Under the pieces are notes generated by a model. That model was given only the letters and a program-made list of their open reading frames with translations. It ran no database searches and was not told the DNA's origin. DNA of 64,000 nucleotides from Felis catus (taxonomy: Eukaryota). The translations under genes and the position numbers were made by a program. The stretch is taken from contig NC_058368.1 of the NCBI RefSeq assembly GCF_018350175.1, positions 116,436,001 through 116,500,000 on the forward strand, written 5' to 3'. Below are positions 1 to 64,000 of this stretch, one piece after another (positions within the stretch are counted from its first letter, which is position 1; each line of letters starts with the position of its first letter).

Positions 1-3000
1 GTAAAAGCCAAGAGTTCAATTTCACCATGGATGTGAATTCCTCCAGTGATAGGAGATACCCGTCACTTCTTCTCCATTCCCAAGAAGAAAAGACAAGTAA
101 TGCCACTTCCAAAACTCAAACACGGTAAATTTTTCTGATTTGTTCACTCTCCATCCACCTTTCCTTTCTCGTGCCTGGCACAAGAATTTAAAGTACATTT
201 TTTAGCACAAATTACGTTACACAAAGTAAGGCTACCACATTGCCTGACTGCAGTATTCAAACCTGAAATTCACTAATATCCTAATCATGTGCACGTTATG
301 AAGTGAGATTTTTAGAGATGTTTATGATTCAATTTTGAAAATGAAAAAGTTAGCATACCTTGATTTTATTTTAACTGTGTCATTTTTATTGATTGTAGTC
401 CAACTTTGAGCTTCTGAGTCCATTTAAATACTAAAGTAGATGATGAACTCTTTGTCCTATTTCTGCCTTTCCAAATTGTTGATAATTTGATGTGCCAAAT
501 TTTAATTCAAGTATTTCAATGTAACTTTGTGTATAAATGAATAGTCTCTTGAGTTTCTATCTTAAAATGTGTTTTATTGGACTTGATAATTCTTTCTTCT
601 CAGACTTGAAAGTGAAACAAATACTAATTCCTTATCAACAAGCTATAAGTCAGTGCCATTGCCATTAAGTTCTCCTAACATAAAGCTAAATCTGACTAGC
701 CCCAAAAGGGGACAGAAAAGAGAAGAAGGGTGGAAAGAAGTTGTACGAAGGTAAGTAGAATTAGTCTTATCTTTTTAACTTTCATAGACCATGTAAGTTC
801 TATCTAATGAGGTAGTTACCCAGTTAATTAGTGAATCATTTGAATGTGGTTATTATTTGTGCCACACTAAATCCAGAGTAGGCTAAAGTAAAATGAGAAG
901 CCATATGTAAATTTTGCATATATATTTTATATGACACAAAAAAATGTTGACTTTACAATAACAAAAAATGTTTTATTAAAACATAACATCTACAGATGTT
1001 TCCAGATATACCATACAAAATGGTCACAAGCTTCTTACAGGGAAGATTCTACGTTTGACAGGAAAATCACAGTGTTATTAGTGAGGACTACAAGGTTTGT
1101 TTAATGATCCCATTTTGGTTCAAACAATCAAATTTATCTGTATACAGTGTTTAAATAAAGTTAGACTTCACTAGAGAACCACATATCCTAAAGAACTGGC
1201 TAGCTGCTATTAACTAGTGCAGTTGCTATCCCGATAAGGGGGAAAAAGAGCCCATAAAATTAAAATAAAACTACCTTCACCCTCAAAAAAGAAAGAAAGA
1301 AAAGGAAAGAAGAAAGAAAAGTTCAGTAAAACCTTGGTTTGAAAGCATAATTCATCCCAGAAACATGCTTGTCATCTAAAGCCTGTGTGTATCAAAGCAA
1401 ATTTCAAGAACCATTGGCTCAGTTGTGATCATGTGATATTTGGTATCACATACTACTCATATTGCAGGACATGGCTTGTTTATCAAGTTAAAATTTATTA
1501 GAAATCTTCGCTCATCTAGGGGCGCCTGGATGGCTCAGTTGGTTGAGTGTCTGACTTCAGCTCAGGTCATGATCTCACAGCTCATGAGTTTGAGCCCCTC
1601 ATTGGGCTCTGTGCTCACAGCTCAGAGCCTGGAGCCTGATTCAGATTCTGTGTCTCCCTCTCTCTCTGCCCCTAACCCACTCCCACTTGCATTCTGTCTC
1701 TGTCTCTCTNNNNNNNNNNNNNNNNNNNNNNNNNNNNNNNNNNNNNNNNNNNNNNNNNNNNNNNNNNNNNNNNNNNNNNNNNNNNNNNNNNNNNNNNNNN
1801 NNNNNNNNNNNNNNNNNNNNNNNNNNNNNNNNNNNNNNNNNNNNNNNNNNNNNNNGTAGAACACTTGCAGAACAAGTTACTCACAATCCTAGGTTTTACT
1901 GCACCTTCAGTCACAGTGTTTATATTTAAGCTAGGATGGGAGAAATGAATAAAAGCAGACAGGCCACAGCTTTCAAATGTTTTATACAATCCAGATGATA
2001 CTTTTAGCCTCTGTTCATACTTTACAACAGGGAATCAGGACAAGATACAGAAATGCTAATGTATATCAAATCATATTAAGTCACCAAAGGACTGAAATGT
2101 CTGGGCTTTTATTCTGTATTGCTTTTGAAGTTTGTGTCCATTAAATGCAAACAGAAAGAAGTCTTGGCAAAATAGGAGAAGTGATGATACCTGATGATCA
2201 GATCGATTTAAATGTTACAGCATGTAGCCTAGTCTATGCTCTAGCTTTCAAAATACCCGAATATATTCTTCCCAGCATTAAGATAATAAATTTTGAGCAT
2301 GAAGAGTATTTTAAGGGCTGCCTCTGATACTCTTCTAGATGGAATAATTCAAGTTTGAAGGTCCCTCCTTGAAAAGGGGAATCCTGGGGTCCAGCACTGA
2401 GCACTTGAAAATAATGGGTGTCGCTCTCATCTGGTTCTGCTTTACTTAAAAAGTGCTTCTGCCAGCAAACACTGGGTTTCTTTGATAGTCCTTAGGGACA
2501 GCCAGGCCAGGCCATCTTATTAGATCCCAAGATCAGCCTCTGGTCATCTCTCGGCTCTGCTCAGCTCACATGTAAGTGGAAGTCAAGTCCCAGGCTCCAC
2601 TTGTGGGTTGCTTTTTATGTAGTTCAAACCTGAACTGCATTTATACTTGTTATTGCTAAGTATAAATTACTGATATTGATAAGCTGGTCTCTCTTACTTG
2701 GTATGAAGTTTAATAGTATGTTATGCATTGTTTTCGTTTAGAAAAAGTCAGTCCATATGGTCATTGCCGTTTAGTTGATGTGTGATGTTTTCAGCAGATT
2801 GGAATGCTTAGATCATGAGTTATTTAAAATATAATTTTGTTTTAAATGACAAAGTAATATTTACTTTCACTAAGTTAAATTCAATATGAGAGGGAGTCAG
2901 TTTCTAAAACGAAAAGTTATAGTAATTTCCCCTTTAAGGTTTGGGACATATTATTCTACATGAACATACTAGCTGAGACATCTTTTTAAGTAAAGACGTT

Positions 3001-5288
3001 TGTTTTCATAAGCTCATGTTTTGTTTCATAAGCTCATAAGTCTTCATTTTATAGGTCAAAGAAATTGTCTGTTCCAGCTTCCGTGGTTTCCAGGATAATG
3101 GGAAGAGGAGGATGCAACATCACTGCAATACAAGATGTTACTGGAGCCCATATTGATGTGGATAAACAAAAAGATAAGAATGGCGAGAGAATGATCACAA
3201 TAAGGTAATTGTGGAAAATATATATTAGTAGTTCTGTATGGAAATTAAATGTTTTTAGAAGCATACTTGTGTTACGCATGGCACAATCAAGAATTTTAAG
3301 GTTAAAATTACCTCTGTTTTTATCTCTTTGATCCTGTTTTTATGTTTTGTTGGTTTTCTCCCCAGGGGTGGTACGGAGTCAACAAGGTATGCGGTTCAGC
3401 TTATCAATGCACTTATTCAAGATCCTGCTAAGGAACTGGAAGACTTGATTCCTAAAAATCATATCAGAACACCTGCCAGCACCAAGTCCATCCATGCAAA
3501 CTTCTCATCTGGAGTAGGCACCACATCAGCTTCCAGTAAAAACGCATTTCCTTTGGGAGCTCCAGCTCTTGTTACGTCACAGGCGACAACATTATCTACG
3601 TTCCAGCCCACTAATAAACTTAACAAGAACGNNNNNNNNNNNNNNNNNNNNNNNNNNNNNNNNNNNNNNNNNNNNNNNNNNNNNNNNNNNNNNNNNNNNN
3701 NNNNNNNNNNNNNNNNNNNNNNNNNNNNNNNNNNNNNNNNNNNNNNNNNNNNNNNNNNNNNNNGAACCTTTTCACCCTCTCCCAACACTTGGGGACCATT
3801 CCCAGTGAGACCTGTGAATCCTGGCAACACAAACAGCTCTCCAAAGCATAATAATTCAGGCCGTCTACCGAACCAGAACGGGACTGTCTTACCCTCAGAG
3901 TCTGCGGGGCTAGCTACTGCCAGTTGTCCTATCACTGTCTCTTCCGTAGTTGCTGCCAGCCAGCAGTTGTGTGTGACTAATACCCGGACTCCTTCATCGG
4001 TCAGAAAGCAGTTGTTTGCCTGTGTGCCTAAAACGAGCCCTCCAGCAACAGTGATCTCTTCTGTGACGAGCACTTGTAGTTCCCTGCCTTCTGTTTCCTC
4101 TGCACCTATCCCCAGCGGGCAGGTTCCCACCACCTTTCTGCCTGCAAGTACTCCTCAAACACAGCTTTCTTCACAAAAGATGGAGTCTTTCCCTGCCATG
4201 CCACCCCCCAAAGAGAAAGCGTCCACACAGGAGCAGCCCATGGCCAACCTGTGCACCCCATCTTCAACTGCAAATAGTTGCAGTAGCTCTGCCAGCAACA
4301 CCCCAGGAGCTCCAGAAACTCACCCATCCAGTAGCCCCGCTCCTCCCTCCACTAACACACAGGAGGAGGCACAGCCACCCAGTGGATCTGACTTAAGTCC
4401 TATGTCCATGCCTTTCGCATCCAACTCAGAACCTGCTCCATTGACTTTGGCATCACCCAGATTGGTTGCTGCTGATAATCAGGACACCAATAACTTACCT
4501 CAGTTAGCTGTACCAGCACCTCGAGTTTCTCATCGAATGCAGCCCAGAGGTTCTTTTTACTCAGTGGTACCAAATGCAACTATACACCAGGATCCCCAGT
4601 CTATTTTTGTTACAAATCCAGTTCCTTTGACACCACCTCAAGGCCCACCGGCTGCAGTGCAGCTTTCTTCAGCCATGAACATTATGAATGGCTCTCAGAT
4701 GCACATTAACCCAGCAAATAAATCTTTGCCGCCTACATTCGGCCCGGCCACACTTTTCAATCATTTCAGTAGTCTTTTTGATAGCAGTCAGGTGCCTGCT
4801 AACCAGGGTTGGGGAGATGGTCCGCTGTCCTCACGAGTTGCTGCAGATGCCTCTTTCACTGTTCAGTCAGCATTCCTGGGTAACTCTGTACTTGGACACT
4901 TGGAAAATGTGCACCCTGACAACTCCAAGGCACCTGGCTTCAGACCACCTTCTCAGCGAGTTTCTACTAGTCCAGTTGGTAAGTTATTATAACTATTACT
5001 GCAGTTCAGTATGGGGCTCTTAAGTGTAATTGAATCCTTCAAGATAATAAAACACTTATTTTGTACATCATATCACATGATCTTAAAGAAATGAGACTGT
5101 GTCGGGGCGCCTGGGTGGCTCATTTGGTTAAGCCTCCGACTTCCGCTCGGGTTGTGATCTCCCAGTTCGTGAGTTTGAGCCCTGTGTTGGGCTTTGTGCT
5201 GAAAGCATGGAGCCTGGAGCCTCCTTCCAGTTCTGTGTCTCTTCTCTCTCTGCCCCTGTGCATGCTCTGTCCCCTGTCCCCTTCTCAT

Positions 5289-5325
<37 letters not shown>

Positions 5326-8300
5326 AATAAACATTTAAAAAATTAAAAAAGAAAGAAAGAAAAAAGACTGTGTCATAAATACTAAAGACCCTTTAATGAT
5401 TGCTGTTTGAGGGGGCAGCGATATAGCTGTAGATAATCACTCACATACAATGAGCTGCCTTATATGGTCTATCTGATGTTTCTGTCCCTCATAGCAAGGA
5501 GGTTATACCTTGTGTCAGTCCATTTTCTAAGAATTGGTATAATGATATTAATAGAAAGGGACTCAGGATACTTTAAGGATTTCAAATTTATAGACGTTTT
5601 TAAAATCATCATGAATGTTTGCATTTCTCAGATTTAAAAAGTTTGTGTTACAGAAGCGTTTAGGTACCAGTCCATAACCTACATTATTCTTTGAAATATT
5701 CTACAATATTTCAGTCTTGGGTGCTCAGGCTCAATGTTAATATTATTATTAGAGATCCAGTCATTTGTGGGCTCTTAATGGAAAAAGACCAACTTAGATT
5801 CAGCTCTTTGGTTTTTTGAAATTACAAATTAGCTGCTGAGGCGTTATAAGAAAAATATAGATATGAGTCTGGTATTGACTTGGATATATTTAGAAAACCA
5901 GTCTTTTTTCCAGAGTCAAAGAGCCAAATTTGAGTCTAATGTGCACTATTCTGAAAAACAAATTAGAAATTGCAACTGACATAGAATGGTGTAAGAGGCT
6001 CTGTTGCCTCGTAGTATTTTCCTTCCAGTGAGAAAACCGTCTTTCATAACCCAGCCTTCCTTTTTGTTTATTACAAACTGACCTATGGTGTTTAAATCTG
6101 GAAGTTTATGGATATGGTGTGACCTTACTTTTCATTTCAGGTATGCTTTTATTTACTTGTCTTTTCAGGAAAACAACTNNNNNNNNNNNNNNNNNNNNNN
6201 NNNNNNNNNNNNNNNNNNNNNNNNNNNNNNNNNNNNNNNNNNNNNNNNNNNNNNNNNNNNNNNNNNNNNNNNNNNNNNNNNNNNNNNNNNNNNNNNNNNN
6301 NNNNNNNNNNNNNNNNNNNNNNNNNNNNNNNNNNNNNNNNNNNNNNNNNNNNNNNNNNNNNNNNNNNNNNNNNNNNNNNAGAAAGAGACAGAGACAAAAT
6401 CCAAAGCAGTCTCCAGGCTCTGAGCTGTCAGTACAGAGCCGGATGTGGGGCTCAAACCCACGAACCGTGGGATCATGACCTGAGCTGAAGCCGGACGCTT
6501 AACTGACTGAACCACCCAAGTGCCCCTATATCATCTTTCAAGTAAATATATAAGCCTACATAAGATCAACTGTGGTCCAAATGTTCTCTAGGATTTTTTT
6601 TTTCTTAATTTTTTTATTTTTTTCTATAAATAGATATTTGTTTTCACTTTTTGTTTGGAGGAAACTAAAAGATTTTCAAAGGCCACACACAGGGTGAAAG
6701 AAGAACTCATTGCCAGTGCTCAGGCAATCAGTGTAGAAAGCATTTATCTTTGGCTTGACTGGCACTGACATGTGAATTCTGAATGCCTTAGCCAGTTTGA
6801 CTTCAGAACTCTCATATTCTCCTGTTTGAGCTCTTTGCATTCCACATGCTGCCTCCCAGAAGATGTACAGATTATGAAATTCTAGAAAAAAGAAAAAAAT
6901 CAAGGATATCTGCTATCTAGTTTGGTAGAAAACAAGGTTTGGGAACCTTAATTATTTAGATCTAAAACATCAAAATTATTTATTGCTAATAAAAAAATAA
7001 TCATTTTTTTTAGAAAGCAAGCATTAATCCTGGACTTCCCTCTGGGGTCCAGGATTGGTAAGCCTGGCTTACATATATGTACATATACATATACATATAT
7101 TATGTATTTATTTACTTTTTTTATTTATTTCTGAGAGACTGAGAGAGACAGAGCATGAGCAGGGAGGGGCAGACAGAGAGGGAGACACAGAATCCGAAGC
7201 AGGCTCCAGGCTCAGAGCTGTCAGCACAGAGCCGAGTGCAGGGCTGGAACCCACGAACTGTGAGATCATGACCTGAGCAGAAGTCGGACGCTTAACCGAC
7301 TGAGCCACCCAGGCGCCCCAGCTTGGCCTTATATCTTAACTGCCTGTATGGCTTCTTTTGTTTCTCTTCTTTCATGGATATAGTTTACTCTCCTGGTTGT
7401 TTCACAGGTAAGAAATAGTAATACTGAAGAAAATAGAGAAGGATGTGGAGAAATTGGAAACCTCAAATGTTGCCAGTGGAAATTCAAAGTAACATAGCAA
7501 CTTGAAAAAAACAGTTTTTGACAATTCCTCATAAAGTTACACAAGGGTACCATACAATCCAGTAATTCCACTCTTAGGTCTCCCCAACAGAAAACCTATA
7601 TCTACACAAAAAAACTGGTACACAAATGTTCATAGCAGCATAATAACCCAAAAGTGGAAATTGCCCACAGTCCATCAACTGATAAATATGAAACAAAACG
7701 TAGTGTATTGATATAATGGGATTATTAGTCAGCAGTAAAAAGAAATGAAGTACTGATGCATGCTACAGCATTGATGAACATTGAATACCTGATGCTAAGT
7801 GAAAGAAAGGCAGTCTCAAAAAGATCACATACTGTATAATTCTATTTATATGAAATTTCCAGAATAGGTAAATCTACTGTGGTTGCTTAGAAGTGGGGAT
7901 ATGGAGTAAAGGACGATGGGGAGTTACAGGTAATGGGTGCAGAGTTTCTTTTAGGGAAGACAAAACTGTTCTAAAATTGATTGCAGTGATGGATGTACAA
8001 CTCTGTGAATCTGCTAAAAGCCTTTGAACCATATACTTTAAATGGATGAAGAACTGCTTGAGAGAAGTTTGACAGTTTTTCATGTTGATTTTAACTATTT
8101 TTTTTTCCTGAAATGAGTACGTATAATCCTTTTGCACACACCTCTTCCCTTTCCCTGATGCATTCTCTAGAAACAGCAGTGGCATTTGAGAAGACTGCTG
8201 AATTCAGATTTACACAAACTAGATAGAAACTTTGATATAGTTTGCAACTGTTGATTTTTTCTATCAAATGGAATACTTCTCTTTAATAGTATGCTTTTCC

Positions 8301-11300
8301 TCATTAGGAAGGAAACATTGGTAGATTGTGTTATTCATCTTCCATAGGAGACAACTGTATTTATGTAGATGAACAGCTATACTTTTAGATTTTCCACAAA
8401 AGGAAAAGCAGAAGTTACTGATGGGGACCACTTAGTCACAGCATGCTCTCATTGCATGTCCCCTCTAGTGAAAGCTTTGAGATTTATCCAGAACATTATT
8501 CCAGGTGATTGCCTTTTTTTTTTTTTTAATGTTTATTTATTTTGAGAGAGTGAATGAGCAGGGGAGGGGCAGAGAGGGAGGGAGAGAGAAAATCCCAAGC
8601 AGGCTCTGCGCTAACAGCGCAGAGTCCAACACAAGGGCTCAACCTCACAACTTTGAGATCATGACTTGAGCAGAAATCAAGAACCCAACACTTAACCAAC
8701 TGAGCNNNNNNNNNNNNNNNNNNNNNNNNNNNNNNNNNNNNNNNNNNNNNNNNNNNNNNNNNNNNNNNNNNNNNNNNNNNNNNNNNNNNNNNNNNNNNNN
8801 NNNNNNNNNNNNNNNNNNNNNNNNNNNNNNNNNNNNNNNNNNNNNNNNNNNNNNNNNNNNNNNNNNNNNNNNNNNNNNNNNGCTGCTCCTGTGCACTCTC
8901 AAAACAACAACAAAAACATTGCACTCTTCTATATTTAGTGCTGTTTAGTGATATTCTTCTGGACTGCAAGAAAAAAATGGGTTTGGGCCATAATACAGTG
9001 TCACATAAATGGATTATTTTGCTGTGATCTACAAAAGTAAACTGTATGCTTTCTTCTTTTTTAAAAAGGAATTAAGTAAAGTTAGGGCTTTCCATGTTCA
9101 AGCCTTGGCTGATTTGATGTCTGGACCTGTTTTATTTCAGGCTTACCATCCATTGACCCATCCGGCAGCTCCCCATCTTCCTCTTCTGCTCCCCTGACGA
9201 GTTTTTCCGGCATACCAGGAACTCGGGTTTTCCTGCAAGGGCCTGCTCCTGTTGGGACTCCAAGTTTCAACAGACAACATTTTTCTCCCCATCCTTGGAC
9301 AAGCGCCTCAAACTCATGTAGGAATCCTGGAGAAACTCTTCCCAAAGAGTCTTGAATAAGTTATTAACCATTTGTCTCAGGGAACTCTGCATAGTAACTT
9401 CAGTAAACTAAAGTTTAGTAAACTAAAGTCAATGGTATGATGGTATGCAGATACCAAAGGTTTGTACTGCAGTCATGTCAAAAATTATCAGTCATTTGTG
9501 GGATAAAAAACTGGAGAAGGGTCAAGAATCAAGAGAAGAAGTACTACAAGTAGTTTTATAAAAGGAAGGACCCTTTGAGGATAGTATTGCAAAATAATTT
9601 CTTAAGTCTGCAAAGAAGTCAATTCATGTATCTATTCAGTTTGGTATGATTTCTTAGTTTATTTTTATATTTTAGAAACCATATGATAGTGCCATTTATA
9701 AGGGACAGTATTCCTTTATTCTTAGTTATTGCAACATTCAGAACAGATGAAGTTCTAATGGTACTTGAACAGGATTCAATTTTTTAATGAGCATCATGAC
9801 ATAGTCAATGAGTATTGGCCCTTTTGACAAGGAAAATTACCACCATGACCTGAGAATCCCAGTAAGAAACCAAGTCATGAATTAAATCCAAGATATTTGC
9901 TAACATTAACCTTTCTTCCTTATGGAGGAAAAAGGGTTGTGGAAAGACACAAAAGAAAACAGCCAAGTATAGAGGGCCACCAGCTTTTTTCCAGACAATA
10001 TGCTAGTTACTATACAAACATTGCCACATTTGAGTTAGTTTAAAATTATGTTTTACATAATTGTACAATATATGTTTTGAGAAGATTATTTAGAACTACA
10101 ATAAGAATTACTCCTATTCCTATTCTAGGCCTTCCTTCTAGCTTTTTCATCAATCTGGAAAAAAAATTTTAGACTATTTGTTTATACTCACTATACACAG
10201 AAGTAACAAAATATTCATACAACTTACATATTTTCATTTGAATGATCTTATAAAATGAAATTTTTCTTTACAGAACCCGTGTTGTGATCTTTCCAACAAG
10301 GTTTCTCATATTCTTATAATTAGTTTTTAATGTAATAAAACAATAGAGAAATATTTTGCCACCAGGTGACTCTCCTATTCCATCTGTTTCTTCGGGATCA
10401 TCTTCACCTCTTTCAGCCACCTCTGCCCCACCTACATTGGGCCAACCAAAAGGAGGCAGTGCCAGTCAAGATCGAAAGATACCTCCCCCCATTGGAACAG
10501 AGAGACTAGCCCGGATTCGGCAAGGAGGGTCTGTCGCACAAGCCCCTGTGGGGACCAGTTTTGTCGCTCCTGTTGGACACAGTGGAATCTGGTCATTTGG
10601 TGTCAACGCTATGTCAGGTATAGTTACCTTGCCCTCTGTCTGGAGGGATAGCTCAAGTAAGTTGTGGGATTTTGCCCTGATAACTTAGTTCCTTAAAACA
10701 AAACAGCTTAGTTCCTACACTTAATGATCAGTAGGGGTGTATATACCTTTGAAGAATTCAGTTTCAGAGTTTGGAATGTTAGTTTCCTTTATACATAATA
10801 ATATAATATGTATAATAATAATAAGTATAGATTAGACATAAAAGATTCAATGCATATTTCCTTTCCCTCTTAAGCTTTCCAATATAGAATGGGATAATCA
10901 TTTGAGTTCTTCTAGAGAGCATTTACTCTTTTGAAGGACTAGGTAGAGTATTTGGGGTATTCAAAGGACTTCACCCAGTTTTCCAGGAACTGGTTTTTTT
11001 GGCTTGCAAAGATTGTCATGAACATGCACTGAGCTTCTCATAGGAAAGAGTTCGATAAAATTTAGTGTGAAAAAAAGATTAGTAATATTTTGTCATTTTA
11101 CCCAAATAAATATCAAACCCTGTCCTCAATTCTTCTTTCCAGAAGGCTTATCAGGTTGGTCACAGTCTGTGATAGGAAACCATCCAATGCATCAACAGTT
11201 GTCAGACCCAAGCACATTCTCCCAGCATCAACCAATGGAGAGAGATGATTCTGGAATGGTAGCCCCCTCTAACATTTTTCATCAACCTATGGCAAGCAGT

Positions 11301-12178
11301 TTTCTGGATTTTTCTAAAGTGAGTCAACAAACATCATTGTAACGTGTTTAACACTTTGCCAGCCAATGTTAAGGAATAGTTTATACTGAAATAATTCTCC
11401 CTTTGGGTGTAATGAGTTTGTTTCCATGACTTAGCCAGATCTTTTGCCCAATTTCAAAAGTGAGTTATGTTGGCTACAGTAGTTTGTCCTCAAACTATGC
11501 TGAGGATGCTTCCCTCCTCTCAAAAAACCTGAGACATTTAGACTTCTCAGCTTTGGGTTTTGCTGCCACAGCTTTGAGAGAGGCCTCTGCCCCTCTACAA
11601 AGTTGGCTGTGAGCTCCCCAATGCCCTGTTGTCTGCTATCAGAACTTTCTGACTGCCCTAAAGCCAGACTGTGGCTGTAGGCAACCAAGTAGGGTTTCCC
11701 TCTTCTTCTTAGCACAAGCTCATTGGTGAAACTAAAATACGGAGAAGTTGAGGGTATTATCTGTGTTCATCAAAGTTGGGAAATTGCCTGATGATTTGCT
11801 ATTGGATTTCATTGGTTGGGTTTTTTTCTTATTGTTGAAAAGTGTTGCTATTTCAGGTTATCACTTTTGATTTCTCAATACCATATGATGCTGTATTTAA
11901 AGGATCCTCTGTAGTTCTGTGGAGGAAGGGAAATTAGAAAGAACTAAGCTGGTATTAATGGAATCATCCTTTATAATCACTTCAGGATTAAACCTTTCTT
12001 TCTGCTATCATAGGGTCTGCCAATTTCCATGTATGGAGGCACCATAATACCCTCTCATCCTCAGCTTGCTGATGTTCCCGGAGGACCCTTGTTTAATGGA
12101 CTTCACAACCCAGATCCTGCTTGGAACCCTATGATAAAAGTTATTCAAAATTCAACTGAATGCACTGATGCCCAGCAG
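1..12178 (+). CDS. ANKHD1: Ankyrin repeat and KH domain-containing protein 1 (MASK1), 3' coding exons; gene begins upstream of the window and the terminal coding exon lies in the N gap at 12346-12525
   Basis: GT-AG, frame-continuous exons: <1-124, 604-750, 3055-3204, 3366-4978 (gap 3632-3763), 9141-9317, 10366(alt 10417)-10617, 11143-11318, 12014-12178. Translation includes ...KLNLTSPKRGQKREEGWKEVVRRSKKLSVPASVVSRIMGRGGCNITAIQDVTGAHIDVDKQ...GGTESTRYAVQLINALIQDPAKELEDL...NPMIKVIQNSTECTDAQQ, matching the ANKHD1 C-terminal half as recalled. Confidence 0.97.
1519..1709 (+). mobile_element. CAN-SINE (SINEC_Fc-like), 3' end in gap
   Basis: GGGGCGCCTGGATGGCTCAGTTGGTTGAG...CAGCTCAGGTCATGATCTC head and CT-rich tract. 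Confidence 0.9.
3055..3204 (+). CDS. ANKHD1: ANKHD1 exon encoding most of the KH RNA-binding domain
   Basis: ttatag|GTCAAAG...ATAAG|gtaatt; SKKLSVPASVVSRIMGRGGCNITAIQDVTGAHIDVDKQKDKNGERMITIR contains the KH GxxG loop (GRGG). Confidence 0.95.
3366..4978 (+). CDS. ANKHD1: ANKHD1 large Ser/Pro/Thr-rich exon
   Basis: ORF 3328..4992 trimmed to splice sites cccag|GGGT (3366) and GTTG|gtaagt (4978); internal N gap. Confidence 0.95.
5104..5364 (+). mobile_element. CAN-SINE with target-site duplication
   Basis: tRNA-like head, (CT)n, AATAAA/A-rich tail; TSD agactgtgtc on both sides. Confidence 0.92.
6380..6526 (-). mobile_element. CAN-SINE (tail in gap)
   Basis: Reverse-complement CAN-SINE head ending tgcccc. 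Confidence 0.88.
7105..7319 (-). mobile_element. CAN-SINE
   Basis: ttatttattt...gagagacagag...tgagccacccaggcgcccc. Confidence 0.92.
7430..8050 (+). mobile_element. Old L1 (L1M-type) 3'-end fragment
   Basis: ggatgtggagaaattggaa..., aatgttcatagcagca, aaaagaaatgaagtactgat, gctaagtgaaagaa, gtttcttttaggg...gttctaaaattg motifs typical of L1 3' ends. Confidence 0.8.
8514..8705 (-). mobile_element. CAN-SINE (head in gap)
   Basis: Poly-T tail, gagagag tract and CAN-SINE body on the minus strand. Confidence 0.88.
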
Positions 12179-12525
12179 GTAAAATGGACTTAAAGGTCTT
12201 TTATTTTGACATGTCATTCTTTTAATTCTTTGGGTATTACAAATTCTAAATATCAAAATGACATCCGACCACCTTCATCTGAATTAAGATTTTTGATATC
12301 TATACGATGCTACTAAACATTTTATCTCATGTATGTGTATTCTTCNNNNNNNNNNNNNNNNNNNNNNNNNNNNNNNNNNNNNNNNNNNNNNNNNNNNNNN
12401 NNNNNNNNNNNNNNNNNNNNNNNNNNNNNNNNNNNNNNNNNNNNNNNNNNNNNNNNNNNNNNNNNNNNNNNNNNNNNNNNNNNNNNNNNNNNNNNNNNNN
12501 NNNNNNNNNNNNNNNNNNNNNNNNN

Positions 12526-12753
12526 AGCCTTGTTTGAGAAACCTATGACCTTGGAAGAACCCTGGGGATTTTTTTTTTTTTTTTAATGTGCCTAACTAAG
12601 AAATTCTCTCTGAGGCTTAGCAATGGAAATTTGATTGCCCATTGTATAAGAACAAAGTGATTTCCTATCCACCTGATTATGTTCTCTGGTTAGTTTAGCC
12701 ATTTTGAACTTAGTGCTTTGGCTAAACATACTGAATGCTACTTGTATGCAGAA
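12526..12753 (+). other. ANKHD1: Probable ANKHD1 3' UTR segment between two assembly gaps
   Basis: Follows the gap where the short terminal exon is expected (pyrimidine run tgtattcttc just before the gap). AU-rich and resembles the ANKHD1 3' UTR as recalled. Confidence 0.6.
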
Positions 12754-15225
12754 NNNNNNNNNNNNNNNNNNNNNNNNNNNNNNNNNNNNNNNNNNNNNNN
12801 NNNNNNNNNNNNNNNNNNNNNNNNNNNNNNNNNNNNNNNNNNNNNNNNNNNNNNNNNNNNNNNNNNNNNNNNNNNNNNNNNNNNNNNNNNNNNNNNNNNN
12901 NNNNNNNNNNNNNNNNNNNNNNNNNNNNNNNNNNNNNNNNNNNNNNNNNNNNNNNNNNNNNNNNNNNNNNNNNNNNNNNNNCAATCCTATTGAACCAAGT
13001 TGTTAATACTCTACTTCTAACAGGCATCTCACATTTTATGCTTGGAGATCATTTTTAGACTGCCTTGAAAAAGCATTTTGAAGATTAGTTACCTACCTGT
13101 TCTGTGTTAAACATTCCTTGTTTTCTCGTTCTCTTCCCTATCATTTTGTAAGTGGGAAAGTTTTAAGCCCCTGCAATGTGTCTTACCTGACTTTAGCAGA
13201 TAGGCCTTTGCGAAGTTTAGCTCTTTATGGATCACAAGTGTCAATAAGAACAATAGGACTGCAATCAGGTGACACTGAACAAACGTAGGGACACCCAAAT
13301 CATCAACTTCAGGTTCCTTTTGTGCTTCCTGATTTTTATCTAAAGATTATTTTGTTATAGTGTTTTATGTTTTATTTGGGTTGGGACATAGGAGTGGGTG
13401 GGAATACCTCCTGTAATGCTGTTGTATTGTTGAATCAGCAGAGTAATGTTTATAAATATGTAACTAATTCTGGACTTAGTTCCACAGCCCCAAGTATGAA
13501 GAGCCAATATGTTTAACAAGCTAAACACAGGAACACTAGAATGGATTGCTTTGGCCAAACTATAGGCTATGCCAAGAATCTGATGCAATAGAGAAGGAAA
13601 AACAAGCCTCTGAAAAGAACAGTCATCAACTTATTCATGTTTTAATATAGTAGAGTGTCCTGGTCTTATGGATAGGCAATCCAGAAAACAAAACAAAACA
13701 AAAAAATGTAAGGCCAATAGAGAAGTCAAAACATGTGTCAAGGCAAAGAAGAATATGTAAAAAATTAAATTAAAATAACTAGCAGCAGAACCATACAAGC
13801 AGCACTTTTCAACTTTCATACCAACAGGAGTTCTTAATCTTACCTCCCTGGCTCCTAAAGCCACCACTAAGTGGGACACACCAAGTTCTGTGTTAGACAA
13901 ACCTGATTCTTTCGTTTTCCATATCATCTTACATATGAGTCTTTAAGCTCATTTCTTATTTTCTATTTTGAATGGATTTGAAAAGTATCACACATGTTGA
14001 AGTTACTGCTTTTTTAGTGCTTGATAACCAAATCAAGTATTTTCAAGAGATGCCTTTACCTTGAGGGTGACAAAAGACCCCTTGGGTCACCTGTACACCT
14101 TGCTATTTGTATTTACCACTAACAACAACAACAAAAATCACCTAATAGTAAAATGAATGAAACTACTCTTGGTGAAACATATACTAGTGACAGATAATAT
14201 TAAGTAAATTATTCAGTGGGACAAAAATGTTTTTCCTATCTTAACAATCTACAATGCATTTGAATTATCTGGGAGAGCCCTTAACCCTGTCTTCTGCACC
14301 TTGAGTATAACAGGATAAGAAATTTTATCTCAGGTCAGGAACTATAATCCATGAGTAGAGGGGACAATTATGAGAAACCCCTAGGAGGATTAGGAAGAAA
14401 CAGGAGCTGTGCAGTTGGTAGTAGTTACTCAGGATACCCTCCTCCCTGCCCTCCTACCAGCACTGCGTTCTTTTCTATTTGGATCCCTCCTCCCCAACCC
14501 ATTTTGCCTGCTATAATCTCTTCTTCCTCTGTCTTGCCTCTTCCTGGCATTACTTTACTGCTATTTTACCAACCTGAACCTTGGATTAAACCTAGCTCAG
14601 GTAAGAATTTAATTACTTTCAAAATATACAAGGGATTTGGGGGGAGGCAGCATGGGTGCAGTGGAATAAGAGAGGCCTAAATTCTGTTTTCATTTCTGCC
14701 GCTTGAAGCTCTATGACCTTAGGCAAGTCCTTTTTCATTTCTGGGCTTCACTTTCCTCATCTAAAAATAAAATTGAACGTAAATGAACTCAAAAGTGTCT
14801 CTCAGTGCTAACACTTCTTTTTCTTGTGAAATGGATATATGGTATGGGAATACTGGAAACGAATAGAATGTTTACATTACTGAGGTTTGAGAGCCACTAC
14901 CACTGGTTCTCACATGGAATCAGAAGCCTGCTATTGTGGGGAACAGTACTGATTTTGAGATTTTAACAGAGGCAGAAGAAAACCTTGCACATTCATAGTG
15001 AGACTTCAAATCATTAAGAAATGTCCTGCTGAGGCATAGATCAAACCCCATCAGAATGAGAATAACAGCTCTTTCAAGGAGTAAAACTATATCATCAAGG
15101 TTTCTGGACCCACTTATTGCAAGTAGTATTTAATGTAATAAAATTCGACCACCAATAAAATCATTGATGTTTTAAGACCCTTTAAACCTATTGTGGCTAC
15201 AGTGTGCTGACTTGCCCTTTTATAG

Positions 15226-15335
15226 GCCAGTCTGCTTCCTTCAGTCCCTGCTCTCAAAGGGGAAATCCTATCACCTCAGCTAACCAGAACGAAGAAGAGA
15301 GTTGGACAGCCAATGGTGGCCTCTCCCAACCAGAG
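15226..15335 (+). CDS. ANKHD1-EIF4EBP3: Bridging exon of the ANKHD1-EIF4EBP3 read-through (MASK-BP3)
   Basis: cccttttatag|GCCAGT...CCAGAG|gtaaga, 110 nt, phase 0 to phase 2. Reads ASLLPSVPALKGEILSPQLTRTKKRVGQPMVASPNQR in frame with ANKHD1 exon 12014-12178, closely matching the recalled human MASK-BP3 sequence. Confidence 0.9.
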
Positions 15336-16032
15336 GTAAGAAATCTCAGGACTCAGAACTACAATTTTCATCTGTTCTTGTAGGTTCTGGCCAAATCCTC
15401 CTCTCATCCTCAAAGCTTCTCGAAGGGGAAAGGCTAGTCATATTATAGTTTCAAGCCAAACCAAAAGGAATAGTTAGTAAACCTGGTTCTGTCCCACTGT
15501 TTAAGACCTTTGGACCACACTATAAACCCAGGAAGTGGCAAATAAGCCTGTAGGAAAACAGCTTCTGAACATGTTGTTCTCTAACCAGTCCTAGATCTCT
15601 TCTACCAAGAAGTGTTGCTGGTTGTGACGTCTTCCCAGTGGACCCTGTCCTGGGGTGAGGGGCTCTGATAACACTGTTTTCTGTTCATCCTTAAACATTT
15701 GTCACCATTTGCCATCGGGCAGATTCTTCACCTTTACTTTCTCCTGTAGCAAATAAATGAGAGAAAGATGGTTTTAAGTACCCAGACTTATACGTATTAA
15801 GACCACTTCCAATAAAGAACAGAAGGCTGGGCTCCAAGACCAGATTTGGAAAACAGGATCATGAGTCTTACCATCAGATTGCCAACCTATTTTGTGATTA
15901 TGTTTTACCTCCTGTTTTATCCTCATGGTATTCGTATAAGTCCAAAGTACTTTGTCTGGTAGCAGGGACCTGATACTCCCTTATAGGCTTAATCACATCT
16001 TGGAGCCTGGGCGCAGGGCTTTTTTGCTTGTT

Positions 16033-16279
16033 CTATTTTTTTGTTTTGTTTTGGGTTTTTTGTTGTTTTTTTGTTTTTTTAATGTTTATTTATTCTTGAG
16101 ACAGAGACAGAGCATGAACAGGGGAGGGGCAGAGAAAGAGGGAGACACAGAATCCGAAACAGGCTCCAGGCTCTGAGCTGTCAGCACAGAGCCCGACGCG
16201 GGGCTCAAACCCACAAACTGTGAGATCATGACCTGAGCTGAAGTCAGATGCCCAACTGACTGAGCCACCCAGGCGCCCC
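16033..16279 (-). mobile_element. CAN-SINE
   Basis: Full-length body with T-rich tail; flanking tgcttgtt repeat. Confidence 0.92.
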
Positions 16280-17348
16280 TGCTTGTTAGTTTTAAACTCC
16301 CATATTCTAATGGGAAGTCAGTGTTGAGACTCTGCATGCATGATATATCTGACTTTCTCTCTCAAGCCAACAACCTGTCTCTAGTTCCCCAGCCCTTAAA
16401 GCACACAGCACCTCAAAATTAAGCTCCTAGCAGTAGTATTACAGTAGTATTAGCTGTTGCTATTGCTTTGTAGTAGAAATTAACAGAAGGGTGACCTCAC
16501 TTCCACACTGATCCTTCTTGAAAACATTTTACACTTCTCTTCTAGGTCTCCTCCTTGCACTGGTCTTTCTCAGTCTCTTTTGGTGAATCCCCTTCCTCTA
16601 CTACCCCTTAAATAAATGTTGTTGATGCGCTCAGGCCTCTTTGTAGGCTGTATCGTCTGTCCAGGTGATCTTATCCCACACTCTTGGATTTCACTCCACC
16701 CAGATGTGAATCACTAGCCCAGATTTCTCCCCCTGAGCTTCAGACCCATGTATCTAGCTCCTTACTGTGCTGTTCCAGCTCAGCATTCCACACAGAATAT
16801 GCATTCCCCAATATAAGATAGGCATCTCATGTTTTCCCTGTTATACTACCAAGGCTCTCAAGTCAGAAGATTGGTAATTACCCTAGCTTAGCTCCCTCAC
16901 CCTCACTCCATCCTTAATCAATCATCTTATCTTCCCCCCTCCTGTCCATTTCTCTCCATCCTTACAGCCACTGCTCTTCTGCCCACTCCATTTCACTAGG
17001 CTAGAATCTTCACCTTCAGTCTCACTGTCCTCCAGCCCATCCCTCTCTCCCCCAACCAGACTTACCTCACTCAACTTAGAAGCTGAGTTTTGATAGACGG
17101 CTTCCCACAATCTGCTCCCAAGCCTTACCCTCCGGCACTGTCAAGACACTTCTTTTAGGCATACACCACTTTGTAAGAAACTCGAGAACATTTTGGAAAC
17201 AATAAAATATACATATCCTTGCTACCTGAAGTGTTACTCTAAGGACCTACAGACCTAAGGGACCGCATCACCTGGAATCTTATTAAAAACCCAGAATCTT
17301 AGGTGCACATTAAAATTTGAGAAGCACTGAGTTATTAAAATACAACTT

Positions 17349-17915
17349 AAAAAAAATGTTTATATATATTTGAGAGAGACAGAGACAGAGCACAAGCAGG
17401 AGAGAGGCAGAGAGAGAGGGAGACAGAACCTGAAGCAGGCTCCAGGCTCTAAGCTGTTAGCACAGAGCCCAACGAGGGGCTCAAACTCAGGAACCTTGAG
17501 ATCATGACCTGAGCTGAAGTCCGATGCTTAACTGACTGTGCCACCCAGCCAGCAGCCACCCCTAAAATACAACTTTTTTTTAATGAGTGTAAAAATCAGA
17601 GCTAAGGGAAAATCAGATGAAGCCAGAACTGAAGTAACATTAATACTGACATATGCAGGAAGTCCTGTGGTCCATACTTAATGGGGTAGGTGGTAATGCT
17701 GATTTTGAGGAAGTCAGAAGAGAAGTGGATCAAATCAAGATTTTCTGTGGTGTTTATTTAATTTTGAGAGAGTGTGTGCTAGCAGGGGAGGGGCAGACAG
17801 AATTCAAAGCAGGCTCCACATTATTAGCACAGAGCCCAATGGTGGGGCTGCAACTCACTAACCATGAGATCATGACCTGAGCGAAAGTCAGACGCTCAAC
17901 CAACTGAGGTGCCCC
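17349..17915 (-). mobile_element. Two CAN-SINEs (17349-17562 and 17744-17915)
   Basis: TSDs taaaatacaactt and aaatcaagattt respectively. Confidence 0.88.
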
Positions 17916-18479
17916 AAATCAAGATTTGTAGTATATGTAGGCACTAGGCTTAGTACTTAGTCTTCCACCACCTCTCTCCCGCCTCCTTTCCTATCACTGT
18001 GCCTACATCAAAAAATCTTCTAAGGCCAGCCTCTCTGATCTTCCTTTCCAGAGGGCTAAAGACAAAGCTCTTCTCACCAGCCCCCTGCCCTTTTTTAGTT
18101 TCCTGAGGTTAGCTGTGGCAGCGAGATGAAAGGACAGGCCTCTCCTGTCGCCCGACAGTTACTCATCCTTTAATCAGTCCAGGTATCACTTCTTCCAAAA
18201 AGCCCACTCTCCCTCCCTGACCTTTCCCTTCTTGCTGTGCAGCAGGCCATGGGGCCACTTTTGACCCTATATACCGTAGTTGACTGATGGGAGGCAGTGA
18301 CCAGCTGTGAAGGACACAGGTTCTGGAATCAGATACGCTCAGGTCTGAAACCCAGCTCCCCCTCCCACAAGATAGGACTCGGAACCAGGGACTTAACCAC
18401 TCTGGGCTTTAGTTTCCTCACCTGTAAAATGTGGCTAATAATAGTGCTTTACTGTCTAAAACTGTTGAGAGGAATGGAT

Positions 18480-18838
18480 GAATGAACACGTGGCAGTAAT
18501 GTGTGCCATACCTCACTGGTCCCGGCGCCCAGCTCAAACCGTAAATAGTAAACAGCTGAGTGGCTACAGCAGCGTCAGGCCCGCCAATGATGCGCTGGGA
18601 GGAAATGAAGGCTTGTGCCTGGGGTTTGAGGCTCTCCAGCTTTCTCCGCGTCGGGTTTTCGCTCTCCCGGGTGGGGCGGGACCCTCGGATTGAGTGACGG
18701 CTGGTGGCCCGCCCCGGGCGTGACGTCGTCCTAGTGTTGTTGCTGAGGCCGCACGTGGTCCGCTGAGTCCGCTTCAGACTTAGCTGCACTCCGCGTCCTC
18801 TGCACGAGCCGATTGCCTACCTGCTTGTCCCGTTCGCT
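18480..18838 (+). promoter_or_regulatory. EIF4EBP3: EIF4EBP3 CpG-rich promoter / 5' UTR
   Basis: CpG-rich; E-boxes CACGTG at 18487 and 18752, CCAAT near 18583, GC box GGGGCGGG near 18674, CRE-like GTGACGTC at 18720-18727. Confidence 0.7.
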
Positions 18839-20352
18839 ATGTCCACATCCACGAGCTGCCCGATTCCCGGGGGCAGGGACCGGCTGCCCGACTGCTACAG
18901 CACCACGCCTGGGGGCACGCTATACGCCACTACCCCAGGAGGTCAGCGGGCCGGGCTGGGGGGTCCGGGGGCTTTGGGCAGGCCAGCGCGTGCGTGCGAC
19001 TCGAGGGAGGGCTGGAGGTGCAGGTCTTGGACTCCATTCGCAGGCCCTTCTGCAGGTTGTAGCTTCCGCAGGGGCTGAGAGATGTTTGAAACTGAAGCCC
19101 AGTACCCTGAAACCTCAAAGTGATGCAACATGGCCTTGAGCCTAGCTTCCGGGTGACTATGTGCCTTGCTCACCCGCCCCTCCCAACTTTGCCGCCGGGG
19201 AGTAGGAGCCGAAGCCCCAGCTGAGCGTGGCCTCAGCAGGAAGCACCAGGTCTTGCAAAGCAGCTACAGCCGGGCTCAACTGGGCTCAGGCAGTTGGGGC
19301 CAGGATCTTCGGGCTGGCTGCCTGGGATCTTGAGCTGCTGGGCTCCCGACCCAGGGTTTCCTGCCACGTGGAGGCTGAGGGGAGGGAGGGGCAAGAACAG
19401 GGTAAGGCCCTTTGAGGACAGAATTGGGGCCAAGTTCCTCTAGGCTGGGACAGGGCCTGATAGGACTTGGGAGGGGTCAGGATAAGAACAGTATGTCCCT
19501 GTGTCTCATGGGGAAAGCAGCTGTCCAGAGGAACACAGCCTTTCCCTGCACGTATCAGAACCCAGGTGGTAGCAGGGGTGAAACGCCTTTTTACATTGTT
19601 ATTTGGCTTCCTGATCCAACTGCGTGAAGGGATAAGGCCCCCACCCCCACCGAAGCCCAGAATTTCCAGAGCCAGCAGAGCCAGACAGGAACAGCCTGAA
19701 CCACCTGAAGTCTCCCAGGTTTTGTGCTCCTCTTAGAACTGTGACCTGAACCTATCCTAAACCAAAAGCCCCTGGGCATCCCACTTGCCTTATGGCACTG
19801 AACCACATCTTGGTTAGACCTGGAAGTCTTAAAGTGCTGTGAAGGCTAGTCAGCTAAGATCCTGGCTAGGCTGCAGAGTACTAGCCCTTTAATACATGGG
19901 GTAATATGACTCCCAATTTCCTAAAAGGCTTGTGTGTGTGGCACCCCGGATAGCTCCATCCCCAAGTTCTGGCCTCTTATCTAGTCCNNNNNNNNNNNNN
20001 NNNNNNNNNNNNNNNNNNNNNNNNNNNNNNNNNNNNNNNNNNNNNNNNNNNNNNNNNNNNNNNNNNNNNNNNNNNNNNNNNNNNNNNNNNNNNNNNNNNN
20101 NNNNNNNNNNNNNNNNNNNNNNNNNNNAGCTGGAGGAGCTGAAGGAGCAGAAGGAGACAGAGGAAGAGATACCCGGTAAGGAAAGCAGGGCCTAAAATTA
20201 AGAAATGCCTGGAGTCCAGATGCCCCTGTGAAGTAGAGTGGGAGGTTAATGCTGAGAGGGGCTTCTGGACTGATGCTGAGCTTGTAGCCCAGCAACCATT
20301 CCGACTGCCTTCTCTTTCTCCAGATGACGCACAATTTGAAATGGACATCTGA
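18839..20352 (+). CDS. EIF4EBP3: Eukaryotic translation initiation factor 4E-binding protein 3
   Basis: Exon 1 18839-18941 ([34 protein letters not shown]). Exon 2 starts in gap 19988-20127 (about 20002) and ends at 20175 (..[15 protein letters not shown]). Exon 3 20324-20352 ([10 protein letters not shown]-terminal TOS motif FEMDI). The eIF4E-binding YxxxxL-phi motif is hidden by the gap. Confidence 0.96.
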
Positions 20353-20652
20353 TCCAGTGCAGACGATCCCGTGTGGAGTTAGAGGAATTCCTCATGCCGC
20401 TGCTGCCATCACTTCTTCCTGGGGTATTCCAAACGTCAGTTGGCCTCATCTAATTTGGAAGGGAGTGACTTGTTGGTTTCAGGCCTCCCTTAATTCTGAA
20501 GCAGCTAGACCAGGGATAGGAGTGGGCAACTTGCCAAGCCCTTAGCTCTACTTTCCCTTTGGTCTGTAGGTACTCCTCCCAGCTCCCAGCCCTCCGTCAT
20601 CAGGGACTGAGGCTGGGACTGAGGGATGGAGTATGTCACTGTCTGACTGCTT

Positions 20653-20658
20653 AGTAAA
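20653..20658 (+). terminator. Candidate variant polyadenylation signal (AGTAAA) for EIF4EBP3
   Basis: About 300 nt after the stop codon; no canonical AATAAA seen nearby. Confidence 0.4.
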
Positions 20659-21550
20659 CATTCAAAGAAATGCCTTGACTCCAGTGTTCTCCTCATCACT
20701 GACCTTGCCATGTCAGCCACACAGCTGAGCGCCCCAGCAGACCTGGTTAGTATCAGCAGCCCCTTCCCAGCTGTCACTGGGCCCACTTCCAGAGCCTGAC
20801 GCAGGCAATGGGGGCAGGCTACAGGAGCCGCCCAACAGCAATTGCCTGACCCCAGCCAAGGGCTGTTCCATCCTTTCCAGGAAGCAGCCTTCCTGTAATT
20901 GGGCCTCTCCCTATCTATTCCAAAGCGGGGAAAAAAGAGGCACTACCCCAGGGTTTCACCTTCTCCAGTCACTCCCCATGCCTTTTCTGCCTCCCACCTC
21001 TGAAGATCAGCCCCCTATTACAACACTGAAAACCTCTATCTTCCCTTACCAGCATGATTTGAACCTCTGTAGCCCCTTCACATGGCTCTATTGTTCTCAG
21101 AGGGTTAGAAGATACTTTCAAGCCCAAATTGAGGCCCCAAAAGTCACAGTCCATGATCCCCTACCTCAGCAATCTGCTCTTTTTCTCCTTCATTGTATGC
21201 AGCTACGTTCTAATCTCTGTAGCACTGTCTATCTCAAGGGTGACAGAGTACAAATAAGGCAGTCTCCTTTCCTTGAGGGAAAAATCTCCCCTGCTATGGA
21301 GCCTCTGTTCTCATACTGAAATGAAGTCATCCAAAAAGGGATACTCAGCCCAGCAAGGAATGTGTGTTTAGTCTATTTTGGGGGGAAATGGCAGCAAGTG
21401 ATCATGCCTAGCAGGGCCATTCATGATGAAAGAAGGAAGAACAGAGGTCCGCAGCGTATACAAGGAGCAGGGCAGTCAAGGACACCATAGGGGACCAGTT
21501 TGGCACAAAAAGGGCTCATCTCTCCTACCCTGGCCCACTACAGAGATGTT

Positions 21551-21556
21551 TTTATT
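21551..21556 (-). terminator. SRA1 polyadenylation signal AATAAA
   Basis: tttatt on the + strand, about 200 nt downstream of the SRA1 stop. Confidence 0.75.
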
Positions 21557-21754
21557 GAAATGTATGTTATGGGTAACAAGTGACTTCCTATGGCCCAGGT
21601 GGCACCTCTTCCCCCAGAGGTGGGTGCATCAGGCCAAGGATCCCAAGGGGGCAGTCTCCCAAGTGGTTAAGAGGGAGCCAAGAGAGAGCAGGCCTCTCTG
21701 CCAAGGCATAGGAAATGATGTGAGTCTAGGGATCCCATAAGATTATGGAACCTC

Positions 21755-24700
21755 TTAGACACCTGGTACCATCTGGTTCTCCTCAGCTGTGTCTGTAGAT
21801 TTTTCTTCATTGGCCTCTTCTTCTGAAGACAGATTCCTCTTTTCCGCAATTAATCTTTTAACTCCCACCATCCACTGACTGACCTCAGTCACATGGTCAA
21901 CCATGAGTGAGCGGTGGATGTCATCTGCTGCTTCCCACTGGTGACCTGAAAGCTCTGAGGAAAGAAAAGGGCTAAACAAGCAGCTTGGGGCAAAAGAACT
22001 AGCTCCCACTCCTCTCCTCCCAACTAGTCAGAACCTCAGCATCTATTCCAGCTCAGCCATCCACAACAAATTGGGGGTTCTCTAGGCCATACCAAGTGAC
22101 CTACCCGTACCTTGCACCAGCAGAGCCATCCTCTTCTTCACAGGTACTGACAGCTTCCCTCCAGCCCATTGTTCCTGCAGTAGAGCCAGGCGTCGGCTGA
22201 TGTCATCACATACCTGCTTCTGAGAGACGGAAGCCCCCTCCAAGTCAGTGCTGCCAGCCCAACAGGGGCAGAGGAAAGGCAACACCAGATAGGAAGCACC
22301 TGCTTTCTCAGGCCCCGGGGAACTTCACACTTAATCTGGTTAGAAGCCCCATTGAGATTCTCATAAAACTTAGGGATCTCCTCCCAAGAGAAATGCATGT
22401 ATGGCTAGAATTTTTAAATTTCCGGAGTTTCTCAGATCCTCAGAAACTCATTCTGTAGTACACCTTTACAAATAAGAAAACTAAGCACCAAAGAAGTAAA
22501 ACTTACTATGTTACTTTCCTTTTAGACTCCTCAGATCCCTTGCCTCCAGAGAACAAAGAAAATACCATAGATCCAAAAAGAGGGTTTCCCTCTCCCTCCC
22601 TGAGCACAGAATCAGCAGGGTCTCCTCTGAATGGCCTAGAGGTAGGAAAATCAAGTTATCATCACTAATGGGAGATGAATTTAATTCTTGTTCCTATCAG
22701 CCTCTTAACTTCTTTGGAAATCCTGTGAACCCACCTGAAATTCTGTGTTCATTTTTCTGGTAAGTCCTTAGCAGATTCTGAAGGGAGTCCATAACTCAGA
22801 ACTGGGTAAAAGCCAATGCTGATAGGATTAGAGGGTCTACCCTTGGGAGCCACACTGCATCTGGCTGTCGATGGCAGTCCTTCTATCACCCACTAGTGTG
22901 TCAAGGCTTATTACCTTTGTGTGACCGCGGCAATCCTCCAATGCCTCTTCCAAAGGTTTGAGCACGTCTTCCAGTAGAGTTTCAGATTCGGTGACTGAGA
23001 AATTTGCTGGCTCCACACTGGAGGCAGGACAACTCCCCACAGGTGGGGGCCTGGGAGCCTTACTCACAGGAGGTGTAGGCCCCATTGGGGGGAGCCCCGT
23101 AGAAGTCTGTGAGGTGGGGACTGAAAAGGGAAAGTGGAATCAAGCAAACATGGCTAAAACAGGTAAGAAGCTCAACTATAACTTCATCTCTTCTAGAAGG
23201 CTACTCTCTGGGACAACTCATTCATTCAAAAATGAGTATTTATGAAGTCTACCATGAGGCAATGTGCAAAGCACGAGAGACAGAGTACTAAACCAGACAG
23301 ATTAGGTTCCTAACCTCAGAGCAGAAATTCTAGAGAAAGGAAAGCACACGCATGCACACACACACACACAAATTCCCGATCTGCATGCTACAAAGAAAAC
23401 ATGATGTAATAAAAGAAGAATACTAGAGGGAACTACTTAGACTGAGTGTTCAAGGAAGGCCTTGTGAGGTGCCTTCTAAGTTTGTCCTTGCTCATCCACT
23501 ATGTGGCATTTAGCAAGTTACCTTTAACCCCTAAGCTTGTATTCCTCTTCTGTAAAATGGGGATATCCTGGTAGCAGCACTTAACTTTACAGGGTTGCAG
23601 TGTACATAATATAGGTGCAGGTGCTAGATTTCTGTGTAACAAAGTCCTCACAAAGTTAAGAACTAACGGATGAGGTACATGCATCCAGGAAGAGTTGAAG
23701 GAACAGTGAACCAGGCAGAGATAAGGGCAGTGTCTAACAGGCAGGAAAAGTCCTGATTTGTTCAAGTTACACAAACCAGCCCTGGATGGCTGGAAATTAG
23801 TAACACTGAAGAAAGTAGTATGTGCAATCTCTGGAAAAGCAAGCAAGGGTCCAGACCCTACAGAGCTTTGGAGGAGTTTGGTCTTGAGGGCTAATGGTAA
23901 TGGGAAGCCACTGCAGGTTTATAAATCACAGGGGGTGATGTGACTAGTCTTGTTTAAGACAATCACTCTGTATGGTCCAAGAAAGATGAATGAGAATAGG
24001 TCAAGAATGGAGGCATGTACAATGGTTGAGAGGTTAACGGAGTAGACCAGTAAAGAGAAGGCTGCCATGGACCAGAGGGAAAGAGCAGATGAGGGGAAAT
24101 GAAGTGGCTTTAGATTAATTTAGGAGGCAGCGACAGGACTTTATGGATTGGGAGTGAGAGGGAGAGGCGTCAAGGATGACTCTTGGTTTCTGCCTTTAGT
24201 AATTGGGTGGTGGAAAGCACTGTGGAAAAAGAAAATTAGAAGAGAAAAATCAATTCTAGGCATCAACATCTATGTGGATGATTAACTCATCTAATATTTG
24301 ACCTCTTGGTTTCTTGAGCTCCTCACCTCCAATGATGATTTTCCCCACCCCTTCCTTAGCATCTCACACCTCTCTGTCTTGTTCACAACACTGCCATCTC
24401 CAAAATCCGACCACCTCCCCTATCCTTCCAGCCCCATCAATTAGATTTCATGGTACATTAAAATCACTCCCTTATAAACACTCTCCCCTCACTTATCCCC
24501 TCCCATTGTCCCACTTTCCTGGTAAAGCCAACTTGCCTGCACTTGCTGGAAGGAAAAACAGAACCGAGCTTTTGAGAGTTACACTTGAAATCCATGGGTA
24601 CAGATTTCAAAAGGTACCCAACACTGGAATTCCTATCCTTTGCCTTGTTTTTCCATTCTTCACCACAACCATTTTCACATTTTCCCTCTCGATTTGTCTA

Positions 24701-27295
24701 CCTTCTCCCCCTTTCCTTTCCCTGCAGTCTACTTCCAACACTGCCTCATACTTCCCTGAGAAAAGAGAGGTTGTTAAACAGCAACTCTCTCATCTTCTCA
24801 CCACCAGTTCTACTAACCTGTACCTGTGGCCACTTTCCTTCCTCCTCTGAAAGATGAACGGTTGAAGGTTTCCTGCTCCTCTCAGAGGCCATCTTTCCAG
24901 CTGTACTGATGCAGGCATCGTGCCTTCTCTAGGCTTCCCTCCTGCAGTTATTCTGTTTTCCTGCACCACCACTTCTCCCACTACAGAATCAGCCCATTGG
25001 CATACAGACATGCTCTAGTGTTCACCATCTTAGAAACAACAATCCTCCCTTACCTCTCATTCTGTCCTTGGACACAGTCTCATTTCTCTCTGCCTCACAG
25101 CAGAATTTCTTGAATGAGCTCCAGTCTATAGTTGTTCTGTCTGCTTTTTTTCCCACATTCCCTCCTCAGTCTGTTCCAGCTGGGTTTCTACTTTCATCAT
25201 TCCAAAGACTGCTTCTATCAGGTCACCAGTGTCCAATCTAGTTTGACAAATCCTGTGGTCCCTTTTCTCTATCCTACCTGACCTCTCATCGTCATCCATC
25301 ATGGTTGAGTCAAAATTTTACTCTATCTCCCAGATTAAATTTCAGTTGTCTTCCTACTTCTTTTCTCTGGCTATTTTTCAAGCCCCTTTAGTAATTTCTT
25401 CTCTACTCAACCTGGAAATGCTAGAGAGCTTTGGGGCTGTGTTGGATCCTCTTTAGGCCTCTATCCACACATTCTTTTTAAGTGACCTTATTTAAGCCCA
25501 TGAAATCAAACACCATCCATATGATTGTGTTTCATTTCTGTAATTCTGGCCTAGACCTCTCCTCACAGTAGCAGCCCAAATTTAACATGACTAAGACAAA
25601 GCTTTCTTTCCCTCTTCCCCCAAAATCCCTATTCCCCCCACCCTACACCTTCCCATATCTATGAACAATACCAGCCAGTTCCTCAAGCAAAAAACTTAAG
25701 TTATATTGATTCCTCTTTCTCTCACCTATATCCATATATCCTATATGTTACTGATTTCCTCAGTAACATATGCCATATCCATCCAATTCCTACCATCTCT
25801 ATACTCCCACTTTTGTCCAAATTAAATCTTGCCCGTGTTTCCATAATAGCCACTTGTCTTTCCACTTCTTTCCTAAAACCAGTTTTCCACACAGCAGACA
25901 CAGTGGTCTTTTTCTTTTTTCTTTCTTTCTTTTTTTTTTTTTTTTTTTTTTTTAAGATGTACATCAGTCAGTGTTTCTTAACCTGGGGAGATTTTGTACT
26001 CAGGGCAAGTGTCTGGAGGCATTTTTGGCTGTCACCACAGGGTGAGTGCTACTGGCATCTAATGGGTAGAAACCAGGGATGCTACAAAACATCCTAGAAA
26101 GTACAGGGTGGTCCCTCACCACAAAGAATTATCTGACCCAAAATGTCAGTCGTGCCAAGGTTGAAGAAACCCTGGTTTGTGTCCTTCCTCTGCAGTGCTA
26201 TGAGTGTGAATAACATAGGGGTACTGAAAGAGCTACATCTCAGGGCCATAGCCCCACCTGTTGGCATGGGAAATGCTCAGAAGTAAAGGCGGCCCTCCTC
26301 GGATTTAAACTTTTCAACGGCTTCCAGCTTTACACAGATTAAAATACAAACTCCTTTTTCTGGTTTACAAAACCCACTGTCTGGTGTCTACTCAGATTTT
26401 AATTACTTCTCAGATTTTAATTTATCTAGCCCATTGTGCTCTACCCACTAGGTATTCCTTCAGTCTCTGAATTTGCCAAACTTGTTCTCAAAGCCTTTGC
26501 ACTAGCTGTTTCCAGTGTGTGAAATCTGTCTATCTCCAAAGCCAAAGCATAGCCTCCATGAAAACTGAAACCTTTTTTTGTCTTGTTCGCCCTCAGGCAG
26601 TGCTTGGCACAGAGATGCTCAGTAGAGAACACTGATTAAATGAATGAATAACACGTTAAGTCTGGATGCTTATATAACCAAGTGACGATGCAGAACGAGA
26701 CAAATGGTTATACCACTATGGTATTCCATGAAGAGCTACAGGTTGGAAACTTGAAAACCATAAAAACTATATTAAAAGCTGTAGGTCCGGATGAGATCCC
26801 CCTAGGGTGAAAGCAAAGAGATTTTTTTTTTTTTTTGAAACTTACTATTTATTGACCTAGGCAGTAAAGAACGGACTCGGAAAAGGGCCTGCCCTGTGCC
26901 TCATCACCGAGCTCAAGCTCTCAGGGAGACCTCAGAAGAGCAAAATGGGCCCTCGGGCCAAGCTTATCCCTGGTTCCGCCCATTCTCGGCTGGTCTGCGC
27001 GCAAAGGGCCCCCACGCACCTCTGGGGGAGCCATCCTGGGAGGCGGCGACCCTCTTGGTGAGCGGCGTGCGCTTGAGACCACCAGCCAGGGTCTGCAGCC
27101 CGTAGGAGAACTGCGGCGGGTCGTTCCAGCCGCGCTCCTTGTTGCCTGCGGAGATGAGGGGACGTATGACGCGAGCCCGGGGGAGATGGAGGGCCCGCCC
27201 CCCGCGCAGTTGCTGCCCCAGGCCTGGGCAGGGGGAAACCCAGCGCCCCTAGCCCGCCGGCCGCGCTCACCCGGCTTCACGTACAGCTCCGCCAT
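21755..27295 (-). CDS. SRA1: Steroid receptor RNA activator protein (SRAP), 221 aa; locus also yields the SRA non-coding RNA
   Basis: Exons 27295-27271, 27145-27020, 23120-22915, 22219-22111, 21954-21755 (666 nt, all GT-AG). [27 protein letters not shown]...[76 protein letters not shown]...PGV*. Confidence 0.97.
23200..26650. mobile_element. Degraded L2/MIR fragments filling SRA1 intron 2
   Basis: cattcattcaa, tgaatgaa and tctgtaaaatgggg motifs, plus pyrimidine-rich L2-like body. Confidence 0.55.
25967..26174. mobile_element. MER20 (hAT-Charlie) DNA transposon relic
   Basis: cagtgtttcttaacctggggagatttt...tgctactggcatctaatgggtaga...aaagaattatctgacccaaaatgtc...gccaaggttgaagaaaccctg. Confidence 0.85.
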
Positions 27296-27480
27296 CTCCA
27301 CTTCCGCAAGGTCAGCAGCGCAGCGCGTCACTTCCGGGGCGGCCGCACACCGGGCCGGACTGGGGCGTCCCCCGGGCCAGCGGGTTGCCAGGAGCCCTCC
27401 AGGTTGAACTGTAGTTCAGAAATGCCGGGAGCCCGTGTGGGAACACTGCGCCAGCTCCCTAAGGAACTCGAAATCTCCAG
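27296..27480 (-). promoter_or_regulatory. SRA1: SRA1 CpG-island promoter with tandem ETS/GABP motifs
   Basis: GC/CpG-rich; minus-strand GCGGAAGTG (27299-27307) and CCGGAAGTG (27329-27337). Confidence 0.65.
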
Positions 27481-28126
27481 CTAATAAGGCATCGGGGCCC
27501 TCATCGCAAGGCACCAAAGGGGGCTGTTTTCCGAGAGGCGTCTCTAGGAGCCCTATTCCCCCATAGGTTCAATCTCTGTGTCACAGTTGCTCTCAGGAGC
27601 AAATTTAAACCACCAGAAGCTCCTGCCCCACAAATGTGCCTGTGTGATCTAGCTAGGTGGCATTCTAGCCCTCACCTCTGTTCACTGCCCTGCACATTTC
27701 TACTTTGTAGGCTCGGTAACTAGTATTCATTTTCCTTCAGGACACAGACGTCAACTCTTCAGGAAGCCGAGTAATGCCAGATTAAGTAACCCAGCGGTGC
27801 TCCCACAACCCTGAGATTTCCTAGTTGTACCACATATTATCTTCTATCTTATTTAACTCTTGTTCGTCTCCCTTTCTGAGTCTCAGAAGGTGGAACCCGT
27901 ATTTTATTATATCCCACTGACTCACTTAGTGCCTAGCACACAGAAGACCTCAGAAAATACAGTTGTTGAATGAATGAAATCAGATTTCCGTCACACCCAT
28001 GCCCTCATGTGATTACAGACAACCACCAACACCAAGCACAGACACAGACACTCACCTCCTGCGGGTTAACCCCCAACCCTGTCCCAGGCCCAATATACTC
28101 ACACCCAGTGAGGTCACTGAGGGATT

Positions 28127-28132
28127 TTTATT
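28127..28132 (-). terminator. APBB3 polyadenylation signal AATAAA
   Basis: tttatt on the + strand, about 300 nt downstream of the APBB3 stop. Confidence 0.7.
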
Positions 28133-28429
28133 TGTATTGATTTTGCTATAAAGTGTTGCTGAGGTAGAGCCAACTGTCCAGGGCTGGACAGGGGCAAGGA
28201 ACACAGGGACCCAAGGAAAGGACAGCCAGGGGCCGAGGTTGTGGTGCAGGGCCTCTCAATCATCCCTATAAATATTCAATAAATTGGGCAATAAACAGAG
28301 GGTGGGCAAGAGCCAGAGGGCAGGCAGACAAGGTTTCAAGGAAAGAGAGGCTACAGGCCCCTGGAAAATTAAAGGGTATAGAGCTGGGCATGGACCCAGA
28401 GCCTCCTTACCCAGTCCTCCTGGATTCAC

Positions 28430-31400
28430 TTAGGGCATATGGAGCAGAGAGGGTTTCAGACGGAAGGCATCAAGAAAAGAGAAGACACCCCGTTTTCGAG
28501 GGGNNNNNNNNNNNNNNNNNNNNNNNNNNNNNNNNNNNNNNNNNNNNNNNNNNNNNNNNNNNNNNNNNNNNNNNNNNNNNNNNNNNNNNNNNNNNNNNNN
28601 NNNNNNNNNNNNNNNNNNNNNNNNNNNNNNNNNNNNNNNNNNNNNNNNNNNNNNNNNNNNNNNNNNNNNNNNNNNNNNNNNNNGTGAAGATCCAGCTCCT
28701 TTCTGCCCCTGGACTCCCTGAAAGCCTCTGCAGAACAGGGAACTGGCCAAGGCTTCAGTCCAGTATGAGGCTGGTAGTCGGCCCCATCTTGAGCCCTTAC
28801 AGCATTCCCAGGTAGTTCAGTAACAAACACAAAACTTCACCTTTACAGAGCATTTAAGGAAGGCTGGACACTATGCTAAATATTTTTATACTCTGACTTA
28901 ATCCAAAGTTGTTGATCAGGTGTTATTACTATTTTGCAAATGAGAAAATTTAAGTTCAAAGAGAATGCCAACGTCAGCTAGGCAAAAATAATGATAGAAT
29001 TCGGATTCATATCCCTATTTCTGACTGACCAGCCTGTGCTCTTAACCATACCTACCATTATGCTGACTCCTCTCCGGCTTTCACGGGAGCAGACTGCCTC
29101 CTGGCAAAGTGGATTCCCTAGTCAAGGAGAAGGTCTACAACCCAAACTTCATTCCCACCAACTGCCCCAGTCTTCTTTCATTTGAACTCAATGGGGGTGC
29201 TAAATGGTCCTATTTCTTCTCATGTCTTCTGAATCTTTTATCCACATGTACCTTAGGTGGTGTCTTAATCCACAAATGTGAATTCATTGCTTAAAACCCT
29301 TCGATGGCTCAAAGTGACTGGAGACAAAATAAACTCATCACCACATTCTCTAAGTTCTTCCATGACATGGTGTCTACTGTTCTTCCTGCCCCCATCTCTC
29401 ACTTTCCTCCTCTGCCCTTTGCACTCCAGATATATTAGATTCTTTGAAATATCCTGACCCACAACTACTGCTCTCATCTTCACAGCTGGGGTTCCTTGTA
29501 TCTGGCACACCTGTCCCACTCCCCTTCGCCTAACTTCCTCCTAAGACCTTCAACTGTCAGCTTTCTATCACCTCTTTCAGGCAGCCTTCCTGAGCCCCTT
29601 AAGCGGCCAGCCCCAACATCCTGTGGCATACAACCCCCTTCTGGTCTGTCTCTGGTCTAACCTAAGTGTTCTGTGAGGGCAAAGCCTGTTTCATCTGTAT
29701 CAGTCAAAGTCAAAGTATGCTTCCTGGTACCCTGTAGGCACTTGTATTTATTGAAGAAAGAGTGAGCTGAACTCATGAAGTGCAGGCATCCCACACTCGA
29801 ATGCCCACAGATGCCAGGAAATAACCTAAATGAGACAAACAGGAAAAACAGTGCCCACCCTACCAGGATCAGCCCCTACATGATTAGAGCTGAATGTTGA
29901 AATTTATATGTGTGGACCCAGTACCAGAACAATTATTACATGAAATGTCCTGGCTCTAACTATTGGCAACTAATTTAAACTTATTAAAGACAGCCTGTGG
30001 GCAAAATAAAAGGGTAGTTTACCATGGTCAGCCCTGGGATCACTGGTTTGTGATTTCTGGAGAAACTGCCAGTCTTGAGCCCATCACCAGTACAGCAGCT
30101 GCAGGGCAAACCCACTCACCCATTTCCGCCCCTGACTCACCATGCAAGCAGCCTGCACAGCTTCGGAAAGCCCCCCTGCATGGGGCTGGCACCAGAAGGC
30201 TGCACACTGAAAGCTCTGATGGCCCAGGTCAGCGATGAGGCCAAAGGTGTGTGGGTCACGGCCAACACCAATAAAGGTCACAAGGCGCACAGGGCACTGC
30301 CATAGTGGTTCCTCCTCTGCACCAGCTTCTGCCTGCCCACACCAGGCCTAGTCAGTAGAGGACCAGGCACTGGCTGGACTCACTGACCTTTCCCAACAGC
30401 AAGCAATTACCCCTCAGCATCCCTCCCACCCCTCCACAGCCCCCAACTTCACCTTCTTCTGGTACCTGAATGGGATGTGCAGTCATGAGAGAGTCAGACA
30501 CGCTGAGGATGGCAGGGACCCAGGCATCCTGGTCCCCCCGGTTGGTGAGAGTACCAATGGCCTCATTCAGCACGTCCATGCCTGGGGGGACATGCCCACC
30601 ATGGTGTCTCCCAGACATAAAGAAAGAAGGGATCTGCAGGGAGAGTCTACTCCATCTCACTGACTTGGGATTCAGAGAGATGGCATTAGAATAGCTGGGG
30701 CTGGGCTTAGAATCCTGAGTTGGGAAGGGTGGCACATTCTAGACCAGACAGGGGCCATGGGTGTACTCTGAGAAATGGTGGTAGATCCTTCCCTACCCCC
30801 TCTCCCTCACCTCATACATCCTACCCCCTCAGCCAGCTCAGTCCTCACCCATGGCTTTGGTGACTGGCAGGGTCCCCATGTACAGTGCCTCATACTTCTG
30901 AGCAGCCTGGCTCACCGCATCCAGCAGCTCCACTGAAACATACACATAGCAAGTGGGCCTGGGCATTCTCTCAATGACCCCTTTCTCCGCCCTTCAGAGA
31001 ACTGGAGCTAGTAGAAGGAAAACCATAAAGCTTGCTCTTCCAATTCAGAGCTTAGGATGCCTGCACACATCAGAAGTCCCACATCTCCAAGAAGTACTAA
31101 ACAACCAGGACTAAACAATGCCAACTTTCACCAAAGTAGCCTGTTGCTGCAGTGCAGCACCTCCCTCCCCATACCTTGCCGTGGCAGGTCCTCAGGGGAG
31201 ATGGGGTCTAGGGAGCAAGGAGAATCCTCACTGACACCTACTCGCTCTGACAAGATCTGAAACACAATGCAACTAGCATGAGATACAGCGAAAGGGGAAC
31301 TGAAGTAAGGGAGCCAATACCTCCCTGACCCAACCACCTTGGAAGTTTCAGACCCAGCTCCTTACCCACATTTCCTGCCCCACTCTTGGCCCTTACCTGG

Positions 31401-33831
31401 GCACAGAGCCCATGCAGGGCACTGGCAATGGCCTTGGCAGGGACGTCACAGCGAAACACATGGCACTTGAGCATACAACTGTCTTTGTCACCAGCCACAA
31501 AAGCGAAGTCCCTGGCAGGGGCAGAGATGGGGCTGGGGCAGGGGCAGTGACCAGGGTAGGGTAGAGGCTGGGTAGGCACAGGGGCCTGTAGTGCCAGCAG
31601 CAGACTGGAAAGTCAGGCAAGGGATATGGTGGGGAGGGAACAGGGAGATCAGGGTTGGGGCTCAAAGCACCAGGTTGTCGCTTACCTGTCACTGTTCCGG
31701 AAGCATGTGGGAGCACAGGAGAGAATCAGCCCAGTCTCTCAGGCTCTCCCCTATCCGTCCCTGCTGAGCTGGGCCCACCCTCCCCAACCAGGGCTGGACC
31801 AGGCAGGGGAGGCAGAGCTTGGGTCCATGTCAGAGGATCTGTGTCCAGGGGTTCAAGTACAGAGGATCAGCATCAGTGGGGATCACAGCCTGCAGGAGGG
31901 AGGGAGGAGCAACTCTCACTTGGGGGGATGTAGGGGTCCTCACCGGCCCTTGGAGCTGCCCACACCCCACACACGGATGTGCACCAGAGGCTGGCAGTGT
32001 ATCAGACTATGGTCCAGAGGATTCACCAGGCTCATGGCATCCTTCTTCAGGATCATCAGCATGTTCTGGCCCTGCCAAAGAAAGGTCAGTCTGGAGCTCA
32101 GATGAAGGTGGTTGCCATGGAGAACAGGCAATTTGGCGACAACTACCTCTGCTGGGCCCTGGGCTGAATCCCTTGAAGGGCCAGCCAGCTCACCTCACCC
32201 CAGGCACCATCTGGGGGCTGGCTGCGGCTACGGCTGTGAGTCTGGGCCAGTTGCTGGATGCAGTTATTGACTGCAATACTGCTCTTCCCTGGTACCAGAT
32301 CCTCTTCGGGTACTTCTACCCAACCCAGGGAGCGGACTGCAAAGCACTGATGGGTTGGGGGAAAGGACAGGAAGATCCTGAGTGAGTAGAGGCAGACGTG
32401 GAAGTGGAATAGAAGGTGGAATAGGATGGGAGGTATCACAGGTTCCACACATGTAAACCTTCTGGTACCTGCTCCCTTCACCTTTGATCACCTCTTCTCA
32501 GCCCAATACCACTCCTGACCTTTCCCTGGAAACAATCCGCCACCGCCACCACCATTCCCTGGGCTGGCTCTCAGGCCCAAGACACTACCTTAGCTCCTGG
32601 CTCCATGCTCTGGATGTAGGATTCCTCACCGTACCAGGACAAAGAGTTCCTGGAACAGAACAGAGCTCATAAGGGGACCACACCTCCTACAGAAGGGACA
32701 GTGGTGAGGCTCCAACTACTTGATGGGCATGAGATGTGGGATAACACCCAGAACACAGTGTGCAGAACACAGTGTGTTTTATACTTGAGGTATAAAACCA
32801 GAGTGGGAGAGGGCCCAGTACATATTAATTAAATGTAACATAGAGTGTGGCTTAAAATCTGAGCAAAAATTCAGGATACTGGACATAGAACAAAAGTTAC
32901 AAATAAGGAACAGGATACAAAATGTGGACCAGAACCCCAAACTGAGACAAGAGACTCTAGAACACAGGTCAGGAACCCTCCCCCTTCCGGAAAGGGCCAA
33001 GATGTAGAACATGATTTGTCAGTACCCAGAATAGGGAAAAACATGTAGCAAAATACAGAGCACAGAACTAGGGACAAAATTCAAACTATTGAGACTCAAG
33101 AAATGGGAAAGAGCCAAGAACCTGGGCTTGAATGCAGAATGTGGGTCCAGTTGCAACTCTGAGTGCCATGAAACCCCAAGCCTTTCATTCTGCCTGGCCT
33201 ATCCCTGTTACCTCCGGTCCAGTGAGCTCTCCAGGCTGGAGAAGGATCTCCCCTTGGGGGGCCGAAGTCCCCAAATCCCTTCCGTCCTCTGTAGAGAGGG
33301 GGCTAGGTCGGTATAGCAGCAGGCTTAAATCCGCACATGGGTTCAGACCCCCTCCAACACACTCCACCTACCGTGCCTAGGTCCTCTGCATCTCCTGTCT
33401 CCCAGGTTGGGCGCTGCCACTGGGTGCTGCCACTGGGTACGTGCCAATAGTAAGTACCTGCAGCATCGCGTATCTTCCTCCAGCCAGGGGGCAGGCCTGG
33501 CTCTCCCTCAAGACTCTGGTCCCCCCACAAGTCATCTACAAGACACCAAACGGGGAGAGGAAACACGGGACTGGAAAGGCACATTAGTGGATTCAGAATA
33601 ACACGGTCAGAACCCTCCTTCCATCTCAAAGGTGGCAATCCTTAGGCTGGAGGTACAGGAGGTCCTTTGCAGCACAAAAATCCAGGATTCATTTGTCCCG
33701 TGGTCCTCACCCCGAAACATACCCCGTCAACTCCCTCGTTACCCCTCAGCTCCCGATCCTCCCATCGGGACCCCGTGCACACCATCACAGTTGACCAGAA
33801 TGATGGCCAGCATGTAATCCTTGCCCAGCAT
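28430..33831 (-). CDS. APBB3: Amyloid-beta precursor protein-binding family B member 3 (FE65L2): WW domain plus two PTB domains, about 487 aa
   Basis: Exons 33831-33783 ([16 protein letters not shown]), 33535-33372 (WW: [29 protein letters not shown]), 33288-33212, 32649-32589, 32346-32194, 32071-31944, microexon 31691-31686, 31511(alt 31532)-31397, 31256-31175, 30932-30849, 30581-30466, 30332-30141. The last exon starts in gap 28504-28683 and ends [23 protein letters not shown] at 28430. Confidence 0.97.
31686..31691 (-). CDS. APBB3: 6-nt microexon in APBB3 PTB1 (adds two residues, GR-DR-DF)
   Basis: Minus strand CATGCTTCCGGAACAG|TGACAG|GTAAGC; frame-preserving between phase-2 exons. Confidence 0.85.
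33289..33371 (-). ncRNA. Mirtron-like 83-nt APBB3 intron, likely orthologous to human MIR6831
   Basis: Intron GTAGGTGGAGTGTGTTGG...CCTAGCCCCCTCTCTACAG; 5' GUAG pairs with CUAC leaving an AG overhang. Similar to the recalled human mir-6831 hairpin. Confidence 0.35.
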
Positions 33832-34431
33832 AGCCCCGACCGCGTCCCCGCCGGCCTCTGCCGGCCGGCAATCTCAGCCCAGCTCGACCTCCGAAGCTGC
33901 GGCGCGCGCAAGCCCAGCCTCCCTGCGCTGACCAGGCCAACAGGCGCCGCACAGATACGGGGTGGGGTTGGAGCCGGGTCCCAGGGGCGGGAAAGGACGG
34001 GCCTGAGCAGCGCCGCCCGCCGAGGGGTGGCGCGTGTAAACAGACGTCTGGATCCCCGAGTGTGCGTTCCCGTGCGTGGAGCCGGGGAAGGCGCACGACG
34101 CCAACGCCCCCAGTGACATCACCGCGCAACTATGAGCTCATCGAGGGATGGACGACTTGTTACACGAACTTGCGCAGCGCGCACACGCGAAGGAGTGAGA
34201 TCATTGCGCCCAGGTCGTGTGCGCGCGCGGACACGCAGTTAGGGTCGTGACGGAGGAGTCACATGCCAGTACCTGAGAGCAAGAGACCGCCAGGGCTCTG
34301 CGGCCAGGAAAGCACCTCCTCCACCCTTTCCAAAAATGCCCCGGAAGTGCCTCCGCCCTCAGTAAAGATGGCTGTAGTACTTTGCATGAGGGAGGCGGGG
34401 CCGCGCCTGCGCAACAAGTTCGGCGGGGAAG
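33832..34431. promoter_or_regulatory. Bidirectional CpG-island promoter shared by APBB3 (-) and SLC35A4 (+)
   Basis: Head-to-head start codons about 600 bp apart. CpG-rich; ETS CCGGAAGTG 34341-34349, YY1-type AAGATGGC at 34365 and 34429, GC box near 34391, NRF1 GCGCCTGCGCA 34403-34413. Confidence 0.85.
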
Positions 34432-36315
34432 ATGGCGGATGACAAGGTGAGTGAATGTAAGGATTATCTTCAGTGTGGGGTGGTCTTCACACCGTTTTAG
34501 TCCTTGGGAGAGGCGACACTGGAGCCTCTCTTGTGTGGGGATGCCCTTATTTCCTCTAGGCTAGCTTTTACTGTTTTCGACTGACTCAACATTGGGAAGT
34601 GGAGTAGCGGAGCACCACACGAGGCAAGCAAAGCCGGGCATCTCCCAGGTGTCCTCTCTCGGGACCCTCGTTATCCTTAATTACCAGCAGACATTCAAAC
34701 ACATTCACTCTGACACACTTTTCCCTGTCTTGCATTCCCTGGCCCCCGAAATTTCCCTCCTATGGACATGATGATTCCAAGCCACACGGACACTCACATT
34801 GTCATTCAGATTCCCTTGGGCATACATTGAATTTCATACTTCTATGCGATCTAAGCCACCCAGTGCATTCACCCACTCCTGCAGACAGCCACCCACCCCA
34901 ACTCCAGCCAGCGCATCCAGTCACACATTCGGTTTGACAGAAGCCCAAGCAGAAATCAGATTTACCCTACAGCGTCCAGGGAACTGCCTCAGGCCGTTAC
35001 TCACCACTGGTCTGGAAGTTCAGCGACATTCATCCTCATATTTATTAACTACTTACCAGTCCCTGTGTGAGGCCTGAGGACCCGGTAGACAAGACAGACA
35101 CGTTGCTATTAATAGCCGAGTCAGTAGTGCTTGCCTGATAAATCTAATTGAATGTCTCCTAGCTGTTCCTCTTGTCTCCCTACACACTGCTTACTTTAGG
35201 AAATTCTGTAAGGGTTGTTATAGATGCAGATCCCATCTGTCACCCCCCTCCCCGGTCCCCATGTGAATTCTTTACTTGTCAGTGCCTTTCTTCCTTTACC
35301 ACCATCATCTCAGGAAGTTTTTTTTTTTTTTTTTAAATACCCAGCCTCTGACAGACCTCAGCAGAGAATTGGGCTGGGTTAACTTGTTGGATTCTTTCTT
35401 GTTCTAGGATTCTCTGCCTAAGCTTAAGGACCTGGCATTTCTCAAGAACCAGTTGGAACGCCTGCAGCAGCGTGTGGAAGACGAAGTCAACAGTGGTGTG
35501 GGCCAGGTAAAGCTGCACCTGCCCACCACTCCTTCCCCCTCTTCCCCCCTGGCCTTGGGCTTCATTGCCCAATATGCTTTTGAATGGGTGATAGAGACTT
35601 ACTCAGCAAATGGTTATTGATGGCCTGTTTTCTGTGACCCCAAGGAAAGTTTCTCTAAGAAAATGATATTTGAACTGGTATCTTAAATAGAAGGTAACTA
35701 GGTAAAGAGGGGAGGAGAGATCATTTCAGGCAGATGGAACAACATATACAAAGCTCTTATGGTGGGAAGTAGCATGATGAACAGGGGGGATGAAAGTAGT
35801 TTAATTTGGCTCCAGTAATGGGGGAGCATGCTAGGAAGTGAGGTTGGAGAAGCAGGCAGGGGTCAGATTCCTCAGGGACACCTCTGTAGCTTTGTGGTGG
35901 TAGCGTTCTGTGGTTGGAGCCTTCTAACCCCAGCATTCTGAGATTGTGTGATCAGGACTTCTAGGTTCTTTTTCTGCCTCCAGAATCTTGAGAAAATCTT
36001 TGGAGAGAATACTGCAGCTTTCCAGAGTAAGGCAGAGGTCGTGGGATGGTCTAAGGCCAGTAGCTCTTGGGTAGAGAACGGAGACCCTGGCTGAGTTTCC
36101 TTCATTTTTCTCCACAGGATGGCTCGCTCTTGTCCTCCCCATTCCTCAAGGGCTTCTTAGCCGGCTATGTGGTGGCCAAACTGAGGGCATCAGCAGTATT
36201 GGGCTTTGCTGTGGGTACCTGCACTGGCATCTACGCAGCTCAGGCATATGCTGTGCCCAATGTGGAGAAGACGTTGAGGGACTATCTTCGGTCATTGCGC
36301 AAGGGGCCCGACTAG
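34432..36315 (+). CDS. SLC35A4: SLC35A4 upstream-ORF microprotein (SLC35A4-MP / AltSLC35A4), 103 aa
   Basis: Three spliced pieces 34432-34446, 35408-35506, 36118-36315 = 312 nt. MADDKDSLPKLKDLAFLKNQLERLQQRVEDEVNSGVGQDGSLLSSPFLKGFLAGYVVAKLRASAVLGFAVGTCTGIYAAQAYAVPNVEKTLRDYLRSLRKGPD*. Strong Kozak context AAGATGG. Confidence 0.93.
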
Positions 36316-36742
36316 CTCTGGATCCCATGGGGGAGGAAGGATGAGCATCTTGGGCCTGCAGGTAGAGGCCTTTCAACCACAGACACCATATCTGGCTTCC
36401 CCAGCTATCACCCTTTTGCTATCTTCAACTTTTCCACAGTCTTCATCCTTGCTCTCCTTCTTGCAAAAGGTGAACAGTGGCTTATCAGCCAATAATCTGG
36501 ACGCCCCTCCTTAACCCCATGGGACTGGCCCCAAGACTGTGGCTTTTAGGGCCACCGGCCCCTTCCTATTCCAGCCCTGAGTGTGGAGTTTGCAGCTGAC
36601 TCTGATTTTCAGTATTCTCTCTAGCAATGTACCACGGCTCTTCCCTCCTGCGAGCCGGCTCCATACTGATTTTTCCCAAACTTGTTATAATTCCCGCTGT
36701 CCCCTGGCTAGCTACACAGGCCACCCAGGGTCTGGTTTGGGC

Positions 36743-37717
36743 ATGAGTGTAGAGGACGGGGGTATGCCAGGCCTGGGCCGTCCCAGGCAGGCCCGCTGGA
36801 CCCTGATGCTACTCCTGTCCACTGCCATGTATGGTGCCCATGCCCCATTACTGGCACTGTGCCATGTGAACGGCAGAGTGCCCTTCCGGCCCTCCTCAGC
36901 TGTGCTGCTGACTGAGCTGACCAAGCTACTGTTGTGCGCCTTCTCCCTCTTGGTGGGCTGGCAAGCATGGCCCCAAGGGGCTCCTCCATGGCGCCAGGCT
37001 GCCCCCTTTGCGCTATCAGCCCTTCTCTATGGCGCTAACAACAACCTGGTGATCTATCTTCAACGTTACATGGACCCCAGCACCTATCAGGTGCTGAGCA
37101 ATCTCAAGATTGGAAGCACGGCCCTGTTCTACTGCCTCTGTCTCCGGCACCGCCTCTCTGCACGCCAGGGCTTGGCACTGCTGCTGCTGATGGCAGCAGG
37201 GGCCTGCTATGCAGCTGGTGGCCTCCAAGACCCTGGAAGCACCCTTCCTGGGCCCCCTCCAGCAGCTGCTGCTGGCCGCATGTCCCTGCATATCACTCCA
37301 CTGGGACTGCTGCTTCTCATCTTGTACTGCCTCATCTCGGGCCTGTCGTCCGTGTACACAGAGCTGCTCATGAAGCGACAGCGGCTGCCCCTAGCACTTC
37401 AGAACCTCTTCCTCTACACTTTTGGTGTGCTCCTGAACCTAGGTCTACACGCAGGTGGTGGCCCTGGCCCAGGCCTCCTGGAGGGTTTCTCTGGTTGGGC
37501 AGCGCTTGTGGTACTGAGCCAGGCACTAAATGGACTGCTCATGTCAGCTGTCATGAAGCATGGCAGCAGCATCACACGGCTCTTTGTTGTGTCCTGCTCC
37601 CTGGTGGTCAATGCCGTGCTCTCAGCAGCCTTGCTGCGGCTGCAGCTCACAGCTGCCTTCTTCCTGGCCACACTGCTCATTGGCCTGGCTGTGCGCCTGT
37701 ACTATGGCAGCCGCTAG
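36743..37717 (+). CDS. SLC35A4: Solute carrier family 35 member A4, nucleotide-sugar transporter family, 324 aa, single coding exon
   Basis: MSVEDGGMPGLGRPRQARWTLMLLLST...YMDPSTYQVLSNLKIGSTALFY...LAVRLYYGSR*; multi-transmembrane hydrophobic pattern with the SLC35A YQVLSNLKI motif. Confidence 0.97.
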   Translation: MSVEDGGMPGLGRPRQARWTLMLLLSTAMYGAHAPLLALCHVNGRVPFRPSSAVLLTELTKLLLCAFSLLVGWQAWPQGAPPWRQAAPFALSALLYGANNNLVIYLQRYMDPSTYQVLSNLKIGSTALFYCLCLRHRLSARQGLALLLLMAAGACYAAGGLQDPGSTLPGPPPAAAAGRMSLHITPLGLLLLILYCLISGLSSVYTELLMKRQRLPLALQNLFLYTFGVLLNLGLHAGGGPGPGLLEGFSGWAALVVLSQALNGLLMSAVMKHGSSITRLFVVSCSLVVNAVLSAALLRLQLTAAFFLATLLIGLAVRLYYGSR

Positions 37718-38648
37718 TCACTGACCATCTCCACCCGGACTCCTGACTCTATAGATTGGGCGCCACCATCAGAGCCACCTCCGAGGCCTCCCTACCCTTC
37801 TTCAGCAGCCAGCCCTGTAACAAGTGCCTTGTGACAAAAGCTGGGGAAGTGGGAGTAGCCAGGTTAGTCTCTGGAGGTGGGTGGATGAAGGGTTACCCCA
37901 GGAAACTTGAAGACTGGGTTTGCCCTGAAGTTTTTCCAGAATAAGGAAATGGGAGAGCATCAATACCTAGGCCTTAGAAGTGACCCCATCCCCAGTGGAG
38001 GAGGCTCTCCACCTCATCCTGCATGAATACAGTTGCTTTGAGTGGGTTTGGGCAACAGTTGGCTTTCCTAGCCTCCTGTGGTCACCCCAGCAGACCCATT
38101 GCCCCCAGGCCTGGTACTGGCTACTCCAGCCCAGCTGTGGTACATGACTCCCCCATAAGAGATATCCCCTCCCCCCCCCCCCGCCCCCACCCACTGTAAT
38201 GCAGGAAAGCCCAATTGCCACAGATTATACACCCGTCATCCAGGCTACTCTTTCAAACTCCCCTAGCTCCAGCGGTACCTGGGGACATTGCCCCCTGCTC
38301 CCTCCACAGTGCTGCTCTCCACACCCACCCAGCCTTTTTCTGGAGACCCCAGAGAGGGCTGGAGCTTGACTCATCTCAGGGAATGTTGCCCCTGGGCCCT
38401 GGCTTAAGGCTACACTCCTGACCTCTGCTCACCCCAAGGGCCCTCTCAAAGCCCACCGTCCCCTCTACAACTCCTAGGAGGTACCATTTTTCTCACTCTG
38501 GGTCCTGCCCCTGCCTAGCACTGTCCCAACTCTACACAGAGTGTAGTAATCTACACAGATTAGGGAAGCTCTACACAGAGTGACCTGGAACCAGGCACAG
38601 GGAAATTTGGTGTAGTTCAGTGTTTCTAACTGTAAGCAATAAGGTCTT

Positions 38649-38654
38649 AATAAA
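38649..38654 (+). terminator. SLC35A4 polyadenylation signal AATAAA
   Basis: AATAAA about 930 nt after the stop, followed by G/T-rich sequence. Confidence 0.75.
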
Positions 38655-39612
38655 GTATTCTGGGGTGCAGGTGGTTCCTGCAATTGGCTATGATTGTCCT
38701 GTGTTGCGTAGATTCTCTCTAACATAATTTTGTTACCCTAGTGCCCTGAATGTCTTAATCCTCGAGTAACTGATAGACTAGGAGAAAAGACTTCTATCTA
38801 TTGCTAGGAGCATTATTTCCTTTGAGGGCTCCATGGAGTGGAGACTGTTCTGTCACAACTTTTCAAATTTCTCTAAAGCACAAAACCTGGGCCCTGGAGA
38901 ATTTGGAGGGACTCTTGGGAATAGAAGGTCCTGGCTGGACCTGGCAGGACAAACCAAGTTTTAGGCTAGAGAACTCATGGATTCAATATGGTTTTGATTC
39001 TTATTTCCTCTGGTTCCCTCACTGATACTCCTTCCTGCCATCTCTTCTCATGGCCAGAGGAACATCAGGCCCTGCTCCCATGGGAGCATACCTAGTAAGC
39101 TTACACACACACACACGCACACACACACTGCAGACCTACTGAAGAATCTGGGAGAGTAGGGTTTGGGAATCTTTTTTCTTTAATAAGCTAAGTGATTCTG
39201 CTGCACACTTCAGTTTGTGAACCACCACATGTGCAGTGTAGAACTATAGTTCTAACAGGCTTGAATTTGAATTCTGGCTCTGTGACTTAGCGGACTTGTC
39301 CTTGGGCAGTTACTTAACCTCTCCTAGCTTTAGTTGCCTTACCTCTGAAATGGGGGTCAAGTGGCACCTACTACATAGGGTAGTGAAAAAGGCTAAAATG
39401 AAGAGGTGGATATCAGGTACCTAGCAGGGACTGACACAATGAGACCTGGTTAGTGGTATCGTTCATTATCCATAGTGAAGGTTAGCGTAGTTATCCCAGC
39501 TCCCTCTCCCTTCTGGGACAGTGAAGAATGAAGAGAGAAGAAGCTGCCCCTGAAAGACTACTGATCACCAGACTGCTTCCCAGGGCAGCCATCCAGCACG
39601 ACTGGCCCCAGC

Positions 39613-42600
39613 CTAGCCTATACCCTGCTGAAGCTGCTGGTTCTGGGCTTGAAGCTCCTGGTTCTGTGTGGCCAGTTGGAGCGTGTCTTGCAGGATACCA
39701 GCCAGCAGGCTGCGGTGGTGATGCTCTGTGGTCATGGTCTGCTCCTCCCACAGCTCTCGCCAGGCTCGAAATACCTGTGCCCAGATTCAGAGATGCTTGT
39801 CAGTCAGCCTTGGAACCATTTCAAGGCCTGCCTTCTGTCCCCACTGACCTGCAGTGTATGGCATGTCCGAGCCCGGGCAGCCTGCACGTGCACGTCATAG
39901 AGGGCCATGAGGTCCTGCTCTGCAGTGTCCCGCTCTGCCTGAAGGGCCTCCAGCTGGAGTCTCCATAGTGTCTGCTCCCGCTGCCATCTCTGCCTCTCGA
40001 AGGCCTTCAGTGATAATACATATTCTTTGTTCAGTGCCACCTGTGTGCCAGACTTTGTTCCTAAACACTTCATGTGTATTCATTCATTTTAGCCAATGAA
40101 ACCCAGGGGAGGAAAGTAGTTGCCATTTTAGTTTTCCAAATCTGGTAGTTAGATTTGGAAACTGTGAATCAGAGAAGTGACCTAACCTGCCCAAATTTGC
40201 ATGGCTAGTGAGGGACAGAACTGAGATGACACATGCCCTTCAATGGTTCACTATCATTCTTAGGGTAAAGTCCAAATTCAGAGGCATGGCACACACTGGT
40301 CTCTTTAGCCTCACCTCTGACCATGTACCTGCTGGGGCCCCCCAGATGGACAATTTGCAGTACCCAGACTGTACTTTGCCATTGCTTCCCTCTGGACCTT
40401 TGCTCATAAACCATAGTCCTCAGAACGTATCCTCCCATCCCCTCATGCTCACAAGTTTTGTTTCCTAATTTGGGCAAACAAGTATATTTATTTAGTGCCT
40501 CTATGTGATGCATATGAACTTCCCACATGGAGTTCAGTCTAGTGAATTCCTCTGGCTGATTTGTTTTTCAAGTCTCAGCCTAGATGCCATCTTTGCTCCT
40601 CTCCTGCCTGAGTCAGGCACTCTTCTTTGTCCCCACAAGCCCCTAGCTCCCTGCATCACTGCGCTTAGCCCTGAAAATTGCTACATCTGTCCCCCATAAA
40701 GCTATAAGGACCATGAGAGAGGGTATGGCCCAGCCTGTTGTGACTGAGGCTGGATTCCAGCCCCCAACACAATGCCTGAACCAATTAGAAGAAGCCTCAA
40801 GTCCCCTACTTGACCCTCCTCACCTCCTTTCCAGCCACCAGGCCTTTGACTTGGTCACCTTCCACCTCTTCCTCCTCCTGTTCCAAATGCTTCAGTTCCT
40901 CTTGGATCCGTATCTGGTGCTGTTCTTGAAGTCTCTTCCTCTGTGCCTGGGCCAAGAAGAACTGCAGGGCCACATCTGGGGCGTGCCAGGCCTACATGGC
41001 ATTAGTCTAGGCTCAGCCAGAAGTCTGTGTGTGCCACAGCTTCGGGATACGGTGCCCAACTTTCCAACAGAACCCCACCACCAGGGCTGTTCCTACAACT
41101 ACGTCTGGGACCCAACTGTCCTGTAAGAGCCTGTAGCCTGGACAGAGACTTGGGGCCATGGGAGAAAGGTATTGGCTCTGCCAATAGGTGCCATGGAGGC
41201 CTTAAGGATCCTATACTCCTAATGTGACCCAGTAGGAAAACAGCCTTCCCATGCCCCTCTCTTAGGAATCATAGCCTGTCAGGTCCTCTCTTTGTCAGAA
41301 GCTCCATATTTGTCCCTGATGTTGGGGCACAGAAGTGGTAGACATGTTAGCTGTGCTCTGCAACTCTTCAGGCCCTCAAGAGCTTCCAGCTGTTCTGGGG
41401 TACATGAGGTATTACCTGTTCCTCAGAGTCCCTAGGAGGATGCTTTTGGTGGAGCCCAGGTCCTAGAGATGCTGTTACTCCTACTACTGGAGGAAAATGC
41501 AATTAAGCCCAACAAAGGTGGAGGGCACCCAGCTCCACCCCAAGCTCCAAACCCACCTTTCGGCTCTCCCTGGAAGCCTGGGCTGTGGCTTGCTGTTGAA
41601 TCTATCACCTGCTGAGAATATATTAAGAATGGGAATTCCATCCCCTTCCTCCTAGGATAGCACGTGTTAAGCTCAGGACTTTGAAATCAGACAGATCAGA
41701 GTCTCAGGCCCTCCTTTCCTCAGCTGTATAACCTCAGGCAGGTGTCTAATCTTTTGAATCCATTTCCTCACCTGTAAAATGGAACTAATAAAAGTTATAG
41801 AGGTGCCTGGGTGGCTCAGTTGGTTGAGCATCCACCTTCATTTCAGGTCATGATCTCACGGTTTGTGAGTTCAAACCTTGCATCGGCTATCAGCACAGAG
41901 CCTGCTTCAGATCCTCTTTCCCCCTCTTTCTCTGTCCCTCCCCTGCTCTCTCTCTCTCTCTTTCTCAAAACAAATAAAATAAACAAAAAAAAAAAAAACA
42001 TTTTTAAAAAGTTGTAGAGAGGGGCACCTGGGTGGCTCAGTCGGTTAAGCGGCCGACTTTGGCTCAGGTCATGATCTCACGGTCCATGAGTTCGAGCCCC
42101 GCGTCGGGCTCTGTGCTGACAGCTCAGAGCCTGGAGCCTGTTTCAAATTCTGTGTCTCCCTCTCTCTGACCCTCCCCCGTTGATGCTCTGTCTCTCTCTG
42201 ACTCAAAAATAAATAAACGTTAAAAAAAAAAAAAGTTGTAGAGGGGCACCTGGGTGGCTCAGTCAGTTAAGCGTCTGACTTTGGCTCAGGTCATGATCTC
42301 ATGGTTCTTGGGTTCGAGCCCTGCGTTGTGTTCTGTGCTGACAGCTCAGAGCTTGGAGCCTGCTTCAGAATCTGTGTCTCCCTCTCTTTCTGCCCCTTCC
42401 CTCCCCTTCTCAAAAATAAATAAAACCTTTTTTAAAAAAAGTTGTAGAGAGCATGAAATAAGACACCCAAAGCGCTAAGCAGTAGCAGATGCTGCTCAAT
42501 AAATGGGAACTTACATGCCTAAGTCCCGAAGCTCAGGGCTGTAAAAACAAGTTGTAAGTACGAAAAGGGTAGGACCAGGAGAAGGTGGACAGAAGCAGCA

Positions 42601-45600
42601 TTCCAGCCACCCTTTGGCAAATACTGGAAGACAGCACCCCCTTCTGCACAGGAGAGGCCATGCATTCTAAACGGATGCAAAAGCACCATACTGAACCTAA
42701 GGACTTGGGTGTTTGTACCTCTGCTGCCTTTGATTATCTCAGTGACCCTGAGACACTCAGATCCCTTCTCTGAGCCTCAGTTTGCTGACCTGAAAAATGT
42801 GAGCAATACTGTTTTCCCTGCTTAAAGTAATTTTATGGCTTCCCCTTGACCTTCAAGACAAAGTCCAAACATCTCAATAAATTTACAAAGCCCTTTATGA
42901 CCGGGCCCCTACTTATCTCTTCAATCATTCTCTCTTGACTCTTCCTCAAAATATCCTACAGCAAAATGATCTGCTTGCAGTCCCCCAAAGAGATCAAGCC
43001 CCTGCTTACTTCCGAGACTTGACCTGTTAGTTTCTGTGCCTGGAATGTTTGTTCTTCACTCATCTTTGCTGGCTACCTCCTTCAGAAATCAACATCCCCT
43101 GTGAAGTGTTTAGATGCCCCACTGAACCCTGTGTTGATAAAGCCTTCAAAGCACTGATCATGGTGTTATAATTGCTTCTCTCCAGAAGATTGCAAATTCC
43201 ATGAGGACAGGGGTTTCCCAGGGCCTACGTGGCACTATGCCTGACACACTGAGAAGTCACTAAAATGTTTGGAAATCAATAAATTAGTGAACAAAGAAAG
43301 GGACTCCTCATAGTGCTCTGTAGATAGGAGAGAAGGCAGACATCAATGGGGCTCCTAAGAGGTTGAGCCAGAAAACATACCTGTAGTTCTGGGAGTCCCA
43401 CAGCCTCAGCTTTGACCCCTTTGAGCATCTGGCTTCCTGGGCACTGGCTGCAGGCTTTTACCACCTATGGAGAGAGGGTTTAAGGTAGGCTCCAACAGCT
43501 ACTCTCTTCAGCACCTCCAGGCCTCACCTTGCTTACCCGCAACTCTCGCAGTGCCCTGCCCAGCTGGCTGAGCCCACTTTCTGTGAGGGTGTCTCCAAGG
43601 AGGCCTGAACGCAGGCTCTTCAGGTTTGCCCGGCGGGCACGTGCCTCTTCTACTGCATCCCACTGGGTGGGCCTCACCTGTTTCACCTGCATCCTCCTTC
43701 CCGAGGCCCCCAACAGAGCAGCTCTGAGTAAGCTCAGGGAGCCACCTAATAAGGGGAGACTCGGAGTGAATCACTCCTTCTGGACTCCAGAGCACACTGC
43801 CTGTAATACTTGTAATTTTTATTAATACTACTTACAAAAAATAGCTAACACCTATCAGGCTTTTACATGGGCTTGGCACTATGCTAAGAGTTTTTGTGGA
43901 TCACCTCTTTTTATCCACACAACACTCCAATGAAGCAGCAACTCTAATTTTGTCTGCCTACCCCCACATTTTCCAGATGAACCAAATGAAGCTTAGAGAG
44001 GTCAAGCAACTCCCTGGTGAGTGGCAGAGCTAAAACTTAAGCCCAATTCTGTCTGACATTAAAGCCTGTGCCTTTAATCAGGATACCAAACTGGCCTATG
44101 GATAAACATACTTTTGTCCTTCACTGCTTTATCCTTAAGGGCATGAACTGGCCTAATTTTTCTTCCTTACTCCACAGGGCCTGGCACAGTGTGTGGTCTG
44201 GGACTATGTTAGCCAAATTAATGTGTGCTTACTAATTTTGGATACGGAGAGCCAGACTTTTTCTTTCTTTTCACTTTTATTGTAGAAAATTTCAAACATG
44301 TACAAAGTATAGGAAATTCAATCTACTTATCACCCAGCTTCAATAATTGTCAACTCACAGCCATTCTTGTTTGATCTATACCCTCTACTTGACCTCCCCT
44401 AAGTCTCTGACATCATATCATTTCAGAGGGGCCTGATTTTTAATGAGTGTATGAAAATAGGCAAGTTCTCTCCCTTCTCTGATCCTCCCTTTCCTCATTT
44501 ATAAATTAGGCCTCCCTCCCTAAGTTAGATGTGTCTCATGGGGTTGTGGTAAGAATAAAATGTATTAGTGTGAAAATTCTTGGTTAACTGTTGAAAGCCT
44601 CTGAAGGGCGAGGGGTTGCTTTTACTATCAGCCCTGCCTTTCCAGACTTTGGCAACCTAGCCATACTGGGACCTTTCTGAGTCTTGACCCTCCCAGAGGT
44701 GAGGCTGTCTCTGGACTGGGGTTGGGGCTGCAGCTGTTTTGGTGAGAGGGCGGTCAGGCATAAGTTAGATGTCAGAGCTTCCCAAAGAACCCCAGACCCT
44801 TCCCCAGGCCACCTTGAGGGTCCAGGCGAAGAAGAAGACCAGTGTAGTTGTTTCCTTCCAGGAGCCATGACACGATCCAGGGCAGAGAGCCCTCTACCTC
44901 CTCACCAATAACCTTACCAGCCAACACCTGCAGCAGGGGGCAATCTCTGCCAGAAGGAGAGAGGAAGAAAGGAGGGGTCCACTGGTGGATGGGGAAAGAA
45001 ACTGACCCAAATTACATCTGATGGAAAGGCTATTTCCAGAACTTTGGTGCACCACCAGGCAGATTTGCAACCTTGCATAGACCCTTTTTTAAATTTTATT
45101 ATTTAATTACACAAATAATATATTCTCATAGCGCAAAATTTAATTTGTCTATCTGATAAGGGACTTGTATCCAGAACATACATTTATGTATGTATGTATG
45201 CTATTTTTATTTGTTTATTTTTATTTTTGAGAGAGAGAGAGAGAGGGCATGAGATTGAGGGGCAGAGAGAGGGAGAGAGAGAGAGAATCCCATGCAGGCT
45301 CTGCACTGTGCAGAGCCTGAAGCAGGGCTCGAGCTCACCTGGTAAGGGACTCAAACTCATGAACTGTGAGAACCAACTGAGCCACCCGGGCACCCCTATC
45401 CAGGATATTTAAAGAGCTCTTACACCTCAGTGATAGAAGACTAATCACCCTATTTATTTTTTATTTATTTATTTTTTAAGTAGGCAACACAGCCAATGTG
45501 GGGCTTGAACTCACGATCCTGAGATCAAAAGTCATATGCCCTGGGGTACCAGGGTGGCTCAGTTGGTTAAGCATCCGACTTCAGCTCAAGTCATGATCTC

Positions 45601-47941
45601 ACGGTTTGTGAGTTTGAGCCCCGTGTCAGGGTTTGTGCTGACAGCTCAGAGCCTGGAGCCTGCTTCAGATTCTGTGTCTCCCTCTCCTCCTCCTGCTCTG
45701 TCTCTCAAAAATAAATAAATGTTAAAAAAATTTTTTTCTTTAAGAGTCACATGCCCTGCCAACTGAGCCAGCCAGGTGCCCCTAATCACCCAATTTAAAA
45801 TGGCAAAGCAAAGTGACATCCACAAAAATGGCAGAGTATGGAACTCTGGGGATCTGTCCTTTTTCAGCAACATGTGGAAAAAATGGTCAGGATCAACCTT
45901 ACAGCAACTCTGGGGGACAGTGAAAGGTTTACTACAACCAAGTGAATGCTTACCCAGGAGAAAGCAACTTAAATATGTTGAGATCTTTGTGGTGTGTTAA
46001 CTTAACCTAGCCCCAACCTCCTCCCCAGCACAGAGGTTGTCTTGAAGACAACAGCCCATGTTTCTGGTGGTGGGGTGCTTGGCTCTGGAGGGAGCAGAGT
46101 AGATTTTGTTCCCAAGGAACTGTGTTTGTTGTTTTGACTGTCTAGGGTTTCCCCAGAGGAATGACAAAAAGGGCTTCCTTTTGTTTCCCTTACCTTGGAA
46201 CTCTCTCAGGGCAGAGCAGCTATCCTAGATGATAGTCCCTCAAAACACTGAAAAGATGAAAGAACAAGCAAAAATAACAGTTGGGGCAAACAACAGATGC
46301 ATGGAAAGACTGGGAAGAAAAGTTGGGGAGTCAGATTGGGGGGGGGGGGGAGATAAGGAAAATTCCCCCATGCACCAAGGAATCTAGAAAGCCACACACA
46401 TGCCCAGAGCAGGATCCAGGCTGAGAAAAGACCTGAGAAGATGGCAAGTTTTCATCTCTGTTTTTTTAAGCTTATTGTAAGCAGGAAGTAAGACTAAGGC
46501 AGAGATGTAAGTGGAATGGTGAAGCATAGAAGGACTGACCCAACACAGAGCCAATCTATGGAAAGCTGGAGATTTTAAAAATTTTTTTTTCTTTCTCTTT
46601 TTATTCCTTTAATAAAAAATGTTTTTGTCCCAGTAGAGTAAGGAATTCTATGTCAGGTCACTAGCTAACCACTGAGATGACAGAATGGAGACTTCAGTGG
46701 CAACAAAGAATCCAGCCTTTGCAAAAATTGTTTGGAAAGTAACTAAGCAAACAGATAGTTGCAGCCCACAGCAAGCAACAATGCAAACCCTAGAGGGGAT
46801 GGGGAATCTCTTTTTCAGAGTTCCCCCATTATCATATCCAAAATGTCAGAGCCTAAGGAAAAGAAATGGAGACGTAAGAGACCAACATAATGAAGAATAT
46901 AATCTTTACAAAAATAAAAATTCTCAAATTGGGCAGTTTCCAACCAAAAAAATATCTGGCATGCAAATAAAGATGCATGGCCCACCCACAGGGGAAAAAA
47001 AAATTAATAGAAACTGTCCTTGAGGAAGCACAGACATTGGATTCACTAAAGACTTTAATCCAACTATCTTAAATATGCTCAGAAAAGTAAAGGAAATCAA
47101 GAAAATGATGTCTCAATGAATAGAAAATACGAATAGAAGCACAGAAATTATAAAAAGGAACCAAAAAGAGGGGTGTCTGGCTGGCTTAGTAAGTGGAGCA
47201 TGCGACTCTTGATCTTGGGGTTGTGAGTTTGTGCCCCACACTNNNNNNNNNNNNNNNNNNNNNNNNNNNNNNNNNNNNNNNNNNNNNNNNNNNNNNNNNN
47301 NNNNNNNNNNNNNNNNNNNNNNNNNNNNNNNNNNNNNNNNNNNNNNNNNNNNNNNNNNNNNNNNNNNNNNNNNNNNNNNNNNNNNNNNNNNNNNNNNNNN
47401 NAAATTCCCTAGAGAGCAGATTTGAGTGGGCACAAGAAAGAATCTCAGCAAAGTTGAAAATAGGTCAAAAAAATTATGCAAAAAGAAAAAAGAATGAAGG
47501 AAAATGAGCCCAAGGGGCCAGTGAATGCATGAAGTGTATAAATACATGCAGAATGGGACTGTCAGAGGGAGAAGAGAGGGAAAAAGGGGCAGAAGGAATA
47601 TTTGAAGAAATAGTGCTCAAAAATTCCCCAAATTTATGAAAGACATGAATCTATACATCCAAGAAGCTCAACAAATTTCAAGAAGGATAAACTCAAAGAG
47701 ATTCATGCCAAGACACATTATAATCAAACCACCAAAAGCCAAAGAGAGAATCTTGAAAACAGAATAAGAGAAGCAACTTGTGATGGTACGAGTGATCCTC
47801 CATAAGAATGAAAACCAGTTTCTCATCAGGAATTGTGGAAGCCATTAGTGCCTGGCTGACTCAGTCAGTACAGCATGTAACTCTTGATCTCCAGGTTGTG
47901 AGTTCCAGCCCCATGTTGTATGTAGAGATTACTTAAAAATA

Positions 47942-47978
<37 letters not shown>

Positions 47979-50900
47979 AGAAAGAAATTATGGAGACCAG
48001 AATGCAGTGAGATGACATATTTAAAGTGCTGAAAGGGGTGTCTGGGTGGCTCAGTCGGCTGAGCCACTCTTGCTTTCAGCTCAGGTCATGATTGCAGGGT
48101 CGTGGGATGGAGCCCCACATCAGTGTGGAGGCTGCTTGGGATTCTCCTTCCCTCTCTCCCCCACTCCATCTCTCTCTCTGTAACTCTGCCCCTCTCCCCT
48201 GCCTGCTCTCTTTCTCTCTCTAAAAATAATGCTGGGAAAATAAAGTGTGTCAACTAAGAATTCCATATCTGGCAAAACTATCCTTCAAGAACGTGTGAGA
48301 AATTAAGGTATTCCCAGATTAGTAAAAGCTGAGGGAGTTCATTGCTGGTAGACCTGCCTTATAAGAAATGCTAAAGGATGGGGCACCTGGGTGGCTCAGC
48401 TGGTTGAGCGTCCGACTTCAGCCAAGGTCATGATCTCATGGTCTGTGAGTTTGAGCCCCACGTCGGGCTCCGTGCTGACAGCACAGGCCTGGAGCCTGCT
48501 TCAGATTCTGTGTCTCCCTATCTCTCTCTGCCCCTCCCCAGCTCATGCTCTGTCTCTCTCTCTCTGTCAAAAATAAACATTAAAAAAAATTAAAAAAAAA
48601 AAAAAAAAGAAATGTTCAAGGAGGGAGTCCTTCACCATGTCAGAGGTGAGGAAATGAGACTCTGAGGCTGCCCTGGGTCTCTGCATCCATACTTCAGCCA
48701 CACCCCCACCCTGTTCCCTAAAGCAGTCAGAAGATTCCATCAGACTTACAGGTCTCTGGGGAGCTGCAGGATCCTCAAGGCCCCTCGCCACATACCCCGG
48801 GTCCCAGGCCCCTCAGGAGGGTCAGGCCCTGGGCAGGACATGGTGACAGTGAGCAGAGAGCAGGCCCTGTGGAGGACAGGGTAGGATGAGATCAAATGCC
48901 TAAGGGATAGGGGTTGGGGGTGACAGGTGCCCTCCTGTCCTCACCTGCCTTCATCCCCTGCAGCTTGTAAGTACAGCTCTGAGGCAGTTCTTGAGTCGGA
49001 CACCTCCACCTCACTGGCATTTTCTACCACCCTGGAGGATGGGGAGACAAGCTCAACTCCTAAGCACCTCCTAAGAGGTTCTGGGGTTCTGTCCAGCCCC
49101 CCAGAACCTCTGCATGGGGAGTCCTTTGGGGTCCCAAGAGCCTGTAAGAACCATCCCCAAGGTTCCAAGCTCAGTATATCCCTTGAAAGCCTATCATCTT
49201 CATCATCTTTCTTCTCCTGTCATCTACCCAGTTCTGCTCAACGAGATGCTCACATCACCCAGATGGTAATGACTGAGTGGAAGAGGTGTAGATGGATAGG
49301 GTAAGAAGAGTGAGAGGGCTGGGGATACGAGCTGCAGGGAAGATGATGAGTGGGTGTGATGAGCACAACCCCAAGTGCAGAGCTTCCCTTCTGCATGGCA
49401 GTGGGGAGAAACCTCCCACGGCTAGGTTTGGGGGTTTCAGCCCTGCCTTAAGACAAGCACCCTCAGATCCCGTTGGCCCCTGGAGACTCACAAGCCCAAA
49501 GGGGACACGTCTAACACCGATAGGTTCTCTCTCCCTGGAGAGAGCAGGTCCTGAGTCTTTCCACTGGGGCTGAGCTGCAATCACACAAGCACAACACCAG
49601 TTACAAACAGCCTTTCCCAGACCTCGTCTCACCAGATCCTCCCGCTGGGGCTCCTTGAGTCAACGAGGGCACCAACATTCAGCCATTTCAGGCAGGAAAT
49701 AGGAGACCTCAGAGAGGCAAGCCCACACTGGTCAGTGGCAGATGAGGCTAGACTCAGTCTCTTCTGGCTGCCTGCGAGCCTCAGGCCCTTTCCACAGCAC
49801 CACCATTGGTTCCCAGGGCTCCCCTCCATGCAGGGTCTCACCTGCACCAGGCTAAGGGTGCTAACCCCAGGAACAGCGCCCCTGTGGGGCAGAGTTTCCT
49901 CAAACAGCATCTGCAACAGCTAAAGTGGAGAAAGGGGTTCAGTACGGATGGAGAAAGGATAAATCTGTCCTTCAACAGTTTCGTGACGGTGAAGTCTATG
50001 CCCGGTTCTATGCTACGTGCTGCGGACACAGGGACACAGTGTCCAAGACAGAAACAGCCCCAGCCCTCACGGTTCACAGCGAGCCAGTCAAATGAGTAGA
50101 CATTTTCAATGAGACCTGCTGTTTCCTAAAACAGGGGCCTGCCTATGATGAAGTTCTGAGGCAGCTATTTTGACTTGGGGGCATTTTGAAGAAGCCCTGA
50201 AAACAAAACTTTCAAGTTTATTATCGGTATTATGAAAAACTGTGAATATTAGACCTTGCTGGATATTTCATGTTTGCACACCACCCCATCTTGACCCTCA
50301 CCCTATGGGCCCAGTCCGCTAGGGAGGGGAAGGGAAGTTTCTCAAAGGTCTCCTGGAGGAAACAACACCTGAGCCTCATGAGACCTATGCTTGGTAGCTC
50401 CCCCAGGACTCACCTGAGGTACAAGCCGAGGTGTCTCTGTTTCCCGACCCCGAAGCAGTAGGGACACACTGTACCCTCGGGCCACCAAGCCTAATGTGGA
50501 CTGGACTCGTGCTAGCAGCTCCTGCTCAGCCTCCTGCAGGGGACACAGACATATCCCCCGGTCACAGGTGCCCTGACCCAGCCTGCCTGAGCAATGGGCT
50601 TGGGAAACCCTTAGCACTCCAGGATCCAGACGCCTGAGGATTCCCATCCTCCTCCCGTTTCCCTACAACACCCCCTACCTGAGCAGCATCAGAGCCCAGG
50701 ACTCTGTCAAAGGTGATGCATTGTTCCTGCAGGGGAAGACTGGGCTCAGCATTGTCACTCCCATCTTCCAGGGCCTCACCCGCACCCCGTCCCATTTCTA
50801 CCTGAGTGTCTAGAGTCTCCGGCTGAAGCAGGCAGATGCTCTGGGGCCCCTCCAGAAGCAGTGTGGGGCAACATGTGTCCTCAGGGCCTGAGAAGGATGG

Positions 50901-51251
50901 ACTGTATATTAACTCCCGTGCCTAAGTCCTGCCCTCAACTTTGGCCTCAGTTTCCTAACCTAGAGTACTGAGCACAGGATCAGACCCCCTGAGAGGCGGA
51001 GCGTCCTCAAAAAGCATCTGCAGCAGCTAAGGCTGTAAAATGGCCTTGGCTTCCCCTCTCCCAGGAGGCTCCCCCAGGCTGCGTTACTTCCAAGAGTGAA
51101 TGTGTAAGGCCTTCTTCTCACCTGATTCTCTTCCACTCTCAACTTCTACCACCACAGTCAGCCTGGCCTGGGGGTTGTCCATGAGGGCTGGGGGCACTGA
51201 GCTGCCCTGGCCCAAACCAGCCTCTGCGCTTGCTACCTCTCCACACTCCAT
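39613..51251 (-). CDS. Uncharacterised 16-exon gene: degenerate kinesin-motor-like domain plus coiled-coil tail, 595 aa (probable orthologue of mouse E230025N22Rik)
   Basis: Exons (minus): 51251-51122, 50887-50802, 50726-50679, 50533-50414, 49919-49842, 49574-49492, 49031-48945, 48866-48750, 44946-44813, 43745-43537, 43464-43381, 41611-41557, 41486-41416, 40991-40824, 40004-39849, 39774-39613. Total 1788 nt, all GT-AG, phases concordant, no internal stop. GCCATGG Kozak start with an in-frame TGA 12 codons upstream. Kinesin-like segments occur in the correct order: ITFDRVLGSDAAQ, GYSVSLLLRG, QDLLSPGRENLSV, LVVENASEVEV, RACSLLTVTM, GALRILQL, LLEGNNYTGLLLRLDP. Confidence 0.85.
41800..42440 (+). 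mobile_element. Three tandem CAN-SINEs inserted at one target site within a MIR
   Basis: Heads at about 41800, 42021 and 42243, separated and flanked by aaagtt(g/a)tagag. Confidence 0.92.
45200..45785. mobile_element. Cluster of nested CAN-SINEs
   Basis: Minus-strand SINE 45200-45396; plus-strand SINE 45543-45740 inserted into a second minus-strand SINE (about 45450-45782). Confidence 0.8.
45790..48625 (+). mobile_element. Degraded L1 5' UTR/ORF1 region interrupted by several CAN-SINEs (about 47170, 47847, 48035, 48380-48606)
   Basis: ORF1-like catccaagaagctcaacaaatttcaagaaggataaactcaaagagattcatgccaagacacattataatcaaac and aagaattccatatctggcaaaactatccttcaaga. Confidence 0.8.
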
Positions 51252-51739
51252 GGCTTCTATGCCTCTCAGATTCCCCTCAATAATTCATCTCCCTGATCTG
51301 CAGGCTCTGGGTAGGGCCTCTAAATAACAACTTATCAAAGGAGGTGATAGTCCCCTCTTTTCTGAGTGAATCAGAATGTTGCATGGGATTCTTCTTCTTT
51401 TTTTTTCCCCTCTTTTGAAAAGGGTCAAACACATATACCTGCAGAGAGAAAGTATGATGAGCCTCCAAGCACCCAGCTTCGGCAATTACCAACTTATGAC
51501 CAGTCTTATTTCTTCCTTTCCCCTTCCCATCCCCTGTGGATTCTTTTGAAGCAAATCCTAGACACCGTCCATTTCATCTATAGCTTTTCCAGCATATATT
51601 TATAAGATAACTACCTTTTTTTAAATGACAGCTTTGTTAAGATATAGTTCATATACCATACAATTCACCCATTTAAAGTGTTTATTTCAAACATACCTTA
51701 GTATGTTTGCAGATAATGTGTAACTATCACCACACCCCA

Positions 51740-52070
51740 TTTTAATGTTTATTTATTTCTGAGAGAGGGAGACAGAGTGGGAGCAGGGGAGGGACAGAGA
51801 GAGAGGGAGACACAAAATCTGAAGGAGGTTCCAGGCTCTGAGCTGTCAGCACAGAGCCCGACATGGGGCTCAAACTCACCAACTGTGAAATCATGACCTG
51901 AGCCAAAATCGGATTCGTGGGTTTGAGTTCCGCAGTGGGCTGCCCACAGTGAGGAGCCTGCTTGGGATCCTCTCTCTCCCTCTCTCTTTGTCCCCCCACC
52001 CCCACTCGCACATGCACTCATGCTTTCTCTCTCTCTCTCAAAATAAACATTAAAAAAATAAAATCTTAAA
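51740..52070. mobile_element. Two CAN-SINE bodies joined head-to-head
   Basis: Minus-strand body 51740-51910 joined directly to a plus-strand body at about 51915-52065, both lacking 5' heads. Confidence 0.75.
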
Positions 52071-52224
52071 AAATGTTCAAATAAAAAAATGGAATCACAC
52101 AGTGTGTGTTCTTTTAGTGACTGACTTCTTTCACTTAGCGTAATGTTTTCAAGGTTCATCCATGTTGTAGCATGCATCGGTACTAACCTTCCTATGACTG
52201 AATGATGTTCCACACAGAGATGAA

Positions 52225-53170
52225 ATGACTTCTGTCAGCAAATATGCAGAGTTTGCCCAAACTTCACAACTAAGAGCACAATTTCTATAAGATTGCCTTT
52301 ACTACAGACACTAGTCATAAGCTTGGGGTCCCCAGTCCTTCTTCCCTCTGACCAGTTAGCTACATTTTCAGGTGTTCCCACTCTTCCTGCAGGTTCCATT
52401 CTTTGCTGGAATGACTTATAGAACTAAGGAAGGCATTATCCTTATTGTATCTGCAACAAATTTTCTGACACCAGCTGGGGTCCTATATTTCAATCCAATT
52501 TTGACACTAACTACCTGGAATTAGCAGCAGCTCCCACAAGTTAAAATGCAAGGTCCTCATCAAGAACCGTAAGATCATGCCCTGAGCTGAAATCAAGCAT
52601 TGGACACTTAACTGACTGAGCCACCTAGGTGCCCCAGATTTGGGGTTCTGATGACTGACCACCCTTCAGGCTCACTAGAATGCTCACAGAACTCAAGAAA
52701 GTGCTCTACTTATGATTACCTTTTTATTATAAAAGATACACATGAACAATCAGATGAAGAGGTACATAGGGCAAGGTCTGGAAGAGTTCTGAGCAAAGGA
52801 GCTCCTGTCCCTGTGGAGTCAGGGTGTGCCACCCTCCCAGCACATCAGTGTGTTCACCAACCAGGAAGCTCCCTGAGCCTCACTGTTCAGAGGGTTTGTT
52901 TTGTTTTGTTTTGTTTTGTTTAGGTTTGGGTTTTTAAATTGAGATTTCATTGTGTAGGCATGTTTGATTAAATCATAGGCTATATGACTGAACTCAACTC
53001 CAGCCAATTACATGGTTGAATTTTCTGGTGTGCAGCTTCCTCCATCCTGAAGCTATCTAGGAATCCAGCCAGAAGTCACCTCATTAGCATGACAGAGAGA
53101 TTCTTATCCTTCAAAAAATTCCAAAGGTTTTTGGAGCTCTGCTCCTGCAACTGGAGACAAAGACCCGCTA
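52225..53170. mobile_element. MER21-like LTR fragments
   Basis: ttttctgacaccagctggggtcctatatttcaatccaattttgacactaactacctgga and agatgaagaggtacatagggcaaggtctggaag motifs. Confidence 0.7.
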
Positions 53171-53178
53171 TACTCCTG

Positions 53179-53390
53179 AGGTGCCTGGGTGGCTCAGCTG
53201 GTTAAGGTCCATCTTCAGCTCAGGTCATGATCTCATGGTTTCTGAGTTTGAGCCCCATAGTGGGCTCTGTGCTGACAGTGCAGAGGCTGGAGCCTTTGAG
53301 TTCTGTATCTTCCTCTCTTTCTGCCCCTCCCCTGCTCACGCTCTGTCTCTCTCTCTCAAAAATGAATAAACATTAAAAAAAAAAAAAAGG
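53179..53390 (+). mobile_element. CAN-SINE
   Basis: Head ggtgcctgggtggctcag, CT tract, A tail. Confidence 0.88.
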
Positions 53391-53550
53391 ACTGGAAAAA
53401 AAAAAAAAGACTGGATATATTCTTTATTATATGACCAGCCACTCGATGGTTTTTCACCAAGGATCCCTTCTAGCAAAGGATCACACCTGTTTGATTATTT
53501 ACATTTAGTATAGCATTTACGGAACAGATAGAACAATAAAAACATGAATA

Positions 53551-53769
53551 CAGTAGTCTCCCCATCCTTATTTATGGAGCATATATTCCAAGACCCCCAG
53601 TAGATGCCTGAAACCATAAATAGTTCTGAACCCTATGTATAGTGTTTTTTCCTACACGTAAATATAGTGAAGTTTAATGTATAAATTCGGCACAGTAAGA
53701 GATTAACGACTACTAATAACAAAATAGAACAGTTATAACAATATGCTGTAATAAAAATCATGTGGATGT
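53551..53769 (+). mobile_element. MER44/Tigger-type DNA transposon terminal fragment
   Basis: cagtagtctccccatccttat...ttccaagacccccagtagatgcctgaaacc. Confidence 0.75.
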
Positions 53770-56560
53770 GGCAATGAATTCTTAGAAATGATACCAAAAG
53801 CAAGAACAACAAAAGGAAAAAAATGAATTTAATCAAAATTAAAAACTTTTCTGCATTGGGGCGCCTGGATGGCTCAGTCAGTAAAGCGTCAGACTTCATC
53901 TCAGGTCATGGTCTTGTGGTTCTAGCCCTGCATTGGGCTTGGGCTCTGTGCGGACAGCTCAGAGCCTGGAGCCTGCTTCAGATCCTGTCTCCCTCTCTCT
54001 CTGCCCCTCCCCCACTCGTGCTCTGTCTCTGTCTCTCTGTCAAAAATAAATAAAAACATTAAAAAATAAAAAAAACTTTTCTGCATTAAAAAAACCATTA
54101 TCAAAATGTTGAAAAGACAGCCTACAAAATAAGATAAAATATTTGCAAATTATATATTTGATAATGGTCTAGGATCCAGGATATATATACAGCTCCTATA
54201 ACTCAGCAATAAAAAGGCAAACAATTCAAGTAAAAAATGGGAAAAGATTTAAATAGCCAGTTCTCCAAAGAAAATATACACATGCCCGAAAAGTACAAGA
54301 AAAGATGCTCAGCACGGTGGGTGCACCATATGACATTTGCACCAACAACATTTAAGCATTCTTATTTATCCACATTCTCACCAATTGTTATATTTCTTTT
54401 TTCTTTTTATTAAAGCCATACTAGTGGGTGTGAAGTGGTACCTCATTATGGTTTTGATTTGCATTTCCTTAAAGACCAATGATTTTGAGAATCTTTTCAC
54501 AGGCTTGTTTGGCCATTTGTATACTTCTTTAGAGAAATATCTATTTAAATTCTTTGCCCAGGTTTTTTGTTTTGTTTTGTTTTTTGTTTTTTAATTTTTT
54601 TTTCAACGTGTGTTTATTTTTGGGACAGAGAGAGACAGAGCATGAACGGGGGAGGGGCAGAGAGAGAGGGAGACACAGAATCGGAAACAGGCTCCAGGCT
54701 CTGAGCCATCAGCCCAGAGCCGGACGCGGGGCTCGAACTCACGGACCGTGAGATCGTGACCTGGCTGAAGTCGGACGCTTAACCGACTGCGCCACCCAGG
54801 CACCCCGTTTGCCCAGGTTTTAATTGTTGTTTGGTTTTTTTCAATTCATCATGAATAATGATGTTGAGCATCTTTTCATGTATTTGTCAGGCATGTGCAT
54901 ATTTTCTTTGGAGAACTGGCTATTTCTTTCCCCATTTTTTACTTGAATTGTTTGCCTTTTTGTTGCTGAGTTATAGGAGCTGTATATATATCCTGGATCC
55001 TAGACCATTATCAAACATATAATTTACAAATATTTTATCCTATTTTGTAGGCTGTCTTTTCAACTTTTTGATAATGGTTTTTTGATGCAGAACAGTTTTT
55101 AATTTTGATTAAATTCAGTTAATTTATTTTTTCCTTTGTTGTTCTTGCTTTTGGTATCATATCTAAGAATTCATTGCCAGATCAGAGGTCATGAGGAATA
55201 ATTTCTGTGCTTTCTTCTAAGAGCTTTATAGTTTTAGTTCTTACATTTGGGTAATTGATCCATTTTGAGTTAATTTTTGTATGCAGTATGAGTTAAGGAT
55301 ACAAATTCATTCATCTGTATCTGGACATCCAGGTGTCCCATTGTCATTTGTTTAAAAGACTAGTCTTTCGGGGCACCTGGGTGGCTCAGTTGGTTGAGCA
55401 TCCAACTTTGGCCTAGGTCATAATCTCGCTGGTCCTGAGTTCGAGCCCCACGTGGGGCTCTGTGCTGACAGCTCAGTGCCTGGAGCCTGTTTCAGATGGC
55501 TCAGTAGGTTGAGTGTCCAACTTTGACTTGGTCATGATCTTCTGGTTCGTGGGTTCAAGCCCCATGTTGGGCTCTGTGCTGACAGCTCAGAGACTGGAGC
55601 CTGCCTCGGATTCTGTGTCTCCCTCTCTCTCTGCCTCTCCCCCTCTCCCACTCTGTCTTTATCTCTCAAAAACAAATAAACATTAAAAAATAAAAAAAAA
55701 AAGACTAGTCTTTCTTCATTGAATGTTCTTGACATCCTTGTCAAAATCAGCTATCCATAGAAACATGGGTTTATTTCTGGACTCTCACTTCTCACCCATT
55801 GATCTCTGTTTGTTTTTATGCCAGTACCACAGTGTCTTCCTTACTCTTGCTTCACAATGGGTTTTGAAATCAGGAAGTGTGAGCCCTCCAACTTTGTTCT
55901 TCTCTTACAAGATTGTTTTGTCTACATCATCTTTGGAAATTCCATATGAACTTTGGAATCACCTTGTCAATTTCTACAAAAATTCAGCTTGGATTCTTAT
56001 AAGACTTTCATTGAATCTGTGGGTCAATTAAGGGAGAAGTGACATCTTAACAATATTAAGATTCATGAATAAGGTATCTTCTTTAATTTCTTTCAACAGT
56101 ATTTTGTAGTTTTAGGAGTTATAAGTTTGCTCTTCTTTTGTTATATTTACTCCTAAGTATTGTGTTCTTTTTGATGCTATTGTAAATGAAATTTTTTAAA
56201 ATTTCATTTTCAGGATGTTCTTTGCAAGTGTATAGATATACAACTGATTTTTTTATTTTCTTAATATTTATTTTTGAGAGAGAGAGAGAGAGAGCACGAG
56301 CAGGGGAGGAGCAAAGAGAGAAGGAGACACAGAATAGGAAGCAGTCCCCAGGCTCTGAGCTGTCAGCACAGACCCCAATGCGGGGCTTGAACTCACCAGC
56401 CGTGAAATCATGACCTGAACTGAAGTCAAATGCTTAATGACTGAGCCACCCAGTTGCCCCTACAATAGATTTTTACATATTGATCTTGTATCTTACAACT
56501 TCACTGAATTTGATTAGTTCTATTATACTTTAGTGAATCCACAGGATTTTTTAATATATA
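53770..56560. mobile_element. L1 ORF2/3' fragments including an inverted duplicated segment, with CAN-SINEs at 53858-54070, 54566-54806, 55370-55700 and 56247-56460
   Basis: L1-typical text on both strands; SINE TSDs aaaaacttttctgcatt and tttgcccaggtttt. Confidence 0.85.
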
Positions 56561-56579
56561 TGATCATAAAATATATGGA

Positions 56580-57035
56580 TTTTTTTAAGTTTATTTATTT
56601 ATTTATTTTGAGAGAGAGAGAGAGAGAGAGAGAGAGCACACACAAACGGGAGGAGAGGTAAAGAGAGAGGAGAGAGAGAATCCAAGTGGGCTCCACGCTG
56701 TCAGCACAGGACCTGATGTGGGGCTTGATCTCACCAGCGTGGTATCATGACCTGAGCCGAAATCAAGAGTCAGACAGTCAGCTGACTGAGCTACCCAGGG
56801 GACCCAAGTCAAGCACTCTTTCTTTTTTCTTTTTTTTAATGTTTATTTATTTTTGAGAGAGAGAGAGAGCCCAAGTGTGGGAGGGGCAGAGAGAGAGGGA
56901 GACACAGAAACTGAAGCAGGCTCCAGTCTCTGAGCTGTCAGCACAGAGCCCAACATGGGGCTTGAACTAACAAATCACGAGATCATGACCGAGCCAAAGT
57001 TGGACACTCAACCTACTGAGCCAACCAGGTGTCCC
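56580..57035 (-). mobile_element. Two adjacent CAN-SINEs
   Basis: 56580-56804 and 56818-57035; flanking tcaagcactctttct repeat. Confidence 0.88.
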
Positions 57036-58535
57036 TCAAGCACTCTTTCTTAAACATAACTACAATATCATACTTATCATACACAATACCATTCCTAAAA
57101 AAACACTAGAGATTTTTTTATATCCTCAAAGATCCAGGTCAGCATTCCAATTTCTTCCAGTGTAGGTAAATCAATGTGGCTCACAAAGAGTCACTTCTGA
57201 TTTGGAGAATAAGGGGTTTCTCGGGTGTTAGAGAAAACAACACTCCAGGGAAAAGAGTGGAAACTCTTGACTCAGGGTGTGAGGAAAGGAACTGATGTCT
57301 GTTTGTTTCCAGATAAGGGCACAGGAACAAAAGAGGAAGCTACAGAGAGACTGATTTTGGCTCAGAAATGGAAATCCTATGGCCTCAGTCCTACTCTTGC
57401 AGCAAAAATTCACCACACCACACCGGATATCCAACCTCATTGTGTATGTAGAAGTGGATCCCTTGCTTGTTATAATCCATCTCTTACTCCTTGTTACTTC
57501 CTTCTCTGTCTAGGGCGCATTTTTCAGCCACACCCTCATCAATGCAACTTGCTCAATCCTTGGGTCTCACTTGGGCTGCCCTGCGAAAGCGCTTCAAATT
57601 TTTCTCTGCCAGTTTTTAAGTTGTTGTTTGTTTATTGATTTTCAGAAGAAACTGTTTCATGTACAGCTGTAGATTCAGCCTATCAGTGGGAGAAGATGAA
57701 TTCAGGATCTACCCACATCACCATTTTGAACAAGAACTTCTACCCACCCCCAATTTTGAATAACTAAATCCTACTCCTAGGCTGCTGTACACTATCAGAT
57801 CGAAAAATACCACGTGCCTTGTGACTGGAACTCTGACGCATATTTTCTGGTCTCCAACCTCAGTTAGGCAAAAGTTTTTATTTGACCTTAGTGAAGAAAA
57901 ATGCTGATCAGTTTTTTTTTCTCACTTAGCTCATGGAAACATTAAAGCCCTCAGCTCACTCTTCCTGTTCATTTAATCAACTTTTTAGTGAAGATTAATG
58001 GAGTGCCTATGTGCCAGGCACTGTTTTAGGGACTAGAGTTTCAGAAATAAACAAGATTGACACAATTGCTTCTCTCATGGAGTTTCCAACATAATACTAC
58101 TCAACAAACAAACAAGATATGAATAAAGATGATTTCCAGTTCAGGTTAAAGCTGTGAAGAAAATAACACAGGATGTTGTGATCAGGATGATGAGGCAGGA
58201 GGGGCTCCTTCAATCCTGAACTATGAGGTGCCTGCCATAGGAAGATCTGTATTACAGCTTCAATTTTATAGAAGTTCCACAGTCTCCTGTTACCGCCAGA
58301 GCATCTTTGTGTAGATACTCTGCCTCCCAGCCTGGGACTAGAAGTTGACTGTTTGTGTACTTACCCTAAGGCCAACCCTTCTACTCGTGAAATAGGTACC
58401 AGTCCATTTTTTACTTATTCAAGGACCTTCCTTCAGCAAGACTCCATTCTTTCTCCTGTATCATCAAGTTTTCCCTCTCTACTGAATTATTCCCATCTGC
58501 ATATAACCATGCTATTCTCCTATCTTAAAAACCAA

Positions 58536-58929
58536 TGAACATAACATCATACTCAATAGTGAAAGACTGAAAACTTACCCTCTAAGATCAGGATCAAGAC
58601 AAGGATGCCCACTTTTGTCACTTCTATTTAACATAGTGGAATCCTAGCTAAAGAAATTAGGGAGGAAAAAGAAATGAAAGGCAACCAAACTGGAAAGGAA
58701 GAAGTAAAATTATCTCTGTTCACAGATGGCATGGTCTTATACATAGAAAATCATAAAGATTCCACACACACGGGGCACCTGGGTGGCTTAGTTGGTTAAG
58801 TGTCCAACTTTGGCTCACGTCATGATCTCATATTCCATGAGTTTGAGCTCTGTGTTGGCCTCTGTACTGACAGTTCAGAGCCTGAAGCCTGCTTTGGATT
58901 GTGTCTCCCTCTCTCTCTGCGCCTCCCCT

Positions 58930-58965
<36 letters not shown>

Positions 58966-59920
58966 AAAAATAAATAAACATTAAAATTTTTGAAAAAACA
59001 AGGTTCCATACATACAAAAAAAACTGTTAAAATAAACAAAGTCAGCAAAGTTTCAGGATACAAAATCAACATACAAAATCCAATGAGTTTGTATACACTA
59101 CTNNNNNNNNNNNNNNNNNNNNNNNNNNNNNNNNNNNNNNNNNNNNNNNNNNNNNNNNNNNNNNNNNNNNNNNNNNNNNNNNNNNNNNNNNNNNNNNNNN
59201 NNNNNNNNNNNNNNNNNNNNNNNNNNNNNNNNNNNNNNNNNNNNNNNNNNNNNNNNNNNNNNNNNNNNNNNNNTGGATTAGAAGATTTTAAATTATTAAA
59301 GTATCAACACTCATCAAAGCAATCTACACATTTAATGCAATTTCCATCAAAATTCAGGAGCATTTTATGCAGAAATTAAAAAATCCACCCTAAAATTCAT
59401 ATGGAATCTCCAGAGACCCCAAATAGACAAAACAATCTTGAAAAAGAAGAACAAAGGAGATGCCTGGGTGGCTTGGTCAGTTAAGCCTTCCACTCTTGAT
59501 TTCAGCTCAGGTCATGATGTCACGGTTAATGGGTTCGAGCCCTGTATTAGGCTCTGGGCTGACGGTGTGGAGCCTGCTTGGGATTCTCTCTTTCTCCCTC
59601 TCTCTCTGCCCCTCCCCCCAATCAAACGCGTGCATACACATGCATACATTCTCTCTTTCCCTAAATAAATAAATAAACTTAAAAAAAAACACATTGATTT
59701 CAAAACTTACTACAAACGTACAGTAATCACAACAGTGTAGTATTGACATAAACACGGATATATCGACCAATAGAATAGAGAGCCCAGAAATAAAAATCTC
59801 ACGTTTATGGTCAAAGGATTTGGATGAGAGAGCCTAGACCATTCGACGGGGAAAGGACAGACTTTTAAATAATGCTACTGAGAAAACCGTATACCCACAT
59901 GCAAAAGAACGAAGTTACCT
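58536..59920 (+). mobile_element. L1 ORF2 (reverse transcriptase region) fragment with CAN-SINEs at 58772-58990 and 59457-59690
   Basis: aagacaaggatgcccacttttgtcacttctatttaacatagt and aaattatctctgttcacagatggcatggtcttatacatagaaaa (degenerate LFADDMILY region); frame disrupted. Confidence 0.88.
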
Positions 59921-59996
59921 TAAACATATGTTTACCTTATGTAAACATATGTTAGGTAAACATACCTTAGGTAAACATATGTTACCTTAAACATAT
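59914..59996. repeat. Short palindromic/direct repeat cluster of (G)TAAACATATGTT units
   Basis: Perfect palindrome TAAACATATGTTTA at 59921-59934; direct repeat gttaccttaaacatat at 59914 and 59981. Confidence 0.85.
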
Positions 59997-62900
59997 ATAC
60001 CTCTACTGCTACCACCCTGATCCAGCCACCATCTGGTTTTTCTTAAACAACTTTATATTAAGATATAATTCAGAATACATAAAATTCACCCTTTTAAAGT
60101 CTCCATGTCATTGGTCTTTAGTATATTCCTACAGTTGTGCAGCCATCATTACTAATTTTAGATTTTCACCACCCACAAAAGAAATCCAGTACCCCATTCA
60201 AGTTCACTACCCATTTCCCATCCCAGCCACCACCCTAGTCCTAAGCAACAACATAACTGTTTCTATCTACCATCATTTCTTGACCGGGTTATTAATATAG
60301 CTTCCTAACTGGTTTTCTAATTTGCCCCCTACAGATATTCTCAATGTAGCACCCAGAATGACTCTTTTAAAATATAAACCACATTATGTTACTCTCTGCT
60401 CAAAATCCTCCCGTGGGTCTCTATTTCACCGAAAATAAAAGCCAAAGCTTTCCAGTGGCCTATAAACCTTAAAAAAGTGTGGACCCTCATCTCACTGATG
60501 TCATCTCCTATATCTTCCAGAGCCTGTGTAGTGGATGATTCCTCTTTCCGGAATGTGTTTCCACCAGGTAACTGCAAGGCTCACTCTCTCACCTCTCTCA
60601 CATCTTTGCTCAAAAGCCACATTCTAGTTATGTCTTGCAATGTTTAATACTCACCCCCAATACTCTCCCCATTTTGTCCCTGCTCTATTTTTTTCAACAG
60701 CATTTATCTTCTAATACACTATAGACCTTACTCTCCCCGCTGCAATGTAAGCACTTTATGAACAGGGACCTCTGCTGCTCTGTTCACTGATGTATCCTCA
60801 GCACTTGCAAGTGTTTGCCATGTGGTGGAAACTCACTAAACGAGTCTTGTTGAACAACGGAATAAACAAATGACCAGAGCATTCCGGACAGAGGGAAGAC
60901 CCAGTGTGAAAGGAAAGAATGCCAGAGTGGAGTGGCTACAATATGTTGAGGGGAGGGGACAGAGACAAAGATAGGGAAGGAAGCTAGGAGACTGCTGACC
61001 ACTCTGTCCCTGTGCCCCCACCTGAAAAGTTCAGAATTCTCTTCTTACATCTCTGTCTCCTTTAAGGCCCCCCCCCCCTTCCTGCTTCCTAAAATGTTGA
61101 CTGATGTTTTCGGAGTTTCCCTTCCCAGCAGTCTCCCTTCTTGCTCTATCCCCTCCAGGGCTCAGGGAGCTTTTCCATGGCTATCACTTCACAGTGATAG
61201 CACATGGCTAGCACTTCTGCAGTGCATTGCTCCTCAATTCTTGCATCCAGTCCAAACTCATCTTGTCAGACCTAAACCCCAAAAACCTACTAGCTACTGG
61301 ATTTCTCCACAGGGAGTTCCCTAAAGCACTTCAAGCTCTGAAGTGCCCTTCCCCCAATCTTCTTTTTCTTTCAAATTTCCATCCCCTTGAGAAACCCTAC
61401 ATCACCTAAACCGGAAATCTGAGTCATCCCATCTTCACTCACATTCAGGCATCCTGGGACCCATCAGTTCTGTTTCTTTCAGAGCTCCTGGAGCCATCCT
61501 TCCCCCACATCCCCATGTCTACTGCTGTCCCGGTCAGGTCCTCACTCTTTCTCACCTGGACTCGTTCAAAAACCTCCTCAGTGCTCCCTTAGAATCTGCT
61601 AATCCATCCTCCACGTGGTCACCTGTGGGCTTTTTCAAACACATGCCTGCTTCCATTAACTGTCCACTAAAAACCCATTAATAACTCCTCACACCCTGCA
61701 GGATTACCTCTATGTCCCTTCCTGACAGGCTTTTAGTTATATTATCTCTCTTCTGCCCAGAGGAGAGAGATGGCTCCTAAGCTTAATTAGAGCAAAAGCT
61801 AAAGTTCTTACTATGTTCTATATTTCCGGTGCTTCTCCAACTCCCTTTGGCAAGGGACCAAGTTTCTTTTTTAAAGTTGCAATCCATTGTGGATGATACT
61901 TTTATAAAATACAATTGAAACGTTGCTGCAATGTGAAATTTTATTAAAGTTTCTAAACATTCATTCTGGACTTTCTTAAAATTTATCTTGCCTCAGATGA
62001 TATTTTGAGTAACATGGCTTTACAAGGCCCTACATAATCTGGCCCTGCTGTTCTGTAATGTTTTCTCTTACTGTTCTTCCCTTCCACCCCTGCTCATCCT
62101 GCTTCCCCCACATTGGCCTCCTTGCTGTTTCCTATAACATTCCAAAGCCCTCAGGATCTTTGTGCTTGCCATTGTCTCTACCTGAAATGCCATTCCGGAA
62201 GCTATCCTTAAGCTCACTTTCCCAATTCACTCATGAGTTTGTTCAACTATCCCTTACCAGAGAGGCCTTCCTAACAATCCCATATAACATATCAATCCTC
62301 AATGCTCTCTCCTCTTTCTCTTCACAGCACTTATCTTACTTTGATATATTATATGTTTATTGTCTTCCCCTCACCCCCACCATCCAACTAGAATCTGGAC
62401 TCCGTAAGAACCAGAACTTCTTTATGATTTCTGCTGTATCCACAGGGTTTAGCATTGTGCCTGGCACATAATTAGCACTTGAATGGATGAATGTCTCCAG
62501 CTTCCATCACCATGATCTCCAGCCCTACGTAATCAGTTATAATTCCCAGATCTGGCCATTATACTTTCAGGTTTCTGAGCCTTTTGAAGTGCCATTTTTG
62601 CCTGGGAATGTCCTTCCTGAGGAAACACCTCTCAAGAGCTGGGTTAAATGTCTCCTTTTCTGTACAGCCTTCCACAGAACCACCCTTCCCTCATATAGTT
62701 GATCCCTCCCACTCACTGAATCATAACTATCTTTTCTGTGTACATCTCCCTTATTGGATTGAGAACTCCCTGAGGACATGGATGTTTTGGATTCATCTTT
62801 GTATACCAGGATCCTAATGGGGCCTGAGGTTGAGCAGGGGCTCCATAATTTTGATGAAGAGTTCTCAAAGCTATTCAAATGAAAGGAGTTGCTTCAAGTG

Positions 62901-64000
62901 GTTAGTTCTCTGAGACAAGAAATGTTCCAAGAGGCTGGATGAAGTCCCTTGGGGACACTCCAGGGGGCCTCCTGACTGGGGGTGGGGGGGGGAGGTTTAT
63001 TTATCTGTCCCCATGATTCTCTGCATCTGTGGTCTGGTAACCTGTGTAACTCTCCCACCAATGTTACTTTGCATCCTTCATCCCTACCTGTGTGGCTCTA
63101 GATACTAGAGGGAAGCAGATCAGTGGGTTGTGGTTATTTATATCCCCCTCCCTTCCTTCTCCCAGCTCCTCTGTGAGGCAAGTGTATAGCTCTCTGATGG
63201 ATGTGGCTGCCTCCTCGATGTACAGAAGAGACTCCTAGAAGGAACAATATGTCTTGGTCGATGCCCTGGGTCTCTGAAATAATGTGGTTTGGAGGGCACA
63301 TGTGGTTAATTGCCCTGTGAAAGGTCTAAGAGGCTGTGAAGGGTCTAAGCTGTTATCCTATTTGCAATTCAAAGATCCAGCCAGCAAAAAAAAAAAACAA
63401 AAAAACAAAAAACAAAAAAACAGCCAGAAACAATTATACACACATTTACTAACATAATGATCAGATCTCTGGTTCAGACACAGAATGTTTAATGACAGCA
63501 TCTTGCAACAGTCCTCTGTGCCCAAATTCCCCAATGACACAGTGGAAGCCAAAATACCTGTGTGTGCCAAGGGGCTTTACACAGCAGAAGAGAAACCCTG
63601 GAATTATGAAACCCAGAGCTTATGTAGGACAGGTGGCATAGCTGTCCCTTCTCCCGGGAGGGTGGGAGAGATAAAGAGAGAGAGAATAAGTAAGTGGCTC
63701 CGGTTTTATTGCCATTGACAGGGGGAGAAGCTGGCTCTTGGAAAGTGCACCACAGAGGAAACGTGCTGTAACTTGCTAGGCACGTTTCTCACTCAGATAT
63801 CCTTTAACTCAGGTGCCAGTAATCTCTTCAGAAAGCTGGATTGCACCGAAACCTCTGTTTCTCACACACAGCCTAGACAGGCAATATTCCCTTCCCCTTG
63901 CACCCTTGAAGTTCTATTCTTAGGATGAAGAAAGTCTAAATATATCCAGCTCTGTGCCTAGCACATCACAACACCCAGTACACACATCTGTTGAGTAAAT

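Follow-up and report, generated by a model that had tools for sequence, protein, structure and literature searches.

The minus strand of the 64-kb window (the whole stretch of Felis catus DNA analysed here) carries a 16-exon gene running from position 51251 down to 39613, with SLC35A4 adjoining it tail to tail. Rebuilding the model from the sequence returned the chain described in the original prediction: all 15 introns are bounded by GT-AG, the exon phases match, and the joined frame stays open from an ATG within GCCATGG (51251) to its sole stop, the terminal TAG at 39613–39615. Our rebuilt chain comprises 1785 nt and encodes 594 aa; the length first given (1788 nt, 595 aa) is obtained with the upstream copy of a tandem acceptor (cag/CAG) at exon 12, at 41611 as opposed to 41608, which adds one Gln that is also present in the seal, lemur and buffalo proteins. 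An in-frame stop lies 11 codons upstream of the ATG at 51251, which is itself kept in seal, lemur, buffalo, gerbil and marsupial proteins (a second in-frame ATG, at 51182, corresponds to residue 24). The features of the locus are as follows.

Exon 1, 51122..51251, minus strand: 130 nt; start ATG at 51251; omitted by RefSeq cat isoforms X1 and X3.
Decayed exon 5 duplicate in intron 1, 50962..51032, minus strand: 55 of 71 nt identical to CDS 379–449; closed by stops.
Exon 2, 50802..50887, minus strand: 86 nt; enters in phase 1; 100% identical to the Prionailurus protein.
Exon 3, 50679..50726, minus strand: 48 nt; kinesin beta-3-like FD.V motif.
Exon 4, 50414..50533, minus strand: 120 nt; expected P-loop site, 11 residues missing.
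Exon 5, 49842..49919, minus strand: 78 nt; based on the model and tblastn of orthologue proteins.
Exon 6, 49492..49574, minus strand: 83 nt; matched by marsupial, turtle, frog and axolotl proteins.
Exon 7, 48945..49031, minus strand: 87 nt.
Exon 8, 48750..48866, minus strand: 117 nt; switch I and switch II positions, both degenerate.
Assembly gap (N), 47243..47401, no strand: intron 8, non-coding.
Exon 9, 44813..44946, minus strand: 134 nt; alpha4/L12/alpha5-like part; weakest donor (AAG/gtggcc).
Exon 10, 43537..43745, minus strand: 209 nt; alpha6 and neck-like helix.
Exon 11, 43381..43464, minus strand: 84 nt.
Exon 12, 41557..41611, minus strand: linker; 52 nt from 41608 or 55 nt from 41611.
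Exon 13, 41416..41486, minus strand: 71 nt; linker.
Exon 14, 40824..40991, minus strand: 168 nt; coiled coil begins; 100% identical to Felis catus isoforms.
Exon 15, 39849..40004, minus strand: 156 nt; coiled coil.
Exon 16, 39613..39774, minus strand: 162 nt including the TAG; coiled coil; 100% identical to Felis catus isoforms.
Candidate poly(A) signal ATTAAA, 39179..39184, minus strand: 428 nt past the stop; identified by pattern only.

Exon 3 is found in Felis catus isoform X1, Neofelis, seal, lemur and marsupials and is skipped by the Prionailurus model, which also takes an inner acceptor of exon 14 at 40946. The assembly gap falls within intron 8 (48749–44947) and touches no exon; because felid and other orthologue proteins pass directly from exon 8 to exon 9, the frame is independent of it. 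The exon-5-like piece in intron 1 was considered, and rejected, as a spliced retro-copy: its match opens at an acceptor-like ttag and spans exon 5 only.

A frame of this kind might arise from a chance chain of open segments, with no gene behind it. Indeed, a crude splice-chain search between the same ATG and TAG returned other stop-free GT-AG chains of 14, 20, 23 and 29 exons (the search over-predicts exons and was kept solely as a chance control), and because such alternatives exist in the same interval, an open GT-AG chain alone is weak evidence. When marsupial, turtle, frog and axolotl proteins were searched against the window (tblastn), however, they matched the exons of the model only, collinearly and on the minus strand. 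The 16-exon chain is beyond chance because independent orthologues match its exons one by one, from felids to axolotl; this refutes a chance chain, to which we attach next to no probability, and the gene is confirmed as real and intact in the cat.

By sequence, this gene is RefSeq Felis catus LOC102900045, an already annotated and uncharacterised orthologue of mouse E230025N22Rik. Felis catus isoforms are 100% identical to the window at exons 3, 14 and 16, and the model agrees with the 595-aa Neofelis protein (LOC131518887) at 575 of 593 residues. The orthologous group to which it belongs (LOC102900045, LOC131518887, rat rCG62907) is held together by identity along the whole length (97–100% among felid matches), similar exon structure and the SLC35A4 neighbour. 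Protein searches returned 192 and 195 homologues, and mammals have more than 190 predicted orthologues, including one (Neofelis) of 595 aa. The gene had been presented as hidden, which it is not: automated annotation already includes it, for the cat and for far more than a hundred mammals, and as a hidden gene the finding is ordinary. Of the accompanying statement, that mouse E230025N22Rik sits between Slc35a4 and Cd14, the name is borne out by entries called “Riken cDNA E230025N22 gene” in the rodents Mus spicilegus and Jaculus, and the SLC35A4 side by direct adjacency; CD14 lies outside the window. We found no paper on the function of an E230025N22Rik-type protein in the literature searched, and the gene name is absent from the main text of PMC13507954; cluster look-ups with short fragments likewise yielded no name.

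Comparison of our model with existing annotation is informative at the N-terminus. In the cat, the RefSeq isoforms examined begin within intron 2 or 3 and lack exons 1 and 2; judged against the orthologues, these models seem to miss the first two, conserved exons, and the window model restores the conserved N-terminus. The Neofelis model has an exon architecture close to that of the window over the aligned residues, with a difference at the exon 1/2 boundary.

Beyond placentals, relatives were found in marsupial, turtle, frog and axolotl, and on the strength of these matches the gene dates to early tetrapods at least. It evolves quickly in mammals. Mean eutherian identity is 75–77% for the motor and neck regions and 73% for the coiled coil, falling to 47–52% for tail and linker; two small cats differ at 10 amino acids in 561. 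A dN/dS above 1 has been reported in hares (PMC6065068), so drift or positive selection may be at work in part of the sequence. The original argument that an unbroken frame indicates purifying selection is invalid alone, given the other open chains, although its conclusion is backed by conservation that extends across tetrapods and follows the domain structure.

Rapid evolution of this order (~75% mean identity in eutherians, the differences between two small cats, the hare dN/dS) could mark a decaying or non-functional gene, one that would owe its transcription and open frame in the cat to chance or recent history and would be heading to loss as perhaps in apes. The incomplete and mutually inconsistent RefSeq models of many species, monkeys included, would fit such decay, as would the primate distribution: with a macaque query, the best 120 of 195 matches comprise Old World monkeys, one New World monkey and lemurs, and no ape or human protein is among them (as far as protein annotation is concerned). 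Nevertheless, the frame is intact in the cat with canonical splice sites at 15/15 introns, full-length models of ~590 aa occur in carnivores, lemurs, ruminants, rodents and marsupials, conservation is focused on the folded parts, and each exon can still be identified in one or more monkey models, which also leaves a common exon loss among Old World monkeys unsupported. We therefore regard decay as improbable. Apes and humans possibly lack the gene, in which case mouse, cat and livestock phenotypes tied to it would be without a human counterpart.

The origin of the protein is revealed by comparison with kinesins. A profile of 30 orthologues searched against PDB sequences gave 38 matches, all of them kinesins (best E 4.7e-10), and the axolotl orthologue matches KIF13B with E 1.2e-11. 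In Pfam, the axolotl and Mantella orthologues pass the kinesin motor family PF00225 (E 1.4e-16 and 1e-16; 61 bits versus a cut-off of 29.3), whereas single exons and the felid and other mammalian full-length proteins gave no match, falling below the PF00225 threshold; a whale entry named kinesin motor domain protein in UniProt has no Pfam match either. Two matches obtained with exon 10 were set aside: a weak oxidoreductase match in the PDB (phmmer), the only one found there and judged spurious, and a 1253-aa protein, a low-complexity false positive.

Structural comparison started from an AlphaFold prediction for the Neofelis orthologue, which shares 97% identity with the window model; the predicted core has pLDDT 70–88 (a moderate mean of 61 over the whole; residues 1–88 below 50). 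Foldseek aligned this predicted structure to KIF13B with E 2.7e-11 and probability 1.00, and VIA-align superimposed the two with Z 18.4 and rmsd 4.3 Å over 294 residues (model residues 22–378); the top 50 VIA-align entries are all kinesin structures or kinesin-containing complexes. Together, the sequence profile and the predicted structure show that the protein keeps a kinesin motor fold (residues ~22–330) followed by a neck-like helix, a disordered linker of low conservation (~374–437) and a C-terminal coiled coil (~438–594). Kinesin-3 motors (KIF13B, KIF1A, KLP-6) provide the best matches in both sequence and structure, sharing the motor fold and an aligned neck helix (Z 18.4 and 17.9); the score margins are small, which makes placement in this family tentative. 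Unlike these motors, the cat protein is much shorter and has no FHA or PH tail, and it is without the P-loop, SSRSH, DLAGSE and L11 elements.

The last of these differences concern the nucleotide site itself. HMM and multiple alignment place an 11-residue deletion at the position of the P-loop (GxxxxGK[ST]) in all mammals aligned; turtle, frog and axolotl have a degenerate version of the motif. In the mammals, other residues stand in place of switch I (SSRSH) and switch II (DLAGSE), and the catalytic Ser/Arg and Asp/Gly/Glu are absent. These alignments show that the nucleotide pocket, as read from sequence, is gone in the mammalian proteins, from which it would follow that the protein neither hydrolyses ATP nor walks. 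One might instead envisage activity, as a motor or NTPase, through a non-canonical nucleotide site, given that the fold is kept and that the axolotl orthologue has a K-T pair at the P-loop position and a D..G remnant at switch II; deletion of the whole P-loop segment in every mammal aligned, together with loss of the catalytic switch residues, makes this very improbable. Taking the gene as a whole, a catalytically dead kinesin-like protein is the reading we hold with good, though not complete, confidence.

The C-terminal region suggests how such a protein could be assembled. Predicted self-association of the coiled coil scored 0.51, compared to 0.24 for the best control, against a dimer mark that 21/30 solved homodimers and 0/23 solved single chains reach. 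The contacts are in register and at least 77% of them recur between prediction runs, with a partner pLDDT of no less than 72. The conserved coiled coil is hence predicted to form a parallel dimer, although the pass may result from generic coiled-coil likeness. In a catalytically dead protein of this kind, the motor head would be the base of a scaffold or regulator that acts as a parallel dimer and independently of ATP.

Whether such a head would still engage microtubules is best considered at the L11/alpha4/L12 region. In the alignment the protein lacks loop L11 and the beginning of alpha4, and the L12 position, basic in canonical kinesins, is acidic; because of the L11 deletion and the acidic L12, canonical microtubule binding is probably weakened. 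These same features bear against a rigor-like microtubule binder, in which the dead head would bind statically and the dimer would cross-link or mark microtubules or axonemes with no movement. Such a role would be compatible with retention of the fold through the neck, and with an alpha4/L12/alpha5/alpha6-like segment that aligns with the matching segment of KIF13B and is among the best-conserved parts of the protein, its columns nearly invariant. It would also have analogues in KIF26 and Costal2/KIF7. KIF26A/B and KIF7/Costal2 are ATPase-deficient kinesins that bind microtubules and keep a recognisable nucleotide pocket; the likeness is that a kinesin head within a dimer serves for binding and not for movement, and the difference is that the cat-type protein has the pocket segment deleted. 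On balance we consider static microtubule binding rather doubtful.

Returning to the scaffold reading, we tentatively entertain a broader history, conceivable if short of probable, in which most tetrapods carry an extra orphan kinesin gene whose pocketless head serves as an ATP-independent dimeric scaffold and which was later lost or silenced in apes and humans. If true, the gene would have gone uncounted in human- and mouse-centred kinesin censuses, and loss from apes and humans would explain its having no name. The gene is known to annotation, and the interest that remains is the pocketless kinesin-like nature of its product: an unstudied P-loop-less kinesin relative, conserved from amphibians to mammals, would be a natural pseudo-motor and could show how a kinesin head is used without ATP.

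The minus-strand gene was traced by collecting stop-free segments on the minus strand between 39500 and 51300 and checking each boundary at the nucleotide level. Joined in silico, the 16 exons give a chain of 1785 nt with GT..AG at 15 of 15 introns and matching phases throughout, in agreement with the intact frame of the original prediction. The elements that define the locus are as follows:

51251, minus strand: start ATG, within GCCATGG; an in-frame stop lies 11 codons upstream
51182, minus strand: second in-frame ATG, residue 24 of the model
50795, minus strand: ATG in intron 2, at which a cat RefSeq isoform begins
50647, minus strand: ATG in intron 3, likewise an isoform start
47243-47401: N gap inside intron 8
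41608-41611, minus strand: tandem NAGNAG acceptor (cag|CAG) of exon 12
39613-39615, minus strand: TAG, the sole stop in the joined frame
39184, minus strand: ATTAAA
38649, plus strand: AATAAA
36581-37717, plus strand: SLC35A4 open reading frame (PF04142, E 2.2e-29)

The predicted length of 1788 nt and 595 aa holds when the upstream copy of the exon 12 acceptor is used, the other copy yielding 1785 nt and 594 aa; in the alignment, the extra Gln of the longer form is present in the seal, lemur and buffalo proteins. No coding sequence is expected in the N gap, because in orthologous proteins exon 9 follows exon 8 without intervening residues. The window contains ten scattered N runs, each 132-228 letters long, and carnivore SINE-like repeats occupy intron 8 as well as the sequence upstream of the gene. 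Intron 1 holds a decayed duplicate of exon 5 (50962-51032, minus strand, with an acceptor-like ttag), identical to CDS 379-449 at 55 of 71 nt; its translation is nearer to the mammalian exon 5 consensus than is the exon in use, and it has stops on both sides.

The open frame alone is weak evidence for a gene, because a crude splice-chain search could join the same ATG and TAG through alternative GT-AG chains, also stop-free and 14 to 29 exons long; the decisive support is external. Database queries were single exons or non-human orthologues taken from the databases. With exon 10 alone as phmmer query, 26 proteins were matched, the best being a 561-aa Prionailurus viverrinus protein (“uncharacterized protein LOC125164285”) with 100% identity across the exon. 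In tblastn against the window, felid proteins reproduced the exons of the model, and Felis catus LOC102900045 isoforms X1 and X3 matched exons 3, 14 and 16 at 100%, marking the window as DNA of the domestic cat or of a very near relative. With 48799-48857 masked, proteins from turtle, frog, axolotl and two marsupials, and one unnamed UniParc entry, matched exclusively on model exons, collinearly and on the minus strand. The Prionailurus protein as query recovered 192 homologues from carnivores, ruminants, whales, bats, rodents, lemurs and others, nearly all named “uncharacterized protein LOC...”. The Neofelis entry (595 aa) is identical to our model at 575 of 593 residues and places the exon 1/2 boundary differently.

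The gene is thus real and intact, and it is annotated already: what had been described as hidden is LOC102900045 in cat, with “uncharacterized protein” entries across mammals. The suggested correspondence with mouse E230025N22Rik is borne out by entries of Mus spicilegus and Jaculus, each carrying the name “Riken cDNA E230025N22 gene”; the corresponding entry in rat is rCG62907. Isoforms X1 and X3 begin at the ATGs in introns 2 and 3 and therefore lack exons 1-2, which are conserved in seal, lemur, buffalo, gerbil and marsupials; these intronic starts point to intron retention, alternative starts or incomplete annotation.

We find that the product belongs to the kinesin superfamily as a new member, so far unstudied and catalytically dead. 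Pfam returned zero matches to single exons or full-length mammalian proteins; the axolotl and Mantella orthologues pass the Pfam Kinesin cut-off (61 bits vs 29.3), and the turtle orthologue falls under it. A profile built from an alignment of 30 orthologues matched 38 PDB sequences, all kinesin motors (best E 4.7e-10). The axolotl protein alone gave 73 PDB matches, of which the best 60 are all kinesin motors, headed by KIF13B (1.2e-11) with a second matching stretch that spans alpha4 to the neck. The Neofelis protein was modelled with AlphaFold from the same alignment (mean pLDDT 61, core 70-88). Foldseek paired this model with KIF13B (E 2.7e-11), and VIA-align with KIF13B (Z 18.4, rmsd 4.3 Å over 294 residues, model residues 22-378) and KLP-6 (Z 17.9), both kinesin-3 proteins; each of the 50 VIA-align matches listed is a kinesin structure or a complex that contains a kinesin.

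Profile and multiple alignments place a deletion of 11 residues in mammals exactly at the GxxxxGK[ST] position. Mammals also have other residues in place of the switch I and switch II motifs; loop L11 is absent, and the P-loop is degenerate already in turtle, frog and axolotl. On these sequence grounds, the head is a dead kinesin domain.

Downstream of the head, neck-like helices are followed by a disordered, poorly conserved linker and then three long helices. For residues 438-595, two copies are predicted to pair in register (score 0.51 vs 0.24 for the best control; at least 77% of contacts agreeing between runs, pLDDT at least 72). The mark applied is attained by 21 of the 30 homodimers of solved structure and by none of the 23 proteins solved as single chains. 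The prediction supports a putative dimerization through this C-terminal coiled coil.

Among eutherians, pairwise identity averages 0.75 across the motor-like part, 0.77 across the neck and 0.73 across the coiled coil, against 0.47 for the N-tail and 0.52 for the linker. Such domain-structured conservation, together with open full-length models known from marsupials to many eutherian orders, is indirect evidence that the gene is under constraint. It is nevertheless fast-evolving; a study of hares reports dN/dS above 1 for two genes, of which this is one (PMC6065068).

A macaque query gave 195 matches; the 120 listed include macaques, baboon, colobines, squirrel monkey and lemurs, and no ape or human protein entry is among them. 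Loss of the gene in humans is possible. The monkey models are fragmentary, and shared exon loss is not visible among them, since no exon is missing from all of them. Two clusters of unnamed ORF fragments (59-270 aa), carried on numerous short Logan and ENA contigs, resemble exon 10 at ~80%; these fragments are probably host DNA in metagenomes, the host possibly being human, and were kept out of the comparisons.

Sequencing runs of the same organism, three of them labelled RNA and a dozen guessed to be RNA, contain 47-96% of the words of 48700-51300. This exceeds the exon share of that interval (~29%) and would fit unspliced RNA and DNA alike. In published mouse work, the gene is listed at a low level in uterine epithelium (values about 1-4) and as differentially expressed in striatum. 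No CpG island was found upstream of the start.

CD14 is absent from the window. SLC35A4 is convergent with the gene, their stop codons lying 1.9 kb apart; from the positions of the candidate AATAAA and ATTAAA signals, recognized by sequence pattern, the two 3′ UTRs would end ~0.5 kb apart.

Follow-up and report, generated by a model that had tools for sequence, protein, structure and literature searches.

The Felis catus gene LOC102900045 encodes a protein with homology to the kinesin motor domain over its N-terminal ~320 residues. Very probably, this intact and conserved gene has kept a kinesin-fold domain without catalytic motifs as a non-enzymatic module, joined to a neck and a coiled coil. 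The locus lies in a 64,000-nucleotide stretch of the cat genome (assembly GCF_018350175.1, contig NC_058368.1, positions 116,436,001 to 116,500,000), the whole of which is called the window here, with positions counted from its first letter. An initial annotation of the bare sequence had proposed a catalytically dead homologue of the kinesin motor in this region, and orthologues, a family profile, and AlphaFold models compared by Foldseek and VIA support that proposal.

Gene structure and annotation

LOC102900045, so listed in RefSeq, is an intact protein-coding gene on the minus strand, adjoining SLC35A4 tail to tail and orthologous to mouse E230025N22Rik. The initial annotation had called the protein hidden, which is not the case given this entry; members of the family are named "uncharacterized", and two whale orthologues have been automatically named "Kinesin motor domain-containing protein". 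The cat RefSeq protein (P0032, isoform X1) is an exact exon-by-exon match to 14 GT-AG segments running from 50795 to 39613. Upstream of these segments, exons 1 and 2 are open and in phase, reaching an ATG at 51251. A ~1.7-kb frame is thus open over 16 exons in cat, with all splice sites intact and a protein length of ~595 residues (Table 1). Each peptide quoted in the initial annotation has an exact match on the minus strand, and the exons that hold these peptides are bordered by AG and GT and agree in phase. Of the two limits given in that annotation, 43537 is the exon 10 donor and 51251 the start codon in exon 1.

Table 1. Exons and selected intron of LOC102900045, with the positions of the previously quoted peptides
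Feature	Position in window	Strand	Content	Quoted peptides (minus strand)
Exon 1	51122..51251	-	ATG 51251-51249; donor cag|gtgaga; open frame; absent from cat RefSeq isoform X1	
Exon 2	50802..50887	-	86 nt, phase 1 to 0; AG/GT borders	
Exon 3	50679..50726	-	48 nt; carries ITFDRVLGSDAAQ strand	ITFDRVLGSDAAQ 50679-50717
Exon 4	50414..50533	-	alpha1, beta3 (GYSVSLLL), P-loop remnant RGRETETPR leading directly into alpha2	GYSVSLLLRG 50447-50476; GRETET 50432-50449
Exon 5	49842..49919	-	alpha2b (LLQMLFEE) and start of beta4	LLQMLF 49902-49919
Exon 6	49492..49574	-	beta4-beta5 region (QDLLSPGRENLSV); aligned to KIF1A/KIF13B segment VRDLLNP..L.V	QDLLSPGRENLSV 49515-49553
Exon 7	48945..49031	-	VVENASEVEV strand and alpha3; ends at expected start of switch I loop	VVENASEVEV 49001-49030
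Exon 8	48750..48866	-	117 nt; beta6 (ACSLLTVTM), beta7 (GALRILQL), switch II remnant LPRDL	ACSLLTVTM 48839-48865; GALRILQL 48761-48784; QLPRDL 48749-48766
Intron 8	44947..48749	-	assembly gap 47243-47401 and carnivore SINE-like repeats	
Exon 9	44813..44946	-	short alpha4 remnant (DCPLLQVLAG), acidic L12 remnant (GEEVEG), alpha5 (SLPWIVSWLLEG), beta8 (GLLLRLDP)	GSLPWIV...LRLDP 44817-44891
Exon 10	43537..43745	-	alpha6, neck-linker-like stretch, two helices resembling kinesin-3 neck coil and CC1	
Exons 11-16	43381-43464, 41557-41611, 41416-41483, 40824-40991, 39849-40004, 39613-39774 (incl. stop)	-	exact match to P0032	

Exon 1 encodes a poorly conserved N-terminus and a beta1-like strand (..RLTVVVEVE..), and lacks the RxRP motif by which kinesins contact adenine. 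Its protein is identical to the fishing cat model (P0001) and, over residues 1-34, to that of Neofelis (P0029). Exon 2 agrees with the corresponding part of the proteins from seal, buffalo, lemur, and gerbil. Isoform X1 starts inside intron 2, its first coding segment extending upstream of exon 3 to an ATG at 50795, and so lacks both of these beta1 exons. Because of this start, and because residues 1-87 of the AlphaFold model of the seal orthologue have a pLDDT below 50, the 5′ end of the gene is uncertain. Exons 11-16 encode a variable disordered linker and then a long C-terminal coiled coil (~150 residues).

The assembly gap, a run of N, falls inside the 3.8-kb intron 8, between exon 8 (ending at 48750 in phase 2) and exon 9 (starting at 44946). 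The frame closes across intron 8 despite the gap, and no extra residues occur at the exon 8/exon 9 junction in the cat RefSeq protein or in 55 aligned orthologues; as far as coding residues are concerned, the gap therefore need not contribute anything.

Kinesin homology and predicted fold

Full-length comparisons used database proteins (cat P0032 and seal P0037), and the exons of the window were searched singly. The Pfam comparison proposed in the initial annotation gave a divided answer. The exon pieces yielded no kinesin match in Pfam (none at E ≤ 10), and P0032 matched no family at E ≤ 0.1, falling short of the PF00225 gathering score, whereas the axolotl orthologue (P0024) passes the Pfam Kinesin model PF00225 with an E value of 1.4e-16 (60.9 bits, cut-off 29.3). 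Exons 10 and 4 gave no kinesin match among PDB sequences. Against 1.8 billion proteins, exon 10 retrieved the fishing cat model (100% identity, E 4e-32) and the axolotl protein (E 5.5e-5), and P0032 and the latter are collinear over ~570 columns (BLASTP E 1e-35). Across the family, PF00225 was matched at E ≤ 0.1 by 11 of 55 members. For most mammalian members the homology is invisible to Pfam, and emerges through amphibian orthologues or structure prediction.

A profile of the family (A1) matched 103 PDB sequences, all of them kinesins, the best being KIF1A (E 7.4e-14), and a mammal-only profile returned 10 PDB matches, likewise kinesins only (best 0.0064). Structure prediction gave a concordant result. 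The AlphaFold model of the cat RefSeq protein has a pLDDT of 75, with 75-94 in the core, and Foldseek returned 354 matches to it at E ≤ 0.001, headed by KIF13B (E 7.8e-13); the best 50 of the 354 are all kinesins or kinesin-containing assemblies. In VIA, the cat model aligned to KIF15 with a Z of 20.9 (rmsd 3.0 Å, 234 residues aligned), and 342 chains reached a Z of at least 8. The seal model likewise aligns to kinesin motors, at Z ~21. The motor fold is predicted to be kept, with a central beta sheet flanked by alpha1-alpha6. In the C-terminal part, the cat model contains helices at 391-430 and 438-544, and when two copies of the C-terminal coiled coil of the seal protein (residues 438-591) were modelled as a homodimer, the score was 0.49, compared with 0.62 for one control.

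As the cat protein has no Pfam match and single exons match nothing, the homology rests on orthologues, profile, and predicted structure. That single exons find no kinesin in Pfam or the PDB is also what would be expected had the resemblance arisen as a chance pattern from three reading frames, but kinesins alone are indicated by all three lines of evidence, from the profile, from transitive sequence searches, and from structure, with E values of 1e-11 to 1e-16 and Z ~21. These search statistics refute a chance origin, whose probability we regard as virtually nil. The initial annotation had taken a lack of kinesin-fold matches as the outcome that would speak against it; profile and structure searches gave kinesins only.

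Loss of the nucleotide and microtubule elements

Comparison with the kinesin consensus bears out, motif by motif, the losses described in the initial annotation. The P-loop (G-x4-G-K-[ST]) is replaced by RGRETETPR in cat, with deletion of its Gly-Lys-Ser/Thr part, including the Walker A lysine, and of alpha2a/L5 after it; in the HMM alignment, AGKSYTMMGKQEK of KIF1A is an insertion relative to the family. Switch I (N-x-x-S-S-R) is deleted, only ~6 residues joining alpha3 to beta6 in the model. Switch II (D-x-x-G-x-E, DLAGSE) is replaced by the pattern LP(G/R)xx, cat having LQLPRDL at this position and most mammals LQLPGAL. Alpha4 is reduced to a 6-residue helix and L12 to the acidic GEEVEG, and in the HMM alignment exon 9 is aligned to SVLTWLLRENLGGNS of KIF1A.

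The missing motifs are not supplied from elsewhere in the gene, as the initial annotation had allowed for. Translation of the gene's strand in every frame from 39.0 to 52.5 kb contains no G-x4-G-K-[ST], DLAGSE-like, or PYRDS-like peptide, and the same three motifs are absent in all 49 placental orthologues. Because the P-loop, switch I, switch II, and alpha4/L12 are lost or remodelled, the cat protein should be unable to bind or hydrolyse ATP in the manner of kinesins, and microtubule binding through the canonical alpha4-L12-alpha5 face appears unlikely. The acidic L12 remnant speaks against the latter, and the 6-residue alpha4, the acidic L12, and the lack of PYRDS together argue against microtubule-stimulated ATPase activity or binding.

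It is extremely improbable that the domain still binds or hydrolyses nucleotide, or walks on microtubules, through a non-canonical site. The axolotl member, whose P-loop retains only Lys-Thr (G-x6-K-T) and which has D-x-x-G at the switch II position, suggests that an ancestral form may have bound nucleotide; in frog and turtle, the P-loop is already without Gly-Lys-Ser/Thr. However, deletions have removed the Lys-Ser/Thr, the next ~11 residues, and switch I from 49 of 49 placentals, in which switch II is also replaced. No alternative exon carries the motifs, and the acidity of L12 is accompanied by a net charge of -6 and just 3 lysines in the cat core.

Family distribution and conservation

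Among the non-human sequences compared, members of the family were found in >100 placental mammals, marsupials, one turtle, and two amphibians (frog and axolotl), along with a presumed monotreme sequence. When a profile of the distant members was used for a further homologue search, the three non-mammalian proteins already known were all that came back. Conservation is strongly uneven along the protein. In placentals, the core and the coiled coil reach column conservations of 0.86 and 0.84, compared with 0.72 for the linker (core vs. linker, Mann-Whitney p 8e-11); pairwise identities for the three parts are 0.77, 0.74, and 0.52, respectively. The remodelled loops are among the best-conserved parts, with values of 0.92 for the P-loop remnant and 0.91 for the L12/alpha5 remnant. 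Since these loop remnants are themselves conserved, the gene looks to be under selection rather than decaying, and since conservation of the core and remodelled loops greatly exceeds that of the linker, we infer that the domain is maintained by selection as a non-enzymatic module.

The conservation pattern bears on whether the locus might instead be a unitary pseudogene, or a transcribed locus with a frame persisting by chance, and the protein a dead and decaying kinesin. Every catalytic motif is gone, no CpG island is present at the 5′ end of the gene, and evolution is fast for a mammalian protein, with ~83% identity between cat and seal and a dN/dS above 1 reported for the gene in hares (PMC6065068). 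A pseudogene is nevertheless very unlikely: the frame and splice sites are intact in cat, the architecture is conserved in >100 mammals, marsupials, turtle, and amphibians, and neutral decay does not yield such an uneven pattern. The conservation of the open frame and the uneven constraint led us to reject this reading.

The motor-like half could also be a tolerated relic, with only the neck and C-terminal coiled coil at work and the main transcripts starting downstream or skipping motor exons, so that no folded domain is made in most tissues. In keeping with this, isoform X1 begins after the beta1 exons, ~14 of 55 orthologue models omit exon 8 without loss of frame and those of some species (P0001, P0089) likewise omit exon 3, the N-terminus of the Peromyscus model (P0009) is unrelated, and the N-terminal 87 residues are modelled at low confidence. 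Skipping of exon 8 (beta6-beta7) or exon 3, seen in many orthologue models, would break the fold in those isoforms. Yet the skipped-exon models may be prediction artefacts, and the placental core equals the coiled coil in conservation, far above the linker, with the remodelled loops at the upper end. We therefore consider a relic unlikely, and favour a selected non-enzymatic domain.

Kinesin-3 ancestry and comparison with known systems

The best sequence and Foldseek matches are KIF1A, KIF13B, and KLP-6, and the alignments run on through the neck coil and CC1. HMM alignments of the family extend into the necks of KIF1A and KIF13B, and in VIA the cat model aligned to auto-inhibited KIF13B (6a20) and KLP-6 (7wrg) over 284-297 residues, neck helices included; cat residues 23-324 aligned to KIF13B 2-412 over 284 residues. 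The predicted model shows the kinesin-3 arrangement of motor, neck coil, and CC1. Sequence and model thus suggest a kinesin-3 origin, and this is put no more strongly because VIA Z scores are tied between kinesin families (kinesin-5, -7, -12). Kinesin-3 motors (KIF13B, KIF1A, and C. elegans KLP-6) exceed 1000 residues and possess a P-loop, switch I, switch II, a lysine-rich K-loop, and an FHA domain, whereas the far shorter cat protein has none of these: L12 carries its acidic remnant in place of the K-loop, and a Pfam search of the protein found no FHA domain after the neck, nor any other Pfam domain.

In budding yeast, the kinesin-14 Kar3 has two non-catalytic partners, Vik1 and Cik1. Both contain a coiled coil and a motor homology domain of kinesin fold that lacks a nucleotide site, and Vik1 binds microtubules and pairs with Kar3. 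Going by its model, the cat protein similarly joins a kinesin fold lacking the nucleotide site to a coiled coil. The domain is C-terminal in Vik1/Cik1 but N-terminal in the cat protein, with a kinesin-3-like neck, and this opposite domain order suggests an independent origin. Vik1 is absent among the best 50 matches of both structural searches, which consist entirely of kinesin motors or assemblies containing kinesin, and among the sequence matches, and the two lineages probably arose separately.

Among animal kinesins, KIF26A/KIF26B (kinesin-11) and KIF7/Costal2 are poor in ATPase activity and thought to act without motility. Their motor domain is still recognisable, passing family models, and binds microtubules; in contrast, the cat protein fails PF00225 and its binding loops are deleted or replaced. 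In the literature on pseudokinesins we found only a fungal clade, the "pseudoKinesin-21" orphan group, placed in a superfamily tree and described as unique to fungi (Richard et al. 2016, PMC5076506). Its likeness to the cat family lies in its naming as a pseudo-kinesin clade. E230025N22Rik appears in gene lists only, no paper describing the family was found, and six RefSeq LOC identifiers were not found in the literature.

Proposed role and implications

We favour a mechanism in which the protein would serve as a protein-binding or regulatory scaffold, oligomerising through its coiled coil, while the remodelled former nucleotide and microtubule faces would bind a partner. As a conjecture, this partner may be a kinesin-3-type motor, contacted through the neck helices. 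A more specific proposal is conceivable but doubtful: that the protein is a kinesin-3-derived tetrapod pseudo-kinesin, outside the standard mammalian KIF list, which, itself non-catalytic, would pair with or restrain a true kinesin through neck coil, CC1, and coiled coil, as an independent vertebrate counterpart of Vik1/Cik1.

The ~45 KIF genes of mammals are commonly regarded as a complete list of their kinesin superfamily, and LOC102900045 represents one further kinesin-fold gene beside them. The gene has been retained through the whole of tetrapod history after loss of the nucleotide site, and its remodelled loops have been conserved too. Pseudo-enzymes of this kind often prove to be regulators; Vik1/Cik1, the one well-studied kinesin example, altered the understanding of Kar3 motility. 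By analogy with Vik1, partner pairing of the Kar3 type is a possible function of the cat protein. The initial annotation also suggested that it may act as a static adaptor on microtubules, although its acidic L12 remnant speaks against microtubule binding of the canonical kind. Since a mouse orthologue exists, its partner, microtubule contact, and knockout effect are directly testable.

Gene structure of the cat pseudo-kinesin

The peptides quoted in the initial annotation, which proposed a catalytically dead kinesin motor, were all located on the minus strand at 44817–50717 by exact search of the six-frame translation. Direct reading of this strand, with stop-free segments listed alongside their AG and GT sites, resolved the motor-like half into ten exons with GT–AG borders throughout and phases that are all compatible. 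The limits of the annotated region, 43537 and 51251, are the exon 10 donor and the exon 1 ATG. Isoform X1 of LOC102900045 (P0032, the cat RefSeq protein of 545 residues), compared exon by exon, matches the window with zero mismatches as 14 GT–AG segments from 50795 to 39613, and its start ATG lies within intron 2 of our exon map. The protein described as hidden is thus listed in RefSeq, though its gene is unnamed and unstudied. Putative 5′ exons 1 and 2, whose support consists of sequence and orthologue models, would encode residues identical to those of the fishing cat model and consistent with those modelled for seal, buffalo, lemur, gerbil, and guinea pig. Single exons were used as queries, and full-length analyses ran on database proteins.

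Features in the window
Feature	Coordinates	Strand	Remark
APBB3-type WW-domain exon	33303–33638	minus	
SLC35A4 frame	36581–37717	plus	single exon
Poly(A)-like signal	38649	plus	
Poly(A)-like signal	39184	minus	
Exon 10	43745–43537	minus	
Exon 9	44946–44813	minus	
SINE-like ORF translation	45184–45718		intron 8
Assembly gap	47243–47401		intron 8
SINE-like ORF translation	48046–48593		intron 8
Exon 8	48866–48750	minus	
Exon 7	49031–48945	minus	
Exon 6	49574–49492	minus	
Exon 5	49919–49842	minus	
Exon 4	50533–50414	minus	
Exon 3	50726–50679	minus	
Exon 2	50887–50802	minus	
Exon-5-like copy	50961–51026	minus	intron 1, AG just before
Exon 1	51251–51122	minus	begins with ATG
SINE-like ORF translation	51742–52213		

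Exons 3 and 8 both have lengths divisible by three. Exon 8 is absent from about 14 of 55 orthologue gene models and exon 3 from at least two, absences that may reflect in-frame alternative splicing removing β6–β7 or the FDRV strand. The exon-5-like copy shares ~80% DNA identity with exon 5; its peptide, LLQMLFEDAPPLRGSDPVLSTL, is nearer the consensus of other mammals than cat exon 5 is, and its frame meets a stop. An old internal duplication could account for the copy, as could an alternative exon that has fallen out of use.

Ten N runs occur in the window, one of them inside the annotated region, in the 3.8 kb of intron that separate exon 8 from exon 9. The last two bases of exon 8 and the first of exon 9 form one codon. 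Because P0032 is continuous across this junction and the mammalian orthologues compared have no extra residues there, the gap need supply no coding sequence, a statement about the protein and not about DNA contiguity of the flanks. Several copies of a SINE-like peptide pattern (..AQVMISRFV.LSP..G..LTAQSLEPASDSVSP..), typical of carnivore tRNA-derived SINEs, lie in introns and upstream of the gene.

The gene and its neighbour SLC35A4 are convergent, tail to tail, with stop codons ~1.9 kb apart and poly(A)-like signals between them; SLC35A4 and APBB3 are presumptive names, given by recognising their peptides. The gene has no CpG island at its 5′ end (across 50500–53750 the observed/expected CpG ratio stays at 0.04–0.36), which fits restricted expression.

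Kinesin homology and predicted fold

Searching 1.8 billion representative proteins with exon 10 (69 residues) gave 26 matches, led by a 561-residue fishing cat protein (100% identity, E 4e-32) and including lemur, deer mouse, marsupial, and axolotl proteins and two unnamed UniParc entries. The fishing cat protein in turn retrieved 192 relatives; the 120 listed come from felids, seals, ruminants, whales, bats, primates, rodents, armadillo, and aardvark, and nearly all bear the label “uncharacterized protein LOC...”. Among those listed, two from rodents are called “Riken cDNA E230025N22 gene”, and two from whales have received the automatic name “Kinesin motor domain-containing protein”. Frog (Mantella) and turtle proteins also belong to the family.

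Single exons as queries gave no sign of kinesin, and the complete cat protein had zero Pfam matches; the kinesin link emerges through distant orthologues. The axolotl member P0024, which runs collinear with its cat counterpart from motor-like region to C-terminus (BLASTP E 1e-35), passes Pfam Kinesin (E 1.4e-16, 60.9 bits, cut-off 29.3) and alone retrieves KIF13B at 1.2e-11. The Mantella protein carries PF00225, which 11 of 55 aligned members reach at E ≤ 0.1. A 21-member family profile matched 103 PDB sequences (E ≤ 1), all kinesin motor domains, with KIF1A first (7.4e-14) and alignments covering profile positions ~10–358. A mammal-only profile returned kinesins in 10 of 10 matches, with marginal scores (best 0.0064).

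The AlphaFold2 model built for the 591-residue grey seal orthologue from a 21-sequence alignment has pLDDT 70–90 at residues 88–375 and <50 at residues 1–87. It gave 354 Foldseek matches in the PDB at E ≤ 0.001, KIF13B first (3e-14), and in VIA-align matched KIF15 (Z 20.6, rmsd 2.8 Å, 229 aligned) and auto-inhibited KIF13B (Z 20.3, 278 aligned). The cat model (P0032, 55-sequence alignment; mean pLDDT 75, core 75–94) matched KIF13B in Foldseek (7.8e-13) and KIF15 in VIA (Z 20.9, rmsd 3.0 Å, 234 aligned); VIA scored 342 chains at Z ≥ 8. Without exception, the best 50 rows of each structural search are kinesin motors or assemblies containing one. The aligned residues number ~235–245 against ~330 in a kinesin motor, which fits deletion of nucleotide-site and α4/L12 segments. 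Family profile, axolotl Pfam assignment, and predicted structures all return kinesins, and both models support the kinesin fold initially proposed.

Loss of nucleotide and microtubule motifs

The initial annotation described P-loop, switch I, and switch II as lost and L11/α4 as shortened, and each loss was borne out. When the family HMM is aligned to KIF1A, “lrgret” falls beneath AYGQTG, and the KIF1A stretch AGKSYTMMGKQEK stands as an insertion with no family counterpart; the P-loop has therefore lost its Gly-Lys-Ser/Thr end, and the α2a/L5 segment is deleted too. The cat model has eight residues linking β3 (61–67) to α2 (76–87) and only six linking α3 (146–157) to β6 (164–174), the site of the switch I loop in kinesins. 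Between β7 (187–197) and α5 (222–231) are 24 residues with a single 6-residue helix, whereas kinesins have L11, a long α4, and L12. At switch II, cat has LQLPRDL and most mammals have LQLPGAL; GEEVEG is what is left of L12, and the family lacks PYRDS both in its alignment to KIF1A and among the aligned orthologues. Additional exons supplying intact motifs were not found: Walker A, DLAGSE-like, and PYRDS-like peptides numbered zero across 39.0–52.5 kb in all frames of the gene's strand, the gap's 159 letters excepted.

Axolotl retains G-x6-K-T at the P-loop position and D-x-x-G at switch II, whereas frog and turtle lack both; decay of the site therefore set in before the tetrapods arose or early in their history. 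Mammals carry a further 11-residue deletion there.

Conservation, origin, and likely role

Frame and exon architecture are retained in >100 mammals plus marsupials, turtle, and amphibians. Across 49 placentals, the per-column frequency of the majority residue averages 0.88 for the neck, 0.86 for the core, 0.84 for the C-terminal coiled coil, and 0.72 for the linker (Mann-Whitney p 8e-11 for core vs. linker). Remodelled segments rank with the best-conserved parts (P-loop remnant 0.92, L12/α5 remnant 0.91), and pairwise identities show the same pattern. Kept architecture and strongly uneven conservation are indirect evidence that the gene is probably under selection. Against this, the protein is fast-evolving, and in a study of hares the gene is listed with dN/dS above 1 (PMC6065068).

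A kinesin-3 origin is likely, judging from sequence and models: kinesin-3 motors lead the matches both by sequence and in Foldseek, and the stretch past α6 aligns with KIF1A and KIF13B along their neck linker and neck coil. Structural alignments extend furthest (284–297 residues, neck coil and CC1 included) against auto-inhibited KIF13B and full-length KLP-6. This origin is not called firm because VIA Z scores are tied across several kinesin families and the K-loop and FHA domain of kinesin-3 are missing.

The mouse orthologue E230025N22Rik, placed on chromosome 18 in one table, appears in the literature searched in gene lists only (uterine epithelium, striatum, and heart transcriptomes). Canonical microtubule binding seems unlikely, since the cat core, with only three lysines, carries a net charge of −6, and L12 is acidic. 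The comparison with yeast Vik1/Cik1 is apt for architecture, and partnership with a motor would be by analogy only. The preferred role would be protein-binding or regulatory, with the coiled coil mediating oligomerisation.
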